Source: Candidatus Binatus sp. (GTDB lineage: Bacteria > Desulfobacterota > Binatia > Binatales > Binataceae). Taken from it: a DNA stretch of 64,000 nt. The translations under genes and the position numbers were made by a program. The DNA lies in the NCBI GenBank assembly GCA_050010075.1, contig JBEKLS010000001.1, positions 6,563 to 70,562 on the forward strand, given 5' to 3'. Below are positions 1 to 64,000 of this stretch, one piece after another. The number at the start of each line of letters is the position of its first letter. Positions within the stretch are counted from its first letter, which is position 1. Below the pieces are notes generated by a model. It did no database searches. It was not told where the DNA came from and worked only from the letters and a program-made list of their open reading frames with translations.

Positions 1-514
1 CGGCAGCTGATGTTCCATGTAGGCGTCCGAGATGTCGGCGGGCGTGCTGGACTTCACGTTGGGCTCGAAGTGATCGTCGAACTGCGCGTAGTTCTGGATC
101 GCGACGTCGAAGGGCGCGAACGCATGTGCCTGGGGCGGGTTGCCGCCATGCAGCATTACGAACGCGAAGACCGCGACCGCGGCCATCGCAGCCGGCACCC
201 ATACCCGCGCGCGGCGAGCCGAGAACCAGCCGGCGCGATCCGCATGGGCGGCGCGATCGCGCGTGCGGGGCGCGGCGCCCGCAGCGTCGACGGCATCGAG
301 GGCTGCCAGGATCGAGCCGCGCACTTGCGGCGGGATGCGGCGCAGCTCGGCGCGCTCACGCAGCAGCGTCTTGACCGCGCGCTCCTCGGCGAAGCGCGCG
401 CGGCAGTTGACGCATCCCGCGAGATGCTCCTCGGCGTCGCGCAACTCCGCCGCGCTCAACTCGCCGTCAACCTGCGCTGACAGGTACTGCTCTATGTAAG
501 TGTTGTGATCCACT
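1..514 (-). CDS. Zinc-binding anti-sigma factor (ZAS-like, H-x3-C-x2-C), single transmembrane helix; C-terminus runs off the window
   Basis: I translated the minus strand by hand from the GTG at 514-512: VDHNTYIEQYLSAQVDGELSAAELRDAEEHLAGCVNCRARFAEERAVKTLLRERAELRRIPPQVRGSILAALDAV...VWVPAAMAAVAVFAFVML.... It contains an HLAGCVNC zinc motif followed by a hydrophobic transmembrane segment. It lies directly downstream (80 bp) of the ECF sigma gene on the same strand. It is absent from the ORF table because of the non-ATG start and truncation at the window edge; the plus-strand ORF 10..480 is its antisense shadow. Confidence 0.6.
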
Positions 515-593
515 AGTTATCGCTGTTATGCCCGGCTCACTTCTCTCTCGCATGACGCCAATCCGTCGATTAGGGCCGCATGCTTCTCCGGCG

Positions 594-1172
594 TCAAGTG
601 CGTATTATTCCGCGCTCCCTGGCAAAGCCGGCTAACGCATCACGCAGCATCGCACGCCCACGTGATACCCGTGATTTTACCGTACCGATCGGTACGTTCA
701 GAACCCCCGAAACCTCCTGGTAACTCAGTTCCTCGACGTCCACCAGGAGGAGCGCTTCACGAAATTCCTCCGACAATGCCGCCAGCGCGGTCTCTACCTC
801 ACCCTCCATCCCTCGTCCCGACAGCAGCGCTTCGGGATTCGATCCGGCCGGATCGACGCGCAGGCTTTCGCCCTCGACCTTGCGATCGAACTCCTCGGCC
901 GATGAGGCCGGCTGTTCGCGCGAGGCCTTGCGATAGCCGTTGCGAAAATTGTTGAACAGGATGGTGAGCATCCACGCGCGGCAGTTGGTGCCGCTCTCGA
1001 ACTGATGAAAGAAGCGGTACGCTCTGAGCACCGTCTCCTGCAGCAGGTCGTTGGCGTCGTCGGGATTGCGGGCGAGGCGAATCGCCATCGTGTAGAGAGC
1101 GTCGAGATGAGGCAAAGCCTCGTCTTCGAAGCGCTTGCGCCGGTCCGCGCCGGTGCCGCCTTTGTCCGCCAT
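594..1172 (-). CDS. ECF (sigma-70 group 4) RNA polymerase sigma factor
   Basis: 192 aa. The region 2 and region 4 signatures are present (LLQETVLRAYRFF, NCRAWMLTILFNNFRNGYRK, C-terminal HTH VPIGTVKSRVSRGRAMLR). The anti-sigma gene is immediately downstream. Confidence 0.85.
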   Translation of the reverse strand: MADKGGTGADRRKRFEDEALPHLDALYTMAIRLARNPDDANDLLQETVLRAYRFFHQFESGTNCRAWMLTILFNNFRNGYRKASREQPASSAEEFDRKVEGESLRVDPAGSNPEALLSGRGMEGEVETALAALSEEFREALLLVDVEELSYQEVSGVLNVPIGTVKSRVSRGRAMLRDALAGFARERGIIRT

Positions 1173-1325
1173 ATGCTGATTTCAGAAACATAGCATCCCT
1201 TATCATTGAAATCTTCCATAAGCCCGAAATGTTCCCACTAGCGCTCATTAGATCGGGACGTTTACACTGTAATTTGTTATCTGCGCCCGCTCAGGCGGCG
1301 CTACATTAGCTGAGGAGATACAACT

Positions 1326-1604
1326 ATGAGCAAAACAAAACTCAGTGGCGCACTGCTCGCGACAGCGGTAGCACTGATGTTCGCGGGCAACGCCGTGTAC
1401 GCGGCTGACAGTTCCGATGCGGCGGCGTCGCAGGTGAAGTGCGTCGGCGGCAACGCGTGCAAGGGGCAGAGCGCGTGCCAGAGCGCGGACAGCAGCTGCA
1501 AGGGCCAGAATGCGTGCAAGGGCAAGGGCTACGTGATGACGCCGTCGGCCAAGGAATGTGTGGCGGCTGGCGGGAAGCCTGCTAGCGCCCCGAAGCCCGA
1601 CTAG
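1326..1604 (+). CDS. bufA: DUF2282-type bufferin-like RiPP precursor peptide (signal peptide plus six Cys)
   Basis: 92 aa. The N-terminal signal peptide is MSKTKLSGALLATAVALMFAGNAVYA. The core has six Cys in repeating C-x-G-x-N-A-C-K-G-Q motifs (KCVGGNACKGQSACQSADSSCKGQNACKGKGY). There is a GGAG ribosome-binding site 8 nt upstream, and the gene sits immediately upstream of a DUF692 enzyme. Confidence 0.65.
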   Translation: MSKTKLSGALLATAVALMFAGNAVYAADSSDAAASQVKCVGGNACKGQSACQSADSSCKGQNACKGKGYVMTPSAKECVAAGGKPASAPKPD

Positions 1605-1616
1605 GCGATCGCTCTG

Positions 1617-2492
1617 ATGAAGCGTTCCGACTTCCCGATGCTCGGTTACGGCGTCGGGCTTAGACGCCAGCACTACAGCCACGTCCTCGAAGCGCGGCCG
1701 AAGGTCGATTGGTTCGAGGTCATCTCGGAAAATTTCATGGTCGCCGGCGGACGCGCGCTCGAGGTGCTCGAAGGCGTGCGCGCCGACTATCCAATCGCGA
1801 TGCATGGCGTGTCGATGTCGATTGGATCGACCGACCCGCTGAATCGCGAATACCTGCGGCAACTGCGCGACCTCGCGCGGCGCTTCGATCCGGCCTGGAT
1901 TTCGGATCACCTGTGCTGGACCGGTGTAGGCGGACGCAATCTGCATGACCTGCTGCCGCTTCCATATACCGACGAGGCAATTCGGCACGTCGTCGCGCGC
2001 ATCCGCAATGTGCAGGACGTACTCGAGCGCCCGCTACTCATCGAGAACGTGTCGAGCTACATGGCGTTCGCGGATTCGACGATGAGCGAGTGGGAATTTA
2101 TTTCGGCGATCGCGGACGAAGCCGACTGCGGCATCCTGCTCGACATCAACAACATCTACGTGAGCGCGTTCAACCACCACTTCGACGCCAATTCGTACAT
2201 CGACGCGGTGCCGGCCGAGCGCGTCGTGCAGTACCATCTAGCCGGTCACAGCGATCACGGCACGTATCTGCTCGATACGCACGACCATCCGGTGCGCGAC
2301 GAAGTGTGGGCGCTCTACGGGCGGGCGGCGCGGCGCTTCGGTGCGGTCTCGGCGCTGGTCGAATGGGACGACAACATCCCGGAGTTCGCGGAGTTGGCGC
2401 AGACCGCCGATCGCGCGCGTGCGATTTTCGAATCACATGGAAGAACTCAAAAATCTTCAAAGCCTGCTCTATCGGCTGATCACCGCGCCTAG
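1617..2492 (+). CDS. bufB: DUF692 / MNIO family enzyme (MbnB-like TIM-barrel iron enzyme) that modifies the precursor
   Basis: 291 aa. The N-terminal LGYGVGLRRQHY...VDWFEVISENF and the HxD/ExH-rich core are typical of DUF692/MbnB proteins. It lies 12 bp after the precursor gene. Confidence 0.8.
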   Translation: MKRSDFPMLGYGVGLRRQHYSHVLEARPKVDWFEVISENFMVAGGRALEVLEGVRADYPIAMHGVSMSIGSTDPLNREYLRQLRDLARRFDPAWISDHLCWTGVGGRNLHDLLPLPYTDEAIRHVVARIRNVQDVLERPLLIENVSSYMAFADSTMSEWEFISAIADEADCGILLDINNIYVSAFNHHFDANSYIDAVPAERVVQYHLAGHSDHGTYLLDTHDHPVRDEVWALYGRAARRFGAVSALVEWDDNIPEFAELAQTADRARAIFESHGRTQKSSKPALSADHRA

Positions 2493-3243
2493 CGGCGTCG
2501 GCGAGGGACTCGTGGCAGAGCGCGAACTGAGCGCGCGCGGCCTCGACGCGATCGTGCTCGGCGACGAGCGCCTGTCGGCCGCCGCTCGCGTCGATATCTA
2601 CGCGAACATGTATTTCTACCGGCTGCTCGACGTGCTGAAAGAAGATTTCCCCGCGACGCTCGCGGTGCTCGGCGCCGACAATTTTCACAACCTCGTCACC
2701 GGTTACATCCTCGAACATCCGCCGACCGAACCGTCGCTCTACTACTGCGGCCGCTATCTCGCGGACTATTTACGCGACCATCCGCTCAGCGAGAACGCGC
2801 CGTTTATCATGGACCTTGCGCGGCTCGAACGCGCCAGCGTCGAGGTTTTTCATGCCGCCGACGCCGCCGTGCTCGAACCTGACGCGCTGCGCGCGGTTGC
2901 GCCTGCCGATTGGCCCGCGATGAAGCTCACGGTTCATCCGTCGGCACAGATACTCGCGCTGGATTGGCGAGTCTCGGAGCTGCTGCGCGCGGTCGAAGAG
3001 GATCGTCCGTGGCAGCCCGCGGCTCGGGGCGCAGTCAAAGTCCTCGTGTGGCGCTGCAATGCGCGCGTCTTCCACCGCGAGCTCGAACGCGCCGAAGCCG
3101 ACGCGCTCGAGGTCGCTTTGCGCGGCGCGGCGTTCGCTGAAATCTGCGACGTCGTCGCGGCTAGCGCCGGCGGTCACGATGCTGTCGCTGCCATGAACCG
3201 AATCCTCGCTCGATGGCTCGCCGACCGGCTGCTCACACGCTGA
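2437..3243 (+). CDS. bufC: DUF2063-family partner protein of the MNIO enzyme
   Basis: The in-frame ATG at 2437 (MEELKNLQSLLYRLITAPSG...) lies inside the longer table ORF 2341..3243 and overlaps the end of the DUF692 gene by 56 bp. The size (about 268 aa) and its position right after DUF692 match the conserved DUF692-DUF2063 gene pair. Confidence 0.55.
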   Translation: MEELKNLQSLLYRLITAPSGVGEGLVAERELSARGLDAIVLGDERLSAAARVDIYANMYFYRLLDVLKEDFPATLAVLGADNFHNLVTGYILEHPPTEPSLYYCGRYLADYLRDHPLSENAPFIMDLARLERASVEVFHAADAAVLEPDALRAVAPADWPAMKLTVHPSAQILALDWRVSELLRAVEEDRPWQPAARGAVKVLVWRCNARVFHRELERAEADALEVALRGAAFAEICDVVAASAGGHDAVAAMNRILARWLADRLLTR

Positions 3244-3301
3244 TGTTTTTTGGCCGTCCTGCGGCTATAAGAATTATTGGATGCGCGATGCAGTCTGAGT
3301 C

Positions 3302-4429
3302 ATGGCGGCAAATCCAAAACTAACCGGCGACACTGTCAGCATCGAACGGCCCACCAGCCGCCAACAATTGGAGGAGTTCGCGCGCCTGCCGTTTCAGGTT
3401 TACGGCGCGCGCGACGCGTGGTGGCCGCCCGACGTGCAGAACGAGATCGATTTGCTGTCGCGCCGCAGCCTGCTCTCCGGCTACCTCGAAGTCACTCCCT
3501 TCTGCGCGCGCCGCGCCGGGCGCGTGGTCGCGCGCGTCACCGCGGTTATCAATCGCCGCTATATCGAACATTGGAACGAGCAGCTTGGACAGTTGATTCA
3601 GTTCGAGGCGCTCGAAGGCGAGGACGCCGCCGTCGCCGCGATGCTCGAAGAGGCGGTGCAGTCGATTCGCGAGCGCGGGATGCACGCGGTTCGCAGCGGC
3701 TTCGCGGCGTTCCTCGACTATCCCTACGCGATCGACAACTACGATTCATTGCCGTCGTTCCTGCTGCGCGGCAATCCCGCGTCGTACCATCGCTACTTCA
3801 AGGACGCCGGCTTCGTCACCGAGAAGGGACAGGTCGATTACACCGCGCCGCTCACGCCCGAGATCCTCGCGCGCTATCGACGAATGGCCGAGGCGGCCAG
3901 CGTTGCCGGCATCACGATTCAAAGCTGGCGCGAGTACGGCTACCTGGCGGCGATTGACGCGTGGACCGACGTGACCAACGCGGCGTTCGATCGCCATTGG
4001 GGATGGAATCCGGTGACGCGCGCCGAAGTGCGCCCGATGCTCACCTCGCTGTGGGAAACGCCGGTCGCCGACCTCTCGATGCTGGCGATCATCGACGGTG
4101 AAAGCGTTGGCGCCGTCTTCTCTGTGCCCGATCTCAGCACGGCGCTTGCTCGCGTGCGCAAAGGAATCCGGCTTGATCCCGAGCGCGGCGGCGGTACGCG
4201 CGGTGCGCTGATAAATATCGGCGTCGTCGAGCGCGCGCGTGGTCGCGGAGTCGCGCTGGCGATGGCGGCGCGATCGTTCATGGCGATGTCGCGGCGCCGG
4301 ATGCGCTTTGCCGGCTACACTCTCGTGCTCGACGACAACTGGGCGTCGCGTCGCACCGCGCTCAGCCTCGGCGCGCGCGTCACCGGCAACTTCATCACCT
4401 ACCGCCGCGATCTCGCCGGACGGGAGTAA
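3302..4429 (+). CDS. GNAT-fold acyltransferase-like protein (375 aa), function unknown
   Basis: The C-terminal half has a GNAT motif-A-like segment (GALINIGVVERARGRGVALAMAARSF). It is clearly coding, with no strong shadow competitor. It sits directly after the MNIO operon. Confidence 0.5.
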   Translation: MAANPKLTGDTVSIERPTSRQQLEEFARLPFQVYGARDAWWPPDVQNEIDLLSRRSLLSGYLEVTPFCARRAGRVVARVTAVINRRYIEHWNEQLGQLIQFEALEGEDAAVAAMLEEAVQSIRERGMHAVRSGFAAFLDYPYAIDNYDSLPSFLLRGNPASYHRYFKDAGFVTEKGQVDYTAPLTPEILARYRRMAEAASVAGITIQSWREYGYLAAIDAWTDVTNAAFDRHWGWNPVTRAEVRPMLTSLWETPVADLSMLAIIDGESVGAVFSVPDLSTALARVRKGIRLDPERGGGTRGALINIGVVERARGRGVALAMAARSFMAMSRRRMRFAGYTLVLDDNWASRRTALSLGARVTGNFITYRRDLAGRE

Positions 4430-4482
4430 GCTGATGCCCGCCAATGCTACCGGCATACTGAGTTAAAGTGATACATTAAGAT

Positions 4483-5781
4483 ATGGAAAAACCGAGCGGA
4501 CGCCTCGTCCCGCCCCTGTTGTCCGTCATCGCAGTCTTTTTCGCGCTGATATTTTCTTTCACTCCTGCTCGCGCCCAGGTCAAAGCGGGCGACGTGATCA
4601 CCGCAAAGAACGCCGAGCAGGTTCGCGCGCTCGTGAGCCCGGGCACTTTCATCGCGGTCTCGCGCGGCATGCAGATAAACATCGTCGCACCCAGCCGCGT
4701 CGATTGGCCGCCGCCCTTCCAGGATGCGACCGAGAAGTACTCCGGCCAGGTGCGCCTCGGCCCCGACCATCGCGACCTGCTCGGATACGTCGCCGGCCAG
4801 CCGTTCCCAATTCTCGATCCCAACGATCCCGACGTCGCGACCAAGATCATGTGGAACCAGTACTTCAAGCCGATCGCGAGCGACGATTTCGATTTGCGCT
4901 TTTTCGAATGCCAGGTGGCGAAGCAAAATCCCGGCGCCGATCAGTCGCTTATGCAGCTGACCGAGATCGGGCATCTCGCCGGCTATTCCGACATCGGGCG
5001 CACCGAGGTCGAGCCGATGCCCGCCGATCCCGATTTCCAGACCACCGCTATCTGGCAGCGCTCCGCCGCGTATCCCACGCTCGCGCCGTCGGAAGATCGC
5101 GGCAGCGGCGCGATTCGCTATCGCTACTGGGATGCGAACCACGGCGATGATGCGTGGGCGTTCCTGGCCGGTGAGCGGCGCGTGCGGCGGGTCAGCGAAG
5201 TGATAATGAGTTCGTCGCCGGGCCTTTCGACCTGGGACGCCGATCACGCCGGCGGATTTGGCGCCAAGCCGCAGGAATACAATTTCAAATATCTCGGCGA
5301 CAAGAACATGCTCGGCTGCGCGCACGCGCGCAACGCGCCCGCGGAACCATGCAAGACTGACGGCGGCGCGACCTCATGCGGCGACGATTGGGAAATGCGT
5401 CATCTGTACGTCGTCGAAGTTACGCCGCGCCCCGAAAGAATCGCGGGCGTGCTGCAGTCGAAGACCATCGTGTACGTTGACAGCGAGGGATGGTTCAATC
5501 CGTACGTCGACAGCTACGACCAGAAGGGCGAGCTGTGGAAGGCGCAGATCTACCTCAACACTTACCGCGATCGCCCGGTGCCTGACGCGAGGGTCGCCGT
5601 CTATCCATTCAAGCGCGAGTTCATCACCGCCGCCTCGAGCATCGACGTCCAGTCCGGCGTCTCGACGACCTGCTATCTACCTGGCGCCGACACACCAGAG
5701 CGAGAATGCTGGTACATAAACATGGGCGCAGTGGACAGAAGCTTCTTCACGACCGAGGCGCTGACGAAGGCCGGGCATTAG
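4483..5781 (+). CDS. Secreted DUF1329-like protein (LolA-like outer-membrane lipoprotein-carrier fold family)
   Basis: 432 aa. The N-terminal signal peptide is LLSVIAVFFALIFSFTPARAQ. The size and the W/Y-rich composition fit the DUF1329 family; this is weak recall-based similarity. Confidence 0.4.
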   Translation: MEKPSGRLVPPLLSVIAVFFALIFSFTPARAQVKAGDVITAKNAEQVRALVSPGTFIAVSRGMQINIVAPSRVDWPPPFQDATEKYSGQVRLGPDHRDLLGYVAGQPFPILDPNDPDVATKIMWNQYFKPIASDDFDLRFFECQVAKQNPGADQSLMQLTEIGHLAGYSDIGRTEVEPMPADPDFQTTAIWQRSAAYPTLAPSEDRGSGAIRYRYWDANHGDDAWAFLAGERRVRRVSEVIMSSSPGLSTWDADHAGGFGAKPQEYNFKYLGDKNMLGCAHARNAPAEPCKTDGGATSCGDDWEMRHLYVVEVTPRPERIAGVLQSKTIVYVDSEGWFNPYVDSYDQKGELWKAQIYLNTYRDRPVPDARVAVYPFKREFITAASSIDVQSGVSTTCYLPGADTPERECWYINMGAVDRSFFTTEALTKAGH

Positions 5782-5785
5782 CGAA

Positions 5786-6050
5786 GACCTAACCTCCCCT
5801 TGTCCGAGGGGAGGTCGGCGCCAACCGAAGGTGGCGACGGGAGAGGTGCAACGCATGCCATCGCATTTGCGCGCGCATGTCTGTTGTACCGAGTCGAAAA
5901 GTGGTGCCGTCGTCGGGCGGCGGCCCGAGTGTCTATCAATTGCGAACAAGCGAGTAGGCGCTGATGCGCTGTCGGGCGTTGCACCTCACCCGGCGACACC
6001 GCTTTTCAAGCGGCTTGCGCCGACCTCTCCTCGGACAAGGCGAGGTTAGA
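5786..6050. repeat. Long imperfect palindromic (MITE-like) intergenic element, about 265 bp
   Basis: The terminal inverted repeats are cctaacctccccttgtccgaggggaggtcggcgcc (5788-5822) and gcgccgacctctcctcggacaaggcgaggttag (6017-6049). There is internal complementarity (ggtgcaacgc / gcgttgcacc). The element lies between convergent genes. Confidence 0.5.
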
Positions 6051-6078
6051 ACACGGGCTTCCTTCGCTCTCTCAGTTC

Positions 6079-7392
6079 CTACTTAATCGCGAGCGCGTTC
6101 GGCGGCGAGCCCACTCCTCCCGGAATATTCAGCGGCGCGGACGTCAGAAAGAAATCGTAATTCCCATCCGCCGCGCAATCGTCCGCCAGCCCTTCGAGAT
6201 TCCACATCTCGCCTATCGGCATTCCGAAGAACGCGAGCATGTGGAAGTGCAGAAACTCGTTCTCGTTGCCCGGCCCCTTGGGCAACGCCTCGAGCGCCGG
6301 TGAATCCGACGCGACTGCCGCGAGGTGATTGTCCCATAGCCATCTCGCCGTGCGATCGCTGCCTTCGATTCCCGGCGTCACCGTCTCCTTCGCCAACTCC
6401 GCCTTAATCTCATCGCTCGCCGACAGGTAGAACTTCGTCCATCCGATGCGAATCAGCAGAATGTCGCCCGCTTGCAGCGTGACCGCTTCCTCTTCCAGCG
6501 CCGCCTGCACGTCTTCAAGCGGAATCGACTCGGCCTTGGTAAAGGTGATCGACTTGCCGATGCGATCGTAGTACCGCGCCACGTCAGCCAGCACTCCACG
6601 CCCCGCGATTCCGCGCCGCGCTAGGTTGTCGATGCCAAGCCGCATGCCGCCGCGACCGGTGATCTCCTTGTCGGGAATCCCGTTGTAGGCTCCGTGCACG
6701 GGATGCTTCACGTGCGCGAGCGCGTCCCATTGCGAAGACGCCTGCGGATAGAAGTTGTCGAGGTAGTCGTCGAGCACGAATTCCAGGTTCGGGAAAATCT
6801 TGACGGTGTGCGAATGCTTGCCGCGCGTGAACAGCGGCGGGTCGGGAATGTTGATCGGCAGATTCAGCGCGAAAACTTTGCCCGATCGAATCGACGACGC
6901 CGCATCGACCACGCGCGCCGGCGTCAGCAGGTTGATGGTGCCGACTTCGTCGTCGTCGCCGAACACGCCCCACGCCGCGCCCGCCGGCGCGCCTGCCCGC
7001 ACCGGCAGTTCGTCGTAGCTGGGAATCTCCGGCGAAAGCGCAACAGCGTCTTTCATTGCGCGCGTCGCTTTGGCCGCGACCTCGCCGACTTTGCGCACCG
7101 CGGCGCGCTGCATCCTGCCGGCCGCGCTCTCGATATCGACCGCCGCACGCGTCGCCGCGGTTACGATATCGGCAACGGTATCCGCTATCGGCTTGGAGGA
7201 TTTTTTCGGCGCAGGCCGCATCGCGGTCTTGGCCGCAAGTGGGCGCTTTACGGCTTTCGCCGCCGGCTTTTTGGCCTTGACCGCTTTGGGAGCGGCTTTG
7301 CGGGTCTTGGGCGCCGCTTTGATTACTTTCTTTTTGGACTTTGCCACTGACGGATCCTCCTGGATTGCTCGAGCGCGACCGCATCTTCTCAT
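6079..7392 (-). CDS. Cyclase-family (kynurenine formamidase-like) protein fused to a lysine/alanine/proline-rich histone-H1-like N-terminal tail
   Basis: 437 aa. The N-terminal roughly 110 aa are KAAPK/AKK repeats (KKKVIKAAPKTRKAAPKAVKAKKPAAKAVKRPLAAK). The C-terminal roughly 300 aa have putative-cyclase-family motifs (HVKHPVHGAYNGIPD, GIDNLARRGIAGRGVLADV, LLIRIGW). Confidence 0.7.
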   Translation of the reverse strand: MRRCGRARAIQEDPSVAKSKKKVIKAAPKTRKAAPKAVKAKKPAAKAVKRPLAAKTAMRPAPKKSSKPIADTVADIVTAATRAAVDIESAAGRMQRAAVRKVGEVAAKATRAMKDAVALSPEIPSYDELPVRAGAPAGAAWGVFGDDDEVGTINLLTPARVVDAASSIRSGKVFALNLPINIPDPPLFTRGKHSHTVKIFPNLEFVLDDYLDNFYPQASSQWDALAHVKHPVHGAYNGIPDKEITGRGGMRLGIDNLARRGIAGRGVLADVARYYDRIGKSITFTKAESIPLEDVQAALEEEAVTLQAGDILLIRIGWTKFYLSASDEIKAELAKETVTPGIEGSDRTARWLWDNHLAAVASDSPALEALPKGPGNENEFLHFHMLAFFGMPIGEMWNLEGLADDCAADGNYDFFLTSAPLNIPGGVGSPPNALAIK

Positions 7393-7627
7393 AACAGACC
7401 GCCCGCCAATGGCAAGAGCGCGTCAACTCCGCAGTGGCGCGGGCCGCCGTGCCCGCGGGCTGATCGGATACGCGCCTCCCTGACTTTGATCGCGACTTCG
7501 GTCCCTCTAAATGGCGCGGTGAAATAACTTCGGTTTAGCCTTGAGGCCGTATATCCACGATGGTACTGTACGGGATTGCTCCTTGCTCCAACCTGGGGCT
7601 GAAATCCGTAAGGAGGACGTGCAGCGC

Positions 7628-8119
7628 ATGCGGCGCTACGAAACTATTTTTATTCTCCGCCCTGATTCGGGCGACCCCCAAATCAAGGAAGCCATCAAAC
7701 GCTACGAGGGGATCATCGCCGCCGGCGCCGGCGAGATGATCGAAACCGAGGAGTGGGGATCGCGCGAGCTCGCCTACAAGATAAAGGGCGAGCGCCGCGG
7801 CTTCTACGTCCGTCTCGACTACGTTTCGCCCGGCCCCGTGATGAACGAGGTCGAGCGCAATTTGCGCATCTCCGACACCGTCCTGCGCTACCTCTCGGTG
7901 CTGGTCGACGACAACGCCGACGTGGCCAAGGCGCGCGAGGAACTCGAGGCGCGCAACCGCCGCATCGCCGAGGCCAAGGCCGCGCAGGAAGCGCGCGCCG
8001 CCGCGCTGATGGCCTCGCGCGAGGAGCGGGCCGAGGAAGCGCCCGACGCTCCCGAAGAAATAATGGAAGCGGCGGCCGAGGAAATCGCCGGTCCCGAAGG
8101 TGACAGGGAACCGGATTGA
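7628..8119 (+). CDS. rpsF: 30S ribosomal protein S6
   Basis: MRRYETIFILRPD... is the canonical S6 N-terminus. There is an AGGAGG ribosome-binding site about 10 nt upstream of the ATG at 7628, and an acidic C-terminal tail. Confidence 0.9.
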   Translation: MRRYETIFILRPDSGDPQIKEAIKRYEGIIAAGAGEMIETEEWGSRELAYKIKGERRGFYVRLDYVSPGPVMNEVERNLRISDTVLRYLSVLVDDNADVAKAREELEARNRRIAEAKAAQEARAAALMASREERAEEAPDAPEEIMEAAAEEIAGPEGDREPD

Positions 8120-8393
8120 GCTCGCAGGCCGGCTGCTCGACAAGGCCGAAGTCCGCCTCACGCCCGCAGGCACTCCGGTGCTGCGCTTCACCGTCGAATG
8201 CGGCGCCGCCGGCGAGGAACTGAGGCTTGGAATAGTGATGACCGGTGAAGCGGCGCTGGCGGCAAAACCGCTCCTGGAGCGGGGACGGCTGGTCAAGGTT
8301 ATCGGTAGAATGAGATCGCTCAAGGGTAGCTTGAAATCCAGCGGCGCGTTTGAAGTGGTCGCTGAATCGATCGAGCGGAGCGAATCAGAATAA
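8100..8393 (+). CDS. priB: Small SSB/OB-fold protein in the rpsF-rpsR gap (PriB-like primosomal protein N)
   Basis: 97 aa, with a GTG start overlapping the rpsF stop. Its position between rpsF and rpsR is where priB sits in proteobacteria. The sequence is consistent with an OB fold (IELAGRLLDKAEVRLTPAGTPVLRFTVE). Confidence 0.45.
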   Translation: MTGNRIELAGRLLDKAEVRLTPAGTPVLRFTVECGAAGEELRLGIVMTGEAALAAKPLLERGRLVKVIGRMRSLKGSLKSSGAFEVVAESIERSESE

Positions 8394-8429
8394 AAAATTA
8401 CGGAACGAACCTAAGAATAAGGATTATAA

Positions 8430-8795
8430 ATGGCTGACGAGGAACGATCGGAACGAGGCGGCGACCGGCCGCGCGAGGGCGGCGGCGGACGCTACGGCGG
8501 CCCGCGTCCTGAAGGCGGCGATCGCGGCGATGGCCGTGGCGGCGAGGGTCGCGGCGGCGGGATGCGTCGCGGGCGGCCGGGTGGACGGCGCAAGGTGTGC
8601 CGCTTCTGCGCCGACAAGACGCTCAAGGTCGATTACAAGGACGTCCGCACGCTCGGCAGTTTCATCACCGAGGGCGGCAAGATCGTGCCGAGCCGGACCT
8701 CGGGCAACTGCGCCAAGCATCAGCGCCAACTGGCGGTCGCGATCAAGCGCGCGCGCGTGCTCGCGTTGCTGCCGTTCTCGACGCTCGGAGTTTAG
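8430..8795 (+). CDS. rpsR: 30S ribosomal protein S18 with an Arg/Gly-rich N-terminal extension
   Basis: The C-terminal [63 protein letters not shown] is canonical S18. Confidence 0.9.
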
Positions 8796-8810
8796 CGGCG
8801 GCTTAACCCA

Positions 8811-9767
8811 GTGACGCGCAAGGCTGTTATCGGGATGGTTCGTGCGGCCGCGTTGGCGGGGGCGTTTTTCCTCGCCGGCGGCGCGATCCCGCTGGTCGGC
8901 GGCATCCTGATGATGCTCGCGCCGGCGCCGATCATCGTCTACGCGGTCGGGCGTCCGCGCCCGCATCTACGCGCGAATATCGCGGTGCTGCTCGCGACCG
9001 GGTTGGTGACGATTCTCGCGACCTGGTACGGCGGCCTCGGCTTCTTCGTCTCGTTCGGCCTCGCCACTGCGATCATCTGCTACATGCTCGAGCGGCGTTA
9101 CTCCTTCGAGACGATCACCGCGGTCGGCGCGGGCGCGATGGTCGCGGCGTCGGTCGTCGCGGCGCTGGCGATATTGGGCGGGCCCGACGCGCTCATCAAG
9201 ACTGTTCACGACGAACTTGCGCTTGGGATGACCCGCGGGCAGGAGTTTTACAAGCAGCTCGGGATGCAGCAGACGATCCCGGCCGACACCGAAGCCACCG
9301 TCATCGCGCTCACGATGCGGCTGTCGCCGGCGTTCGCGATGCTGGTGGCGGCGAGCACTATCCTGCTCAACCTGCGCGTGTTCTGGCGATGGTCGGGGCC
9401 GCAGCGCCTGACCTACAACCTGTTCGGCGATCTGTCGCGATGGTCGGCGCCGGAATGGCTGGTGTGGCTGCTGCTCGCGAGCGGCTTCGGGCTGTTCATC
9501 CCGGTGCATGCGATCAGCGACATCGCGCTCAACGGCTTCATCTGTATCGCGGCGGTGTATTTTTGCCAGGGACTGGCGATTCTCGGGTTCTATTTTCAAT
9601 CACTTTCGGTGCCGTCGATTGTGCGCGGGATAATTTATTTCGTCGTGTTCGCGCAACCGGTGGTGGCCGCGCTCGTATGCATTGCGGGCGTGTTCGACAT
9701 GTGGATCGACTTCCGGCGGCTCAAGCCCCCCAGCCCGGAAGCGAACAACCTGGGGGATTTTTTCTAA
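8811..9767 (+). CDS. Polytopic membrane protein, DUF2232 (YybS-like)
   Basis: 318 aa with about 8 predicted transmembrane segments. It lies between rpsR and rplI, the position YybS occupies in Firmicutes. Confidence 0.5.
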   Translation: MTRKAVIGMVRAAALAGAFFLAGGAIPLVGGILMMLAPAPIIVYAVGRPRPHLRANIAVLLATGLVTILATWYGGLGFFVSFGLATAIICYMLERRYSFETITAVGAGAMVAASVVAALAILGGPDALIKTVHDELALGMTRGQEFYKQLGMQQTIPADTEATVIALTMRLSPAFAMLVAASTILLNLRVFWRWSGPQRLTYNLFGDLSRWSAPEWLVWLLLASGFGLFIPVHAISDIALNGFICIAAVYFCQGLAILGFYFQSLSVPSIVRGIIYFVVFAQPVVAALVCIAGVFDMWIDFRRLKPPSPEANNLGDFF

Positions 9768-9814
9768 AGGCGGGGCGGAGACAGTTCGGTCAAGACGACG
9801 AGGCAGCAAAGAAG

Positions 9815-10270
9815 ATGAACGTGCAAGTCATACTCAACGAGGATCTTCCCAACCTGGGAAGGACCGGCGACGTGGTCAAGGTTCGCGCCGGCTACGCGCG
9901 TAACTACCTGTTGCCGCGCAAGCTCGCGGTCGAGGCGGATCAGAAAAATCTCCGCGCCTTCGAGCATCAGAAGCGCACGGCCTCGCGCCGGCGCGAGATC
10001 AAGCGCACCGACGCGCTGTCGGTCAAGGCTAAAATCGAGGCGCTCGCACTCACTATCAACGCCCGCGCCGGCGAAGAGGGCAAGCTCTTCGGCTCGGTCA
10101 CCAATATCGATCTCGAACGCGCGCTGCGCGAGAACGGTCTCGATATCGAGCGGCGTAAAATTCACCTGCCCGAGCCCATCAAGCAGCTCGGAGATTTCAC
10201 GGTGCCGGTCAAGCTCGATTCCGAGGTTGAGGCCAGCTTGAAGATTACCGTCGCGGCGCAAGCCGAATGA
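9815..10270 (+). CDS. rplI: 50S ribosomal protein L9
   Basis: MNVQVILNEDLPNLGRTGDVVKVRAGYARNYLLPRKLA is the canonical L9 N-terminus. The ATG at 9815 is in frame inside table ORF 9389..10270. Confidence 0.9.
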   Translation: MNVQVILNEDLPNLGRTGDVVKVRAGYARNYLLPRKLAVEADQKNLRAFEHQKRTASRRREIKRTDALSVKAKIEALALTINARAGEEGKLFGSVTNIDLERALRENGLDIERRKIHLPEPIKQLGDFTVPVKLDSEVEASLKITVAAQAE

Positions 10271-10283
10271 GGACTTGCCCGAT

Positions 10284-10925
10284 ATGATCAAACTCTACGA
10301 CTTCCTTTCCTGCCCCTTCGGTCAGAAGGTCCGCATCGTGCTGGCCGAGAAGGCCCTGACCTACGACCTGGTCCCGGTCGATTTGACCCAGCACGAAAAT
10401 CGCAAGCCCGAGTTCCTGCGGCTCAACCCGTTCGGACGCGTGCCGGTGCTGGTCGATGACGACACGACGATTTACGACTCGACGATTATCAACGAGTATC
10501 TCGAGGACGAGTATCCCGAGCCGCCGGTGCTGCCGCCGGTCGGTTCCAGTGCGCTGCGCTCGCGCGCGCGATCGTTCGAGGATTTCGCCGACACCTCGTT
10601 CACGCCGCCAGTCGGCCAGCTGATCGCCGAAATGTCCAAGCCCGAGGGCGAGCGCGACCAGGGTCGCGTGCAGCGGCTCCATCAGTCGGTCGAGCGCGTG
10701 CTCGACTACCTCAATCACGAATTGCAGGGCAACAATTTTCTCGCCGGCGATTTCTCGGTCGCCGACATCGGCTTTGCGCCACGGATGTTGATCCTGAACG
10801 AGATCGGCATCGACGTGCTCGGCAACAACCGCAACAACATCGACGCCTGGATCAAGCGGATGCTGGAGCGCCCGAGCATCCGCAACCTGCAAGGCGTCGC
10901 CGCAGTGCCGGTAGCCGGCGGCTGA
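10284..10925 (+). CDS. Glutathione S-transferase
   Basis: MIKLYDFLSCPFGQKVRIVLAEKAL... carries a thioredoxin-like GST N-domain and a helical C-domain. The ribosome-binding site favours the second ATG, at 10284. Confidence 0.8.
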   Translation: MIKLYDFLSCPFGQKVRIVLAEKALTYDLVPVDLTQHENRKPEFLRLNPFGRVPVLVDDDTTIYDSTIINEYLEDEYPEPPVLPPVGSSALRSRARSFEDFADTSFTPPVGQLIAEMSKPEGERDQGRVQRLHQSVERVLDYLNHELQGNNFLAGDFSVADIGFAPRMLILNEIGIDVLGNNRNNIDAWIKRMLERPSIRNLQGVAAVPVAGG

Positions 10926-10953
10926 TCGAAATCTTCGGGAACCACTTTCCCTG

Positions 10954-11001
10954 AAAAAAAAACGACGCGCGCCGTCCGGTTTCCCGGGCGGCGCGCGTCG
11001 T
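10954..11001 (-). terminator. Rho-independent terminator (perfect 13-bp GC stem followed by a 9-T run on the minus strand)
   Basis: a9-cgacgcgcgccg-tccggtttcccgg-cggcgcgcgtcgt. When read on the minus strand the hairpin is followed by nine Ts. It lies about 60 bp downstream of the minus-strand gene that ends at 11060. Confidence 0.7.
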
Positions 11002-11059
11002 AATGCTGAGACTACGGATCTAGTGACGGACTAGACAGCTTAGACTATCCGCGCTCGGT

Positions 11060-11359
11060 TTAATAGCGGGAGTCTGAACCCATTTCGTCGTCGTCGCTGC
11101 GCGATGAACCGACCCCGGTCGGGCGGAACAGCAGCTTGGCGGCGAAGAGCTTGTCTCCTATTCGCCCCTGCGACTTCAGTTGCCCGCCATGCCGCTTGCA
11201 GTGCGGACACGGCATCGAGCCGCTCAGCAGGCTGGCGTTTTCGGGCGTTATCCTGAGATCGAAAGCGAATCCGCAGCCGGGATTTTGACACACGGTGCGG
11301 TAGACGATTCCCTGGTTAGTCGTGGTTCTGGTTTCATTCCTGGTGGCCGCTGATTGCAT
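11060..11359 (-). CDS. Small zinc-ribbon protein (C-x4-C ... C-x2-C), hypothetical
   Basis: 99 aa: VCQNPGCGFAFDL...MPCPHCKRHGG. It is followed by a strong terminator and preceded by a 350-bp AT-richer intergenic region. Confidence 0.5.
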   Translation of the reverse strand: MQSAATRNETRTTTNQGIVYRTVCQNPGCGFAFDLRITPENASLLSGSMPCPHCKRHGGQLKSQGRIGDKLFAAKLLFRPTGVGSSRSDDDEMGSDSRY

Positions 11360-11716
11360 TATTCTGTCCTCCTGCCTCGCGTTAATCCGCGAGTGGCTCG
11401 CTATCCGCTAAAATAAATACCTAGCAACTTAGACGTAAGATCCACGAGGAAGTTTCAAGCAAATGACGTGCCTCAGGTTACAATTGGCGAGACAATGCAA
11501 AATCGAGTAAATTCAAGGTGAATTCCCCCGGTAGATGCTTCCTCTGTATGACTGACTTTTGTCACCACCCGGAAATTCCTGCGGTTTTGCTGCAATTCTG
11601 TGACCAATCAACGAAAAGAGGCGCAGGCTTCCGATGTTGGCGCGGGAGACCTATACTTGGCGGGCTGATTTCGACGAGGCGGGCCGTGTGATGACGATTC
11701 GAGTTCTTTTGCGCAA

Positions 11717-12952
11717 ATGAGAACGTTGGCGCTTGTAATGGCCGGAGGGCAGGGCACGAGGCTGCATCCTCTCACTCGCGATCGCGCCAAGCCCGCGGTG
11801 CCGTTCGGCGGCAAATATCGCATCATCGATTTTGTTCTCTCCAATCTCGTCAACTCGGGCATCTACGCGATCTATGTGCTGGTGCAATGGCGCTCGCAAT
11901 CGCTCATCGAACATCTGAAAGACGGCTGGCAGTTCGGCGGCATGCTGCCCGATCACTTCGTCATCCCGGTGCCGGCCCAGATGCGGATGGGTGAGTTGTG
12001 GTACCAGGGCACCGCCGACGCGATTTTTCAGAATCTCAATCTCATAGACGACACTAAGCCGGACCTCGTCGCAGTCTTTGGCGCCGACCATATCTACCGG
12101 ATGGACATCCAGCAGATGATCGAGTTCCACATGGACCGCAAGGCGGCCGTCACCGTCGCGACGCTGCCGGTGTCGGTCGACGAGGCGAGTCAGTTCGGGA
12201 TAGTGCAGGTCGACTCGGGCCTGCGCGTTTCGAACTTCGTCGAGAAGCCCGACATTCCGCCGCAGATGCCCGGCGCGCCGGGCCGCTCGCTGGCCTCGAT
12301 GGGCAATTACCTGTTCAGCCCCGAAGTGCTGCGCGAGGCGTTGATCGAAGATTCGATCCGGGAAGACAGCAATCACGATTTCGGCCGCGACCTTATCCCG
12401 GCCTTGATCAACCGGGTGCCGGTTTACGCGTACAACTTCATGACAAACCGGATCCGCGGCGACTCGGAGGTCAATCTCAGCTACTGGCGCGACGTCGGGA
12501 CGCTCGACACCTACTACGAAGCCAACATGGACCTGCGCGACGCGCGCCCCCATCTGAATCTGTACAACGCGTACTGGCCGCTGCGCACGGCGTACTACGA
12601 TCAGCCGCCGGCGAAGTTTGTGTTCGACGAGAACGGGCGGCGTGGACTGGCGCTGCATTCGGTGATCGGCGAGGGCTGTATCGTGTCAGGCGGCGCGGTT
12701 CGCAACTCCGTGCTCGGGCGCTCGGTGTTCGTCCATTCGTACAGCCTGGTCGAGGATTCGGTCATCATGGACTACGCGACAATCGGGCGGCATGCGAAGA
12801 TCCGGCGCGCGATTATCGACAAGAATGTTTATGTGCCCGAGGGCGAGGAAATTGGCTACGACCTCGAGCGCGATCGCCAGCGATTTTTCGTCACCGACTC
12901 GGGCCTTGTTGTGATTCCCAAGGGTCCCAAGCGCGAACGGTCGGAGCTGTAG
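11717..12952 (+). CDS. glgC: Glucose-1-phosphate adenylyltransferase
   Basis: LALVMAGGQGTRLHPLTRDRAKPAVPFGGKYRIIDFVLSN plus a left-handed beta-helix C-terminus. Confidence 0.9.
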   Translation: MRTLALVMAGGQGTRLHPLTRDRAKPAVPFGGKYRIIDFVLSNLVNSGIYAIYVLVQWRSQSLIEHLKDGWQFGGMLPDHFVIPVPAQMRMGELWYQGTADAIFQNLNLIDDTKPDLVAVFGADHIYRMDIQQMIEFHMDRKAAVTVATLPVSVDEASQFGIVQVDSGLRVSNFVEKPDIPPQMPGAPGRSLASMGNYLFSPEVLREALIEDSIREDSNHDFGRDLIPALINRVPVYAYNFMTNRIRGDSEVNLSYWRDVGTLDTYYEANMDLRDARPHLNLYNAYWPLRTAYYDQPPAKFVFDENGRRGLALHSVIGEGCIVSGGAVRNSVLGRSVFVHSYSLVEDSVIMDYATIGRHAKIRRAIIDKNVYVPEGEEIGYDLERDRQRFFVTDSGLVVIPKGPKRERSEL

Positions 12953-12953
12953 A

Positions 12954-14045
12954 GTGGCGCTCGCTTCACCGTCGGCAAATTCCGAGCTCGACCGCCGCGA
13001 TTTGGAGGAATCGGCCGGCGAGGTGTTGCGGCGTGGCGCCGCTCCCGCCGACTTATCCAGCGACGGGCCGAAGAAGTCGGACTTTCCGCTCTCGCGCGGC
13101 AAGCCGAAGAGCACGCGCCTTCAGCTCGGGCTCAAGGACAATCTCATTTTCTGGCTGCTGGTCGCGGCGCTGCACGCGCTCAGCCTGCTGCCCGACTTCA
13201 TTCTCTACCAGTTGGGGATTGCCTGCGCCTTGATCTTCCATCGCTTCGACCATCGTCATCGCAAAATCGGCATTCGCAATCTCGAGATTGCGTTCCCAGA
13301 AAAAAGTGCCGCCGATCGCGAGCGCATTCTGCGCGCGTCGTACATCAATCTCGGCCGCACCGGCGCCGAGTATGTGCGGATGGGCGGATTCTTCTACCGC
13401 AGCCTCGCGCGCCGCGTCACCTACAATCGGCTCGACGTCTGGAACGATTTGACGCCGCGCTATCCGGGCAAGGGCGCGCTCATTCTCACGGCGCATTTCG
13501 GCGGTTTCGAGTTGCTGCCCGCTGGCCATGCGATGCACGGGTTCCAGATAAGCCTGGTCCATCACACGCAGCGGTTTCTCGCCGGCGACTCGCTGGTGAC
13601 GTTCATCCGCGAGCGCGCGGGCGTGCAGATCATTCGCAAGCACACGGCGGCGCGCGAGATGCTGCGCTCGCTCAAGCGCGGCGAGATAATCGGCATCCCG
13701 CTCGATCAGAATGCCAAGCGCTCGGAGGCCATCTGGGTGCCGTTCTTCGGCGAGCTGGCCGCGACGCCGGGCGGCTTCGATCGCCTCGCCATGATGGCCG
13801 GCGCGCCGGTCGTCCCGGTCTTCATAGTGCGCCAGCCCGACGGCCGCAGCCACGTAATCGAGATCTTCGAAGAGATCCCGCAGCAGCGCACGGGCGATCG
13901 CGATGCCGACGCGCTGGTAAACACCGCCCGCTACCAAAAAGCCATCGAAGAGATGGTCCGAAAATACCCCGAGCAATGGCTCTGGACCCACCGCCGCTAC
14001 CGCACAAGGCCAGTAAGCGGCTCCCCGTCGCTGTACGACAAGTAG
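12954..14045 (+). CDS. Lysophospholipid / lipid A acyltransferase (LpxL/HtrB family, PlsC-like)
   Basis: The HFGGFE motif (LTAHFGGFELLPA) and the DQN.....PFFG segment (IPLDQNAKRSEAIWVPFFGELAATP) are present. The true start is uncertain; the table ORF begins at a GTG. Confidence 0.7.
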   Translation: MALASPSANSELDRRDLEESAGEVLRRGAAPADLSSDGPKKSDFPLSRGKPKSTRLQLGLKDNLIFWLLVAALHALSLLPDFILYQLGIACALIFHRFDHRHRKIGIRNLEIAFPEKSAADRERILRASYINLGRTGAEYVRMGGFFYRSLARRVTYNRLDVWNDLTPRYPGKGALILTAHFGGFELLPAGHAMHGFQISLVHHTQRFLAGDSLVTFIRERAGVQIIRKHTAAREMLRSLKRGEIIGIPLDQNAKRSEAIWVPFFGELAATPGGFDRLAMMAGAPVVPVFIVRQPDGRSHVIEIFEEIPQQRTGDRDADALVNTARYQKAIEEMVRKYPEQWLWTHRRYRTRPVSGSPSLYDK

Positions 14046-14085
14046 AACCTTTCGCTCTAACGCACGATGCTCCCTCCCTGACCGG

Positions 14086-14205
14086 TCCCCCTTCCACCAG
14101 GGGAAGGGGTTAGGGGTTCGGTCGCTTGCATCGACCGCTAAGCTGGCGAACGGGGTTTTGTGTCATCCCGAGCGCAGCCGAGGGACCCCGGATCTTTCTC
14201 GGCGC
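14086..14205. repeat. Composite repeat: cccttccaccaggggaagggg motif plus a partial TGTCATCC MITE
   Basis: 14088-14115 matches 25584-25612. 14161-14205 (tgtcatcccgagcgcagccgagggaccccggatctttctcggcg) matches 28797-28845. Confidence 0.55.
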
Positions 14206-14283
14206 AAAGACACTTCGACCGCGCTGAAGGCCCGCGAAGCCGAGCTGCTCAGAATCCGCTATGCTCAGACGAAGGTGGAAACG

Positions 14284-14733
14284 ATGAAAACTCGGAGCGT
14301 TCGAGCGATCAAGAGTCCGGGAGCGTTGGAGCCTTTCCTCGCGATTCGGACCGTCCGCGAGTATGACGCGTCCGTCGAGCACCTCAACACGCTAGTCGAT
14401 GAAATCGGCGACAACACCAGGGACCCGCGCTATCGCCTGATCGAAACGCTGAGCGTGCTTATCGAAGCGTACGACCGCGAGCATCATAGTCCGCCGGAGG
14501 CTTCCGGCGTCGAAGTGCTTCGTTTCCTGATGGCGGAGCACGATCTCACTCAAAAGGATCTTCCCGAAATTGGCAGCCAGGGCGTCGTCTCCGAAGTGCT
14601 GGCCGGACGCCGCCATCTCAACGTGCGGCAAATTCAGGCGCTCGCCGCCCGCTTCGGAACTGATCCAGGCACCTTTATATATGAACCTCGTAGCGTTCCT
14701 CGCCGTCATCGCGAACGAGCTTCAGCGAGCTAG
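14284..14733 (+). CDS. XRE-family helix-turn-helix protein (HigA-2-like, HTH at the C-terminus)
   Basis: The start is MKTRSV... at 14284; the upstream part of table ORF 14158..14733 is translated repeat. The HTH is LTQKDLPEIGSQGVVSEVLAGRRHLNVRQIQALAARFG. Confidence 0.55.
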   Translation: MKTRSVRAIKSPGALEPFLAIRTVREYDASVEHLNTLVDEIGDNTRDPRYRLIETLSVLIEAYDREHHSPPEASGVEVLRFLMAEHDLTQKDLPEIGSQGVVSEVLAGRRHLNVRQIQALAARFGTDPGTFIYEPRSVPRRHRERASAS

Positions 14734-15611
14734 TCGTCGACGTCCGCCGCTCGCGCACCTGTGATGGGACGCAGCGTTGCGAGTATTGCTATCGCTATCA
14801 CCCAGGCGGCGGCGCCGCCTATCATCGGGACTGCACCGGCGCCTGCTATCGACCATGGGATCGCGGCGCGGTTGAGGATTATTTTCGGCCACATCTTTGC
14901 GCCCAGCACGAAGCCGCAGTGCAGCCCGATCGAGAAATACACACTGCCCGTGAGGATATACGCTTCGCCGAGCACGATTCCGAGCAGGAAGAGGCCTATC
15001 AGCGTGGGAATCGCGATTGCGGGATCCATGAATTGGTCAACGCTATGCGCGAGCGTCATCAATCCTGCGGCCGGCGCGTAGCCCGATACGTAGAAGCGGG
15101 CGGGTGAGCGCACGAGATGCGCCACGGCGTAAATGGCGGCGCTTGCGATCAGCGCGATCCGGCCGCCGAAGTCGTTCCTCATGCCGCCGAGCAGGAAGGC
15201 GCGGAAGAATGCTTCCTCGATAAACGCGATCGCGATCGCCGACAGAAAATATTTCAGTATCAGTGCTGCGGCCGCTTCGCGATCGCCGACACCGCCTCCG
15301 CCTACGGCGATCGCCAGAGCGTACAGGATGACTATCGCGAGCATCGCGACGGCGAAGCCGCGAATCGCGCGCGCGATGCTTGGCGCCGCGGGATGATTGA
15401 AACCGCGCTTCAGCAGCGCGACCAGGTTCAAGTCCCGCGCCGACAGCAGCATCGCGACGAACAGGGCAGCCATGACGGTCCGATCGAAGATTCGCGGGAA
15501 CGGGTAGCGCCATCCCGCGGCCGACACTACGACTGCGGCGAGCGGTGCGAGCACGATCGCGGCGGCGACTCCCACGACCAGCACCAGTGCGAATCGCGCT
15601 GTGAACGACAT
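14730..15611 (-). CDS. CPBP-family intramembrane metalloprotease (CAAX protease / Abi)
   Basis: It has the EExxFR motif (FIEEAFFRAFLLGGM), HLVRSP and a polytopic membrane profile. The start is taken at the second Met, MSFTARF. Confidence 0.7.
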   Translation of the reverse strand: MSFTARFALVLVVGVAAAIVLAPLAAVVVSAAGWRYPFPRIFDRTVMAALFVAMLLSARDLNLVALLKRGFNHPAAPSIARAIRGFAVAMLAIVILYALAIAVGGGGVGDREAAAALILKYFLSAIAIAFIEEAFFRAFLLGGMRNDFGGRIALIASAAIYAVAHLVRSPARFYVSGYAPAAGLMTLAHSVDQFMDPAIAIPTLIGLFLLGIVLGEAYILTGSVYFSIGLHCGFVLGAKMWPKIILNRAAIPWSIAGAGAVPMIGGAAAWVIAIAILATLRPITGARAADVDD

Positions 15612-15637
15612 CGGCGGGCGCGCGGGAACCTCGGGAC

Positions 15638-16381
15638 TCAGCGGGAGCGCTCCGGATCTTGCTGCGGTTCGAGGATCACTTCGACCGGGCATGCCCCCGC
15701 CGGCGAGTTCAGAATCTGCATCACCGCCTGGGCGACGTCGGCCGTGGAGAGCATCGCGCCGCGATCGAGACGCTTGTTATCCGGGATCAGCGCGGTGTCG
15801 ACCAGGCCCGGAACGATGACGCTGAGTTTGAGGCCGCTCCGCCGCATCTCGTGAAAGGCCGCGCGCGTGAATGCGATCAGCGCCGACTTGGTCGCGGCGT
15901 AAACCGCTTCGCCTGCGGAGGCCTTGATCGCGGCTGTCGAGGCGACGTTGATAATCGTACCTGCGCCACGCGGAGTCATCGCCGCGGCGGCCAGCCGTGT
16001 GAGGGCGATCGGCGCGCGCAGATTTACGGCGATCATGCGGTCGAGATCAGCCGTACGCATCTTGAGCAGCGGCGTTCGCGACGGCGCCCATCCGGCGTTG
16101 TTAACGAGCACGTCGATATGTCCATAGCAATCCAGCGCGGTGCCGATTAACTGGTCAGGGGCCTCTTCGCTGGCTAGATCGACCAGCACGATCAGCGCCT
16201 GCTTCGGCGCCAGACCGCTCTGGGAGCGGGTTTCCTCGAGTTCGTCGCGCGATCGCGCGGCGAGGCATAGCGAGTAGCCGGCGCGCGCGAGCTCCAGTGC
16301 GACCGCGCGCCCGATACCGCGGCCGGCGCCGGTTACGACTGCGACGCGGTCGGCGGATGTAGCCGCGGCGGTCATTTGCAA
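15638..16381 (-). CDS. SDR-family oxidoreductase
   Basis: VVTGAGRGIGRAVA Rossmann motif; S-Y-K catalytic-triad spacing (NVASTAAIKASAGEAVYAATKSA). Confidence 0.8.
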   Translation of the reverse strand: MQMTAAATSADRVAVVTGAGRGIGRAVALELARAGYSLCLAARSRDELEETRSQSGLAPKQALIVLVDLASEEAPDQLIGTALDCYGHIDVLVNNAGWAPSRTPLLKMRTADLDRMIAVNLRAPIALTRLAAAAMTPRGAGTIINVASTAAIKASAGEAVYAATKSALIAFTRAAFHEMRRSGLKLSVIVPGLVDTALIPDNKRLDRGAMLSTADVAQAVMQILNSPAGACPVEVILEPQQDPERSR

Positions 16382-16422
16382 ACATCTTGCGCTGAGTTAG
16401 TAGCTCGCACAGACTGACGATA

Positions 16423-17778
16423 ATGAATTCGCAAGTGTTCCGCGAGTACGACATCCGCGGCATCGTCGCCGACGATTTCGATGACGACTTCGTAATCGAT
16501 CTCGGGCGCGGCTACGCGACGCTGTTGCATCGCGCGGGCAAGAAAACCATCACGCTCGGCCGCGACTGCCGGCTATCCTCGGATCGCCTGCGCGACGCTC
16601 TGGCCGAGGGTCTGCTCGGTGCCGGTATCGACGTCGTCGACATCGGCGTGGTGCCGACGCCGCTGCTTTATTTTTCCATGCTGAGCTGGAAGATGGACGG
16701 CGGCGTGATGATCACCGGCAGCCACAACGCGGCCGAGTACAACGGCTTCAAGCTGGGCGTGGGGCCGACGACGATTCACGGCGCGGAGATTCAAAGGCTG
16801 CGCGAAATAATCGAGCGGCGCGATTTCGTTACGACAGGCGCGATGGGCTCGTTCTCCGAGCGCGCTGTGATTCCCGACTACAACGATTTCATCATGTCGC
16901 AGTTCAAGCTCAAGCCCGGACTCAAGGTGGTCGTGGACGGCGGCAACGGATGCGGCGGCGTGATCGCGGCCCCGCTGATGAAGCGTCTCGGGCTCGACAC
17001 GATCGAGCTCTACACAGAGATGGACGGCCGCTTCCCGAACCATCACCCCGACCCGACGGTCGAGGAGAACATGCGCGATCTGGTCGCGGCGGTGAAAGAG
17101 AATCACGCGGCGATCGGAATCGCATACGACGGCGACGCCGACCGCGTCGGTGCGGTGGACGAGAACGGCAAGATCGTGTGGGGCGACGAGCTGATGGTCG
17201 CGTTCTCGCGCGCGATTCTGCGCGATCGCCCGGGCGCGACGATTATCGGCGACGTGAAATGCTCGAAGCGGATGTACGACGATATCGCGCACAACGGCGG
17301 GCGGCCAATCATGTGGAAGACGGGGCATTCGCTGATCAAGAGCAAGCTGAAGGAGGAGCACGCGGCGCTGGCGGGTGAGATGAGCGGGCACATGTTCTTC
17401 GCTGACCGCTACTTCGGCTTCGACGACGCCATCTACGCGTCATTCCGCCTGCTCGAAATCGTCAGCCGCGAGGGCCGCGGACTCGCTGCGATTCTCGCCG
17501 ATCTTCCCGCTAGCCACTTCACGCCGGAGATTCGCGTCGATTGTCCCGACGATCGAAAGTTCGAAGTGGTGCGGCAGGCGGCTGATTTTTTCCGCCAGCA
17601 TTACGAGGTTATCGACATCGACGGCGTGCGGGTTAATTTTGCCGACGGATGGGGCCTCGTGCGCGCGTCGAATACGCAGCCCGCGCTGGTGACGCGCTTC
17701 GAAGCGACCAGCGAAAAACGCTTGTCCGAAATTCGCGCGCTGTTCGACGGCAAACTGCGCGAACTCGGCGCGATCTGA
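16423..17778 (+). CDS. Phosphomannomutase / phosphoglucomutase
   Basis: FREYDIRGIV, the active-site TGSHNAAEYNGFK, and the metal loop DGDADR. Confidence 0.9.
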   Translation: MNSQVFREYDIRGIVADDFDDDFVIDLGRGYATLLHRAGKKTITLGRDCRLSSDRLRDALAEGLLGAGIDVVDIGVVPTPLLYFSMLSWKMDGGVMITGSHNAAEYNGFKLGVGPTTIHGAEIQRLREIIERRDFVTTGAMGSFSERAVIPDYNDFIMSQFKLKPGLKVVVDGGNGCGGVIAAPLMKRLGLDTIELYTEMDGRFPNHHPDPTVEENMRDLVAAVKENHAAIGIAYDGDADRVGAVDENGKIVWGDELMVAFSRAILRDRPGATIIGDVKCSKRMYDDIAHNGGRPIMWKTGHSLIKSKLKEEHAALAGEMSGHMFFADRYFGFDDAIYASFRLLEIVSREGRGLAAILADLPASHFTPEIRVDCPDDRKFEVVRQAADFFRQHYEVIDIDGVRVNFADGWGLVRASNTQPALVTRFEATSEKRLSEIRALFDGKLRELGAI

Positions 17779-17782
17779 CGCG

Positions 17783-18850
17783 ATGGCCCGTAGTTCCGCG
17801 CCGGCGCGCGCCTCGGTGCTGATTATCGCGGGCGGCCGCGGCACGCGCTTTTGGCCCGCCAGCCGCGAGGCAAAACCCAAGCCGCTTTTTTCAATCAACG
17901 GCAAGAGCAGCCTGCTCGCCGACACTATCGCGCGTCATGTGCCGCTGATTCCGCGCGATCGGATTTTTGTGCTGGCCGCTGCGGCCCATCAGGCGCCGTT
18001 CCGGCGCGCGCTGCGCGGCCTGATTCCGGCGCGCAACCTGATCGTCGAGCCGCAAGCGCGCGGCACCGCCGTGGCGATTGCGTACGGCGCCGCGGTTATC
18101 AAGCGCAGGCTCGGCGATGGAATCATCGCCGCGGTCGCGGCCGATCATTATATTCCGACCGCTGCGCCATATCGGCGCACGCTCGCCGATGCGATCGGCC
18201 TCGCCGACACGCATGAGTCGATCGTGGCAATCGGAATTCCGCCCACGCGGCCCGAAACCGGCTACGGCTATCAGAAGATCGGTCCCAAAGTTGGCGCCGG
18301 ATTTCGAATCGAGAAGTTTGTCGAGAAGCCGCCGCTTCCGATCGCGCGAAAGATGGTGCGCAGCGGACGCTACTTGTGGAACGCCTCGATGTTCGTAGTC
18401 TCGACGCGCACGCTGGCGCGGGAGTTCTCGACGCATTGCCCTGACCTCGGTGCTGCCGCAGAAAAGCTCGCGCAGACGCCGCGCGCGAAGCTCGCGCGCG
18501 CGTACGGCCGCCTGCAGTTCGATTCGTTCGACCGCGTCATCATGGAGAAGAGCGCCAACGTGCTCAGCGTGCGCGCGCGATTTTCATGGCATGACGTGGG
18601 ATCGTGGGACGGCCTCTGGGATGCGGTCGGCGACGCGGGCGGCAACGTGATTCGCGGCAGCGCGATCGCGCTCGATTCCGAGCGGGTACTGGCGTTCCCC
18701 GATTCGCGCCTGATGGTGCTGTTCGGCGTGCGCGATCTGATCGTCGTCGACGCGGGTGACGCTATCCTGATTGCACATCGTGAGCGATCGCCAGAAGTCG
18801 GGCGTCTAACCAAGGAGCTCGAGCGGCGCGGGTTGAAGCGTTACTTGTAG
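17783..18850 (+). CDS. Mannose-1-phosphate guanylyltransferase (GDP-mannose pyrophosphorylase)
   Basis: LIIAGGRGTRFWPASR, a nucleotidyltransferase fold; it is adjacent to the phosphomannomutase gene. Confidence 0.8.
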   Translation: MARSSAPARASVLIIAGGRGTRFWPASREAKPKPLFSINGKSSLLADTIARHVPLIPRDRIFVLAAAAHQAPFRRALRGLIPARNLIVEPQARGTAVAIAYGAAVIKRRLGDGIIAAVAADHYIPTAAPYRRTLADAIGLADTHESIVAIGIPPTRPETGYGYQKIGPKVGAGFRIEKFVEKPPLPIARKMVRSGRYLWNASMFVVSTRTLAREFSTHCPDLGAAAEKLAQTPRAKLARAYGRLQFDSFDRVIMEKSANVLSVRARFSWHDVGSWDGLWDAVGDAGGNVIRGSAIALDSERVLAFPDSRLMVLFGVRDLIVVDAGDAILIAHRERSPEVGRLTKELERRGLKRYL

Positions 18851-19318
18851 TCAGTCGAGCGCCAGCGCGTCGCACTTCATCGCGAGCTTGCGCAGTTCGC
18901 TTTCGTGATCGTCGTCTTCAATCGACAGTTGACGCAGTTTGCTGACGATGTCTTCGTCGACCGCTTCCCACTTAATTGCGTTGGTGCGCAAGTCGGATGC
19001 GAGCTCGGCCAGCACTGCGAGGTCGCCGCTCAGGCGCGCCCAATTATTCGAGCCGTCGTGCAGTGCATCTTCGGGCAGTTTCGCCCAAACGTTGTGATCG
19101 GCGAGAATCGAGTGAAGCACCTTGACGTGCGCCGCTTCCGCTTCCGCTAGCGCTTCGACCCCGGGCTTGATACTCGCACCCGTGAGCGGTGCATGCCGCT
19201 TCAGGCGATCGACGAGTCCCTGGTTGCGGCCGGCGATCGCGGCCAGCTCCTCCAGCAATTCCGCGCGCGCCGAATCCGGCGAAAACAATCTCTGAAAAAA
19301 TCCCATACCAGTAGCCAT
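18851..19318 (-). CDS. Hypothetical acidic helical protein
   Basis: The start is taken at MATGMGFFQRLF. It is coding-like with no recognisable motif, and lies 38 bp downstream of the HEIGH protein gene on the same strand. Confidence 0.4.
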   Translation of the reverse strand: MATGMGFFQRLFSPDSARAELLEELAAIAGRNQGLVDRLKRHAPLTGASIKPGVEALAEAEAAHVKVLHSILADHNVWAKLPEDALHDGSNNWARLSGDLAVLAELASDLRTNAIKWEAVDEDIVSKLRQLSIEDDDHESELRKLAMKCDALALD

Positions 19319-19410
19319 CTCCCCCACCCGATGCGCGTTGTTGTCAGGCGATTGCGTGGCGCATCGCGACAATAGCTATCGGCATCGAAGCCGCCTCTGT
19401 CAAGGGAGTG

Positions 19411-19953
19411 CTACGAGTTGAACAGCGCGCGCACCAGCGACGATTCGCGCTTGAAGAATCCCTGCGTGTGGTACGAGTCGTCGAGCCGCAGCAGCGCATA
19501 GTCCAGGTAGTGCCCGATTTCATGCATCAAGGTGCGCACGAAAGTCTTCGGCTTGACCACGTCGTGGCGCTGCGCCGTGCGCATCCACAGCACGATGTAC
19601 GGCTGCCGTCGCATCCGCGGATCGTAAGGATAGAACAGTCCGTGCAGCTCGCCGCGGGTATTGCGAGGGCGCACGCCCCGCACCTCGACGTTGACGGGCG
19701 GAGTCATCAGCGCGCGGCAGATCTCGGCGGTCAACGCCCGTGCGCAAGTCGTCGTCGCCGCGAGGTTGCCGGTCTCGAGCACACGCATGAGGGCGTCGAG
19801 CGAGTTGCGCGCCCCAGTATTGGCGACAAAATCGAAGCGCTCAACCGAATCACTCTTGAGGTACGTGCGCTGCGCGCGCGACGAGAGCCGATAGAAAAAC
19901 GACGGCAGCCGCGTCTCGGAATTCGTGCGAAAGGTCAGGCCGGTAGCCACCAC
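19411..19953 (-). CDS. Hypothetical protein with a C-terminal HEIGH zincin-like motif
   Basis: 180 aa: ...FVRTLMHEIGHYLDYALL.... The HExxH motif suggests a minimal metallopeptidase-like fold. Confidence 0.4.
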   Translation of the reverse strand: MVATGLTFRTNSETRLPSFFYRLSSRAQRTYLKSDSVERFDFVANTGARNSLDALMRVLETGNLAATTTCARALTAEICRALMTPPVNVEVRGVRPRNTRGELHGLFYPYDPRMRRQPYIVLWMRTAQRHDVVKPKTFVRTLMHEIGHYLDYALLRLDDSYHTQGFFKRESSLVRALFNS

Positions 19954-20033
19954 GCCTCCATTGCCGGATACTCACTTCCGGCGCTGCATCCACGAAAGTA
20001 TCATCCGCGCAATAGTCACAAGGGGCAAGCACT

Positions 20034-20516
20034 ATGCAACTGAGTATTGTCGAAATCGCAAAACCCGCGGACGCCAACGTGATCGTCGGCCAGTCGCACT
20101 TCATCAAAACCGTCGAGGACGTTTACGAGGCTCTCGTGCAGGCGGTGCCGGGAATCAAGTTCGGCGTGGCGTTTTGCGAGGCGTCAGGGCCGTGCCTGAT
20201 TCGGCACACGGGCACGGACGCGGCGCTCGAGGACTCGGCGGTCGCGGCGGCGGCGGCAATCGGGGCGGGACACGTGTTCGTCGTGATTCTAGGCAACGCG
20301 TTCCCGGTCAACGTGCTCAATCAGATCAAGTCGGTGAGCGAAGTTTGTACGATATTCTGCGCGACGGCGAACCCACTGCGCGTAATCGTGGCGGAGGAGG
20401 GCGACGGACGCGGCATCGTCGGCGTGATCGACGGCGCTTCGCCCAAAGGCGTCGAAAGCGCGGGCGATCAGGCCGAGCGGCACGCGATGCTCCGGCGATT
20501 CGGCTACAAGCAATAG
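20034..20516 (+). CDS. Hypothetical protein, possibly adenosine-specific-kinase-like (PF04008-like)
   Basis: 160 aa: MQLSIVEIAKPADANVIVGQSHFIKTVEDVYEAL.... The family assignment is from memory and weak. Confidence 0.3.
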   Translation: MQLSIVEIAKPADANVIVGQSHFIKTVEDVYEALVQAVPGIKFGVAFCEASGPCLIRHTGTDAALEDSAVAAAAAIGAGHVFVVILGNAFPVNVLNQIKSVSEVCTIFCATANPLRVIVAEEGDGRGIVGVIDGASPKGVESAGDQAERHAMLRRFGYKQ

Positions 20517-20566
20517 GCGTCGATGGATCAGATCGCCAGCGGGGACTAACCTTGTAGCTGAGGTTA

Positions 20567-23038
20567 GTGACGCTGATGGGCGGCGGACGGCAGGAACCAC
20601 CAAAACCGAAACCGAAACCGGCGACGAAGAAAAGCGGCGAGTGGCGAATCCGCGGATGGCGCGTGCGCAATCTCGCTGCCGGCGGATTCCTGCTGGCGTT
20701 CTTTGCGATCGGATTTTACCTGGCGCAGCTCTACGGCGAGATCTCCGCGCTGATCGAGCAGCGCCGCGCCGCGCTGACCTCCGCGATTTTTTCCGCGCCC
20801 TTTCCGATTCGCGCCGGTGACGACTTCGATCGCAGCGGACTGCTCGATCGTCTGGCACAGTTGAGCTACTCGCAGGTGCCGTTTGCCAGCGCACCCGGCG
20901 AGTACACGAGGGCCAAGAATGCGATCGCGATTTACCTGCGCAAGTTCAACGTCGGCGCGAAGGAATACCCGGCCGAGATGGTGCGCGTTGCCCTCGACGG
21001 CACCCGAATCACGCTGGTCGCCGATTCATTCGGCGTCGCCAAGTCGGACGCGATGCTCGAGCCTGAGGTTATCGGTCGCCTGCTGCCGGGCGCGCCCGCT
21101 GAACGCGTCGAGGTCCAGCTCGGCCAGCTCAAGCCGTACCTGGTGAAGGGGTTGCTCGCCAGCGAAGATCGTTTTTTCTACTACCATCCGGGAATCGATC
21201 CGATCCGCATCGTCGAGGCCGCGATTTCCGACGTGCGCGCGCACCGCCTCGTGCAGGGCGCCAGCACGCTCACGCAGCAACTGGCGCGGACCTTCATGGA
21301 ACGCCACGAGCGCACCTTCAGCCGCAAATTTCGTGAGCTGGCGGTGACGGCGGTGCTGGAAATTCGTCTCAAGAAAGACGAAATCCTCGAGCGCTACATC
21401 AACGACGTGCCGATGGGCGAGTACCAGGGCACGCCGATCGACGGGATGCCGCAGGCGGCGCGATATTTTTTCAACAAGGATCTCTCCGAGGTCACGCCCG
21501 CCGAGGCCGCGACCCTGATCGGAATGATCCAGGCGCCGACGCTGTACGATCCGCGGCGTCATCCCGACGCATGCCTCGAGCGGCGCAACGTCGTGCTCGG
21601 CGTGATGAAACACGCGGGCGTGATCGATGACGCCACCTACACTGCCGCTATCGCGACGCCGATTCAGATCACCCAGCCGCCGGGCCTGCGCCGCGCGCCG
21701 TACTTCACCGACTACGTGACGGCGTTCGTGACCAAAATTCCCGGCTTCGACGGCCATCTCGAGGGCCTCAAGGTTTACACGACGCTCGACACTGAGATGC
21801 AGGCCGACGCGGTCGACGCCGTCAGCGACAATATCGCGCAGCTCGAAAAAAACCATCGACGCCTGCGCCGCGCTGCCAACGACGCGAAGCTGCAGACCTC
21901 GATGGTCGCGCTGGACGCGGACACCGGTGCGATTCGCGCGATGATCGGCGGGCGCGACTACTCCGAGAGCCAGTTTAATCGCGCGGCCAACGCGCAGCGC
22001 CAGCCCGGCTCGGCGTTCAAGCCTATCGTCTATCTTGCCGCGCTCGATCCCGAGCGCGCGCCGTTCTCGCCGCCGCTCACGCTCGCCTCGACTCTCCCCG
22101 ACGAGCCGATGACCTTCGGCGGCTGGACGCCCGCGAACTACGAGCGCACCTATCAGCCGCAAGTGACCGTCGTGCAGGCGCTGTACGAATCGCTCAACGT
22201 GCCGACCGCGTACGTCGGCAACGAGCTCGGCCCCGCCACGATTGTGAAAACGGCGCACGAGATGGGTATCAACGAGGACCTGCCCGCGGTGCTGCCGATT
22301 TCGATCGGCGCTGACGAGACCACGCTGCTCGAGCTCACTTCCGCGTACCAGGTTTTCGCGACCGAGGGCCTTCAGTCGCCGCCGTACGCGGTCGAAGCGG
22401 TCGTCGATGCGAAGGGGCATCAGATTTACCTTCACGAGGACGTCGAGAATCGCGTGATTCGTCCCGCCGTCGCCTATCTCATCACGGGCGCTCTCAAAGC
22501 CGTCCTGCGCTATGGAACCGGCGCGAGTGCGGGCCGGCTCGGCCTGGATTTTCCGGCGGCGGGCAAGACCGGCACGACCCAGGATTACAAGGACGCATAC
22601 TTTATCGGTTACACGCCGGCGATCGTGTGCGGCGTCTGGGTCGGCTTCGACCAGCCTGAGAGCCTCGGCTTGACCGGCGCGCAAGCGGCGCTGCCGGCAT
22701 GGGTTCAGTTCATGCAGGATGCGGCGCCGGCGGATCCCGAGGATTTCCCCGAGCCGTCGGGCGTCACGATGGCGACGATCGATCCCGAGTCGGGCGGCCT
22801 GGCGACTTCGGCATGTCCCAAGCAGGTTGAGCTGCCTTTTCTAATCGGCACGGCGCCGACGCAGATGTGCGCGCTCCACGGCGGAATCTTCGCGAGCTCG
22901 CCCGCGCCTCCACCAATGCCGGCGATACCGCCGATGCCGGGATCTACGCCGCCGCAGCCAGTCGCATCGGCCAGCCCGTCGTCATCCGACGTCTTCGGCG
23001 CAGTCGGAAAATTCCTGAAAGGGATTTTCTCACCCTAG
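20567..23038 (+). CDS. Bifunctional class A penicillin-binding protein (glycosyltransferase plus transpeptidase)
   Basis: The GT51 motifs are EDRFFYYHPGIDP and RLVQGASTLTQQL. The transpeptidase motifs are the SxxK at QPGSAFKP and the KTGT at AAGKTGTT. There is an N-terminal transmembrane anchor and a proline-rich C-terminal tail. Confidence 0.85.
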   Translation: MTLMGGGRQEPPKPKPKPATKKSGEWRIRGWRVRNLAAGGFLLAFFAIGFYLAQLYGEISALIEQRRAALTSAIFSAPFPIRAGDDFDRSGLLDRLAQLSYSQVPFASAPGEYTRAKNAIAIYLRKFNVGAKEYPAEMVRVALDGTRITLVADSFGVAKSDAMLEPEVIGRLLPGAPAERVEVQLGQLKPYLVKGLLASEDRFFYYHPGIDPIRIVEAAISDVRAHRLVQGASTLTQQLARTFMERHERTFSRKFRELAVTAVLEIRLKKDEILERYINDVPMGEYQGTPIDGMPQAARYFFNKDLSEVTPAEAATLIGMIQAPTLYDPRRHPDACLERRNVVLGVMKHAGVIDDATYTAAIATPIQITQPPGLRRAPYFTDYVTAFVTKIPGFDGHLEGLKVYTTLDTEMQADAVDAVSDNIAQLEKNHRRLRRAANDAKLQTSMVALDADTGAIRAMIGGRDYSESQFNRAANAQRQPGSAFKPIVYLAALDPERAPFSPPLTLASTLPDEPMTFGGWTPANYERTYQPQVTVVQALYESLNVPTAYVGNELGPATIVKTAHEMGINEDLPAVLPISIGADETTLLELTSAYQVFATEGLQSPPYAVEAVVDAKGHQIYLHEDVENRVIRPAVAYLITGALKAVLRYGTGASAGRLGLDFPAAGKTGTTQDYKDAYFIGYTPAIVCGVWVGFDQPESLGLTGAQAALPAWVQFMQDAAPADPEDFPEPSGVTMATIDPESGGLATSACPKQVELPFLIGTAPTQMCALHGGIFASSPAPPPMPAIPPMPGSTPPQPVASASPSSSDVFGAVGKFLKGIFSP

Positions 23039-23047
23039 CTCTTTCCT

Positions 23048-23076
23048 CGCCTCTCCCTGTCGGGGAGAGGTCGCGC
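23048..23076. repeat. REP-like palindrome, family A (gcctctccctgtcggggagaggtcgc)
   Basis: A stem-loop palindrome 10 bp after the PBP stop codon. Confidence 0.6.
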
Positions 23077-23231
23077 CGAAGGCGCGGGTGAGGGTCCGCT
23101 TTCCGGGAAGTCTTCTTCTCGTTTTCCCTGAGAGGGCGAGGCTGAGAAAAATCTGAAACTTTTTCGCCTGAGATTCGTCTAATGACCGCGGATGTACGCC
23201 CGCCTGATTCCTGTCAGTTTGATACAATCAG

Positions 23232-24659
23232 GTGGTGACCGCCGAGTTCCGGAGCCGAGCACGCTTGCAAGATCATCTGCATAACAGCCCGCGATGGGCT
23301 CGAATTGCGCGCGCAGCGCTCGCCGCCGCTGGACTGATCGGTCTGCTCGCCGCGAGCGGATGCATCAACGAATCGCCGTCGCATGACTCATCGGCCATCG
23401 ACGATCCCGCCGTCTCGCACGGCAGCCAGGCCGCGACCCACAATGCCAAGGCGGCGATTCCCGACGCGGGTGACGTGCTGATTGCGGGCGGCGCTGACGC
23501 CTCGAATCGAAGTCTCGCGAGCGCGGAGTTTTTCGATCCGGCGTCGGGCCAGTTCGTCGCGACCGGAAGCGGGGCGTTGAGTCGCGCGAGCGCATCTGCG
23601 GCTGCCCTTTCGGGGAGCCAGGTGCTGCTCGACGGTGGCTTCAGCGGCGATGCTGCGATTAAGAATTTTTCGCTCAACCTCGAAGGCAAGGTGCTGGGCA
23701 GCGCGGAGATTTTCGACGAGACGACCGGCACCTTCTCACTCGCCGGCCGGATGACCACGCCGCGGATGGGTTTCACGGCGACCGCGCTCACCAACGGCAA
23801 GGTGCTGCTGGCCGGCGGCTTCGACGATCAAAACAATGTGCTCGACACCGGCGAGCTGTACGATCCCGTCGCGCACAAGTTCTCCCTGGTCACCAACACG
23901 ATGAGCGATCGGCGCGCCTTTCACAGCGCGACGCTTCTGCTGAGCGGCAAAGTGCTGCTGGCCGGCGGCGCGACCAACCTCACCGGCGACACGACCAACT
24001 CCGCCGACATCTATGATCCCGCGTCGAACTCGTTCACGCCCGCGACCTTCCCGATGGACCATCAGCGCGCCGCGCATACCGCGACGCTGTTCGCGACGGG
24101 CCCGCTGGCCGGCAGGGTGCTGATAACCGGCGGCGTCGGCGGCTCGAGCTTCTTCTTCAAGGACAGCAGCGCCGAGATTTACGATCCGACGTCGCAGGAA
24201 TTCAGCCTGCTCTCCAGCTTCATGAACGAGCCGCGCTCGATGCATACCGCGACGCTGCTCGACGACGGCACCGTCCTGCTCGCCGGCGGCTTCAGCGGCA
24301 CCGTCGCAGTTTCGGGCGGCGTGTTATCGGGCGCGTCGGGTTTGATCAGCAATTCGGCTGAGACCTTCGATCCGAACACCGGCGATTTCACTTGCGTCGG
24401 CGGATTCAACACCGACACGACGCGATGCAACCAGTCGATGACCTCTGCGCGCGCGGGGCATACTGCGACGCTGCTCGGGAGCGGCCCGACGCCCCACCGA
24501 GTGCTGATTGCCGGTGGAATCGGCGCCGCCGATCCTGCCGCGCACGGCCTCGAGCTCAGCAGCGCCGAGCTGTTCAATCCCGCGGGCGGCGGCAGTTTCG
24601 CCGCGACCGGCTCGATGGCCACTGCGCGCGCCCTTCACACCGCGACTCTGCTCCGCTAG
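23232..24659 (+). CDS. Kelch-repeat beta-propeller lipoprotein
   Basis: The lipobox is LLAASGC. Kelch repeats recur (GKVLLAGG..., repeated RxxHTATLL units). Confidence 0.75.
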   Translation: MVTAEFRSRARLQDHLHNSPRWARIARAALAAAGLIGLLAASGCINESPSHDSSAIDDPAVSHGSQAATHNAKAAIPDAGDVLIAGGADASNRSLASAEFFDPASGQFVATGSGALSRASASAAALSGSQVLLDGGFSGDAAIKNFSLNLEGKVLGSAEIFDETTGTFSLAGRMTTPRMGFTATALTNGKVLLAGGFDDQNNVLDTGELYDPVAHKFSLVTNTMSDRRAFHSATLLLSGKVLLAGGATNLTGDTTNSADIYDPASNSFTPATFPMDHQRAAHTATLFATGPLAGRVLITGGVGGSSFFFKDSSAEIYDPTSQEFSLLSSFMNEPRSMHTATLLDDGTVLLAGGFSGTVAVSGGVLSGASGLISNSAETFDPNTGDFTCVGGFNTDTTRCNQSMTSARAGHTATLLGSGPTPHRVLIAGGIGAADPAAHGLELSSAELFNPAGGGSFAATGSMATARALHTATLLR

Positions 24660-24663
24660 GCGC

Positions 24664-25539
24664 TCATTCCAGAGGCTCGTCGGCATCGGCGCCGTCCGCG
24701 TCGCCGGATTCGGCGATTGCAAATCGCTCCTGCACACTCGACGCATCCGCGACCAGCTTGCGCGACACGATGATAAACGCCGAGTGCGCGATCATCCTGA
24801 AATGCGGGCGCACACTCATCCCCTTCACCTGCCAATGGCGCAGCATCGTCTCAAAACTTTCGATCTCGCCGAAATCGCTGCGCGCCTGGATCGCCTCGCA
24901 GGTGTCCTTGAGCTGCACCGCCGTCGGCACGTAGCAGACCAGCACGGCGCCCGGCCGCAGCGCAGCCGCCGCAACCGCGAGCGCGCGTCCCGGCTCCGCG
25001 AGATCGAGAAACATCCGATCGACGCCGGTTTCATCGAAGCCCGTGTAGAGGTCGCGCACCTTGATAGTCCAGTTCGGCGCGTCGCCGAAAAACGCCGCCA
25101 CGTTCTTGCGCGCGGCGTCGGCAAAATCCTCGCGCAGCTCGTACGAGATTACGCGTCCCGCCGGCCCGACCGCGCGCAGCAGCGCAATCGTCAGCGCGCC
25201 CGCACCGGTGCCGCCTTCAATCACCGTCGCGCCGGGAAACACGTCGCCCCAAATCAGCAACGGGCCCGTGTCCTTGGGATAAATCACCTGCGACGCGCGC
25301 GGCAGATGCGGGATCAGGTCGGCGTACGTGGGCCGCAGCACCAGGAACGCCTCGCCGGTCGAAAACTTGACGCGCGATCCTTCCTCGACGCCGAACAAAT
25401 CGTCAGCGCGCAGCTCGCCGCGGATAAGCAGCTTCTTGCCCGCCCGCAGCATCTTCATGTAGCGCCGCCCCTTGCGGTCGATAAAAATAACAGCGTCGTT
25501 TTCTTTAAGCCGCGAGTCCAAAGTACTCAACGCTTGCAC
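24664..25539 (-). CDS. trmI: tRNA (adenine-N1)-methyltransferase (TrmI/Gcd14 family)
   Basis: GATVIEGGTGAGALTIALLRAVGPAGRVISYE is a Rossmann SAM-binding motif; the overall layout is TrmI-like. GTG start. Confidence 0.75.
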   Translation of the reverse strand: MQALSTLDSRLKENDAVIFIDRKGRRYMKMLRAGKKLLIRGELRADDLFGVEEGSRVKFSTGEAFLVLRPTYADLIPHLPRASQVIYPKDTGPLLIWGDVFPGATVIEGGTGAGALTIALLRAVGPAGRVISYELREDFADAARKNVAAFFGDAPNWTIKVRDLYTGFDETGVDRMFLDLAEPGRALAVAAAALRPGAVLVCYVPTAVQLKDTCEAIQARSDFGEIESFETMLRHWQVKGMSVRPHFRMIAHSAFIIVSRKLVADASSVQERFAIAESGDADGADADEPLE

Positions 25540-25583
25540 GCAGCAAGCGCCCGGGCAACACGCACCAGCGTCACAAATCTGGT

Positions 25584-25878
25584 TCCCCTTCCACCAGGGG
25601 AAGGGGTTAGGTTAGGTCGCTCGCATCGTTCGCGATGCTTTTTTGTCATCCTGACGAGCCGAGCATCGCGAGGGGAGGAAGGACCTCGGACAGCTTCGCG
25701 CAAGCGAAGCCGGTTCCGGTTTCCGAAATCGCGCAGCGCTCCATTTTTCTGATCGTGTCACGCAGGCCGCCGGAATCTCATCGGATGGCAGCAATCCAAA
25801 ACCGGAACCGGCGGCGCTTGCGCCCCGCTGTCCGAGATCCTTCCATCCGTTCGCTGTTGCTCGCTTCGTCAGGATGAC
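25584..25878. repeat. Composite repeat: cccttccaccaggggaagggg motif plus a complete 235-bp MITE with TGTCATCCTGACGA terminal inverted repeats
   Basis: The terminal inverted repeats are 25644-25657 and 25865-25878. The internal inverted repeat is ccggttccggttt / aaaccggaaccgg. Confidence 0.6.
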
Positions 25879-26054
25879 AGGCCAGATGCGCGCCCCCGCG
25901 CACTGCCTATTGACTATACGACCTTGCGACCTTACCTTTGACAATGCACCCGGCCGGATGGTTGCATCCATCGCCGGGTCGTTTTGCGTCAACGTTGATC
26001 CGATTCCAGGGACAATTCGCGAGCCGTTAATCCAACTCGAGAGCGTCGCACGTC

Positions 26055-26225
26055 ATGGCAGAGAAAAAAGCAAAAACCGCTGAGAAAAACGCCGGCATCC
26101 AGCAGAAACACATCTGCCCCAGTTGCGGCGCCGAGTCCAAGGTGACCAAGTTCGCCGGCTTCGGCCGCCGGGGCTTCTACCTCGTCTGCGAGAAGGCCTG
26201 CGGCTTCGTCGGACGCACGCGCTAA
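26055..26225 (+). CDS. Small zinc-ribbon protein (56 aa), not in the ORF table
   Basis: Manual translation gives MAEKKAKTAEKNAGIQQKHICPSCGAESKVTKFAGFGRRGFYLVCEKACGFVGRTR*, with CxxC...CxxC. It is below the 60-aa table cutoff. Confidence 0.4.
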   Translation: MAEKKAKTAEKNAGIQQKHICPSCGAESKVTKFAGFGRRGFYLVCEKACGFVGRTR

Positions 26226-26247
26226 GCGGGCAGGGGGTATACACGCG

Positions 26248-26676
26248 ATGGGCAGAGCGCGCAAAAGCAAGACCTCCAAGCGCGACAAGTACGCGTCGTT
26301 CGGCGATATGGCGGACGAGGCGGATGAAGATGCCGACCTTCCCAAGGACGAAGCCGGCCGGCGAAAAATCAAGCGCCAGTACGGCGAGCTGCTCGGCATC
26401 CGGATCGAAAAGCTGCGCGGGCGAGTCCTGAACCGCGAGCGAATCAACAAGACCATCGAAGGCATCTACTTCATCTGCGGCTCATGCCTGAAAGTCTGCC
26501 ATTCGCTCGACGACGGCTTCAGCGAAGATCCCGCCAATCTGAATAATCTGTGCGGCGCATGCGCCAAGGCCCAGGCCGCTGCCGTTACCGCGGCGGCCGC
26601 TGCAGCCAAGGACACCACCGGCGGAACAACGCGCCGCCCGACGCGACCGGCAAAAAAACGCGCCGCCGCAAGCTGA
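26248..26676 (+). CDS. Hypothetical basic protein with a CxxC...CxxC zinc ribbon
   Basis: 142 aa with basic N- and C-terminal tails: FICGSCLKVCHSLDD...NLCGACAKAQ. Confidence 0.45.
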   Translation: MGRARKSKTSKRDKYASFGDMADEADEDADLPKDEAGRRKIKRQYGELLGIRIEKLRGRVLNRERINKTIEGIYFICGSCLKVCHSLDDGFSEDPANLNNLCGACAKAQAAAVTAAAAAAKDTTGGTTRRPTRPAKKRAAAS

Positions 26677-26717
26677 CCATGCTTGTGCGCATGGCACCGA
26701 AAAGCTAAACAGGGCCG

Positions 26718-27659
26718 ATGTCTTTACAGCTCATTCGTCCCGACATCAATCTCGATTTCGTCGGCAAGCGTTATTTCTTCGTCGCGCTTTCGACCGCGAT
26801 CAACCTGCTCGCGATCGTGCTGCTGTTCACCAGGGGCCTCAACTATGGCGTCGATTTCGCCGGCGGTAGCGTCGCGCAAATCGAATTCACCACCCGCACC
26901 AACGGCGACGCCGTCACCAAAGCGCTCGCGCCGCTCGATCTCGGCGAGGTCACGGTCCAGGACTTCGGCAAGGCCGGCCAGTCGTTCCTCGCGCGCTTCC
27001 AGGCCTTCAAGAATATAGGCAGCATCGGGCCGAGGCTCGAAGGCGCGCTCGACAAGGCCTACGGCCCCGGCATCGCCAAGGTCGTGCGCGTCGAGAGCGT
27101 CGGCGCCAAGGTCGGCAGCGACCTGCGCCGCAAGGGCTTCGCCGCGGTCATCATCGCGACCATCTTCATGGGCGTGTACATTGCCATCCAGTTCCGCCAC
27201 GTGAGCTGGAGTTTCGGCGCGGGCGCCGTAATCGCTCTCATCCACGACGTGCTGGTCGTGATGTGCGCGTTGGTCATCAGCCAGTACCAGTTCGATTTGA
27301 CCACGCTTGCCGCGGTGCTCACCGTTATCGGCTACTCGGTGCATGACACCATCATTGTTTCGGACCGCATCCGCGAAGACTCGACCAAGCGCCGCCGCGA
27401 GCCGATCGCGAGCATCATGAATCGCGCGATCAACGAGACTCTCTCGCGCACGATCCTGACTTCGGGCACCGCGATCGTCGTGCTGCTCTCGCTGCTCGCG
27501 TTCGGCGGCCCGATCCTGCGCCCGTCGGCGTTCACCCTGCTGATCGGTTTCATCACCGGCACCTACTCGTCGATCTACATCGCGGGCCCGGTGGTCCTGT
27601 TCTGGGAAGGCGACTCCGGCCGCACCAGGACGCGCACCGGATCATCGCGCGCAGCCTGA
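26718..27659 (+). CDS. secF: Protein-export membrane protein SecF
   Basis: LNYGVDFAGGSVAQIEF is the canonical SecF start, with the 6-transmembrane SecDF C-domain. No secD is adjacent. Confidence 0.85.
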   Translation: MSLQLIRPDINLDFVGKRYFFVALSTAINLLAIVLLFTRGLNYGVDFAGGSVAQIEFTTRTNGDAVTKALAPLDLGEVTVQDFGKAGQSFLARFQAFKNIGSIGPRLEGALDKAYGPGIAKVVRVESVGAKVGSDLRRKGFAAVIIATIFMGVYIAIQFRHVSWSFGAGAVIALIHDVLVVMCALVISQYQFDLTTLAAVLTVIGYSVHDTIIVSDRIREDSTKRRREPIASIMNRAINETLSRTILTSGTAIVVLLSLLAFGGPILRPSAFTLLIGFITGTYSSIYIAGPVVLFWEGDSGRTRTRTGSSRAA

Positions 27660-27665
27660 TCTTCG

Positions 27666-27971
27666 TTGAAAACCGGCCGCGGCATCTACGCGATCGTGAA
27701 CGCTCGGCCAATCGAGCGGAGCGCCGACGCGACAGTGCTGACGATAAGCCTCGAGCGCGCCGACGGAATTGAAAAAGTAGCGCTTCGATTCCGCATAGCA
27801 ACGGCGCTAATTGATCCCGCCGACTCTCCCGACAAACTGATCGAGCGAATCACGCCATGGCTGGAGCGCGAATTCGAACAAACGCGTGAAGCGGCCCTGA
27901 AATCGATCCGCACAGAGCACAAGCTGCTGGAGATCGCCTTCGACCACGAACACCCCGGCCCCTTCGTGTAG
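27666..27971 (+). CDS. Hypothetical protein
   Basis: 101 aa, coding-like, no motif recognised. Confidence 0.35.
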   Translation: MKTGRGIYAIVNARPIERSADATVLTISLERADGIEKVALRFRIATALIDPADSPDKLIERITPWLEREFEQTREAALKSIRTEHKLLEIAFDHEHPGPFV

Positions 27972-28104
27972 CCAGCGCAGCGCCAGATACCGGATTGGGT
28001 AGCGCCAGCGAGCACCGAGAAAAATCCGGGGTCCCTCGGCTACGCTCGGGATGACACGGAAAAAAAAGTTCGAACAGGGACGAAGTCCCGCATCTTTCTT
28101 CTAA

Positions 28105-28163
28105 TACTGGGTGCAGGGGTCACCCTTGCCCAAGGAAGCGTGAAACCCACGGAGGGGTTTCAC
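28105..28163 (+). repeat. Family B 63-bp two-hairpin element, copy 1
   Basis: tactgggtgcaggggtcacccttgcccaaggaagcgtgaaacccacggaggggtttcaca. Confidence 0.55.
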
Positions 28164-28228
28164 ATTCAATCAAGTGATTTCCCCGCGCACGCACATCCGC
28201 GCTACGATTCTCGTAGAGGTTTCCCCCA

Positions 28229-28714
28229 ATGCCCATCGAGATTCGACGCGCTACTGAATCTGATATCCCCGAACTCTCGCGCCTGGTCGCCGGGCTGGCC
28301 GCATGGGAACAGTCTCTCGACCCGCGCGTGCAATTCGATTGGGACGGTATTCGCGACGCGCCCAACTGGCTGAAACTCGTGCTCAATCGCGCCCATCATG
28401 CGGTCTGGGTCGCCAGTTCCGACGGCCGCCTTGTCGGCCATCTGTGGATTCGTCTCAAGCGCCAGGCCGACGGCGCGATTCCTCAGTCCATCGGCTATAT
28501 CAGCCAGGCTTTCATGGACGAGAACTTCCGGGGACGCGGGCTAATGAAGCCGATGCTCGAGGCGGCCTACGAATGGTTCCGCGACGCCGGCATCACGGTC
28601 ATCACGCTGAGCGTCCTGCACCGCAACTGGGTCGGCGCCACAGCATGGCATCGTCTCGGCTTCAGCGACTGGCGCGAAGAGCGCCGAATGGACCTGAAAC
28701 CCCGCCCAAAGTAA
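28229..28714 (+). CDS. GNAT-family N-acetyltransferase
   Basis: Motif A is QAFMDENFRGRGLMKPMLEAAYEWF. 161 aa. Confidence 0.8.
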   Translation: MPIEIRRATESDIPELSRLVAGLAAWEQSLDPRVQFDWDGIRDAPNWLKLVLNRAHHAVWVASSDGRLVGHLWIRLKRQADGAIPQSIGYISQAFMDENFRGRGLMKPMLEAAYEWFRDAGITVITLSVLHRNWVGATAWHRLGFSDWREERRMDLKPRPK

Positions 28715-28756
28715 GCCCGTCGCCCACCGGCTTTCTTTTTGTGTTTTCTTATTCTT

Positions 28757-28975
28757 TGTGTCATCCCGAATCCTTTGGTCATCCCGGGATCTTTGTGTCA
28801 TCCCGAGCGAAGCCGAGTGGACCCCCGAATCTTTCTCGGCGCCCGCCAACGCACCCCCAACCACGGCTCGACCGCTCCGCCCGCCATGTCATTCTGAGCG
28901 AAGCGAAGAATCCCGGATCTTTCTCGACGCTCGCAACGCACCCCCAACCACGGCTCAACCACTCCGCTCGCAGCA
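28757..28975. repeat. Tandem cluster of TGTCATYC MITE heads and halves (VILSEAKNP-type repeat)
   Basis: Three gtcatcccg heads are at 28759/28778/28797, and a tgtcattctgagcgaagcgaagaatcccggatctttctcg unit is at about 28884. It matches 52188-52336 and 14161-14205. Confidence 0.6.
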
Positions 28976-29196
28976 CCTCTGACCGCTCGGATAGCTCGAT
29001 AATTACCCTTGACAACCCAACGCAATCGCTTTACTAGACTGAATGGGTCCAGTATTCCCAAGAGACGGTTTCCATTTGACTGCTCGCGGATAAGCCTTAT
29101 ACTATACCTAGCAGGTCCACTATTAGGGATTATCGCGTTTCTGGCGCCAACAAACCCGGGAAGCACTGAATAGATACTGGAAAAACCGAGACCACG

Positions 29197-30414
29197 ATGT
29201 TGAAGAAGCCCGTTTACATGGACAATCATGCGACCACGCGCGTTGATTCGCGCGTGCTCGATGCGATGTTGCCGTATTTCACCGAGAAGTTCGGCAACGC
29301 CGCCAGCCGCAACCACAGCTTCGGCTGGGAAGCGGAAGAGGCCGTCGACCGCTCGCGTAATCAGATCGCGGCGCTCATCGGCGCCAAGTCCAAAGAAATT
29401 ATTTTCACCAGCGGCGCCACCGAGTCCGACAACCTCGCAATCAAGGGCGTCGTCGAGTTTTACAAAGACAAGGGCAACCACATCATCAGCTGCGTCACCG
29501 AGCATAAGGCCGTGCTCGACAGTTGCCGCACGCTCGAACGTGCAGGCAAAGCGACGGTGACCTACCTGCCGGTCGACAAGTACGGGATGGTCGATCCGGA
29601 CGCGGTGCGCCGCGCGATCACCGACAAGACCGTGCTTATCACGATCATGTGGGCCAACAACGAAATCGGTACGATTCATCCGATCGCCGAGATCGGCAAG
29701 ATCGCGAAAGAAAAGGGCATCGTCTTCCATTGCGACGCTGTCCAGGCAATCGGCAAGGTGCCGGTCGACGTCGAGAAGGCGGGCGTAGATCTCGCGTCGA
29801 TCACCGCGCACAAGATTTACGGACCGAAGGGCATCGGCGCGATTTACGTTCGCTCGAAGGGACCGCGCGTGCGCCTGACTCCGCAGATGGACGGCGGCGG
29901 CCACGAGCGCGGGATGCGCTCAGGGACGCTCAACGTTCCCGGTATCGTCGGCCTCGGTGCGGCGTGCGAAATATCGGGCATGGAAATGCCTGACGAAGCG
30001 CAGCGCCTCATTCAGCTTCGCAGCCAGCTGCAGGCTGGGCTGTTCGAGCGCCTCGACGAGATTTACGTCAACGGTCATCCGACCGAGCGCCTGCCGGGCA
30101 ACCTGAACGTGAGCTTCGCGTATGTCGAAGGCGAGTCGCTCCTGATGGGTATCAACGATATCGCCGTCAGCTCGGGCTCCGCATGCACCTCGGCGACGCT
30201 CGAGCCGTCGTACGTCATTCGCGCGCTGGGAATCGACGACGAACTAGCGCACAGCTCGATTCGCTTCGGGCTGGGTCGTTTCAACACGCTGGAAGAAGTC
30301 GACTACGTGACGGACCGCGTCAGCCGCGAAGTGAAGCGGCTGCGCGAGATGTCGCCGTTGTACGAGATGGCGAAAGAAGGAATCGATCTCAAGTCGGTCA
30401 ATTGGAAGTCGTAA
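29197..30414 (+). CDS. iscS: Cysteine desulfurase IscS
   Basis: The PLP lysine is in [14 protein letters not shown] and the active-site cysteine in SSGSACTS. It is the first gene of the isc operon. Confidence 0.9.
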
Positions 30415-30444
30415 CGCGACGACGCGCGAAATAGGAAAAAAATC

Positions 30445-30867
30445 ATGGCTTACTCAGATAAGGTTATCGAGCACTACAACAATCCGCGCAACGTCGGCAG
30501 CTTCGCCAAGGACGAGCCGGGCGTCGGCACGGGCGTCGTCGGTGCGCCGGAATGCGGCGACGTGATGAAGCTGCAGTTGAAAATTGGCGACGACGGCGTC
30601 ATCGAGGATGCGCGCTTCAAGACCTTCGGATGCGGCAGCGCGATTGCCAGTTCGAGCTACGTCACCGAACTCGTCAAGGGCAAGCATATCGACGAGGCGA
30701 TGACGATTAAGAACACCGTCATCGTGAAGGAACTGAACCTGCCGCCGGTGAAGATTCACTGCTCGGTCCTGGCCGAGGACGCGATCAAGGCCGCGATCAC
30801 CGACTGGCGCAAGCGCAAGGGCGACGATGTCGCCGCAGCAGAGCCGTCCAAGTCGAAGGAGGCCTAA
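30445..30867 (+). CDS. iscU: Fe-S cluster scaffold IscU
   Basis: GAPECGDVMKLQ, TFGCGSAIASSS and HCSVLAEDAIKAA conserved Cys motifs. Confidence 0.9.
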   Translation: MAYSDKVIEHYNNPRNVGSFAKDEPGVGTGVVGAPECGDVMKLQLKIGDDGVIEDARFKTFGCGSAIASSSYVTELVKGKHIDEAMTIKNTVIVKELNLPPVKIHCSVLAEDAIKAAITDWRKRKGDDVAAAEPSKSKEA

Positions 30868-30873
30868 CGTCTC

Positions 30874-31197
30874 GTGGCTGTGATTTCACTTTCCGAGGGC
30901 GCTGCCCACAAGATCAAGCAACTGGTCGCCGACAAGGGCGAAGGCGCGGGGCTGCGCGTAAAAGTCGTCGGCGGTGGATGCTCAGGCTTGCAGTACCGGA
31001 TGGAAATCGACGCCGCCAAGGAACGCGACAAGGTTTTCGAGCGCGACGGCGCGCGTCTGATTGTCGATAAGAAAAGTTTTCTCTACCTCAACGGCTCCGA
31101 GCTCGACTACGGTGAAGAACTGATGTCGTCGGGCTTCAAGGTCGTCAATCCAAATGCCAAACGCAGTTGCGGATGTGGAGAATCGTTCGTCGTATGA
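30874..31197 (+). CDS. iscA: Fe-S cluster carrier IscA (HesB family)
   Basis: The C-terminal CGCGESF; GTG start. Confidence 0.85.
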   Translation: MAVISLSEGAAHKIKQLVADKGEGAGLRVKVVGGGCSGLQYRMEIDAAKERDKVFERDGARLIVDKKSFLYLNGSELDYGEELMSSGFKVVNPNAKRSCGCGESFVV

Positions 31198-31227
31198 ACG
31201 AGTGGACGTGGGGACTGCTGTCTCAAG

Positions 31228-31866
31228 ATGATCGAATGCCCTTCATGTGGAAAGCGGCAAGAGCCGCTGCTGACTTGCGCTGAATGCGGCACGCCGCTCG
31301 CGGCGCCGCTCGATTGTTTCGCCGCGCTCGGACTCCCGCGCAAGCTAACGATTGATCTCGACGCACTCGAGCGCCGCTATCACGAATTGAGCCGCAAGCT
31401 TCATCCCGACCGCTTCGTGTCTAAAGGACCCAAAGTTCGCGACGCGAGTCTGCGCGCCACCGCCATGCTCACCCGCAGCTACCGCACGCTGCGCGACCCC
31501 GTCGCGCGCGGCCTCTACTGGCTCGAACTTCGCGACGAGAAGCTGGCAGACAACAACAAGCGCGTGCCGCCCGAAGTCGCCGAGCTGGTGTTCGAGGTGC
31601 AGGAGCAGCTAGCCGAGATGCAGCTTTCGCCGGATCCCGAAGCCGCGCACGAGCTCGCCACGGAAATCACGGCGCGCCGCGTTCAACTTCAATTCACGAT
31701 GGATGAAAGGCTGGTCGAGCTCGAACGACATTTCGCGAAATGGAATCAGCCGGCCGACGAAAAAATGCTTACATTGGAGTTGAAAGCGATTCTGTCCAAC
31801 ATCGCCTATCTGCGCACGCTGATTCGCGACGTCGATCGCGCGCTCGAGAACGCAAAGGCCGCGTGA
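31228..31866 (+). CDS. hscB: Co-chaperone HscB with an N-terminal 4-Cys zinc finger
   Basis: CPSCGKRQEPLLTCAECGT, then a J-domain with HPD (LHPDRF). Confidence 0.8.
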   Translation: MIECPSCGKRQEPLLTCAECGTPLAAPLDCFAALGLPRKLTIDLDALERRYHELSRKLHPDRFVSKGPKVRDASLRATAMLTRSYRTLRDPVARGLYWLELRDEKLADNNKRVPPEVAELVFEVQEQLAEMQLSPDPEAAHELATEITARRVQLQFTMDERLVELERHFAKWNQPADEKMLTLELKAILSNIAYLRTLIRDVDRALENAKAA

Positions 31867-31875
31867 CGAACTGAA

Positions 31876-33744
31876 ATGTCCAAGATTTTCGGCATAGACC
31901 TCGGCACCACCAACAGCCTCATCGCTGCCATGGAAAATGGAGAGCCGCGCGTGCTCGCGGTCGGCGAGAAAGGCAGCGCACTGCTGCCGAGCGTCGTTGC
32001 GATCGCGCCCGATGGCGCCGTCACCGTCGGCGAACGCGCAATCGAAATGGAACCGCATCTGACGGTCGAGCGCGACGGCCGCGTGAGCGCAGTCGGCTTC
32101 GCCGGCGGCGAATACGGCGCGGTCATTCGATCCGTCAAGCGTTATATGGGATTGGGCGGTGACGAAATCGCGCCCGAAGATCGCGCGCGCTACACCTTCG
32201 CCGATCTCAGCGGCCCGGTCGTGCGCTTTCAAATCGGCAAGCGCGTCTTCACGCCCTCGCAAATCTCGGCTGAAATCCTGCGCGCGCTGAAAGATGGCGC
32301 CGAACGCACGCTGGGCAACGGCGAGAAAGTCGAGCGGGTCGTAATCACCGTGCCCGCCTACTTCAACGACGGCCAACGCCAGGCCACCAAGGACGCGGGC
32401 CGCCTCGCCGGTCTCGAAGTCGTGCGCCTGGTGAACGAGCCGACCGCAGCGTCGCTCGCCTACGGCCTCAACAAAATAGCCACCGGCAACGTCGCAGTGT
32501 TCGACTTCGGCGGCGGCACTTTCGACATCTCAATTCTCAGTATCAAGGAAGGAATCTTCGAGGTGCTCGCGACCAACGGCGATACCCATCTCGGCGGCGA
32601 CGATATCGATCGCGCGATCGTCGAGTGGCTGCTGGCCGAACTCCCCGATACGCTCAAGCTCGATCGCCACGTCTGGAACAGCGCGCGCATGGCCGCCGAG
32701 GACGCCAAGAAGCGCCTCACCGACGTAGTCGAGACGGAAGTTGTCGTCGAGCTACCCGGTCATTCGATTCGCAAGCACCTGACGCGCGAGGTGCTCGAGC
32801 AGCTGGCCGCGCCGTTCATCGCACGCACGCTCAAGCGATGCCAACTGGCGATATCAGACGCCAAGCTAACGTCCGCCGATATCGATGCTGTGGTGCTGGT
32901 CGGTGGCTCGACACGGATGCCGTTGGTGCGCAATCGCGTGGCCGAGATGTTCCATAGAGAACCCCTCTGCTCGATAAACCCAGACGATGTAGTCGCTTTG
33001 GGAGCCGCAGTTCAAGCTTCTGTGCTAATGGGCACACAGGGCGACATGCTCCTGCTTGACGTCGTACCGCTGTCGCTCGGTATCGAAACGATGGGTGGCG
33101 TGATGGAACGTCTTATACATCGCAATACCACGATTCCAACCAGCGTAACTGAAGGCTTTACAACGGCTGTGGATAATCAAACACATGTTGATATCCATGT
33201 TTTGCAAGGAGAGCGAGAGCTTGCTAAAGATTGCCGGAGCTTAGCGCGCTTCAAGCTGGGCCCGATCCAGGCTCAGCCGGCGGGTGTCCCCCGCATCGAA
33301 GTCACTTTCCTCATCGATGCAAACGGGATACTAAATGTCAATGCGCGCGATGAGCGCACGGGCCGCGAGCACTCGGTCGACGTCAAGCCGAGCTATGGAC
33401 TGACGGACGATGAAATCGAGCGGATGCTCGAAGAAGCGATCGATCTTGGGGAGCAGGATCTGGAAGAGCGCCTGCTGATTTCGGCCCGTAACGACGCCGA
33501 GCAGATCCTGGGCGCACTGCGCAAGCAGCTCGGCGAATACGGCCCGCTGGCCCCAGCGGGCGAGCGAGCGCGCATGGATGAGGTGGCGGAGCGGTTGGAG
33601 GCGGCCCGAACGGGAACAGATCGAGAACTAATCGCAAAACTCGTCGAGGAGCTTAATGAGGTTACGACTCCGTTTGCGGAGCGAATCATGGATGCCGCTA
33701 TCAAGCTGGCGCTAGAGAAGAAATCAGTCGAGGAGCTGTCGTAG
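31876..33744 (+). CDS. hscA: Fe-S cluster assembly chaperone HscA (Hsp70 family)
   Basis: IDLGTTNS, DLGGGTFD, Hsp70 signatures. Confidence 0.85.
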   Translation: MSKIFGIDLGTTNSLIAAMENGEPRVLAVGEKGSALLPSVVAIAPDGAVTVGERAIEMEPHLTVERDGRVSAVGFAGGEYGAVIRSVKRYMGLGGDEIAPEDRARYTFADLSGPVVRFQIGKRVFTPSQISAEILRALKDGAERTLGNGEKVERVVITVPAYFNDGQRQATKDAGRLAGLEVVRLVNEPTAASLAYGLNKIATGNVAVFDFGGGTFDISILSIKEGIFEVLATNGDTHLGGDDIDRAIVEWLLAELPDTLKLDRHVWNSARMAAEDAKKRLTDVVETEVVVELPGHSIRKHLTREVLEQLAAPFIARTLKRCQLAISDAKLTSADIDAVVLVGGSTRMPLVRNRVAEMFHREPLCSINPDDVVALGAAVQASVLMGTQGDMLLLDVVPLSLGIETMGGVMERLIHRNTTIPTSVTEGFTTAVDNQTHVDIHVLQGERELAKDCRSLARFKLGPIQAQPAGVPRIEVTFLIDANGILNVNARDERTGREHSVDVKPSYGLTDDEIERMLEEAIDLGEQDLEERLLISARNDAEQILGALRKQLGEYGPLAPAGERARMDEVAERLEAARTGTDRELIAKLVEELNEVTTPFAERIMDAAIKLALEKKSVEELS

Positions 33745-33785
33745 CGGGTCTGCAACGGAATTCTGACGAGGGACGTACATTAGCG

Positions 33786-34010
33786 ATGGGACTGAAGTGG
33801 GATCAGGCCGAAGAATTGGCGGAAGTGCTGGCGGAAAATCATCCGGGGTTGAACCCGCTCGACGCGCGCTTCACAGATCTGCGTCAATGGGTAATCGATC
33901 TCGACGAATTTGACGATAACCGCGAGGGTTCAACCGAAGCAAAACTGGAAGCAATCCAGATGGCATGGCACGAAATCTATAAGGAACAGAACGAAGACGA
34001 CGCGGAATAG
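33786..34010 (+). CDS. iscX: Fe-S assembly protein IscX (YfhJ)
   Basis: MGLKWDQAEELAEVLAENHPGLNPLDARFTDLRQWVIDLDEFDD aligns with E. coli IscX (MGLKW...VRFTD..QW..DL.DFDD). Confidence 0.7.
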   Translation: MGLKWDQAEELAEVLAENHPGLNPLDARFTDLRQWVIDLDEFDDNREGSTEAKLEAIQMAWHEIYKEQNEDDAE

Positions 34011-34060
34011 ACTCTGAATAGGCGTAGAAGTGGCTACGTCAAAATTAACGGGGAGGTGGG

Positions 34061-34702
34061 GTGGTGGACGCACATAGCACGACACTGAAGGCGGGTAACG
34101 GAGAGAAGATGCAGGAAAAGGAAACACTGGACGAAAGATTGCCGGGGTTGTTTGAGCCCGACACCCTTTTGCCCATCCAATACTTCGAGGCGATGCGCAA
34201 GAAGCATCTGCTCGAGGGCGAAAAACGGCTCATCCTGAGCGTGCTCGAGGACGCGATCGAATGCTTCATGAAATGCATCGACGCATCCACCAGCAAGGGT
34301 CAGCGATTGTTCCGCGACGCCGACGAATGGATCGCGCACGAGGACAAGCGCTGGGTCTTCTCGTTCGACAACGTCTGCGACATGCTCGATATCAATCCCG
34401 AGTACATGCGGATGGGTCTGCGCAAGTGGAAGGACAAGCGGCTCGATGCGATCGCGCGCCGGCGTGCGGCGATGGTGCTCGAGGCGGAGCGGACAGCCGC
34501 GGAGGCTGCGTTGCAGCCGGCGGCGGGCGACGCCGCGATAGCGGCGGCGCCGATGGTTGCGGCCGCGGCCGCGCCCGCGGTCGCACGGCAGAAGCCCGCG
34601 ACCAAGGTCGCGGGCAAAGCGGCGGCGCGCGTCAAGCGCCGCCCCGAGCGCGTTCGCATCGCGAAGCGCTCGTCCGGAAAACTGCGCAAAGCGCGCGCTT
34701 AG
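34061..34702 (+). CDS. Hypothetical protein with an Ala-rich basic C-terminus
   Basis: Coding-like; the start is uncertain (GTG at 34061 or ATG at 34107). Confidence 0.4.
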   Translation: MVDAHSTTLKAGNGEKMQEKETLDERLPGLFEPDTLLPIQYFEAMRKKHLLEGEKRLILSVLEDAIECFMKCIDASTSKGQRLFRDADEWIAHEDKRWVFSFDNVCDMLDINPEYMRMGLRKWKDKRLDAIARRRAAMVLEAERTAAEAALQPAAGDAAIAAAPMVAAAAAPAVARQKPATKVAGKAAARVKRRPERVRIAKRSSGKLRKARA

Positions 34703-34795
34703 CACGACTATATAGAAAGGGGAGCGCGAGTCTTCGACCCGCGCTCCCCTTCGCATTCGCAACCGGGAGTTGAAAATTACATTTTCAACTCCCGC

Positions 34796-35413
34796 CTACG
34801 CCCGCGCTTCCCCGCGCGCCGCCGATAGCCCCGCCACTATCACCCGCACTATCTCGCGCAGCTTGCGATGGTACCGCGCCAGGCTGGTTGCGTTCTTTTC
34901 GATTCCGTGGGCCGCCGCCACCAGCATTTGCGCTAGGTCGTCGGCGTCGAGTTCCATCCGCGCCGGCGCGAGCTCTCCCGCGCGCGTCGCCTCTTCGATC
35001 ACCTCGCGCAGCACCTTCATGTAGCGCCGGTCCGACTGCGCGAACAAATCCGCCGACTGCCGGTTCTTCGAATCCATCAGCTCGGCTGCATGCGCCGATT
35101 TGTACACCGTCTCGAACAGAAACCCGTGCTTGGCTTCGAGCACCGCGACCAGCCGCTCGTCGATGCTGCCCGGCGTCGCGCGCGCTGTCGTCACCGCCGA
35201 CTCCATCCGTTCGATCAGGCTCTCGCACAGCGCGCGGAAGATCTCCTCCTTGCTCTTGAAGCTCAGGTATACGGTACCCTTGGCGATTTCGGCCTCGCGC
35301 GCGATGTCATCGATCGAGGTGCGCCGGTAGCCGTATTGGCTGAACAGCCGTAGCGCCGCATCCAGGATAGCGGCACGCTTGGCTTCCGGCGCACCTCGTC
35401 TTTGAGTGTTCAT
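34796..35413 (-). CDS. TetR-family transcriptional regulator
   Basis: ILDAALRLFSQYGYRRTSIDDIAREAEIAKGTVYLSFKSKEEIF. Confidence 0.85.
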   Translation of the reverse strand: MNTQRRGAPEAKRAAILDAALRLFSQYGYRRTSIDDIAREAEIAKGTVYLSFKSKEEIFRALCESLIERMESAVTTARATPGSIDERLVAVLEAKHGFLFETVYKSAHAAELMDSKNRQSADLFAQSDRRYMKVLREVIEEATRAGELAPARMELDADDLAQMLVAAAHGIEKNATSLARYHRKLREIVRVIVAGLSAARGEARA

Positions 35414-35437
35414 CTCCGCGGTCTGGCGAATGCTCCG

Positions 35438-36271
35438 TTATGCCGGCAATTGCAGTAGCCGCTGCGGCCGCACCACCATCTCGAAGATATTCAACTCTAT
35501 CGGCTGCGTCACTGCGAACAGCACCGCACGCGCGACGTCGTCAGCCGACGCCAGGAACAACTTGCCCGCCGCCGCGATTTGATCGAGCACGTCGGGCGCC
35601 ACTGGCTTGCCGGGCTCGATGTCCGCTTTGATCCCGAGCGAACTCGCGATGCCCTGGACGAACTCAGGCGGAAAGTTGCGCGCGAAGTTGGTGGCGACCG
35701 CGCCCGGTATGATATTCACCACGCGAATCTTGTCGTTCTCCAGTTCCTTGCGCAGCGTCGTCGCGATCGAATTCACCGCCCACTTGGTCGAGCCGTACAC
35801 CCCCGACGCTTCGGTGCGGCCGGCAGTCGAGGAGATATTTACGACGTGCCCGGCGGCGCCGCAAGCACGCATCGCGCGAATCGCCGCCTGCGATCCGACC
35901 AGCAGCGCGAGCACATTGACCTCGAGCATCTCGCGCCAGCGCTCGGGATCGCCGTCGATTATCGAGCTCGGGAAACTGAGGCCCGCGTTGTTCACCATGA
36001 TGTCGAGCCGCCCTGTCGCCTTCACTGCCTTGTCGATCAGACCCTGCACCTGCCGCACGTCGCGCGCATCGAGCACCACCGCGGTCGCGTGCCCGCCCGC
36101 CTGCTCGATTGTCCGCACGCCTTCCTTGAGTGCGGACTCGGTCCGTCCCGCGATGAACACATGCGCGCCCGCCTCGCCGAGTCTGATCGCGATTGCGCGG
36201 CCGATTCCGCTCGACGCGCCGGTGACGATCGCGGTGCGCCCCTTGAGTGATTGAGTGTGATTGTCTGCCAT
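35438..36271 (-). CDS. SDR-family oxidoreductase
   Basis: IVTGASSGIGRAIA; NISSTAG...YGSTKWAV. Confidence 0.85.
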   Translation of the reverse strand: MADNHTQSLKGRTAIVTGASSGIGRAIAIRLGEAGAHVFIAGRTESALKEGVRTIEQAGGHATAVVLDARDVRQVQGLIDKAVKATGRLDIMVNNAGLSFPSSIIDGDPERWREMLEVNVLALLVGSQAAIRAMRACGAAGHVVNISSTAGRTEASGVYGSTKWAVNSIATTLRKELENDKIRVVNIIPGAVATNFARNFPPEFVQGIASSLGIKADIEPGKPVAPDVLDQIAAAGKLFLASADDVARAVLFAVTQPIELNIFEMVVRPQRLLQLPA

Positions 36272-36358
36272 GATTGAAACCTCCGTTGCTGAATGACCAA
36301 ATGACCGTTTAGTCTGAAACAGTCAATTAGGTTAGCAACGTGTGCAACACGATCCTAG

Positions 36359-36381
36359 CCTCTCCCTATCAGGGAGAGGCC
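36359..36381. repeat. REP-like palindrome, family A (gcctctccctatcagggagaggc)
   Basis: A perfect 10-bp-arm palindrome. Confidence 0.6.
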
Positions 36382-36471
36382 AGGACTAAACCCTTCCCAA
36401 AAACTTCGGCGGCGTCAGCCTTGCCAGCGGAACGCGCACCTCGTAGCGTTTCATCCTGTTGTCATTCCGCG

Positions 36472-36750
36472 ATGCCGCTACGAACTAAAATCGAATGCCC
36501 CGAGTGCGACGCTGACCTGGTCGTCAAGCGCGGCGGCGTATGTCCCAACTGCGGTGCTCGCATCACCGAACATGTCGCCTGGGCCCGCGCGCGCGAGAAG
36601 CGTATCGAGCAGGTCGTCGCGGTGGTCGCGACCGTGCTGGTAGTCGGCGTCGCCGTCGTCACCAGCGGCGCGACGCTGCTCGAGGGTATCGCAGCCTACG
36701 CGGTGGTCGGGGCAGTGATGTACTTTCTCGCGCGCCGCACCTTCGTCTGA
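36472..36750 (+). CDS. Zinc-ribbon plus transmembrane small protein
   Basis: The start is MPLRTKIECPECDADLVVKRGGVCPNCGARI at 36472, inside table ORF 36340..36750. One C-terminal transmembrane helix. Confidence 0.45.
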   Translation: MPLRTKIECPECDADLVVKRGGVCPNCGARITEHVAWARAREKRIEQVVAVVATVLVVGVAVVTSGATLLEGIAAYAVVGAVMYFLARRTFV

Positions 36751-37058
36751 TCTCTCGCCTGCGACTGCGTCTGATTTTTCGCGCGCGCGTTTCTGAAGAT
36801 TTGTTTATTTCCGGCCATTCGAACGCCGCCTGGAGGCTTCAGTCTGAACGCCTGTTTAGCTCCGCGCCGCCAAACCTGAACGTTCATTAAGTCGTTCTCT
36901 CCGTTGACGTTTTTCGTTTCTTTATTTTCGAAATCGTGCAACCAAACTGTTCCGATGGCGTATTCACTGCTGTGAAGATCCAGGGTGATACAGGAAGTTT
37001 CCCGAAGCGGCTCGATGGCATCCTTAATGCTCTCTCAATCGTCAGAGGTAACCAACAA

Positions 37059-37736
37059 ATGAACTCCAAACGAAGTCTGATGACGGCGCTGGTTGGTCTC
37101 GCGATGCTGGCGACGCCGATTACAGCGGCTGCCTACGACAACAACTACAATCACAACAACTCGCATGCGGCGCGGGTAGCTAGTTCCGTCAACTCGACGC
37201 GCTCTTTTGCGGCGACGCGAAACTTCAATCATTCGTTCGCGAACGCCAACGCGTTCCACGGCAACGCGGTGGCGCGTCACGACTTCCGCGAAGAGCGCCG
37301 CATGGCCGACCTCAACGCATACCGGAATTACGGCAGGGGCTACGCGGCACCCGGTTACGTCGCGGCTCCCGTCTACGGCGCCCCAGCTTACGCGGCGGTT
37401 CCCGCCTACGGCGCGGCGGCACCATACTACGGTGCTGTCGGCGGCGGTGGTGGATGCGGAGCAGCACGGAGCGTGGTGAACAATTATTATCGCGACCGCA
37501 ACACTGGACATCCGGCGGCAGCCTATGATCTGCTCGCGCAGAACCGATGGGCATTCCGTAGCGGATGCACGAGCGGCGCGGCGACCGGCGGTGGCATGCT
37601 CGGCGGACTTGGTGGACTAGGTCGACTCGGCGGCGGATACAACGGCGGCTATAACCAGCCTTACGGCGGCGGCGGATACAACCAGCCTTATGGCGGCGGC
37701 TCGATGCTGGCACCGTTGCTTCAGTACATACGGTAA
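37059..37736 (+). CDS. Secreted low-complexity Gly/Tyr/Asn-rich repeat protein
   Basis: The signal peptide is MNSKRSLMTALVGLAMLATPITAAA. It has GGYNGGYNQPYGGGGYNQPYGGG tandem repeats. It is preceded by AGAGG. Confidence 0.55.
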   Translation: MNSKRSLMTALVGLAMLATPITAAAYDNNYNHNNSHAARVASSVNSTRSFAATRNFNHSFANANAFHGNAVARHDFREERRMADLNAYRNYGRGYAAPGYVAAPVYGAPAYAAVPAYGAAAPYYGAVGGGGGCGAARSVVNNYYRDRNTGHPAAAYDLLAQNRWAFRSGCTSGAATGGGMLGGLGGLGRLGGGYNGGYNQPYGGGGYNQPYGGGSMLAPLLQYIR

Positions 37737-37877
37737 CTCAGCTAACGCGCATCCTCCCGCGCGTTGGTTGACGACAAGCGCGCCCCGTCCCCTCCCGGCG
37801 GGGCGCGTTTCTTTTTTCGGACGGGCAAAGTCGGAACCAGGAATTCGGACCCTCACCCGCCGCTCGAAGACGAGCGT

Positions 37878-37901
37878 CGGCCTCTCCCTGACAGGGAGAG
37901 G
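37878..37901. repeat. REP-like palindrome, family A (ggcctctccctgacagggagaggc)
   Basis: Palindrome with an upstream ggaccctcacc flank, as in the 42614 copy. Confidence 0.6.
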
Positions 37902-37962
37902 CTACATGACCCTCCCCCAAAACCCCGAGCGGAAGCGCGTCCGCGCGATTTCGCTCTCTGAA

Positions 37963-38028
37963 TACCGGGTGCAGGGGTCACCCCTGCCCAAGGAGGTGCG
38001 GAACCCACGGCGGGTTCCGCATTTAAAT
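37963..38028 (+). repeat. Family B two-hairpin element, copy 2
   Basis: taccgggtgcaggggtcacccctgcccaaggaggtgcggaacccacggcgggttccgcatttaaat. Confidence 0.55.
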
Positions 38029-38051
38029 TGGTGGCCTCTTCCCCGCCTCGC

Positions 38052-39053
38052 TCACCACACCGCCGCGAGCCGTTCGACCGCTTTCAGTACCTTCGCTCGA
38101 CGCTCGTCCCCAGTCTTCGCGAACGAGGAGAACTGCAGCGCGGTGGTCGTGATTCCGGCGCGCGCGTAGTCGTCCAGCCGGCGCCGGCATTTCTCTGCCG
38201 AGCCGAACACGAAAATCTTCTCGACCATCTCGTCGGGAATCGTCTCGAGCGCTTTCTTGCGATCGCCGGCGTTCCACGCATCCATCGCAATTCCCGCTTC
38301 CTTGTCGTAGCCGATTTCGCGAAAGAACTTGTTGTACTGCGGGACCGTGACGTACGCCGTCAGCGACCGCCGGAAGAGCGTGCGCGCGACGTCTTCGTCT
38401 TCATCGACGGCGCAGATTATTCTGCACACGACGTCGAGGGCCGCGGGATCCTTGCCCGCCGCGCGCATTCCCTCGCGCGTATGGTCGAGCATCGGCGCGA
38501 CCGTCTCGGGCGTGATGAAATTGACGATCACGCCGTCGCCGAGCTCGCCTGCCAGCCGCAACATCTTGGTGCCTTGCGCGCCGATATAAATTTTCGGCGG
38601 ATGCGTAATCGGGGCGTCGAGCCGGAACCCGTTTATCTTCACCTTGGCGCCCGCCATCGTGACTTTCTCGCCGCGGAAAATTGCGCGCAGCGCCTCGACC
38701 GTCTCGCGCATCTGCGTGACCGGCTTCTGGAACGGCACGCCCATCCATTGCTCGACGATATTCGGCGTCGAGATTCCCAGCCCCAGGATGAAGCGGCCGC
38801 CCGCCAGCTCGTTGGTGGTGACCGCGGACATCGCAATCAGCGGCGCGGGCCGCGTGAAGACCGGGATAATCGCGCAGCCAAAGCGCATCTTCTCGCTGAG
38901 CATCGCGGCCGCGGCAATCGGCGCAAACGCGTCGGTCGAAAACGATTCGTACGACCATCCGTCGGTGTAGCCGCATCGATCCGCGGTGCGCACCAGCTCG
39001 GGAAAATGAACGCCAACAAACGGGTCGGAAGGAATTGTAATTCCAAGTCGCAT
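38052..39053 (-). CDS. LLM-class (luciferase-like) flavin/F420-dependent oxidoreductase
   Basis: Luciferase-like TIM-barrel pattern: GRFILGLG, MRETVEALRAIFRGEKVT. Confidence 0.8.
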   Translation of the reverse strand: MRLGITIPSDPFVGVHFPELVRTADRCGYTDGWSYESFSTDAFAPIAAAAMLSEKMRFGCAIIPVFTRPAPLIAMSAVTTNELAGGRFILGLGISTPNIVEQWMGVPFQKPVTQMRETVEALRAIFRGEKVTMAGAKVKINGFRLDAPITHPPKIYIGAQGTKMLRLAGELGDGVIVNFITPETVAPMLDHTREGMRAAGKDPAALDVVCRIICAVDEDEDVARTLFRRSLTAYVTVPQYNKFFREIGYDKEAGIAMDAWNAGDRKKALETIPDEMVEKIFVFGSAEKCRRRLDDYARAGITTTALQFSSFAKTGDERRAKVLKAVERLAAVW

Positions 39054-39104
39054 GTTTCTGAACTCCTCAGTCCGACGACATTACCGCAGCCGCACGCATT
39101 TCGC

Positions 39105-41975
39105 CTACCGCCCGCCGGGCGCGAGGTTGAGCACTTCCGCCAGATGCATCGGGCGGCGCCGGGGGCAGAAATGACGAATCTGCGAGCGGCATGAGAAGCC
39201 GTCGGCCACGATGATCGCGTCGGGCGGCGCCTTTTCGATCGATGGAATCAGAACTCGCGCGCCGATCGCTTTCGACACCTCGAAATGCGCGCGGTCGTAG
39301 CCGAACGCGCCCGCCATCCCGCAGCATCCGGCGTCGAGCACTTCGAGTTCCGCCCCCGCCGCGCGCGAGAGCAACGCAATCTCGCCGCCGATGCCGGCGA
39401 TCGCCTTCTGATGGCAATGACCCTGGACAATAGTACGGCGGCGCAGCTCAGGCGGCGTGAAGTCCGATGCTTCGCGCGTGAGGAACTCGTCGAGCAGGAA
39501 CGCGCTCGACGCAATCGCCTTCGCGCGGGGATCTTCTGAGAAAAGCGACGGCAACTCGTCGCGAAACGTGAGGATACAACTCGGCTCGAGCCCGACGATC
39601 GGAATTCCGACCGCGACGAAGGGATCGAGCGCGTCCATCACGTCGCGCAGCCGCGCCTTGGCGCGGTCGAGCATCCCCTGGTCGTAGAGCGGGCGGCCGC
39701 AGCAGAGCTGATCGCGCGGAACGATCACGCGAAATCCGGCGCGCTCGAGCACTTCGACCGCGGCGACGCCGACCTGCGGTTCGAAGAAGTTGTTGAAGGT
39801 GTCCGGAAACAGCGCCACTTCACGCATGCTGGCCCTGGGAGCGGTTCTGCGCTCGAACCATGCGCGAAAAGTCTGTCGCGCAAAACGCGGCAGCTCGCGA
39901 TCCGGATAAATCGTGAGCGCCTTTTTCGCGACGCCGCCGATGATCGGCGCGTGCGCCAACGCATTAACCAGCGACGGTGCATATGATGCGAGCTGCGCAA
40001 CTTCATTCAGCCGGCCGAAGAACGCCGACGACAGCGGACGCCGATGACTCCGATAGTAGTTCGAGAAAAATTCCGCGCGATACGCCGCCATATCCACCGA
40101 CGACGGGCACTCGCCCTTGCATCCTTTGCACGACAGGCACAAATCGAGCGCGTCTTTCAGGGCACGGTCGGCGAAACCCTCGGGCAGCAGGTCGGTGGTC
40201 AGCGCCTCGAACAGAATTCGCGCGCGCCCGCGCGTCGAATGGATTTCCTCGCGCGTCGCCATGTACGACGGGCACATCGTGCCCGCCTCGGTCTTGCGGC
40301 ATTTTCCGATCCCGACACATTTGAGCGCGGCGCCTGCGAGCCCGCCCTCGCTGCTGAAATCAAAATGCGTGGCGATTTCGCGCGGCTGGTAGTTCGCGCC
40401 CAGCTTCAGACGCGAGTCGAGCGGATGCGCGTCGACGATCACGCCGGCGTTCATCATCGAGCCCGGATCGAAAATGCGCTTGAAGTCGCGAAACGCGTCT
40501 ATCAGGTCCGGCTGGAACATCATCGGCAGCAACTCGGAGCGCGCCACCCCGTCGCCATGCTCGCCCGACAGCGAACCACCGAGGCTGGTAACGAGTTCGC
40601 CGATCTCGAGCATCGCCGCGCGAAACGTGGCGACGCCCGGCGCGCTCGCCAAATCGAAATTGATGCGCGCGTGAACGCATCCTTCGCCGAAGTGTCCGTA
40701 GTAGGTCGCGACCTTGAGGTTGCGCTGCGCGAGGATGCGATCGAAGCCGCGCAGAAACGCGCCGAGCTTTGCCGGCGGCACCGCCGCGTCTTCGGCGCCC
40801 GGCCAGAAGCGCGGGCGGCCCGGGATGTACGCGCTCGAGCCGAGTCCCGACTCGCGAATATTCCAGACCGCGGCCTGCTCGCGCGCATCTGCGAGATACG
40901 CTGCTCCCATGCATTCGCGTAGCGCGCGCGCATTCGCGATCACGCGTTCGGCACGCTCGCGCGCCTCGTCGCGCGACGAGCCCCCGAGCTCGACCAGCAG
41001 AAACGCGCGTCCGGCGGGCAGAAAGCGCACACCGGGCATGTTTTTGATGCGCGCGAGGTCGGGCAGATTCTGGTCGAAGCCTTCGAGCGCGTCCGGGCGA
41101 TGCTCGAGCAACCACGGAGTTTGATCCGCGGCGACAAAGACGTCGTCGAATCCGAGCACGGCCAGTGCGACCTCGTTCGGGCGCGGCACTGCCCGGATCG
41201 TGGCGCGCAGAACGACGGCGAGCGTGCCCTCGGAGCCAACGATTGCGCGCGCAAGATTGAAGCCGCCCTCTGGCATCAGCTCGTCGAGATTGTAGCCCGA
41301 CACGCGCCGCGGCAACTTCGGGAAATGAGCGCGCACTGAATCCGCGCAGCGGTCGCGCAGCTCGCGGACGCGCGCGTAAAGATCGCCTTCGCGCCCGCCG
41401 CGCCCGATCGCCGTGCCGAGCTGCGCGTCGTCGATCGAGCCGGTCAGCGAAAGCTGCGTGCCGTCGTACAGGATGACCTCGAGCGCCTCGACGTTGTCGA
41501 CCGTCTTGCCGTGCGCCGCCGAATGCGCGCCACATGAGTTGTTGCCGATCATCCCGCCGATCGTGCATCGATCTTTGGTCGACGGATCCGGCGCGAAGAA
41601 CAGGCCATGCGGCGCGAGGGCGGTGTTGAGATGGCTCTGGACGACGCCGGGCTCTACCTGGGCGGAGTGTGAGCCGGGGTCGATCGCGATGACGCGGTTC
41701 ATGTACTTCGAGAAATCGAGCACGAGCGCCGCGTTGCACGCCTGCCCCGCGAGGCTGGTGCCGCCGCCGCGCGCGAGTAGCGGCATCGAGTTTTCGCGCG
41801 CGACCGACAGCGCGGCGATCACGTCGCCCTCGTGCCGCGGAATCACCACGCCCACCGGCACCTGGCGATAGTTCGACGCGTCGGTGGCGTAGGCCGCGCG
41901 CGTGCCCGCGTCGAAGCGCACTTCACCTTCGATTATGGTGCGCAGGTGAGATTCGAGCGCTGCAACCGAGGCCAT
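39105..41975 (-). CDS. FAD-linked oxidase fused to a (Fe-S) CCG domain (YdiJ / GlcD-GlcF-like 2-hydroxyacid dehydrogenase)
   Basis: 956 aa. The N-terminal FAD_binding_4 domain has ARGGGTSLAGQ. The C-terminus has 4Fe-4S dicluster and CCG motifs (CLSCKGCKGECP). Confidence 0.85.
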   Translation of the reverse strand: MASVAALESHLRTIIEGEVRFDAGTRAAYATDASNYRQVPVGVVIPRHEGDVIAALSVARENSMPLLARGGGTSLAGQACNAALVLDFSKYMNRVIAIDPGSHSAQVEPGVVQSHLNTALAPHGLFFAPDPSTKDRCTIGGMIGNNSCGAHSAAHGKTVDNVEALEVILYDGTQLSLTGSIDDAQLGTAIGRGGREGDLYARVRELRDRCADSVRAHFPKLPRRVSGYNLDELMPEGGFNLARAIVGSEGTLAVVLRATIRAVPRPNEVALAVLGFDDVFVAADQTPWLLEHRPDALEGFDQNLPDLARIKNMPGVRFLPAGRAFLLVELGGSSRDEARERAERVIANARALRECMGAAYLADAREQAAVWNIRESGLGSSAYIPGRPRFWPGAEDAAVPPAKLGAFLRGFDRILAQRNLKVATYYGHFGEGCVHARINFDLASAPGVATFRAAMLEIGELVTSLGGSLSGEHGDGVARSELLPMMFQPDLIDAFRDFKRIFDPGSMMNAGVIVDAHPLDSRLKLGANYQPREIATHFDFSSEGGLAGAALKCVGIGKCRKTEAGTMCPSYMATREEIHSTRGRARILFEALTTDLLPEGFADRALKDALDLCLSCKGCKGECPSSVDMAAYRAEFFSNYYRSHRRPLSSAFFGRLNEVAQLASYAPSLVNALAHAPIIGGVAKKALTIYPDRELPRFARQTFRAWFERRTAPRASMREVALFPDTFNNFFEPQVGVAAVEVLERAGFRVIVPRDQLCCGRPLYDQGMLDRAKARLRDVMDALDPFVAVGIPIVGLEPSCILTFRDELPSLFSEDPRAKAIASSAFLLDEFLTREASDFTPPELRRRTIVQGHCHQKAIAGIGGEIALLSRAAGAELEVLDAGCCGMAGAFGYDRAHFEVSKAIGARVLIPSIEKAPPDAIIVADGFSCRSQIRHFCPRRRPMHLAEVLNLAPGGR

Positions 41976-42030
41976 GATCGACGATGATTGTAATCCAGAC
42001 GAAAATCCAGCGTGAGCGGGGGAGGCCGAT

Positions 42031-42552
42031 ATGTCGAACGATCAGAAAAAAGTGCTGGCCGGAATGGCCGCGGCAAGCGTGTTCAGCGCGGTGTTCTTCG
42101 AGGTTGTATTTCGGCTGACAGACTTTGGCCTGACGCCGCCTGGCGGAATCGAGACGTCGTGGCGGCTCGAATATGCGCTGCGGTGGGAAGTGTTCGCGGC
42201 GCTGTGTATGGTCGCGGGCGTTGCGATGATCGCGAACCGGCGCTTCTTCATCGCCGACGCGATCGAGGGCGGCACCTCGCCCGCAATCGAGATCGACCGG
42301 CGCTATCTGCAGAACACGCTGGAGCAATTGGTGCTCGCGATCGTCGCGCACCTCGCGCTAGTGACGATCGTGGCGCCCGAGTCGATTCGCGCCGTCGCAG
42401 TGCTGGTCATGCTGTTCGTGATTGGACGCGTGACGTTCTGGATCGGGTACCATCACTCAGGCCCTGCGCGCGCATTCGGCTTCGCCACGACGTTCTATCC
42501 GACAGTCGCGGTGTATGTGTTCGTGGTGTTCCGGATCGCCGGTGGGAGCTGA
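42031..42552 (+). CDS. Small 4-transmembrane membrane protein (MAPEG-like), hypothetical
   Basis: 173 aa with four hydrophobic segments; family uncertain. Confidence 0.4.
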   Translation: MSNDQKKVLAGMAAASVFSAVFFEVVFRLTDFGLTPPGGIETSWRLEYALRWEVFAALCMVAGVAMIANRRFFIADAIEGGTSPAIEIDRRYLQNTLEQLVLAIVAHLALVTIVAPESIRAVAVLVMLFVIGRVTFWIGYHHSGPARAFGFATTFYPTVAVYVFVVFRIAGGS

Positions 42553-42613
42553 TCACAGAGCGGAGGCAGAATCCTGAATCGCGCGGGGCGCTGTAAAAGG
42601 ACCCTCACCTTCA

Positions 42614-42636
42614 TCCTCTCCCTTTCAGGGAGAGGA
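42614..42636. repeat. REP-like palindrome, family A (tcctctccctttcagggagagga)
   Basis: Immediately 3' of the ccr stop on the minus strand; it has a ggaccctcacc flank. Confidence 0.6.
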
Positions 42637-42673
42637 GACAGAAAGCCCGAATCAAAAATCGCGCGACGAACCT

Positions 42674-43927
42674 TTACAGCGGGAGATCTTTGAGGCCGGC
42701 TTTCGGTGCGCCGACCAGGGCGACCATTTTGCCTTCGGGGGCGCGATTTTCGTGCATCGCCTGGTGGCATTCCGGGATCTCGTCAAACTTGTAGGTTTTC
42801 GCCAGGCATGGATCGATCTTGCCGTCGACCACGAGCTGATTGAACGCATAAGCCTGCTCATCGTTGGCGAAGTGCGATCCCTGCAGGCGCTTCTGCCGCA
42901 TCCACAGGTAGCGCAAGTCCGCGACCGCGTTGTAGCCGGTAGTGCCGGCGCAAATCACGACCATCCCGCCCGTGTCGCAGACGAAGACCGACGTGGGAAT
43001 AGTGTCTTCGCCGGGATGCTCGAACACGATGCGGGGATTTTTCCGCTCGCCGACGATGTCCCAGACCGCCTTGCCGAACGCGCGGCACTCCGCGGCCCAC
43101 TTGTTGTACGCCGCGGTATCCTTCCAATGCGGCATCATGCCCCAGTGCAGATACTTCTTGCGGTTGATGCAGCCCTTGGCGCCGAGCTTGATGCAGAAAT
43201 CTATCTTGCGATCGTCGCCGACGATGCCGACCGGGATTCCGCCCTCGGCTTTCACGATTTGAATCGCCATGCAGCCGAGCCCGCCCGACGCGCCCCATAT
43301 CAGCACGACGTCGTCGCGGCGCACGACGTGCGGCGCCCATCCCATCAGCATCCGGTACGCGGTTGCGCCCACCAGCGTGGGTCCTGCGGCTTCTTCCCAC
43401 GTCAGATGCTTCGCCTTGGGCATGCACTGATGCGCCTGCACGCGGGCGAACTGGGCGAAGCTGCCCCAGTTGGTTTCGTAGCCCCAGATCTTGAAGGTCG
43501 GGTCGTACATCGGATCGTCGCCGTTGCGGACCGCGGCGCAATGGCGATCCCAGATGCCGCAATGGATCACGACGCGGTCGCCGACCTTGACGTTGTGCAC
43601 GTCATGCCCGATCGCATAGACGATTCCCGACGCGTCGCTGCCGCCGATATGAAAATCCGAATGATCGTATTTCGCTTTCTGGCGCGCGCTGATCACGTTG
43701 ATTGGCGAGCCGAGCGCCGCCCACACGTTGTTGAAATTAACGCCCGCCGCCATGACGTAGACCAGCACCTCGTCGGCGCGAATCTCGGGCACCGCGATTT
43801 TCTCGACCTTGAACGCATGCATCGGGTCGCCGAACCGGTCCGCGCGGATCACCTGCGCATACATCTGCGGTGGTACGTGCCCAATCGGGGGCACCTGTCC
43901 AATCTCGTAGATTTCCTTTTGGCTCAT
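42674..43927 (-). CDS. ccr: Crotonyl-CoA carboxylase/reductase
   Basis: It aligns closely with characterised Ccr ([11 protein letters not shown]...[11 protein letters not shown]...[11 protein letters not shown]). It is a medium-chain reductase (MDR) fold of about 417 aa. Confidence 0.75.
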
Positions 43928-44207
43928 ATTGCTCGGTTACCGCGCCCGGGCTTCACGACGAGCGGCGGTTCCGATTGGCTCCAGTCTGGCTCGATTTGCG
44001 GTCAAATGCGCGTCGGAATTAGCTACCTGTTTGCGGAAGATTTGACAATACTGACCTTTCAGGTGTTAGGGAAATGCTTTAATTAGCCCGTTAAAATCTG
44101 GCCGGGAACGCTCAGGAACGAATGAAACAATAGCCTCGGCTTTTCGGCAACCAGTCAGGTTGACGAGTGCCACGCCAGACCTTCAGCCTTGAACCATCGA
44201 AAGAGGC

Positions 44208-45131
44208 TCACAGTTTTTCCGGCAGGATACAGTCGGACGGCTTCTTGTCATCACGCAGGCCTAGAAAGACCGGCTGGCGTAGCTTCCGGTCGGCCGTCCA
44301 TTCCTGAAAAGCGATCTGCGCTACCAGGCGCGGCCTTAGCCAGGTCGTGTTTTTCTCCCGGGGCGGTTCGATGAAAGGCGGCTTGCTGACGACGAGCGGA
44401 AGAAATGTCCTGGCGAGTGCGCCAAGAATCTTCTGAGTGAAACCGGTCCCGACTTTGCCGACAAAGTGCAGGTCCTTGCCGCGATAGGCACCGAGCAGAA
44501 GGGCTCCGAGATGCAGCCGGCTGCCCTCAGGAGCGGTGAAGCCGCCAATGACGAATTCTTCCTCCTGATGCGCCTTGACCTTGAGCCATTTCCTCGAGTG
44601 GCCCTCCTGGTAGGAAGAAGCGCTCTCCTTGGCAACTATTCCTTCGAAGCCTCTGCGCTTGGCGATGCTATAAGCAGTGACACCGTTCTTCGACAGGCGT
44701 CGTGAAATGAGGAGCTCTTTTGACGGTTTCGCAAGCACGGCCTCCAGCTCGTCACGGCGGCGAGAAAGAGGCTGGGAGCGGAGATCACGTCCGTTGCGAT
44801 AGAGGCAATCGAAGACTGCGAAGCGCTGCTCGACGTCGCCACGCTGCAGCAACTGAAATCGCGAAACCTCCTTCGAGTCGAATGCTACGACTTCTCCATC
44901 GAGGAGTACCGTACGTTCCGGGAGCTGAGCTATCGCCGCGGCGACGGCGGCAAACGTAGCAGTCCGGTCGAGCTGATTTCGAGACAGCAGTGTTACCTTC
45001 GCGCCTTCCTTGTAAGCGAGGATGCGGTAGCCGTCGTACTTCTCCTCGTAGACCCAGTCGGGCTGGTGAAAGGGTTTCGGCACCAGTGACGCAAGCATCG
45101 GATGTACTCGGATGGAGATGCGTTCGCTCAT
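44208..45131 (-). CDS. ATP-dependent DNA ligase (LigD ligase-domain-like, stand-alone)
   Basis: Motif I (EEKYDGYR) is present and motif V-like (EGIVAK) is probable. Local GC is lower than the surroundings. Confidence 0.8.
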   Translation of the reverse strand: MSERISIRVHPMLASLVPKPFHQPDWVYEEKYDGYRILAYKEGAKVTLLSRNQLDRTATFAAVAAAIAQLPERTVLLDGEVVAFDSKEVSRFQLLQRGDVEQRFAVFDCLYRNGRDLRSQPLSRRRDELEAVLAKPSKELLISRRLSKNGVTAYSIAKRRGFEGIVAKESASSYQEGHSRKWLKVKAHQEEEFVIGGFTAPEGSRLHLGALLLGAYRGKDLHFVGKVGTGFTQKILGALARTFLPLVVSKPPFIEPPREKNTTWLRPRLVAQIAFQEWTADRKLRQPVFLGLRDDKKPSDCILPEKL

Positions 45132-45251
45132 ACTCTGACCTTTGACATGCGCATGGCCTCGTCCACCGACGGTAGTATCACTCTACCGGGGCAGGGATGT
45201 CTGGTCTGTACGGCGGATTGATCGGGGAGTAAGAACGAAAAGTCCGGGTCG

Positions 45252-45896
45252 ATGGAGAGCGCTATGGACGATGCAGTCAAGGCAGTCCTGAAAGAATATG
45301 AAGCCCGCAACGTTAAGGAGCGGGCCATGATGCCGGGGCTCATGAACGGCACCGTCAATCGGGACGAACTGTTGCTCGCGGTAGGCCCGGAAAGTGGCGC
45401 CTTGCTCAGAACGCTGGCTCAGGGTTGCGCGGCCACTCACATCCTCGAACTTGGAACCTCGTATGGTTATTCGACCCTGTGGCTTGCGATGGCCGCCAAG
45501 GCAACCGGCGGCAAGGTGACGACCTGCGACGTCGCGCCGTCCAAGCAGGAGTATGCCAAGGCGGCGCTGACCAGGGCGGGGCTGGTCGATTACGTCGTGT
45601 TCAGGCCGGGCGACGCGCTGCAAACTATCCCGACTCTCGCCGACGGGATCGATTTCGTTCTGGTCGATCTCTGGAAGGATCTTTACGTCCGATGCCTCGA
45701 GCTGTTCCTGCCCAAGCTCAAACCCGGCGCGATTCTGGTGGCCGACAATATGCTGCAGCCAGTCCAGGCGCGGCAGGACGCACTCGCATATCGCCGCGCA
45801 GTGCGCGCTGTCCCGGGCATGACCTCGGTGCTTCTCTCAGTGGGTAGCGGGCTCGAGGTCAGCCGTTTGAAGGGACCGCTGGACGAAGGCGTGTGA
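45252..45896 (+). CDS. Class I SAM-dependent O-methyltransferase (caffeoyl-CoA OMT-like)
   Basis: ILELGTSYGYSTLWLA, DFVLVD. Confidence 0.8.
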   Translation: MESAMDDAVKAVLKEYEARNVKERAMMPGLMNGTVNRDELLLAVGPESGALLRTLAQGCAATHILELGTSYGYSTLWLAMAAKATGGKVTTCDVAPSKQEYAKAALTRAGLVDYVVFRPGDALQTIPTLADGIDFVLVDLWKDLYVRCLELFLPKLKPGAILVADNMLQPVQARQDALAYRRAVRAVPGMTSVLLSVGSGLEVSRLKGPLDEGV

Positions 45897-45897
45897 C

Positions 45898-46971
45898 ATG
45901 AAATTCGGAATTTTCGACCATCTGGAACGGCGTCACGATTGCGACCTAACGCAGCAGTACGAAGAACGTCTGCAATTGATGGCTCAGGCGGACGACGCGG
46001 GAATTTACGGCTATCACATAGCCGAGCATCATCACTCGCCGCTCTGCCTCGCGCCAAACCAATCGGTGTTTCTGGCGGCCGCCGCGCAACGCACCAGGAA
46101 TCTGAAGATCGGTTCTCTGGTCTATGTGCTCCCGCTCTATCATCCGATACGGCTGCTCGAAGAGATTTGCATGGTCGATCGGCTGAGCAATGGCCGCGTG
46201 CAAGTTGGCGTAGGGAAGGGCGTGCTGGGAGGGATTGAGCTGGCGTTATGGGGTGGTGCTGCATCCAATACGGACAGCCTGTTCCGCGAGACGCTGGAAA
46301 TCCTGCTCAAAGGTTTCAAGGAAGAGTTCCTCAGCTTCGAAGGCGAGCATTACCAATTCAAAAATCTCTGGATGGAATTGCGGCCGGTGCAAAGACCGCA
46401 TCCGGCCTTCTGGTACGCTGGCAATCCGCTGCATGCCGGCGAACTTGGCATGAACTTCATTGGCGGAGGACCAATCAGTTCCGTCAAGCGCGCGGTTGCT
46501 ACATATCTGGCGGCGCTGAAGCTCAGCCAGTCAAATCCGTCGTCGTGCACAGCGACACTCGACAATCCGCTCTACGGCGGAATTCGTCACACGTTCGTGG
46601 CCGATACCGACGCGGAAGCGATAGAGCGGGCGCGCGAGGCATATGAGGTTTATCGCGGGCATTTTGCCAAGCCGCAGCCAAACGGCCGCGAGCTGCCTGC
46701 CTCCCCGGCGCATCTTGCAGGTCCTGCGGCCCTTAGTCCCGACCAGGCGATGTCAGCCGAGATCCTGCTGGCCGGCTCGCCCTCAACGGTTCGCGACTAC
46801 GCGCTCCGCTACGCCGCCGAATCTGACGCGAATTACTACGTGAGCGCGTTCTCATGGGGCGACCTCACGCATCAGGAGTCGTCGAAGTCGCTCAGGCTCT
46901 TCGCTGAAGAGGTGATGCCCGCGATTGTCCCTCGTGCTCAATCGCGCGAGGCCGGAACCGCCACTGTTTGA
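45898..46971 (+). CDS. LLM-class flavin-dependent oxidoreductase
   Basis: MKFGIFDHLE is a luciferase-like N-terminus. Confidence 0.8.
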   Translation: MKFGIFDHLERRHDCDLTQQYEERLQLMAQADDAGIYGYHIAEHHHSPLCLAPNQSVFLAAAAQRTRNLKIGSLVYVLPLYHPIRLLEEICMVDRLSNGRVQVGVGKGVLGGIELALWGGAASNTDSLFRETLEILLKGFKEEFLSFEGEHYQFKNLWMELRPVQRPHPAFWYAGNPLHAGELGMNFIGGGPISSVKRAVATYLAALKLSQSNPSSCTATLDNPLYGGIRHTFVADTDAEAIERAREAYEVYRGHFAKPQPNGRELPASPAHLAGPAALSPDQAMSAEILLAGSPSTVRDYALRYAAESDANYYVSAFSWGDLTHQESSKSLRLFAEEVMPAIVPRAQSREAGTATV

Positions 46972-46973
46972 CT

Positions 46974-47036
46974 CTAATGAAACCCACGGTGGGTTTCATG
47001 CTTCCCTATGGGCAGGGGTGACCCCTGCACCCAATG
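46974..47036 (-). repeat. Family B two-hairpin element, copy 3 (inverted orientation)
   Basis: The reverse complement matches taccgggtgcaggggtcacccctgcccatagggaagcatgaaacccaccgtgggtttca. Confidence 0.55.
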
Positions 47037-47111
47037 GCTTGTTTTCGCCCAATCTTACTGGACTTGCGCCGGAGTAAACCCCTAGTTTATCGCTCTGCTG
47101 GGGGGCAGCGA

Positions 47112-48656
47112 ATGAAAACTTCCTGGGGGAAAGCACGCATTGGCTCGATTGCGGCCTTGACCGCGATCATCGTCATCGCGACGCAGACAGCATCGCACGC
47201 GCAGTTGGCTACGACCTCGTGGCCGATGCTCAGCCACGACGTCCGGCATACCGGGCTCAGCACGGTAGATACCAGCGCCAACCCCGGCAAGCTGAAGTGG
47301 GTATACGACATGGTCGATCAACACGACACGTCGCCGATCTGCCTCGATGGCTCGCCGGTGATCGGCGCCGACGGAACCATTTATGCTGGCTGCGACGAAT
47401 TTCTCTACGCGGTAAACCCCGACGGCACGCTGAAATGGAAGTTCGCAACTAGCCTCGCGATCGAATCCTCGCCGGCCATCGGGGCTGACGGAACTATCTA
47501 CGTCGGCTCCTTCGACGACAATCTTTACGCGGTAACTGACGGGGGCCAGGGCACTGTCACGGAGAAGTGGGCGTTTGCAACCGGCGACGATGTGGATTCC
47601 TCGCCAGCGATCACCGCCGACGGAACCATTTACTTTGGCTCCACCGACGACAACCTGTACGCAGTCAATCCCGACGGTACACAGAAATGGAAGTTCGCAA
47701 CCGGCGATTCGGTTGAATCCTCGCCGGCGATCGGCGCCGACGGGACCATCTACGTTGGCTCCGATGACGACAACCTCTACGCATTGACTGACGGCGGGCA
47801 AGGCACTGTCACGAAGAAGTGGGCGTTTCCAGTCGGCGGTAGTATGTACGGCTCGCCTGCGATTGGCGCCGACGGGACTATTTACGTCGGCTCGGCTGAC
47901 GACAACCTCTACGCGCTAACCGACAACGGCAGCAGCGTCACGCAAAAGTGGAAGTTCGTAACCGGCGGCGGTGTGGATTCCTCGCCGGCGGTAGGCGCCG
48001 ACGGCACCATTTACGTGGCGTCCAACGACGACAACTTCTACGCGCTAACCGACAGCGGCGCCAGCGCAACGGAGAAGTGGGCGTTCCCGGGTGGTGCTGT
48101 TTTCGGCTCCTCTCTCACGATCGGCGCCGACGGCACCATCTTCGGCAGTTCAGAAAATGGGAACCTTTACGCCCTGACGGACAACGGCACCAGCGCGACG
48201 GAGAAGTGGGTGATCGCGGTAGACGGCGGGCTCTCCGCGCCAGTGATCGGCGCCGACGGCACTGTCTATGTGGGCGGTACGAACATCGACGACCTTTTCG
48301 CCGTGGGAATTCCGCCGCCGCCGGTAGCGGTCAAGCTGAAGCTCAGTGAGACGTCGATCAACTTTGGTACGCTGAAACCCGGCAGGTTTAAAAATCAGTA
48401 CATCACCGTGAGCAACCCCAAGGGCAGCAAAACGGCGCCCGGGCTTACCGTGGCGATGCAGGGGCAGCGGCTCAGCGGACATGGTGACTTCACGCTGACG
48501 AACTATTGCGCCACACCGCTGCCGGCAGGCCAGAAGTGCCAGGTCGAAGTAACGTACCAGCCCTCCGGCCGGGGATCGGAAGCACGCACCCTGATGATCT
48601 TCGACAACGCGGACAACTCGCCCCAGATAGTAAAACTCAAGGGCCACGGCGGATAG
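47112..48656 (+). CDS. Secreted PQQ-like beta-propeller repeat protein with a C-terminal beta-sandwich domain
   Basis: The signal peptide is MKTSWGKARIGSIAALTAIIVIATQTASHA. About 9 repeats of SSPAIGADGTIYVGSxDDNLYAL occur. Confidence 0.75.
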   Translation: MKTSWGKARIGSIAALTAIIVIATQTASHAQLATTSWPMLSHDVRHTGLSTVDTSANPGKLKWVYDMVDQHDTSPICLDGSPVIGADGTIYAGCDEFLYAVNPDGTLKWKFATSLAIESSPAIGADGTIYVGSFDDNLYAVTDGGQGTVTEKWAFATGDDVDSSPAITADGTIYFGSTDDNLYAVNPDGTQKWKFATGDSVESSPAIGADGTIYVGSDDDNLYALTDGGQGTVTKKWAFPVGGSMYGSPAIGADGTIYVGSADDNLYALTDNGSSVTQKWKFVTGGGVDSSPAVGADGTIYVASNDDNFYALTDSGASATEKWAFPGGAVFGSSLTIGADGTIFGSSENGNLYALTDNGTSATEKWVIAVDGGLSAPVIGADGTVYVGGTNIDDLFAVGIPPPPVAVKLKLSETSINFGTLKPGRFKNQYITVSNPKGSKTAPGLTVAMQGQRLSGHGDFTLTNYCATPLPAGQKCQVEVTYQPSGRGSEARTLMIFDNADNSPQIVKLKGHGG

Positions 48657-48725
48657 CGGAAATCGCGATCGGCAGGCAAAAGAACCTGAGAGCAAAATGG
48701 CGTCCTTGCCATTTTGCCCGACTAG

Positions 48726-48789
48726 TACCGGGTGCAGGGGTCACCCCTGCCCAAGGAAGCATGAAACCCAGGCGGGTTTCATTTAAATA
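48726..48789 (+). repeat. Family B two-hairpin element, copy 4
   Basis: taccgggtgcaggggtcacccctgcccaaggaagcatgaaacccaggcgggtttcatttaaat. Confidence 0.55.
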
Positions 48790-48912
48790 AACTCGTTCCA
48801 ACTGCGCTCTTCTCTCTCGGTTGACGCGCATCTGTTAATTCCATAAAAAACGAGTTCGGCCTCAGGACTTTTCGCGACTCTACGTTAACCGGAAGAAGGC
48901 AGCCCGACTGAT

Positions 48913-49383
48913 ATGGCGGTGCGCAAAATCGAGCGTGGCCACTACTTCGAGGACTTCGAGGTGGGCCATCTTTTCAAGCATCATTGGGGTCGCACGGTAA
49001 CCGAAGGCGACAACAGCTTTTTCTCCAGCGTCACGATGAACTTCAACCCCATCTACTTCAATCGCGAGTATGCGCAGGGCCTCGGCTATAAGAATGTAGT
49101 CGTCAATCACATGCTCGTGATGAACGTCGTGTTCGGGCTGTCGGTCGAGGATTTGAGCGAACGCGCCATCGCACATCTCGGCTACGAGAAAATGAAATGG
49201 CACGAGACGGTTTATCCCGGCGACACGATAACCTCCGAGTCGCTGGTGCTGTCCAAGCGCGACACCTCGCGGCCCGATCGCGGCGTCGTCAAGTTCCGCA
49301 CCACCGGCTACAACCAACGCGGCGAAAAAGTGCTCGAATACGAGCGGCCGGTTCTGATTCGCAAGCGCAATCCTCCCGCCTAG
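48913..49383 (+). CDS. MaoC-like (R)-specific hot-dog hydratase subunit
   Basis: Hot-dog fold with a partial hydratase motif (NFNPIYFN). Confidence 0.75.
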   Translation: MAVRKIERGHYFEDFEVGHLFKHHWGRTVTEGDNSFFSSVTMNFNPIYFNREYAQGLGYKNVVVNHMLVMNVVFGLSVEDLSERAIAHLGYEKMKWHETVYPGDTITSESLVLSKRDTSRPDRGVVKFRTTGYNQRGEKVLEYERPVLIRKRNPPA

Positions 49384-49392
49384 GAGCACACG

Positions 49393-50559
49393 ATGCCTCT
49401 GGTTACGCCTGAGCATGAATTTATCCGGCGATCGGTTCGCGAGTTTGTCGAGGCCGAGGTCAAGCCCATCGCCAACGATCTCGATCGCGCGAACAAGGAG
49501 ATTCCCGAGCGCATCCTCAAGCAGATGGCCGAGCTCGGCTACTTCGGTGTGATCTTTCCGGCCGAAGAGGGCGGCATGGGCCTCGACTACATCTCGATGG
49601 CGATTGTCACCGAAGAGTTGTCGCGCGGTTGGCTCAGCGTCGGCTCCGTCATGACGCGCAACATCATCACCGGTACGCTGATCAGCGCCAACGGCACGCC
49701 CGAGCAGAAAAAGAAATTCCTGCCGCCGATTGCGCGCGGCGAAATTCTGACGGCGGCTGCCTTCACTGAGCCGGATTCGGGCAGCGACACGGCGTCGTTC
49801 AAGACGCGCGCGGTCAAGGACGGCGACGGCTACCTGATCAAGGGATCGAAGATGTGGTGCACGTTCGCCAATCGCGCGCACATGCTGACCGTCATGACGC
49901 GCACCGATCCCGACATGTCGAAGAAACATAAGGGACTGTCGCTGATCCTGTTCGAGAAGCAGCCCGGCGACGATTTCGTGCCGCCGCAGTTAACCGGCTC
50001 TCCGATTCCGACCATCGGCTACCACGGGATGCGTAGTTACGCGCTGCAATTCGACGACGCGTTCGCGCCGAAGGCGAACCTGATCGGCGGCGTGGAAGGG
50101 CGCGGCTTTTACCAGTTGATGGCGAGTTACGAGGCGGCGCGAATCCAGACCGCGGCGCGCGGCGTCGGCGTCGCGCAGGCGGCGTTCGAATGCGCGGTCA
50201 AGTACGCGAAGGATCGCAAGCAGTTCGGCCAGCCGATCGGCGATTTCCAGGTGATACGGCACAAGCTCGCGCACATGGCGGTCGAGATCGAGGCGGCGCG
50301 CCAGCTTTGCTATTTCGCAGCAGCCGAAAAAGACACCGGCAAGCGATGCGACTACGAGGCCGGGCTCGCGAAGGCGTTTGCCGCCGAGATGGCCGAGCGG
50401 GTCACGCGCGAGGCGATGCAGGTGCATGGCGGCTACGGCTACTCGATGGAATTCGAGGCGCAGCGCTTCTGGCGCGACGCGCGCGTGCTGTCGATCTTCG
50501 AGGGCACCAGCGAGATTCAGTACGAGGTCATCGGCCGGCGCATCATGGAGCAGAACTGA
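49393..50559 (+). CDS. Acyl-CoA dehydrogenase
   Basis: Canonical ACAD domains; the catalytic Glu is near the C-terminus (IFEGTSEIQ). Confidence 0.9.
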   Translation: MPLVTPEHEFIRRSVREFVEAEVKPIANDLDRANKEIPERILKQMAELGYFGVIFPAEEGGMGLDYISMAIVTEELSRGWLSVGSVMTRNIITGTLISANGTPEQKKKFLPPIARGEILTAAAFTEPDSGSDTASFKTRAVKDGDGYLIKGSKMWCTFANRAHMLTVMTRTDPDMSKKHKGLSLILFEKQPGDDFVPPQLTGSPIPTIGYHGMRSYALQFDDAFAPKANLIGGVEGRGFYQLMASYEAARIQTAARGVGVAQAAFECAVKYAKDRKQFGQPIGDFQVIRHKLAHMAVEIEAARQLCYFAAAEKDTGKRCDYEAGLAKAFAAEMAERVTREAMQVHGGYGYSMEFEAQRFWRDARVLSIFEGTSEIQYEVIGRRIMEQN

Positions 50560-50561
50560 AC

Positions 50562-51044
50562 GTGAGCATCACCGGCGACGGCAGCTACTTCGAGGATTTC
50601 ACGGTCGGCGACACGCTGGTGCATCAGCGCGGCCGCACCATCACGGAAGCCGACAATCATAATTTCACTTCGCTGGTGATGAACACGGCGGAGCTGCACT
50701 TCAACCAGGATCTGATCGACAAAAATCCGGGCGCGTACGTCGGCGGCAAACTGCTGGTCTATGGCGGCGTCGTGCTGGCGTTCACGGTCGGGCTCGCGTC
50801 GGAGGACACCAGCGAGAATGCGATCGCCGAAGTCGAGATGGACAACGGCAAGCATACCAATCCGGTCTTTCACGGCGATACGATTTACGCCGAGTCCACC
50901 GTGCTCGAGAAGCGCGACGCCGATCGGCCCGACGCCGGCTTGGTGAAGTTCAAGTTGATCGGCAAGAAGCCTGACGGCACCGTGGTCGTCGAAATCGAGC
51001 GCACTGTTTTGATCAAGCGTAAGACCCATTACCTGCCAGCCTGA
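50562..51044 (+). CDS. MaoC-like hot-dog protein, second subunit (lacks the NP hydratase motif)
   Basis: GTG start directly after the ACAD stop; paralogous to 48913..49383. Confidence 0.7.
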   Translation: MSITGDGSYFEDFTVGDTLVHQRGRTITEADNHNFTSLVMNTAELHFNQDLIDKNPGAYVGGKLLVYGGVVLAFTVGLASEDTSENAIAEVEMDNGKHTNPVFHGDTIYAESTVLEKRDADRPDAGLVKFKLIGKKPDGTVVVEIERTVLIKRKTHYLPA

Positions 51045-51068
51045 AAAAATCAGCGGGAGAATTCATCA

Positions 51069-52106
51069 ATGTACGTACTCGACAAAGGCACACGCTTCGT
51101 AATTCCGCGCACCGAGATGACCTACCCCGGTCACAACATGAAGCTGCACATCACGGCCGCCGACGCGGTGAAGGCGCCCGTCGACCACGTGATGGCGGAC
51201 TTCGAGGATGCGTGCCCGTACGAATTCAAGGGCGAGAAGAGCCGCAAGGTGATGGTCGAGGCGCTCAACACGCTCGACTTCGGCAAGAAGGTCGTCACCG
51301 TGCGCCCGAATAATATTCATTCGAAATTTTTCAAGGGCGACATGGAGGCTATCGTGCTGGGCGCGCCGAATCGCTTCCACGGCATCATGCTGCCGAAGAC
51401 GCGCGGCCCCGAGGAGATTCGCGAAGTGTCGAAGCTGCTCGACGATCTCGAAAAGCGTGCCGGGTGGAAGTACCGCATCCAGATCGAGTCGCTCATCGAG
51501 ACGCCGCATGCGCTGATCCATGCGTACGAAATCGCGACCGCGTCGGACCGGATGTGCGGGCTGGTGTTCGGCATCGCGGACTACGCTGCAAATCTGGGCA
51601 TCCGCGAGATCGTTGAGAATCAGAACCAGAATTTTCACTACTCGAAGCAGGCGGTGGTCGTCGCCGCCAAGGCCGCGGGCCTGCACGCGATCGACAACGT
51701 CTACCTGCGGCTGTGGCGCAACACCGACTCGCCCGAGCGCGTCAAGGAACTGCAGGCGGGCCTGCGCGAGAAGAACGTGGGGGCAGCGAACCTCGGGATG
51801 GACGGCACCTGGGTGATCCATCCGCAGCAGGCGGAGATTGCGAATTCGTGCTACACGCCGAGCGTCGATCAGGTCGAAGAAGCGCGCCGCGTGATCAAGC
51901 TCTACCACGAGAAGGGCGGCGGCTCGATGGCCGACCCGAAATCGGGCGAGATGATCGACGAAGCGACGATAAAAATCGGCCTGATGGATCTCGCCAAAGG
52001 CGCGCAAGCCGGCATGGTGTCAGAGACGGAGCTCCGCGACTGGTCAGCAAAGAGCCGCGAGATAACCGGCTACGACATCCTCGAACTGATGCGCCGCGTC
52101 GCGTAG
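51069..52106 (+). CDS. CitE/HpcH-family acyl-CoA lyase (malyl-/methylmalyl-/citramalyl-CoA lyase-like)
   Basis: 345 aa with the citrate-lyase-beta-like TIM-barrel signature (IESLIETPHAL, DYAANLG). Confidence 0.8.
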   Translation: MYVLDKGTRFVIPRTEMTYPGHNMKLHITAADAVKAPVDHVMADFEDACPYEFKGEKSRKVMVEALNTLDFGKKVVTVRPNNIHSKFFKGDMEAIVLGAPNRFHGIMLPKTRGPEEIREVSKLLDDLEKRAGWKYRIQIESLIETPHALIHAYEIATASDRMCGLVFGIADYAANLGIREIVENQNQNFHYSKQAVVVAAKAAGLHAIDNVYLRLWRNTDSPERVKELQAGLREKNVGAANLGMDGTWVIHPQQAEIANSCYTPSVDQVEEARRVIKLYHEKGGGSMADPKSGEMIDEATIKIGLMDLAKGAQAGMVSETELRDWSAKSREITGYDILELMRRVA

Positions 52107-52112
52107 GCAATA

Positions 52113-52134
52113 GCCTCTCCCTATCAGGGAGAGG
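52113..52134. repeat. REP-like palindrome, family A
   Basis: gcctctccctatcagggagagg, 7 bp after the lyase stop. Confidence 0.6.
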
Positions 52135-52187
52135 TTTGCCTAACCTCGCGACCGTTCCGTCTTTTTCGCTCCGCGCGAAGCGCTCCA

Positions 52188-52336
52188 TGTCATTCTAGAG
52201 CGAAGCGAAGAATCCCGGATTCGGCGAAGCACTGAACTTCGGAACAACCGGCCTTCGCCGTGGTCGCTCCGTGGTTGAGGGTGGAGCGGTTGGCGCCGAG
52301 AAGGATCCGGGATTCTTCGCTGCGCTCAGAATGACA
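52188..52336. repeat. Complete 149-bp MITE with TGTCATTCT...AGAATGACA terminal inverted repeats
   Basis: tgtcattctagagcgaagcgaagaatcccgg ... ccgggattcttcgctgcgctcagaatgaca. Confidence 0.6.
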
Positions 52337-52387
52337 AAAGAGGAGGCGGCAGTTCGTTGTTTCCGTCTCAACGCAAGTTAAACAAAG

Positions 52388-52409
52388 GTCCTCCCTGACA
52401 GGGACAGGC
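52388..52409. repeat. Degenerate family A palindrome (gtcctccctgacagggacaggc)
   Basis: Imperfect copy. Confidence 0.4.
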
Positions 52410-52481
52410 TATTCTGAGCGCGCCAAGTGCAGTGCGTTGTTGCTACGCGGGCTTGAAAATGTCACAACAGATGGTTCGGGC

Positions 52482-52559
52482 GGGGTCGTAGTTCAGCCCG
52501 GTTAGAACGCCGGCCTGTCACGTCGGAAGTCGTGGGTTCAAATCCCATCGGCCCCGCCA
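52482..52559 (+). tRNA. tRNA-Asp (anticodon GTC)
   Basis: I folded the cloverleaf by hand. The acceptor stem is ggggtcg/cggcccc, the anticodon stem ccggc/gtcgg, the anticodon loop cuGUCac, the T-loop ttcaaat, and the CCA is encoded. Confidence 0.85.
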
Positions 52560-52585
52560 AAATTTACCTTTTTAGGTGCATAAAC

Positions 52586-53032
52586 TTGAAGCTGACCGAA
52601 CAAACCCGCAGCATCTCCCGCGAAAGCGGACTGCGAGACCGCAACTGGGTCGTGATCGATGCGACCGAACGATCGCTCGGACGAGTCGCGTCGCGCGCCG
52701 CGAGTCTGCTGACCGGCAAAACGCGCCCCGATTACACCCCCAACCAGGACACCGGCGACTTCGTCGTGATCATCAACGCCGCCAAGGTTCGCCTGACGGG
52801 ATCGAAGACGCAGACCAAACTGTATCATCGCCATACTGAATGGCCCGGCGGTATCCGCACGACCTCGGCGGGCAAGCTGCTCGAAGACAAGCCCGAGCGC
52901 CTGCTGGAGATAGCGGTGAAGGGAATGCTGCCGAAGAATCGTCTCGGCCATCAGATTTTCAACAAGCTTAAAATCTATCGCGGCGCCGAGCATCCGCATG
53001 CCGCGCAGAAGCCCAAAAGCGTCAGCGTTTGA
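52586..53032 (+). CDS. rplM: 50S ribosomal protein L13
   Basis: NWVVIDATERSLGRVAS..., HRHTEWPGGIR, EIAVKGMLPKNRLG. The probable start is the TTG at 52586, with an AGGTG ribosome-binding site 7 nt upstream; the table ORF start at 52532 overlaps the tRNA. Confidence 0.8.
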   Translation: MKLTEQTRSISRESGLRDRNWVVIDATERSLGRVASRAASLLTGKTRPDYTPNQDTGDFVVIINAAKVRLTGSKTQTKLYHRHTEWPGGIRTTSAGKLLEDKPERLLEIAVKGMLPKNRLGHQIFNKLKIYRGAEHPHAAQKPKSVSV

Positions 53033-53069
53033 ATAATACAATCAGCGCATAACAAGGCACGATCGTCAT

Positions 53070-53468
53070 ATGGCAGAAAAGAAAAACATCATCTGGACCA
53101 CCGGACGTCGCAAGACCGCGGTCGCGCGCGTCAGGATGCTTCCCGGCACCGGCACTATCACCGTGAACTCGCGCACGCTCGAGGATTACTTCCCGCGGCC
53201 GACGTCGCGCATGCGGATCCTGGAGCCGTTCGAGGCGACCGAGACGGTCGGCCAGTACGATGTGCTGGTAAGCGTCGAGGGCGGCGGGATTGCAGCGCAA
53301 GCTGACGCCGTCCGTCATGGGATATCGCGCGCATTGATCACCGCAACCGAGACGCTGCGGCCAACGCTGCGCAAGGGTGGGATGCTGACGCGCGATCCGC
53401 GCGAGGTCGAGCGCAAGAAGTACGGCCGCCACAAGGCTCGCAAGCGGCCGCAATACTCCAAACGGTAG
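53070..53468 (+). CDS. rpsI: 30S ribosomal protein S9
   Basis: [17 protein letters not shown], and a C-terminal basic tail ending in ...RKRPQYSKR. Confidence 0.9.
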
Positions 53469-53519
53469 CGAAGACCGACTCCGGGTGCATATGGCGCCCG
53501 AGTGGATTCAATTGTGACA

Positions 53520-53552
53520 GGGGCGTGAGTGATGCTCGCGCCCTTTTCATTT
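53520..53552 (+). terminator. Probable rho-independent terminator after rpsI
   Basis: gggcgtgag-tgatg-ctcgcgccc followed by ttttcattt. Confidence 0.55.
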
Positions 53553-53646
53553 ATGCTTATAATACAGATACTTAGGCGACCCCATTTGACAAATCCCAAC
53601 GCGGACCAATACAAGGAAGGCGCCAGCGACAAAGGAGCGCCTCTAG

Positions 53647-54432
53647 ATGCGTCGAGATCGCCGTAGCCGTTTTAGCACCGGGTTAGGTGCCGGGCTGATG
53701 CTGATAAGCGCCCTGGTGCTGATGGCGTCGGGCTCCGTGCTGGCGCAAACGGCGGCAGGTTCGTTCCAGTCCGTAAGCGGCCAGGTACAAATTCAGCGCG
53801 GCGGCGGCGCGACGATCGGAGCGGCGGCCGGCGTCGGCGTTAACACCGGCGATCGAATCGTCACCGGCCCGACCGGCCATGCTGTCATCCTGCTCAACGA
53901 CCAGAGCCGCCTCGAACTCGGTCCCGCCAGCACTATCACGCTCGACCAGTTCACAATCACCGGCGGCGCCAACACGACGCGCGTCAGCTTGTTTTCCGGC
54001 GTGCTGCGATCGCTTGTAAACAGCGCGTCAGGCGGCATGCGCGCCGATTACCAGGTACACACTCCCAACGCGGTCGCGGCAGTTCGCGGAACCCGATTCG
54101 ATACTGCTTACAGTGAGAATGTAATCAGACCCGGCTACCAGGGATGCGAGCGATATACCGACGTCTCGGTATATCAGGGCACCGTAAACCTGGCGCCGAT
54201 CGGAACTCCCAACGCGGGTCAGGACGTCAGCGCGGGTTACGAGGCGACGCTGCCCTGCGACAAACCCCCGACGGCTCCCGGGCCGCTGGCGATGACCGGT
54301 GCAGTGTCGCTCGAAAGCGCCAGCGCTGGCGGCGCCCAGTTCACGGGAGCGGCGCCGTCATCGGGCGGCGCACCGGTGCCGGCATGTCCGGTCTGCACGA
54401 ACATGACGACCGTCGGTACGTCGGGGCGATAG
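53647..54432 (+). CDS. Secreted FecR-domain protein
   Basis: Signal peptide. The FecR-like pattern is VNTGDRIVTGPTGHAVILLNDQSRLELGPASTITL...AAVRGTRF. Confidence 0.6.
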   Translation: MRRDRRSRFSTGLGAGLMLISALVLMASGSVLAQTAAGSFQSVSGQVQIQRGGGATIGAAAGVGVNTGDRIVTGPTGHAVILLNDQSRLELGPASTITLDQFTITGGANTTRVSLFSGVLRSLVNSASGGMRADYQVHTPNAVAAVRGTRFDTAYSENVIRPGYQGCERYTDVSVYQGTVNLAPIGTPNAGQDVSAGYEATLPCDKPPTAPGPLAMTGAVSLESASAGGAQFTGAAPSSGGAPVPACPVCTNMTTVGTSGR

Positions 54433-54447
54433 GGGAGGAGGTGAAAC

Positions 54448-55218
54448 GTGGCGACCAAACGAAGATTCCGGGTTAGTATCGCGGTCGTGCTCGCGTTGGC
54501 GCTGGGCGCATTCGCCAGAGCGCCGGCTGCAAACGCGCAGTGGTTTGACGACAACTATCCGGGATTTTTCTCGCTGCAGACTCCCGGACTCTTCCAGACC
54601 ACGCTGTTCGGCGGCGGTTTCGTCAGCGACAAATATGGCGTCCTGCAGGAGGGCGTACAGGCCGAGCAAAGCGTCACGCCGTATCTCGGCGTCTTCGGCC
54701 GCGCCACCGGCTATCAACTGTGGATTGGCAATGGCTTCGAGAGCCCGCTGGCGCCGGGCAGCGGCAGTTTCCCGCGCCTGAACTTCGGCCGCTTCCAGGG
54801 CGGCGCGGATTTCACGCTGTTCCCGGGCACTCATCTGTACGTCTCTGGCGGCCACGACGTGGCGGACAGCGACGCCAGCGTGATCGAAGGCGACTTCTCG
54901 AGCTGGCTGCTATTGCACAGCCAGCATCCGCTCAACGGCTCCTTCAGCTCGATCCATGATTTTCAGAATGGCGTCACCAGCAGCGAGATCGACGTCAATG
55001 CGATCCTGCTCTCGACCGAAAAGTTCATGGTCATGGGCGGCATCGGCGGCGCGATGTACTTCGGCGGCTTCCTGACCGAAGGGCAGGGCCAGGGCGGTCC
55101 CGACCTCGGCTTCTACTACCGTCCGTGGCAGCTCGGCGTCAGCGCGCAGGCTGGCTACGGCAACGCGCATCAGTATGGCCAGATCAGCATGTACAAGCAG
55201 CTAAGCTGGTTCGAGTAG
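54448..55218 (+). CDS. Secreted protein of unknown function (possible outer-membrane beta-barrel)
   Basis: The signal peptide is VVLALALGAFARAPAANAQ. It is Gly/aromatic-rich with an alternating pattern and ends in ...LSWFE. Confidence 0.4.
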   Translation: MATKRRFRVSIAVVLALALGAFARAPAANAQWFDDNYPGFFSLQTPGLFQTTLFGGGFVSDKYGVLQEGVQAEQSVTPYLGVFGRATGYQLWIGNGFESPLAPGSGSFPRLNFGRFQGGADFTLFPGTHLYVSGGHDVADSDASVIEGDFSSWLLLHSQHPLNGSFSSIHDFQNGVTSSEIDVNAILLSTEKFMVMGGIGGAMYFGGFLTEGQGQGGPDLGFYYRPWQLGVSAQAGYGNAHQYGQISMYKQLSWFE

Positions 55219-55328
55219 TCGCGACGCTTCACGCGCATTAGCAGACAATCCGCGGAGGACGTGTTCCGCGAACGCCCGCGCATGGTTAGCGGAGCCCGCG
55301 CCGGCGAGCTAAGCTCGAATCGCTGACG

Positions 55329-57557
55329 ATGGCGAGCGCAAGAGCGTCAATCCTGGCTGCGAGATTTTCCTGGCGCACGTTCCTGTTCGGGATCGTGCTG
55401 CTCGGCTTGTGGTTCGGCTTCCACAACCGCTTCCTCAATGCATTCGACCGGATGGATCTGATTGCGTACGACCTGCGCATCAATACCGTCCCGCCGCATC
55501 CGTCCTCGGGCGCGATCGCTATCGCCGCGGTCGACGACAAGAGCATCGCGAAACTTGGGCAATGGCCATGGCCGCGGGCGGTGCTGGCGGAGCTGGTCAA
55601 TGCGCTCAAGGACTACCAGGTCAAGGTCGTCGGCTTCGATGCGATTTTCAGCGAAGAGGACAAGAGCGACGTAACGCGCGGGCAAACCAGCGAGAAGCTC
55701 GCGCAGCTTGGCCTTACGGGGCAGTCGATTCGCCAGGTGCTGGGTCCCAGCAACGACGAAGCCTTCGCGGCGTCGATGAAAGCGCAAGGTCTGACCGTGC
55801 TCGGCTACGCGTTCCAGAGCCATCATTTCCAGAGTCACTTCGCGATTGACAAAATGTCGGGGTTCCAGGAAAAAATTCGACCGCCCGGGCCGCTCGGTTA
55901 CAACATCGTTCGCCAGGCGCCGGGCCCGACGCATGAATTGATCAAGGCGCTCGCCTATCAACCGCCGTACGCGATTCTCGACGACGCCGCGCACTCGAGC
56001 GGATACTTCGACGTCGACGCGGACGAGGACGGCGTAATCCGCACCGAGATGACGGTCATCCGCTTCGACGGCCGCTACTGCGTGCCGCTGTTCCTCGCGA
56101 TCGTCGATGCGTACGCGGACGGTGCGACGATGATCCTGGGACTCGACTCGTTCGGGGTGGCGGGCGTGTCGGTCGCCGGCGTGGGAATACCGGTGGGTGA
56201 CGACGGCCGCATGCTGGTGAATTTTCGACGCGGCCCCGATCCGTTCCCGCACTATTCCATCTCGGACATCATCAACCACAAGATCGCGCCCGACAAGCTG
56301 GCCGGCAAGATCGTCCTGGTCGGCGCAACTGCCCACGGCCTCGGCGACCGCGGCGTGACTCCTGTGGACGGCGACATGGCGCGCGTCGATATCCACGCCC
56401 ACGCAATCGACAACGTGCTGCAGGGCGATTTCATCCGGCGCACTTACGAAGGCGCGGTCGAGATTCCGTTCTTCGGCGCGCTGCTGATGGGAGTCGCGAT
56501 ATCGCTTGGGGTCGCGTGGCTGTCGGCGATGGCGTCGGCGGCGCTCGGCGGAATTTTGGTGACCGGCTTTTTGTTTTACGCGCAGCGGCGGCTGCTCGAC
56601 GACGGCCTGGTCGTCGGCGTGGTCTTCCCGCTAATCACCGTGGTCATCATGTACATGTTCCTGGCCGGCTACCGGTACATCACCGAGGGCCGCGAAAAGC
56701 GCTACCTGCGCCTCGCCTTCGAGCACTACCTGAATCCCGACGTCATCACCTCGTTGCTGGAATCGCCCGAGGGTCTGAAGCTGGGTGGCGAGAAGCGTCA
56801 TCTGGCGATCCTCTTCGCCGACATCGTCAGCTTCACCAAGCGCGCCGAGAAGACGGAGCCCGAGGAGCTGCTCGCGCTGCTGAACACCTACATGACCTCG
56901 ATGATCGACGTCATTTTCAAAACTGGCGGCGTCGTCGACAAGCTGATGGGCGACGGCATCATGGCGTTCTGGGGCGCGCCCAACGATCTCGAAAATCCGT
57001 CGCGGGCCGCGATCGATTGCGCGCTCAGCATGCTCGACAATCTGCACGAGCTCCAGAAAAACGATCCGCGCTTCGTCGACCTCGACATCGGCATCGGCAT
57101 CTCGACCGGCGACGTCGTCGTCGGGAACCTCGGCGGCGAAAACCGTTTCGACTACTCCGTCATCGGCGACACCGTGAACTTCGCCTCGCGCCTTGAAGGG
57201 TTGACGCGCCATTTCAAGGTGCATCTGCTCGTCAGCCGCCAGACCTACAGCGAAGCCGGCGGCGGCTACATCGGGCGCGAGCTCGGATTGGTGAAGGTCA
57301 AGGGCAAGCAGCTCTACGTGCCGATAGTCCACGTGGCCGGGCGCGAGAACGACAGCGTCGATCCCTCGTTCTATCGCCATTTCGCCGACGCCCTGACAAT
57401 GATCCGCGCAGGCAACGTCTTTTCCGCGCGCCAGGAGCTCGAACGGCTCGGCGAAACGCGCCCCGACGATACTCCTGTGCAGATTTATCTCGACAAGCTG
57501 TCCGCCGACCCCGAACATCCTCCAACCGAGATGGTTTTCGAGTTCGAGAGCAAGTAA
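55329..57557 (+). CDS. CHASE2-sensor class III adenylyl/guanylyl cyclase
   Basis: There is an N-terminal transmembrane segment plus a periplasmic CHASE2-like domain, then three transmembrane segments. The C-terminal cyclase core is LAILFADIVSFT..., GDGIMAFWGAP, VVVGNLGGENRFDYSVIGDTVNFASRLE. Confidence 0.85.
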   Translation: MASARASILAARFSWRTFLFGIVLLGLWFGFHNRFLNAFDRMDLIAYDLRINTVPPHPSSGAIAIAAVDDKSIAKLGQWPWPRAVLAELVNALKDYQVKVVGFDAIFSEEDKSDVTRGQTSEKLAQLGLTGQSIRQVLGPSNDEAFAASMKAQGLTVLGYAFQSHHFQSHFAIDKMSGFQEKIRPPGPLGYNIVRQAPGPTHELIKALAYQPPYAILDDAAHSSGYFDVDADEDGVIRTEMTVIRFDGRYCVPLFLAIVDAYADGATMILGLDSFGVAGVSVAGVGIPVGDDGRMLVNFRRGPDPFPHYSISDIINHKIAPDKLAGKIVLVGATAHGLGDRGVTPVDGDMARVDIHAHAIDNVLQGDFIRRTYEGAVEIPFFGALLMGVAISLGVAWLSAMASAALGGILVTGFLFYAQRRLLDDGLVVGVVFPLITVVIMYMFLAGYRYITEGREKRYLRLAFEHYLNPDVITSLLESPEGLKLGGEKRHLAILFADIVSFTKRAEKTEPEELLALLNTYMTSMIDVIFKTGGVVDKLMGDGIMAFWGAPNDLENPSRAAIDCALSMLDNLHELQKNDPRFVDLDIGIGISTGDVVVGNLGGENRFDYSVIGDTVNFASRLEGLTRHFKVHLLVSRQTYSEAGGGYIGRELGLVKVKGKQLYVPIVHVAGRENDSVDPSFYRHFADALTMIRAGNVFSARQELERLGETRPDDTPVQIYLDKLSADPEHPPTEMVFEFESK

Positions 57558-57631
57558 CTGGCTCCGCGCGCGCAATTCTGATAACTGAGTGACTTCTGTC
57601 ACAACTCGCAAAGGAGCATGAGATTCCCCAA

Positions 57632-58687
57632 GTGGCTACGCACGACAAGGTCAAGGTGGCCGTGGTCGGCGCCTCCGGATACTCGGGTATCGAGGCCGTC
57701 CGCATTCTCGCCAGCCATCCGTTCGTCGAGCTGAGCGTGCTCACGTCCGAGCAATACGCCGGACGCGAGGTGGCCGACGTTCACCGCCACATGGCCGGCA
57801 TCGATTTGCCGCCGTTTGAAGAATTGCGCCCCGATCTGGTGCAGGGCCGCGCCGACGTCGCCATCTCATGCCTGCCCGAAACGGTCGGCACCGCCCACAC
57901 GACGGAGCTGATCAAGGCGGGCATCAAGGTGGTGGACCTGTCGGCGGATTTTCGGTTCAAGGATGCTGCGCAGTTCCGCACCACTTACGGCATGGATCAT
58001 CCAGCGCCGCAGCTCCTCAAGGAGGCGGTTTACGGCCTCAGCGAATTTCATCGCCACGAACTTCGCGAGGCGCGCCTCGTCGCCAACCCGGGATGCTTCC
58101 CGACTGGCGCGCTGCTGGCGCTGCTGCCGCTGATCAGGCGCGACCTGATCGAGCCGTCCTCGATAATCATCGACGCAAAGTCCGGCACCACCGGCGCTCG
58201 CCGCGCCGCATCGGTCGAGCAACTCTTCGCCGAGGTCAACGAGAACTTCCGCGCCTACAAGGTTGGCAACCATCGCCACGTCCCGGAGATGGAGCAGGAA
58301 ATCTCCGCCGCACTCGGCCGCGACATCGCGCTGCTGTTCGTGCCGCATCTGCTGCCGATTACGCGCGGTCTGCTGAGTTCGATTTTTATGCGCCCGCGGG
58401 CAGGCACGACCGAGAGCGACGTTCACGCCGCCTTCGAAGCGAGCTTCGCCAAGTCGCGCTTCGTCCGTTTGCTGAAACCGGGCGAACTGCCGGAGTTGCG
58501 CAACGTGCGCGCGACGAACTACTGCGAACTGGCGTTCGTCCTCGATCGCCGCAGCGAAACCCTGCTCGTGATAACGGCGATCGACAACCTCGGCAAGGGC
58601 GCCGCGGGCCAGGCGGTTCAAAACATGAACCTGATGCTGGGCTACGACGAAGCAGCCGGCCTCCTGAACGCCGCCCCCGTCCCCTGA
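57632..58687 (+). CDS. argC: N-acetyl-gamma-glutamyl-phosphate reductase
   Basis: VAVVGASGYSG, and the active-site cysteine in ANPGCFPTGALLALLPL. Confidence 0.9.
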   Translation: MATHDKVKVAVVGASGYSGIEAVRILASHPFVELSVLTSEQYAGREVADVHRHMAGIDLPPFEELRPDLVQGRADVAISCLPETVGTAHTTELIKAGIKVVDLSADFRFKDAAQFRTTYGMDHPAPQLLKEAVYGLSEFHRHELREARLVANPGCFPTGALLALLPLIRRDLIEPSSIIIDAKSGTTGARRAASVEQLFAEVNENFRAYKVGNHRHVPEMEQEISAALGRDIALLFVPHLLPITRGLLSSIFMRPRAGTTESDVHAAFEASFAKSRFVRLLKPGELPELRNVRATNYCELAFVLDRRSETLLVITAIDNLGKGAAGQAVQNMNLMLGYDEAAGLLNAAPVP

Positions 58688-58695
58688 TCCTAATA

Positions 58696-58718
58696 GCCTC
58701 TCCCTGTCAGGGAGAGGC
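58696..58718. repeat. REP-like palindrome, family A
   Basis: gcctctccctgtcagggagaggc, 9 bp after the argC stop. Confidence 0.6.
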
Positions 58719-58900
58719 GCATTTCGGACTCCGCGCTGACGCTGGTCTCGGCTGACTATACGAAACCCTGCGTTCATCTAATCAAACTTGCCTTGCTCAT
58801 TACCGTCCAATAATTTGGAAGATGCACTCGCTGTATATGCGTAACCTTCGGTCGTCGTACCTACGACCGCGAACTTAGACTCGACTTTCGGCACTTCATT

Positions 58901-61900
58901 ATGTGGATCGTTCGTCTCGCGCTTCGCCGGCCGCTCTCGGTTGCCGTCATGGCGCTCCTGATGCTCGTGCTGGGCGTGCTGAGCTTCGGCCTCATGAACG
59001 TCGACATCTTCCCGGCCATCAATCTGCCGGTCGTCATGGTGGTGTGGAATTATCCGGGCCTGTCCGCTTTCGACGTCGAGCGCCGCATGGTCTTCATCTC
59101 CGAGCGCGCGTACTCGACCACCGTCAACGGCATCGAGCATATCGAATCCGAATCGATCAACGGCATCGGCCTGCTCAAGGTTTATTTCCAGCCAGAGACC
59201 GACATCGGCGGCGCGATCGCGCAAATCAACGCGGTGTCAGAGACCATCCTGAGCAACCTGCCGCGCGGCGTCGAGCCGCCGCAGATCATTTCGTACAACG
59301 CCAGCAATGTTCCGGTCGCGCAGCTCAACATCTACAGCGACGTTCTTTCGACCAGCAAGCTGTTCGACTACGGCCTCAACTTCATCCGCATCCAGCTCTT
59401 CACGATTCCCGGATTTTCCTCGCCTGCTCCGCTCGGCGGTGTGAGCCGCGCGGTGATGGCCAACCTCGATCCCACCGCGCTCTACGCCAACGGAATCTCC
59501 GCCTACGACGTCGGCAACGCGCTGGACGCGACCAACGTCGTCATCCCGTCGGGCACCGCCAAGATGGGCAATTACGAATACAACGTCGACATGAACATGT
59601 CGGTGCCGAAAGTCTCGGACTTCAACAAGCTGCCGATCAAGTACCTCAACGGTGCGCCGGTCTTCCTCGATGACGTCGCGCATGTCACCGACACACATCA
59701 GCCGCAGACCAACGTCGTGCGCTTCAACGGAGTGGATGCCACCTACTTGCTGGTCGTCAAACACGCCGACGCGTCCACCCTGAGCGTCGTGGATGCGGTC
59801 AAAGCAAAGCTGCCCGAGATTCGCGCCACCGCGCCCAAGGGCCTGAACGTGATGCTCACGTTCGACCAGTCGCAATTCGTGCGCGCTGCGCTGAAAGACG
59901 TGGTGCAGGAGGCGATCACCGCGGCGGCGCTGGTCGCGATCATGGTGCTGCTGTTTTTAGGATCGCCGCGCAGCATGATCATCGTGATCACTTCGATTCC
60001 GCTGTCGATTCTGAACGCGATCATTTTCCTGCACCTTGCCGGACAGACGATCAACACGATGACGCTCGGCGGAATCGCGCTCGCAGTCGGCATGTTGGTC
60101 GATGACGCCACGGTCGAGGTCGAAAACATCCATCGCAACCAGGCGCTGCACAAGCCGCTGCTGGTCGCGATACTCGACGGCGCGTCGCAAATCGCCACGC
60201 CGACCTTTGTCGGCACGCTCGCCATCTGCATCGTCTTTTTCCCGGTCGTGTTGCTGACCGGCGTTGCAAAATTTCTGTTTACACCGCTGGCGCTTGCGGT
60301 CGTTTTCTCGATGCTCACCTCGTACCTGCTCTCGCGCACGCTCGTTCCCAGCATGGCGCGCCTGCTGCTCCCCGAAGATCACGAGGAAAACCTGGGCAGC
60401 GGCCGATGGGGCCGCATCGTGCGCGGCTTCGACGCCCGCTTCGAGCGGATCAAGCATCATTATCGCTACGCGCTGGCGGGATTCATCGCGCGCAGAAATT
60501 TCGCACTGAGCTTTGTCGCCATAATAATTCTGTCCTCGTTGGCGTTGCTGCTCGTGGTCGGCGAAGACTTCTTCCCCAGCATCGACGCCGGCATGATGAG
60601 CTTGCACGTGAGGATGCCGACCGGAACGCGGGTCGAACACACCGAGTTCGTAGTCGACAGAATCGAACGCGCCATTCGGACCGTGGTGCCCGCCGACGAA
60701 CTGCAGGGCATCAGCGACAACATCGGCTTGCCGCTTTCGTACGATTTGGCCTTCTACCAGACTGATTCGATCGGGCCGCAGGATGCGGACCTGCTGATCC
60801 AGTTGAAGCCCGACCACAAGCCGACCGCCGGCTATCAGCAGAAGATTCGCGAGCTGCTATCCGCCAAGTTTCCCAACGTCACCGTGTACTTTCAGGCCGC
60901 CGACATCGTCAGCCAGGTACTGAATTTCGGCCTGCCCGCGGCTATCGACGCGCAGATCAACGGCAACGACCTCGAATCCGACTACGACATCGCGCTGCGC
61001 CTGAAGAACAAGATGGGCCTCATCCCCGGAGTCAGCGATCTCAGGATTGCCGAGCCGCAGGACTATCCGACGTTCATGGTCGACGTCGACCGCACCAAGG
61101 CCCTGCAACTCGGCATTACGCAGCAGGAGGTCGCCTCGAGCATGCTGGCGACGCTCTCTGGCGCCACGCTGTTGCAGCCCAACTTCTGGCTCGATCCAAA
61201 GTCGGGCGTCAACTACACCGTCGTCGCGCAGTCGCCGCAGCATCTGATCGACTCGGTCGCCACGCTGTCGGACATACCGCTCAGCACTCCCTCGTCGTCG
61301 TCCGGAATCAACGGCATACCCTCGTCCTCCACGACTGATCCGAACACCCAGGCGCAGGCGCAATTGCTGGGCAATCTCAGCGTGATCAATCACAGATGGG
61401 ATCCCGCCGTCGTCGCGCATTACACCGTCCAGCGCGTCATCGACGTCGACTGCGCGGTGCAGGGCCGCGACCTCGGCGGCGTCGCTTCCGCGGTGCAGCG
61501 TGCGATCGACAGTCTCGGCAAAATGCCAGCCGGCACCCACGTCGTCATTCGCGGGCAGAGCCAGGCGATGCGCGACTCGTTCAAGACGCTCGGCGAGGGC
61601 CTGGTGCTCGCAATCATCCTCGTCTACCTGCTGATGGTCGCGAACTTTCAGTCGTGGCTCGAGCCCTTCATCATCATGATGGCGGTGCCGGGCGCGCTGG
61701 CCGGCGTGCTCTGGATGCTCGCGATCACGGGCACGACCATCAACGTCGAATCGCTGATGGGCGCGATCATGGCGGTCGGCGTCGGCGTCGCCAACGGCAA
61801 CCTGCTCATTACTTTTGCTAACGAGCTGCGCGAGGAAGGCTACAGCCCGCTCGCCGCCGCCATCGAGGCCGGCCGCATCCGCTTCCGCCCGATCATCATG

Positions 61901-62125
61901 ACCGCGCTCGCGATGATTCTCGGCATGCTCCCGATGGCGTTGTCGCTCGGTTCCGGTTCCGAGCAGAACGCGCCGCTCGGACGCGCCGTGATCGGCGGCC
62001 TGATGGCTGCCACAATGATGACGCTGTTCGTTGTGCCGGCCGTCTATTCAATCTTCGGCCGCGATGTGATCGGCAAAAAGCAGCGCGACGCCGAGATCGA
62101 AGCAGTCACGCTACCCGGTGCTTAG
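58901..62125 (+). CDS. RND efflux transporter permease (AcrB/CzcA superfamily)
   Basis: 1074 aa and 12 transmembrane segments. Canonical RND N-terminus: RRPLSVAVMALLMLVLGVLSFGLMNVDIFPAINLPVVMV. Confidence 0.9.
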   Translation: MWIVRLALRRPLSVAVMALLMLVLGVLSFGLMNVDIFPAINLPVVMVVWNYPGLSAFDVERRMVFISERAYSTTVNGIEHIESESINGIGLLKVYFQPETDIGGAIAQINAVSETILSNLPRGVEPPQIISYNASNVPVAQLNIYSDVLSTSKLFDYGLNFIRIQLFTIPGFSSPAPLGGVSRAVMANLDPTALYANGISAYDVGNALDATNVVIPSGTAKMGNYEYNVDMNMSVPKVSDFNKLPIKYLNGAPVFLDDVAHVTDTHQPQTNVVRFNGVDATYLLVVKHADASTLSVVDAVKAKLPEIRATAPKGLNVMLTFDQSQFVRAALKDVVQEAITAAALVAIMVLLFLGSPRSMIIVITSIPLSILNAIIFLHLAGQTINTMTLGGIALAVGMLVDDATVEVENIHRNQALHKPLLVAILDGASQIATPTFVGTLAICIVFFPVVLLTGVAKFLFTPLALAVVFSMLTSYLLSRTLVPSMARLLLPEDHEENLGSGRWGRIVRGFDARFERIKHHYRYALAGFIARRNFALSFVAIIILSSLALLLVVGEDFFPSIDAGMMSLHVRMPTGTRVEHTEFVVDRIERAIRTVVPADELQGISDNIGLPLSYDLAFYQTDSIGPQDADLLIQLKPDHKPTAGYQQKIRELLSAKFPNVTVYFQAADIVSQVLNFGLPAAIDAQINGNDLESDYDIALRLKNKMGLIPGVSDLRIAEPQDYPTFMVDVDRTKALQLGITQQEVASSMLATLSGATLLQPNFWLDPKSGVNYTVVAQSPQHLIDSVATLSDIPLSTPSSSSGINGIPSSSTTDPNTQAQAQLLGNLSVINHRWDPAVVAHYTVQRVIDVDCAVQGRDLGGVASAVQRAIDSLGKMPAGTHVVIRGQSQAMRDSFKTLGEGLVLAIILVYLLMVANFQSWLEPFIIMMAVPGALAGVLWMLAITGTTINVESLMGAIMAVGVGVANGNLLITFANELREEGYSPLAAAIEAGRIRFRPIIMTALAMILGMLPMALSLGSGSEQNAPLGRAVIGGLMAATMMTLFVVPAVYSIFGRDVIGKKQRDAEIEAVTLPGA

Positions 62126-62136
62126 AATTAATAAAC

Positions 62137-63285
62137 ATGGCTGACCAAGAAGAAGACGATCCGAAAAATTTCAGCGTGCCCGCACCCGGCGGATTTTTCT
62201 TTGCCGGCTGGATCATCGCGATCATTATCATTCTGGTCGCGACTGCGGGCCTCGTGCTCGCCCGCGAGCTCTGGCTCGGCCGCCAGACGTCGGATCTCGC
62301 ACAGCAGCAGCAGCCCGGCCCGCACGTGCTGGTTTCCGACGTTTTGCAGGCGCCGCCGACCCGCGCTCTCAAGCTGCCTGCGACCATTCGCGGCTTCGAC
62401 GAGACCGACATTTACGCCAAGGTTCCCGGCTACCTGAAGACCATCAAGGTCGACAAGGGCGACCGCATCCATACCGGCGAGCTGATTGCCATCCTCACGT
62501 CGCCCGAACTCGACCAACAGACCGCCAATGCGCGCGCCAACTACAACCTCGCCCTCATCACTGACAAGCGCAACCAGGAACTTGTACGCGCCCAGGTAAT
62601 TCCGCAGCAGACTGCCGATGATACCCATGGAGCGATGCTGCAGGCGCTCGCTACCCTCAAACAGGACATCGCCTATCAGGCCTACGAGACAATCACGGCG
62701 CCCTTCGACGGCATCGTCACGGCGCGCTATATCGATCCCGGCCACCTCGTGCCCGCGAACACAACCCCGGGCACGCCCGGCAACGGCGCAATCATCAGCG
62801 TGGCCCGCATGGCTCCCCTGCGCGTGTTTATCTATGTGCCGCAGAATGTCGCGCCGTTCATCAAGGACGGCGATGCGGCCACGATCACCGCGGCCGGCTA
62901 CGCCGGTCAGAAATTCATCGGGACCATCACGCGTCATCCCGAGGCACTCTCGGCCGACACGCGCACGATGCTGGTGGAAGTCGATCTCCCCAACGAAAAT
63001 GAGGCGCTCTATCCCGGAATGTACGCGACCGCGGAATTCACGGTGGCGATGGGAACGGGAGTTCCGATGGTCCCTGACGACGCGCTGATATTCCGCGACG
63101 GCAAGGTCTACGTGCCGGTCGTTCGCAACAATCAACTGCACCTGGTCGAAGTGACGCTGGGTTATGACAACGGGCAAACCGTGGAAATAAACAGCGGCAT
63201 CGAAAAATCGGACAAGGTAGCGGTGAACGTAGGCCAGGCCGCTCGCGACGGCGAAAACGTCCAACCGGTAGAAAACACCCAGTAG
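62137..63285 (+). CDS. RND efflux periplasmic adaptor (membrane fusion protein, HlyD family)
   Basis: N-terminal transmembrane anchor, then biotinyl-lipoyl hairpin motifs (VKVDKGDRIHTGELIAIL) and a beta-barrel domain. Confidence 0.85.
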   Translation: MADQEEDDPKNFSVPAPGGFFFAGWIIAIIIILVATAGLVLARELWLGRQTSDLAQQQQPGPHVLVSDVLQAPPTRALKLPATIRGFDETDIYAKVPGYLKTIKVDKGDRIHTGELIAILTSPELDQQTANARANYNLALITDKRNQELVRAQVIPQQTADDTHGAMLQALATLKQDIAYQAYETITAPFDGIVTARYIDPGHLVPANTTPGTPGNGAIISVARMAPLRVFIYVPQNVAPFIKDGDAATITAAGYAGQKFIGTITRHPEALSADTRTMLVEVDLPNENEALYPGMYATAEFTVAMGTGVPMVPDDALIFRDGKVYVPVVRNNQLHLVEVTLGYDNGQTVEINSGIEKSDKVAVNVGQAARDGENVQPVENTQ

Positions 63286-63501
63286 TCTTTCCGCTCGGTT
63301 TGTTCCGTCGCCGGATGCGCGAAAAGGCACGGCCCGTATCGTTTGCGTCATTTCGTGCCCGCGAAGATCTCGACATCAGTCGCGTGCCGGGTCGTCTTCG
63401 CACATCTCGCTTTTGCCTCTTGGCAATATCGCCTCGATCTGCTTTTCTTGGCCCGAAGGCGGGAACTCCGCTTTCCTAACCTAACCGGGAGCAAAATATA
63501 A

Positions 63502-63822
63502 ATGCGGAATCTGCGGATCATTGTGGCCTGCTGCGCGATCCTTGTCGCTTCGGGATGCTCGAAATCAAATCCTCTGCTCGGCAAATGGAAGCTGGCGCCG
63601 AACTCACCCAACGAATGCTTCCAGCTCAGTCAAATCCAGTTTGGCGACCAGACCATGACGATGGCCACTCCGCTGGCTCCCGTGTCCATGGCTGTGACCT
63701 ATTCCCGCGACGGCGACAACTACATGGTCACCGCGGCGAACGGCCAGGCCTTTTCATTCCAAACAGAGAGCGGCGGACTGAAGTCAGTCTCCCCGGAATG
63801 CCATCTGGTGCCTGACAACTAG
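63502..63822 (+). CDS. Small lipoprotein, hypothetical
   Basis: Lipobox ILVASGC. 106 aa. Confidence 0.5.
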   Translation: MRNLRIIVACCAILVASGCSKSNPLLGKWKLAPNSPNECFQLSQIQFGDQTMTMATPLAPVSMAVTYSRDGDNYMVTAANGQAFSFQTESGGLKSVSPECHLVPDN

Positions 63823-64000
63823 AACGCTCGCTTCGCGAAGACATTACAGATTTGTCCGGATGGGCCTGAAGGAAAAAGTTCATCTTGTGGGTGCGGCCGC
63901 GCGTGTGCTCGCGGTCGATCGCGATCCAGAACAGTGGAGATCCTTGAGGGAGGCCGACTTTTATCGCCGCATGAAAATACCGACGGTCTCTCTGCGCGAA

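Follow-up and report, generated by a model that had tools for sequence, protein, structure and literature searches.

The first 3,243 positions of the window, that is, of the whole 64,000-nucleotide stretch of DNA analysed here, raise the question of whether a small cysteine-rich ORF and the two genes behind it form a biosynthetic gene cluster for a copper-binding peptide, to which known class such a cluster belongs, and whether it is controlled by the sigma and anti-sigma genes next to it. The host is an uncultured soil bacterium of the family Binataceae. A first-pass annotation had described a bufferin-type RiPP locus composed of a precursor, an MNIO and a DUF2063 partner. This identification was upheld by sequence-level tests, in which the BufA2, BufB and DUF2063 models were all matched, and every ORF that it reported was present at the position assigned to it. 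The gene products make it very probable that bufA2-bufB2-bufC2 constitutes a biosynthetic gene cluster for a bufferin of the Buf2 type (“Cys-Lys captophorin”) in a soil member of the Binataceae (Binatia).

Precursor and maturation genes

The bufA2 gene (1326..1604, plus strand) encodes a precursor of 92 aa that scored 77.2 bits with the equivalog model NF050166 Cu_RiPP_BufA2 (cutoff 60), matching profile positions 2–77 of 79. The precursor had previously been labelled a DUF2282 peptide, and a match to DUF2282/BUF_6/12Cys had been expected. Only the BUF_6/12Cys/BufA2 part of that expectation was borne out: there was no Pfam match to DUF2282 (PF10048) at E ≤ 0.01, and the only Pfam match of BufA was to DUF7640, at a sub-threshold 19.5 bits. 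The label was thus replaced, the precursor belonging to the other bufferin family (BufA2, BUF_6/12Cys or “Cys-Lys”). The N-terminus of BufA was of the Sec type according to a heuristic based on the n-region (MSKTK), hydrophobicity (residues 6–24, KD 2.08) and the likely cleavage site between AVYA and AD. The signal peptide (about 1326..1403, plus strand) leaves a core of 66 aa with all six cysteines, and the same layout was repeated in 67 orthologues.

The cysteines of BufA occupy positions 39, 45, 51, 58, 64, and 78, and the C-x-G-x-N-A-C-K-G unit is present in two copies (residues 39–47 and 58–66). In the alignment of 67 orthologues from many phyla, the six corresponding columns contained 94–100% Cys. 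Lys directly follows C45, C58, and C64, and across the family each central Cys is followed by Lys in 44–65 of the 67 orthologues. C51 of BufA is followed by Gln, so it is uncertain whether all four central cysteines would be modified.

The bufB2 gene (1617..2492, plus strand), which starts 12 nt past the bufA stop codon, encodes an MNIO (DUF692) maturase of 291 aa. The proposed DUF692 assignment was confirmed by PF05114 (380 bits), and the NF050167 MNIO_BufB model gave 389 bits (cutoff 310). The nine iron ligands of the MNIO site, as defined in MbnB (PMC9060507), correspond in BufB to H63, H98, E143, D176, N179, H207, D220, H222, and E249, all of which were invariant in 80 of 80 orthologues. 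D251 was likewise invariant, and the position of D252 was occupied by Asp in 67 of the 80. A pair of catalytic and specificity Asp residues is the signature of Cys-Lys MNIOs (PMC13097082), and the D251-D252 pair of BufB conforms to it.

The bufC2 gene (2437..3243, plus strand) shares 56 nt with the 3′ end of bufB and has the same start codon in the JGI gene calls. Its 268-aa product matched PF09836/DUF2063 with 60.4 bits (cutoff 27.2), as the first-pass annotation had anticipated. A BufC profile built from 16 orthologues matched both the N- and C-terminal domains of 3DEE (NGO1945), the DUF2063+RRE prototype (E = 3.6e-4), from which a C-terminal RRE domain is predicted in BufC.

Comparison with known bufferins and related systems

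The founding Buf2, or BUF_6/12Cys, bufferin is encoded by the buf2 operon CCNA_02999-03001 (BufA2/BufB2/BufC2) of Caulobacter vibrioides (PMC11626156). Like it, the cluster of the window consists of three genes in the order A-B-C, has no DoxX, and encodes a six-Cys precursor with a Sec signal together with an MNIO and its DUF2063/RRE partner; its precursor and its enzyme also exceed the equivalog cutoffs of the NCBIfam models BufA2 and BufB. The ECF-sigma dependence shown in Caulobacter may be a further shared trait. The hosts differ, an uncultured Binatia lineage versus a member of the Pseudomonadota, as do the regulators. In Caulobacter, SigF and the six-TM anti-sigma factor NrsF are encoded elsewhere, near buf1, whereas in the window a different ECF sigma gene is located divergently beside bufA, and the anti-sigma factor is a single-pass ZAS protein with an RseB/MucB-like periplasmic domain.

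The enzyme pair and the frequent association with ECF factors are shared with Buf1 bufferins, and the thiooxazole chemistry and periplasmic copper-buffering role of the latter would also be common to both. Buf1 clusters are characterized by a DUF2282 precursor with four conserved Cys and the bufABCD arrangement with DoxX (bufD), often together with SigF/NrsF. The precursor of the window has no DUF2282 match and six Cys, no DoxX gene is present, and the anti-sigma factor is not NrsF; the first three of these differences ruled out Buf1 identity.

Lys-Cys captophorins (fontiphorin, oxazolin/HvfA, and gonophorin) carry EGKCG repeats (PMC13097082). They also combine an MNIO with a DUF2063/RRE partner, and 5-thiooxazoles on the Cys of a secreted Cu-binding peptide would be a further likeness. 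In contrast, the motif in the window is Cys-Lys (NACKG/SSCKG) and not Lys-Cys-Gly, and the residue after the catalytic Asp is Asp in BufB but Phe in the Lys-Cys captophorin enzymes. Both subfamily models remained below cutoff with the proteins of the window: HvfB at 276 versus 360 and HvfC at 59 versus 142 bits, the latter in spite of full-length similarity to BufC (profile positions 23–234 of 237).

With the methanobactin system MbnA/MbnB/MbnC, the cluster has in common the MNIO fold and the nine iron ligands, and probably the oxidative rearrangement of cysteines in a RiPP that binds copper. Methanobactin identity was ruled out by the low score of the MbnB model TIGR04159 on BufB (70.6 bits, cutoff 325), a DUF2063 protein rather than an MbnC partner, and a signal-peptide precursor. 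The precursor of the window has a Sec signal peptide and no cleaved leader. Its product would stay in the periplasm, unlike methanobactin, a secreted chalkophore that is taken up through MbnT.

Sigma and anti-sigma genes adjoining the cluster

A divergent ECF sigma gene with a membrane anti-sigma factor carrying an H-x3-C-x2-C motif had been noted beside the precursor gene, and both were found as described. The 192-aa sigma factor (594..1172, minus strand) is encoded divergently from bufA, with 80 nt separating its gene from the downstream anti-sigma gene. It matched Sigma70_r2 (44 bits), Sigma70_r4_2 (56 bits) and TIGR02937 sigma70-ECF (68 bits, cutoff 42.9), and the best specific model, SigH_actino, was below its own cutoff. 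The anti-sigma gene (5′ part, 1..513, minus strand) crosses the left edge of the window, which contains residues 1–171 of 282. Its product combines a zf-HC2 match (39 bits), H30-x3-C34-x2-C37, and a single transmembrane segment (residues 104–124). The features of ZAS proteins, an H-x3-C-x2-C motif and a Cys/His ligand upstream of it within the N-terminal anti-sigma domain, are present. zf-HC2 was the only Pfam family detected in the protein, and there was no match to the multi-pass NrsF family (PF06532); a regulator of the SigF-NrsF type was ruled out by the zf-HC2-only match and the single transmembrane segment.

The periplasmic domain has no Pfam family but is RseB/MucB-like, with three invariant Cys and a His. 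This is reminiscent of the RseA-RseB/MucA-MucB envelope-stress modules, in which the RseB-like domain is, however, a separate protein and not fused to the anti-sigma factor. The three invariant Cys and the His, together with the lack of a Pfam family in the periplasmic domain, distinguish the protein from RsiW/RsrA-type ZAS factors as well as from the RseB/MucB modules. The likeness to RseB/MucB is to envelope-stress sensors and not to any known metal sensor.

The view that bufferin loci often contain an ECF/anti-sigma pair applies to Buf1, where the anti-sigma factor is NrsF, but not to Buf2: a survey from 2025 found sigma/NrsF genes in Buf1 clusters and not in Buf2 clusters (PMC12452194). 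The adjoining ECF sigma gene and ZAS anti-sigma gene are therefore a real departure from the surveyed Buf2 clusters. Of the 11 closest genome loci, 7 have the pair in divergent orientation next to bufA. It also adjoined bufA in three contigs carrying a BufB identical to that of the window and in three more reached via anti-sigma homologues of 59–63% identity. In loci that carry the pair, no gene ever intervened between sigma and bufA. The whole block occupies a family-wide syntenic slot between the pur operon and rpsF-priB-rpsR; therefore, the regulators could be neighbours of the cluster by common descent rather than through a functional link.

Upstream of the sigma gene lies the ECF-type promoter-like motif GGAAC-N18-ATTT (1209..1235, minus strand), which points to putative autoregulation. 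It was present at this site in all eight Binataceae loci, ending 32 nt from the start codon in seven and 34 nt in the eighth (L011). In the window the pattern occurred twice versus 0.72 expected matches, the second time inside an SDR gene. Near-identical motifs precede bufA in four of the eight loci, namely GGAAC-N18-GTTTAGAC in L001 and L003, GGAAC-N17-GTTTAGGG in L009, and GGAAC-N18-ATTTGACT in L011. A correctly spaced GGAAC -35 box 5′ of bufA was found neither in the window nor in L004, where only the conserved -10-like box was kept (GTTTACAC, 1260..1267, plus strand, in the window). Since the window keeps this box alone, we infer, rather than observe, ECF control of its bufA, as well as copper induction.

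It is therefore possible, although the less favoured explanation, that the ECF sigma/ZAS pair responds to envelope or redox stress independently, is merely syntenic with the cluster in Binataceae and has no control over bufA of the window, in which case the bufABC identification stands. The missing -35 box in the window and L004, the possibly inherited position in the conserved slot, the RseB/MucB-like sensory domain and the general lack of sigma genes in Buf2 clusters (PMC12452194) are consistent with it, and L006 has kept bufABC with an ABC permease gene where the sigma pair would be. However, L001, L003, L009, and L011 have the GGAAC-N17/18-RTTT motif of the sigma gene in front of bufA as well, against an estimated chance expectation of ~0.005 per locus, and sigma and bufA are never separated where the pair is present. 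In addition, an unrelated ECF sigma gene is likewise divergent beside a Buf2 cluster in L008, and the Caulobacter buf2 operon is under ECF control. These observations favour control of bufA by the adjoining pair.

Proposed maturation and ligand

The Buf2 bufferin of Caulobacter was shown by experiment to be Cu-induced, SigF(ECF)-dependent, and modified at four central Cys, with one disulfide (PMC11626156). By homology to this system, BufA would be produced with its Sec signal peptide, and the cytoplasmic iron enzyme BufB would oxidise C45, C51, C58, and C64 to 5-thiooxazole rings, while the DUF2063/RRE partner BufC would hold BufB on its substrate. BufA would then be exported, the signal peptide being cut off after AVYA, and a disulfide would form between the outer cysteines C39 and C78. 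The resulting small folded peptide may bind surplus copper in the periplasm.

Less probably, the bufferin is modified in this way but has a role or ligand in Binataceae other than copper buffering, such as another soft metal or protection against redox or sulfur stress. No copper-resistance genes were found among the neighbouring genes in the window, the regulator, which has conserved Cys in its periplasmic part, is a ZAS of the redox type, and the survey authors suggest other-metal roles for some bufferins (PMC12452194). Nevertheless, all bufferins and captophorins tested to date, namely Caulobacter Buf1 and Buf2, fontiphorin, oxazolin, and gonophorin, bind copper and protect against it (PMC11626156, PMC13097082), which argues for copper as the ligand.

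Neighbouring genes and the small ORF

The missing DoxX gene and the GNAT-like and DUF1329-like genes that follow had been regarded as departures from described loci. The absence holds, as no DoxX-like sequence was detected within the window (best tblastn E = 4.9); however, it is no departure, since DoxX is missing from the founding Caulobacter buf2 operon as well (PMC11626156) and, among 80 related loci, a DoxX-like gene occurs in only 8. Likewise, the descriptions of the next genes were correct, but the tandem-GNAT and DUF1329 genes are neighbours outside the bufABC cluster and do not mark it as distinct. The 375-aa tandem-GNAT protein contains two GNAT-fold domains per chain (AF2 model, pLDDT 79). 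Foldseek matched the model to 2WPW, 7Q3A, 3TT2, and MshD (E 1e-13 to 1e-10, probability 1.0). The C-terminal half of homologues reached the PF00583 threshold; P0001, a relative of 98% identity that stood in for the copy of the window, was sub-threshold (17.2 versus 20.7 bits).

That this protein is a tailoring enzyme acylating the bufferin precursor at its N-terminus or Lys, and that the cluster is thus an extended one, is most improbable. The gene is located 58 bp downstream of the cluster in the same orientation, the interval containing no convincing terminator, it lies downstream of bufC in most of the closest genome loci (9 of 11), its product has a tandem-GNAT fold like that of clavulanate-pathway and MshD enzymes, and that product is cytoplasmic like the other maturation steps. 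Its position is, however, accounted for by the family-wide synteny. Moreover, bufC and the GNAT gene are separated by an opposite-strand membrane-protein gene in L003 and by three secreted-protein genes in L004, bufABC occurs without the GNAT gene in L008 and L010, the gene is absent from every locus outside Binataceae, and bufferin clusters have not been reported to include a GNAT.

Finally, a chance origin of the bufA ORF is contradicted by the conservation of its Cys columns across phyla and by an excess of third-position substitutions versus nine orthologues (178/141/352 at codon positions 1/2/3). The proposal that an antisense ORF encodes the real product can practically be dismissed: long minus-strand ORFs (1248..1988 and 1301..1525) do overlap bufA, as is common in 63% GC DNA, but the bufA frame scores above the cutoff of a curated model, follows a strong Shine-Dalgarno sequence (GAGGAG, 1312..1317, plus strand, read from the sequence 8 nt 5′ of the ATG), and is annotated as a gene on independent contigs.

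Place of the cluster in the bufferin family

The Buf2/“Cys-Lys captophorin” family has thousands of members on record, and the bufferin family is covered by curated NCBIfam equivalog models. The cluster of the window is a genuine but ordinary representative of this already described bufferin/captophorin family of secreted cysteine-derived copper-binding peptides. Its sole unusual feature is the sigma/anti-sigma regulator pair of its own that adjoins it. The divergent ECF sigma factor and the membrane ZAS anti-sigma factor would probably turn the cluster on under envelope, metal or redox stress.

Identification of the bufferin gene cluster

The open reading frames called in the first-pass annotation were all found at the positions it had given. 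The bufA gene (1326..1604, + strand) encodes a protein of 92 amino acids; bufB (1617..2492, +; 291 aa) starts 12 nt after it, and bufC (2437..3243, +; 268 aa) overlaps bufB by 56 nt. A Pfam search assigned 1617..2492 to PF05114 (MbnB_TglH_ChrH, 380 bits) and 2437..3243 to DUF2063 (60 bits against a cutoff of 27), and gave no DUF2282 match for the small ORF 1326..1604. The NCBIfam equivalog models identified the small ORF as a “BufA2 family periplasmic bufferin-type metallophore” (77.2 bits, cutoff 60) and the enzyme as the “MNIO family bufferin maturase” BufB (389 bits, cutoff 310). The NCBIfam models of HvfB, ApyH, MbnB, and ChrH, considered as other identities of the enzyme, all scored far under their cutoffs. 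NCBIfam was the decisive source for the identity of BufA and BufB: the locus is bufferin-type, as had been proposed, whereas its assignment to the DUF2282 (Buf1) precursors did not hold, and the subfamily is Buf2 (BUF_6/12Cys).

The overlap of bufB and bufC lies at 2437..2492 of the window, and the bufC ATG lacks an obvious Shine-Dalgarno sequence. Since close relatives show comparable bufB/bufC overlaps, the two genes may be translationally coupled.

Precursor peptide

It was considered whether an antisense ORF could be the true product of the bufA region. However, differences from nine orthologues fell on codon positions 1, 2, and 3 of the bufA frame in numbers of 178, 141, and 352, and the ATG has a GAGGAG Shine-Dalgarno sequence 8 nt 5' of it. 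Thus, the antisense alternative was ruled out by the excess of third-position substitutions together with this ribosome-binding site.

The N-terminus of BufA is of the classical Sec type, with MSKTK followed by hydrophobic residues 6–24 and AVYA/AD. In an alignment of 67 precursors (the ORF taken from 66 of the 80 related genome loci, plus that of the window), the six cysteines of BufA stand in columns that are 94–100% Cys, and lysine mostly follows the four central cysteines and not the two outer ones; in the peptide of the window, C51 has Gln after it. This pattern agrees with Buf2 of Caulobacter, in which a loss of 4 Da is seen at each of the four central cysteines and a disulfide joins the outer two (PMC11626156), as well as with the “Cys-Lys” precursor group, characterized by the NACKG motif, of the captophorin study (PMC13097082).

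The form of the precursor varied widely among the loci fetched, namely L024, L049, L060, L072, and L079 (Methylophilaceae/Methylotenera), L048 and L067, and L025, L027, L070, and L073. Some of these variants carry inserted C-K-T/G-A repeats and 10–13 cysteines, some have bufferin domains duplicated within one ORF, and others, from Acidobacteriota, are long and contain many repeats. These forms match the “12-Cys” and larger variants of Buf2.

Maturation enzyme and its partner

The crystallographic iron ligands of MbnB, H54, H90, E133, D163, N166, H192, D208, H210, and E239 (PMC9060507), align to H63, H98, E143, D176, N179, H207, D220, H222, and E249 of BufB, and all nine are invariant in 80 of 80 orthologues. 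Just after the Glu ligand BufB has W-D251-D252, where the first Asp is invariant and the second is kept in 67/80 orthologues; this agrees with the reported replacement by Asp of the Phe beside the catalytic Asp in Cys-Lys MNIOs (PMC13097082).

A search of the single BufC sequence against the PDB gave no match. A profile of 16 BufC orthologues matched 3DEE/NGO1945, the prototype of DUF2063+RRE, in both domains (E = 3.6e-4). The catalytic apparatus is present; by homology, the locus would carry out thiooxazole chemistry. In the Binataceae locus L011 (8795..9203), a tblastn search indicated that bufC is seemingly absent between bufB and the downstream acetyltransferase-like (GNAT) gene, which could reflect gene loss or a degraded gene.

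Regulatory genes and putative promoters

The one real departure of the cluster is its regulator pair. A 2025 survey did not find adjacent sigma-regulator genes for Buf2 clusters (PMC12452194), and the buf2 operon of Caulobacter is controlled in trans by SigF/NrsF, whose genes are located near buf1 (PMC11626156). Unlike in Caulobacter, an ECF sigma factor and a zinc-binding (ZAS) anti-sigma factor are encoded here divergently from bufA and adjoining it. The sigma gene (594..1172, − strand; Pfam Sigma70_r2 and Sigma70_r4_2) lies upstream of the anti-sigma gene (1..513, −; zf-HC2, 39 bits), which runs past the left window edge, so that residues 1–171 of 282 are encoded in the window; the complete protein (282 aa) is found on the contigs L081–L083, which carry an identical BufB. 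The zinc-ligand set of the anti-sigma factor is complete (H/C3, H30, C34, and C37), and the protein has one transmembrane helix and an RseB/MucB-like periplasmic domain at residues ~130–282, with three invariant cysteines (C212, C252, and C262) and one invariant histidine.

The pair stands beside bufA in seven of the closest genome loci (L001, L003, L004, L005, L007, L009, and L011), in L081–L083, and in three contigs reached through anti-sigma homologues of only 59–63% identity. An exception is L006, where bufABC is kept and an ABC permease gene replaces the pair. In L008 an unrelated ECF sigma gene (25% identical) is divergent beside the Buf2 cluster; ECF genes in cis to Buf2 clusters are thus found sporadically.

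In each of the eight loci compared, the start codon of the sigma gene is preceded by GGAAC-N18-ATTT, with the motif ending 32 nt upstream of it (34 nt in L011); this arrangement resembles an autoregulated ECF promoter. A near-identical GGAAC-N17/18-(G/A)TTT precedes bufA in L001, L003, L009, and L011, against an estimated ~0.005 chance matches per intergenic region; in L001 and L003 the complete motif is GGAAC-N18-GTTTAGAC. The intergenic region is shorter in the window and in L004, where only the −10-like GTTTACAC/GTTTAGAC box is kept (GTTTACAC at 1260..1267, +, in the window) and a correctly spaced GGAAC is missing. No GGAAC −35 box was found upstream of bufA in the window at 15–20 nt spacing, and a sigma-70 consensus scan of the same region returned nothing. 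Therefore, control of bufA by the sigma factor is supported in the relatives, whereas for the genome of the window we only infer it. A second GGAAC-N18-RTTT match, at 35554..35580, is located inside an SDR gene and was rejected as a chance match. Copper is the presumed inducer purely by analogy with Caulobacter.

In summary, we regard the cis ECF/ZAS pair, in which an RseB-like sensor domain bearing cysteines is fused to the anti-sigma factor, as a modest variation in regulation that may be specific to Binataceae. A further reading, which we regard as rather unlikely, is that the ECF sigma and single-pass ZAS anti-sigma factors form a dedicated Buf2 sensor that reads copper in the periplasm, oxidative stress on thiols, or how far the bufferin itself is loaded, making the locus a self-contained sense-and-buffer module mechanistically unlike SigF-NrsF.

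In the more distant Binataceae loci L086 (6939..7637) and L087 (7174..7680), a DsbA/thioredoxin-like gene directly follows the anti-sigma gene, before purF; it is absent from the lineage of the window (L081). A link of this gene to disulfide bonding, either of the bufferin or of the periplasmic domain of the anti-sigma factor with its cysteines, is possible.

Neighboring genes

The first-pass annotation had regarded the missing DoxX gene, and the GNAT-like and DUF1329 genes that come next, as departures from described loci; neither view stood. No DoxX-like gene was found anywhere in the window, but the founding Caulobacter buf2 operon also lacks bufD/DoxX (PMC11626156), and just 8 of the 80 related loci have such a gene. 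The lack of DoxX is normal for Buf2. One Buf2 cluster with a DoxX gene after bufC is that of L008 (6749..10193), in whose precursor the fourth conserved cysteine is replaced (TSAGPGKNSCK).

The 375-aa protein encoded at 3302..4429 (+) had no Pfam or NCBIfam match of its own. Its AF2 model (pLDDT 79) matched in Foldseek the clavulanate-pathway tandem GNAT, MAB_4324, 3TT2, and MshD (E ~1e-13 to 1e-10), and its homologues pass PF00583 in the C-terminal half; the protein is thus predicted to be a tandem-GNAT acyltransferase. It is highly conserved (68–98% identity) and, among the matches listed, occurs in Binataceae only.

Membership of the GNAT gene in the operon was considered, since it lies downstream of bufC in 9 of the 11 closest genome loci. 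However, its distance from bufC varies between 58 bp and 3.3 kb, with an opposite-strand membrane-protein gene in between in L003 and three secreted-protein genes in L004, and of the related loci compared, L008, L010, and all those outside Binataceae lack the gene. In addition, synteny across the family places this entire region between the pur operon and rpsF (the tblastx map was noisy in this GC-rich DNA and was used only for the purF and rpsF anchors). We therefore conclude that the GNAT gene is a conserved neighbor outside the buf cluster. A terminator was sought after bufC, where the fold was no better than that of shuffled sequence (z = −0.2).

The genes for a secreted, LolA-like DUF1329 protein (4483..5781, +; 432 aa, 150 bits in Pfam) and for a putative cyclase (PF04199; 6079..7392, −; 437 aa, with a Lys/Ala-rich N-terminus) were also rejected as cluster members, as their adjacency to the buf genes is not conserved in relatives.

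The other genes of the window are those of an ordinary chromosome, including rpsF-priB-rpsR-rplI, cell-envelope and sugar-nucleotide genes, PBP1, SecF, and an Hsp70. A search across the window for genes of resistance to copper or other metals found none near the cluster. At 53647..57557 (+), genes for a FecR-domain protein, an unannotated 256-aa ORF, and a CHASE2-adenylate/guanylate cyclase stand in a row and may form a signalling module. The gene at 39105..41975 (−) encodes a 956-aa fusion of FAD-linked oxidase, 4Fe-4S dicluster, and CCG cysteine-rich domains (GlcD/GlpC-like).

Proposed mechanism and significance

In the proposed scheme, BufA would be made with its signal peptide, and BufB-BufC would turn the central cysteines into 5-thiooxazoles in the cytoplasm. 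The peptide would then be exported by Sec and its signal peptide cleaved, C39 and C78 would form a disulfide, and the folded peptide of ~66 residues would bind copper in the periplasm. Expression would probably be released when an envelope, thiol, or metal signal inactivates the anti-sigma factor.

The nearest relatives of BufB (62–89% identity) come from MAGs labelled Candidatus Binatus, Binataceae, Binatia, or “uncultured delta proteobacterium,” and an identical protein is encoded on four metagenome contigs of JGI. Binatia are an uncultured yet abundant soil lineage, and to our knowledge the phylum Binatota has no cultured members. Our search of the literature on bufferins in Binatia found nothing specific.

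Bufferins and captophorins are already well described, with 21,424 precursor peptides in a 2026 analysis (PMC13097082). Curated equivalog models exist for BufA2 and BufB, and standard NCBI annotation models would already name the genes here. The known chemistry and function of bufferins are unchanged by this locus. What it adds is Binatia as a further lineage with copper-buffering peptides of this very widespread, recently defined class, together with the record of a Buf2 cluster next to which its own ECF/ZAS regulator is encoded. This may offer a way into how such clusters are activated beyond Pseudomonadota.

Follow-up and report, generated by a model that had tools for sequence, protein, structure and literature searches.

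What are the short repeats headed by TGTCATYC that lie at gene ends in a Candidatus Binataceae chromosome, and by what means have they multiplied? We addressed this question in a 64-kb stretch of that chromosome, referred to here as the window, in which the original prediction had listed copies at four places and had read them as a MITE family. Sequence reading, self-BLAST and repeat finding recover TGTCATYC-headed repeats at all four places. Furthermore, copies in other genomes were used to build a covariance model of the core, and this model returns six significant cores in the window, with E values from 2e-10 to 3e-3, at 28024-28061(-), 14156-14193(+), 28791-28829(+), 28882-28918(+), 52305-52341(-) and 52183-52220(+). 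Weak matches of the same model (E 1.7 and 4.5) fall at both ends of a palindrome at 25644-25879 and at a stub, 28754-28778; beyond the six cores, the window holds two variant cores, which end this 236-bp palindrome, and two deleted stubs. The repeats and the modules next to them are as follows.

14088-14135, plus strand: leader module, with the hairpin CCCTTCC-ACCAGG-GGAAGGG followed by TTAGGGGTT and GTCGCTTGCATCG; a separate hairpin-repeat module 5′ of the TGTC unit.
14156-14251, plus strand: singleton TGTC unit of 96 nt, made up of a T-run, the TGTC tag, the core hairpin (14162-14187), CCCGGATCTTTCTCGGCGC and a tail; 47.4 bits, E 2.6e-10.
25585-25643, plus strand: second leader module, with the same hairpin, GTCGCTCGCATCG, a terminator-like hairpin at 25623-25638 and T6; fold z = -4.05.
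25644-25879, no strand assigned: inverted dimer of 236 bp, TGTCATCCTGACGA...TCGTCAGGATGACA, with larger-loop variant cores at its ends and a long internal inverted repeat.
28012-28057, minus strand: singleton TGTC unit; covariance model 47.6 bits, E 2.3e-10; 93% complementary to 14160-14205.
28759-28794, plus strand: two stubs (28759-28776 and 28777-28794) in which tag and tail remain and the hairpin is deleted between short direct repeats, as read from the sequence.
28795-28886, plus strand: first of two head-to-tail 92-nt TGTC units, a CCC/GGG stem variant with one inserted base; 35.4 bits, E 3.6e-7.
28887-28980, plus strand: second tandem TGTC unit, with an ATTCT/AGAAT stem, a no-bulge variant; 31.1 bits, E 4.9e-6.
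52113-52133, plus strand: xTAG-tagged hairpin, CCTCTCCCTATCAGGGAGAGG, the left member of the pair flanking a 256-bp dimer block.
52188-52336, no strand assigned: inverted dimer of 149 bp with its tags outward, from inverted repeats and covariance-model matches.
52391-52411, plus strand: right bracketing hairpin (TCCTCCCTGACAGGGACAGG), which aligns, like the left copy, to the lone hairpin at 11049-11066 of contig L221.

The units occur in three arrangements. Single units stand at 14156 and 28012, head-to-tail units stand at 28795 and 28887 with the two hairpin-deleted stubs ahead of them, and inverted doublets with outward tags stand at 52188-52336 and, in a variant form, at 25644-25879. In the 149-bp doublet, the right arm and the interior amount to one reversed unit of the 92-nt type, while the left arm consists of a 33-nt core carrying one inserted nucleotide; a one-armed relative of the 236-bp doublet is present at L134 5312-5412. 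The original prediction is largely confirmed as an observation, and its inventory is amended at several points. Specifically, it had missed the minus-strand unit at 28012-28057; the copy at 14160, which it called partial, is a complete 96-nt unit that recurs at 8596-8689 of an unrelated contig, L003, with 85% identity over 96 nt between unrelated flanks; and the palindromic element, rightly described as having an internal inverted repeat, spans 25644-25879 (236 bp) rather than 25584-25878 (235 bp). In addition, the window repeats are intergenic without exception and lie 3′ of a stop codon, in accordance with the predicted position; they have same-strand neighbours throughout, and none lies between convergent genes, the other setting that had been named.

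The repeats also disturb gene calling, giving rise to spurious ORFs and false N-termini. ORF 14158-14733 starts within the repeat, as had been noticed, and ATG 14276 is likely to be its true start. ORF 28303-29037, taken earlier to consist entirely of repeat, is mostly an alternative frame of a GNAT gene at 28229-28714 (Pfam), with repeat only at approximately 28757-28980. The strings CHPERSRG, VILSEAKNP and VIPSEAEES are translations of the repeat and can serve as filter flags in MAG annotation.

The conserved unit is a 26-nt tagged hairpin module, not a TIR-bounded transposon. The only part common to all copies is a 26-nt core, GTCAT-Y-C-Y-GAGCG-N-AGC-(C)-GA-G-G-R-AT-C, usually with T on its 5′ side, in which a (T/C)GTC tag leads into the imperfect hairpin AT(Y)CC-GA-GCGNAGC-(C)GA-GG(R)AT. 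Specifically, a 5-bp stem opening with A-T is followed inward by two G·A oppositions in tandem and by an inner GC/CG pair that closes a G-N-A triloop, with a bulged C in some copies and none in others; on an alternative reading, the stem has eight positions, of which two are non-Watson-Crick, and the loop has 6 nt. Among 152 unique copies, the base 5′ of GTC is T in 74% and C in 21% (GTC itself being fixed by the search pattern), all four bases occur at the loop N, the stem is followed by C and then by T (70%) or C (23%), and T at position 7 accompanies the no-bulge GAAG version. All window copies carry the TGTC tag and continue after the stem with CCC(G); their stems come in three versions, TCCC/GGGA, ATTCT/AGAAT, and ATCCT/AGGAT with a larger loop. 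In this lineage a T-run lies 5′ of the unit and a lineage-specific tail of 20-70 nt lies 3′ of it, and the Binataceae units, comprising T-run, core, CCCGGATCTTTCTCGGCGC and a tail of 40-50 nt, measure 92-96 nt in total. A conserved unit of this kind has the anatomy of a REP, and the inverted doublet is accordingly REPIN-like rather than a DDE-type MITE.

In an alignment of 52 sequences, 97.5% of cells are paired in the proposed register, compared with at most 57% in slid registers, and none of 500 shuffles attains the observed pairing. The two outermost pairs are A-T in 44 of the 52 sequences and T-A in all 52, and 23 double changes fall at one pair; at the free positions 5 and 22, the 152 unique copies show C-G in 92 cases, T-A in 56 and a mismatch in 4, and the stem covariation includes G·T intermediates. 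This covariation is essentially that of one base pair plus a bulge/no-bulge switch, and a few much-copied founder subfamilies could yield the same pattern. With nearest-neighbour DNA parameters, the lone core hairpin is weak (-2 kcal/mol, z about 0); nearest-neighbour models are known to underestimate the stability of GNA triloops and tandem G·A pairs. Both dimers are long palindromes with perfect ends, TGTCAT...ATGACA, and the folding proposed as a check on the elements bears this out: tested as single-stranded DNA, the 149-bp dimer folds at -51.7 kcal/mol (z = -9.35 vs shuffles) and the 236-bp dimer at -84.1 kcal/mol (z = -11.7 vs shuffles).

The core is far from confined to the window. A scan of one genome per GTDB species (596 Gb) finds the degenerate 26-mer in at least 120 genome stretches from at least 15 phyla, compared with about 0.14 matches expected by chance at uniform base composition. 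Among the matches listed are Acidobacteriota, Bacteroidota, Verrucomicrobiota, Planctomycetota, Chloroflexota, Bacillota, Pseudomonadota (alpha, beta and gamma classes), Bdellovibrionota, Myxococcota, Nitrospirota, Armatimonadota, Cyanobacteriota, Binatota, Patescibacteria and Hydrogenedentota. Isolates that carry the core include Hymenobacter, Pontibacter, Methylophaga, Dialister and Vasconcelosia, as well as Calothrix and Granulicella, and 16 stretches with the core come from IMG/VR contigs. The element is almost absent from the PLSDB plasmids (72,556) and from phage genomes; plasmid matches to the window variant come from Calothrix and Granulicella only, and the common core variants have no match in the plasmid and phage collections. 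The nearest DNA relatives of the window are Binataceae or Binatus MAGs, and close homologues of its HpcH-like protein are listed under Candidatus Binataceae. Outside the core, conservation of the flanks is seen within lineages only. The IscS neighbourhoods of relatives contain three cores in 665 kb, as against at least six in the 64 kb of the window, indicating that the family has expanded in this lineage. Judged by sequence comparison, it appears striking that most bacterial phyla share a near-identical 26-nt core, for which the loci searched revealed no linked enzyme.

In the search for such an enzyme, approximately 1.8 Mb of loci yielded no autonomous or full-length element, and no transposase flanked by the repeats was found in them or in the window. 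The long inverted pairs of L053 (1.2 kb) and L037 (3.2 kb) were considered as autonomous elements and rejected, since they enclose rpsT and thrB/sdhB-type genes. A RAYT partner, suggested earlier as a possible mobiliser, was likewise not found linked to the repeats by tblastn in these loci: E. coli RayT as query gave no match, and 15 RAYT/TIRYT sequences (from PMC3733652) gave a single RAYT in 1.76 Mb; it lies in L038, from Hymenobacter, 30 nt downstream of a TGTC dimer. The dimer is absent in the orthologs L217-L220, and the RAYT of L219 is flanked by GTAG REPs; the adjacency in L038 is therefore probably due to chance, and the link was rejected. Nor do the repeats match PATEs derived from IS200/IS605, whose left and right ends carry different subterminal hairpins in one orientation and which insert 3′ of a fixed tetra- or pentanucleotide: the dimer ends are inverted copies of one hairpin, and the 5′ flank is T/C-rich with no fixed word. 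A full-text literature search with the core sequence and its translations returned no relevant paper.

These data bear on the interpretation of the repeats as classical MITEs, that is, internally deleted derivatives of a DDE-transposase IS whose TGTCAT... TIRs would be recognised by a transposase acting in trans. Two window copies do have TIRs of 33-46 nt and MITE-like sizes, and other phyla commonly contain dimers of 75-180 bp; several DDE families typically end in TG...CA. However, consistent TIRs, on which the original prediction made the MITE reading depend, bound only two of the five window places (25644-25879 and 52188-52336), and the majority of window copies, those at 14156, 28012, 28795 and 28887, are one-ended or tandem. 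Just outside the tag, each lineage has its own sequence, such as GAAC in Hymenobacter or CCTTT in Acidobacteriaceae, which indicates that the core is not a true terminus everywhere. Furthermore, no target-site duplication is seen around dimers from many genomes, the 1.8 Mb of loci hold inverted pairs around rpsT or sdhB in place of a full-length element, plasmids and phages are nearly devoid of the repeat, and conservation of a 26-nt end over at least 15 phyla is unlike that of IS termini. We consider a DDE-derived MITE very improbable. The original interpretation is thus partly supported: a small, non-coding, multi-copy and polymorphic family with two TIR-bounded palindromes is confirmed, whereas no target duplication and no parent IS were found.

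The TGTC units do not stand alone. A 21-mer, CCCTTCCACCAGGGGAAGGGG, occurs exactly twice in the window (14089 and 25586) and in none of 100 shuffles, confirming the motif that had been reported ahead of two copies, and GTCGCTYGCATCG comes after it at both places. The order of leader module and then TGTC unit is also found in L137 and in L101, an Oscillospiraceae MAG, and its recurrence there fits mosaic clusters of the BIME type; L101 in addition contains three tandem 386-bp mosaics. The clusters are shared with xTAG-tagged CCTCTCCC hairpins and with an GGGTGCAGGGG module. The CCTCTCCC hairpins have GTAG-like tags, and one of them matches Rfam Whalefall-1 below threshold, at 22.7 bits where the gathering score is 37. 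Like the leader, these hairpins represent hairpin-repeat families distinct from that of the TGTC units.

To follow gain and loss of these clusters, we compared the window with orthologous metagenome loci (L137-L140) and with the ENA contig L221, which is 95-96% identical. Among relatives of 82-96% identity, repeat-bearing blocks are absent at four window sites, and one is present where the window has none:

25560-25906: leader and 236-bp dimer in the window; 17 bp in L138 and L140.
27972-28228: singleton and a second hairpin module in the window; a 19-bp spacer in L138 and L140.
28715-29006: stubs and tandem units in the window; absent in L138 and L140, with unrelated DNA instead in L139.
52135-52390: a 256-bp block with the 149-bp dimer in the window; absent in L221.
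58710-58751: one small hairpin in the window; an inverted leader hairpin and a 92-nt TGTC unit in L221.

The flanking genes are unchanged between filled and empty sites, and presence and absence among relatives this close imply recent gain or loss, in line with the insertion-site polymorphism that had been proposed as a check. At 27972-28228, L137 has the copy together with an extra leader-type module of 118 bp abutting the tag, and at 58.7 kb the difference is a replacement, not a simple insertion. In Binataceae, the repeats thus point to hot spots of structural change: intergenic blocks, a GNAT gene and a 4.7-kb segment differ between close relatives at sites that bear them.

The junctions are not those of a clean insertion. 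In the cleanest of the polymorphisms, the 256-bp block at 52135-52390, unique DNA of 53 and 54 nt separates the dimer from two bracketing copies of a hairpin of which L221 has one only; the copy in L134 likewise lies between two such hairpins. The sole duplication at 52.1 kb is this 18-21-bp hairpin, 53-54 nt from the dimer ends. Unique DNA and a duplicated bracketing hairpin mean that the difference may reflect recombination or deletion rather than transposition, and the junctions fit recombination or deletion between hairpin repeats equally well as insertion; in more distant relatives, the gene order of this region differs. No target duplication is seen at 25.6, 28.0 and 28.8 kb in empty-site comparisons with relatives that are diverged at the junctions, and relatives of 82-88% identity are too diverged there for any insertion boundary to be defined to the base. 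On these grounds the repeats could be thought to have spread with no transposition at all, cassettes being duplicated and moved passively by short-homology recombination, gene conversion or slippage between hairpin repeats. The hairpin-bracketed blocks of the window and L134, the replacement at 58.7 kb, the stubs at 28759-28794, which resemble deletions between short direct repeats, and the tandem mosaics of L101 all agree with such a process. However, it leaves unexplained how one 26-nt core spread to unrelated loci in at least 15 phyla and why loop and tag are conserved alongside a covarying stem. As an account of the family, purely passive movement seems to us unlikely.

The repeats accumulate 3′ of genes and 5′ of the next promoter, as mosaic clusters. 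In the window, insertions lie past the stop codon of the upstream gene and ahead of promoter-like sequence kept in relatives, for example CCTTGACAA upstream of an aminotransferase gene and CTATTGACTA at 25.9 kb. Across genomes, 84 intergenic copies lie between tandem genes in 52 cases, between convergent genes in 23 and between divergent genes in 9, by crude gene calls. Of the 84, 40 have an inverted partner within 260 nt, and for about half of the intergenic copies an imperfect inverted partner follows 60-180 nt downstream. Singletons have the same orientation as the flanking gene in 15 cases and the opposite one in 14, and both orientations occur in the window. Together, avoidance of divergent regions and lack of orientation bias favour a DNA-level element, kept out of promoter regions by selection, over a strand-specific role as RNA.

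An RNA role nevertheless deserves consideration. As a structured RNA or cis-regulatory element, for example a 3′-UTR stabiliser, a terminator or a protein-binding hairpin, the repeat would be under selection at the transcript level and would owe nothing to mobility. Its position 3′ of stop codons and the stem covariation with G·T intermediates are compatible with this, and REPs act as RNA elements in some species according to the relevant part of the 2013 survey of tagged REPs (PMC3733652). However, Rfam has no family for the TGTC units at any threshold, either in the gathering-threshold scan of the window or in permissive scans of the elements; singletons are oriented at random; and entire blocks come and go at the same sites in relatives of 82-96% identity, with the flanking genes unchanged. 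Furthermore, the T-run lies before and not after the hairpin, so that the geometry is not that of a terminator; the terminator role was rejected for this reason, the sole terminator-like match belonging to the leader module. We regard an RNA element as decidedly unlikely.

Taken together, these observations make it probable that the repeats are TGTC/CGTC-tagged REP-type elements, resident in a Candidatus Binataceae chromosome. Their copying is inferred to proceed through a single-stranded-DNA hairpin intermediate and would be carried out by an enzyme acting in trans, which would read the tag and the loop and would tolerate compensated changes in the stem. A HUH/Y1-type transposase or another hairpin-processing enzyme is the candidate. 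Short-homology recombination among neighbouring hairpin repeats may then shuffle and delete whole blocks. A related alternative, possible though in our view doubtful, is an orphan pan-bacterial selfish or commensal DNA element whose core would be kept by a conserved enzyme encoded elsewhere and which would integrate by or into hairpin repeats, duplicating them; the enzyme would then be a housekeeping function that processes single-stranded DNA or hairpins, or a yet-unrecognised transposase.

The REP-type reading can be set beside four kinds of known system. REPIN-RAYT systems, with GTAG-tagged REPs, were reportedly described by Bertels and Rainey in 2011. Like them, the TGTC family has a short tagged hairpin unit, inverted doublets that fold into a long hairpin, decaying singletons, an intergenic position and no target duplication; unlike them, its tag is TGTC/CGTC rather than GTAG, no RAYT flanked by TGTC units was found in approximately 1.8 Mb of loci, and its core spans many phyla, whereas REPINs are lineage-specific. 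Bacterial MITEs such as Correia and Nezha resemble the family in their size of 75-240 bp, in TIRs in the dimer form, in being non-coding and in inflating ORF calls. They differ in that the TGTC family has neither a target-site duplication nor a parent IS among the data searched, that many of its copies are one-ended or tandem, and that it conserves an internally structured 26-mer, not a whole element. E. coli BIMEs share with it the mosaic intergenic clusters, in which several hairpin-repeat types occur in variable order and orientation, as in the window at 14.1, 25.6, 28.0-29.0 and 52.1-52.4 kb and in L101; the sequences, however, are unrelated, and the host phylum is different.

The closest counterpart is the CGTC-tagged REP superfamily described by Di Nocera, De Gregorio & Rocco 2013 (BMC Genomics 14:522; PMC3733652), whose tag is often TGTC (or CCTC). 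According to the sections of that paper that characterise the superfamily, its members have stems starting with A-T, form mostly head-to-head dimers, lie 3′ of ORFs and rarely between divergent genes, and occur in five phyla, including RPE-6/RPE-4 of Rickettsia and dRS3 of Neisseria, with no dedicated transposase (PMC3733652). In a later survey, Quentin et al. 2018 (PMC6006769), no Y1 class is listed as tied to such repeats. Measured against the same sections of the 2013 paper, the window family agrees in its unpaired (C/T)GTC tag at one end, in a stem starting with A-T (ATTCC...GGAAT), in a GNRA-like or GAA-containing loop, in its singletons and predominantly inverted dimers, in its extragenic position 3′ of ORFs, and in its occurrence in several phyla; no associated transposase was found in the window or in approximately 1.8 Mb of loci. 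The translations are analogous, with VIPAKAGI in CGTC-1 and VIPSEAEES/VILSEAKNP in the window family: the CGTC-1 peptide back-translates to GTCATTCCCGCGAAAGCGGGAATC, and the core here reads GTCATTCCGAGCGAAGCCGAGGAATC. In contrast, the four families as described there have an uninterrupted 8-9-bp stem, a 4-5-nt loop and an unpaired tail of CCA consensus (PMC3733652), whereas the stem here consists of 5 bp, two G·A mismatches and 2 bp, a bulged C being frequent, TGTC is the predominant tag, the CCA tail is lacking, and at least 15 phyla are represented against five. Since tag, A-T start, dimers, placement and, in the loci searched, the lack of a linked transposase match while stem, loop and CCA tail differ, the TGTC repeats are best classed as members of this superfamily, set apart from its four published families by the description given there. 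The wide spread of a 26-nt hairpin for which no linked transposase was found bears on the question raised in 2013, namely what propagates CGTC/TGTC-tagged REPs, and the core pattern makes it possible to approach this question concretely by profiling genomes.

TGTC units, REP-like repeats with a 26-nt core made up of a (T/C)GTC tag and an imperfect hairpin, flank the GNAT acetyltransferase gene of the window (28229-28714), with their tags pointing toward the gene. The gene is kept in three orthologous loci from metagenomes (L138-L140) and is missing from a fourth, L137, and from another compared stretch, L160. At the GNAT-gene junction, L137 retains a degenerate ...CCCGAAATGAC remnant.

The window also differs by whole segments from its 95%-identical relative, ENA contig L221. 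Specifically, a 4.7-kb segment (window 44091-48815, corresponding to L221 7646-7749) is missing in L221, which carries in its place ~100 bp with a CCCCTTCCC...GGGAAGGGG hairpin. Within the segment, the gene at 47034-48656 contains eight tandem coding repeats of ~129 nt each. At the site matching window 57561, L221 carries an additional insert of 360 bp (16219-16579) that bears an ORF, ends in the short palindrome GGTACTGGCGTCATTCGAATGACGCCAGTACC and is absent from the window.

A further repeat family of the window consists of two hairpins, GGGTGCAGGGGTCACCCCTGCCC followed by GTGAAACCC-ACGGC-GGGTTTCAC, and is also carried by the Binataceae relatives L091, L135, L137 and L221. A comparison of this family with Rfam gave no match. 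Its copies in the window are as follows:
28093-28201, plus strand, two-hairpin repeat
37927-38017, plus strand, two-hairpin repeat
48690-48780, plus strand, two-hairpin repeat
47009-47033, minus strand, two-hairpin repeat

Other hairpins in the window, CCTCTCCC-n5-GGGAGAGG, bear a GTAG-, ATAG- or CTAG-like tag and are often adjoined by GGGTGAGGG:
23049, 36358, 37880, 42614, 52113 and 58696, tagged hairpins
5792 and 6011-6049, variants of the tagged hairpin

Several of the direct-repeat families that the repeat finder listed for the window are due to the gene at 23232-24659, whose product contains Kelch repeats (Pfam Kelch_1-6).

The tagged hairpins resemble GTAG-type REPs, and one of them, at 37849-37904 (minus strand), matches Rfam Whalefall-1 (RF01762) below threshold, with 22.7 bits against a gathering score of 37. 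In an Oscillospiraceae MAG (L101, 5960-7000), the region upstream of gyrB contains three mosaics of 386 bp in tandem, each composed of GGGGAAGG-type hairpins, a GTAG REP, a GCTTGCATCG word and a TGTC dimer, the inverted pair with outward tags, and the modules follow the same order as in the window's leader, the hairpin-repeat module 5′ of the TGTC unit. In addition, three Acidobacteriaceae stretches (L019, L031 and L079) carry a larger-loop variant, TTGTCATCTCGACCGGAGCGTAGCGGAGTGGAGAGATC, that is related to the standard 26-nt core and lies close by it, suggesting a wider GTCAT-tagged superfamily.
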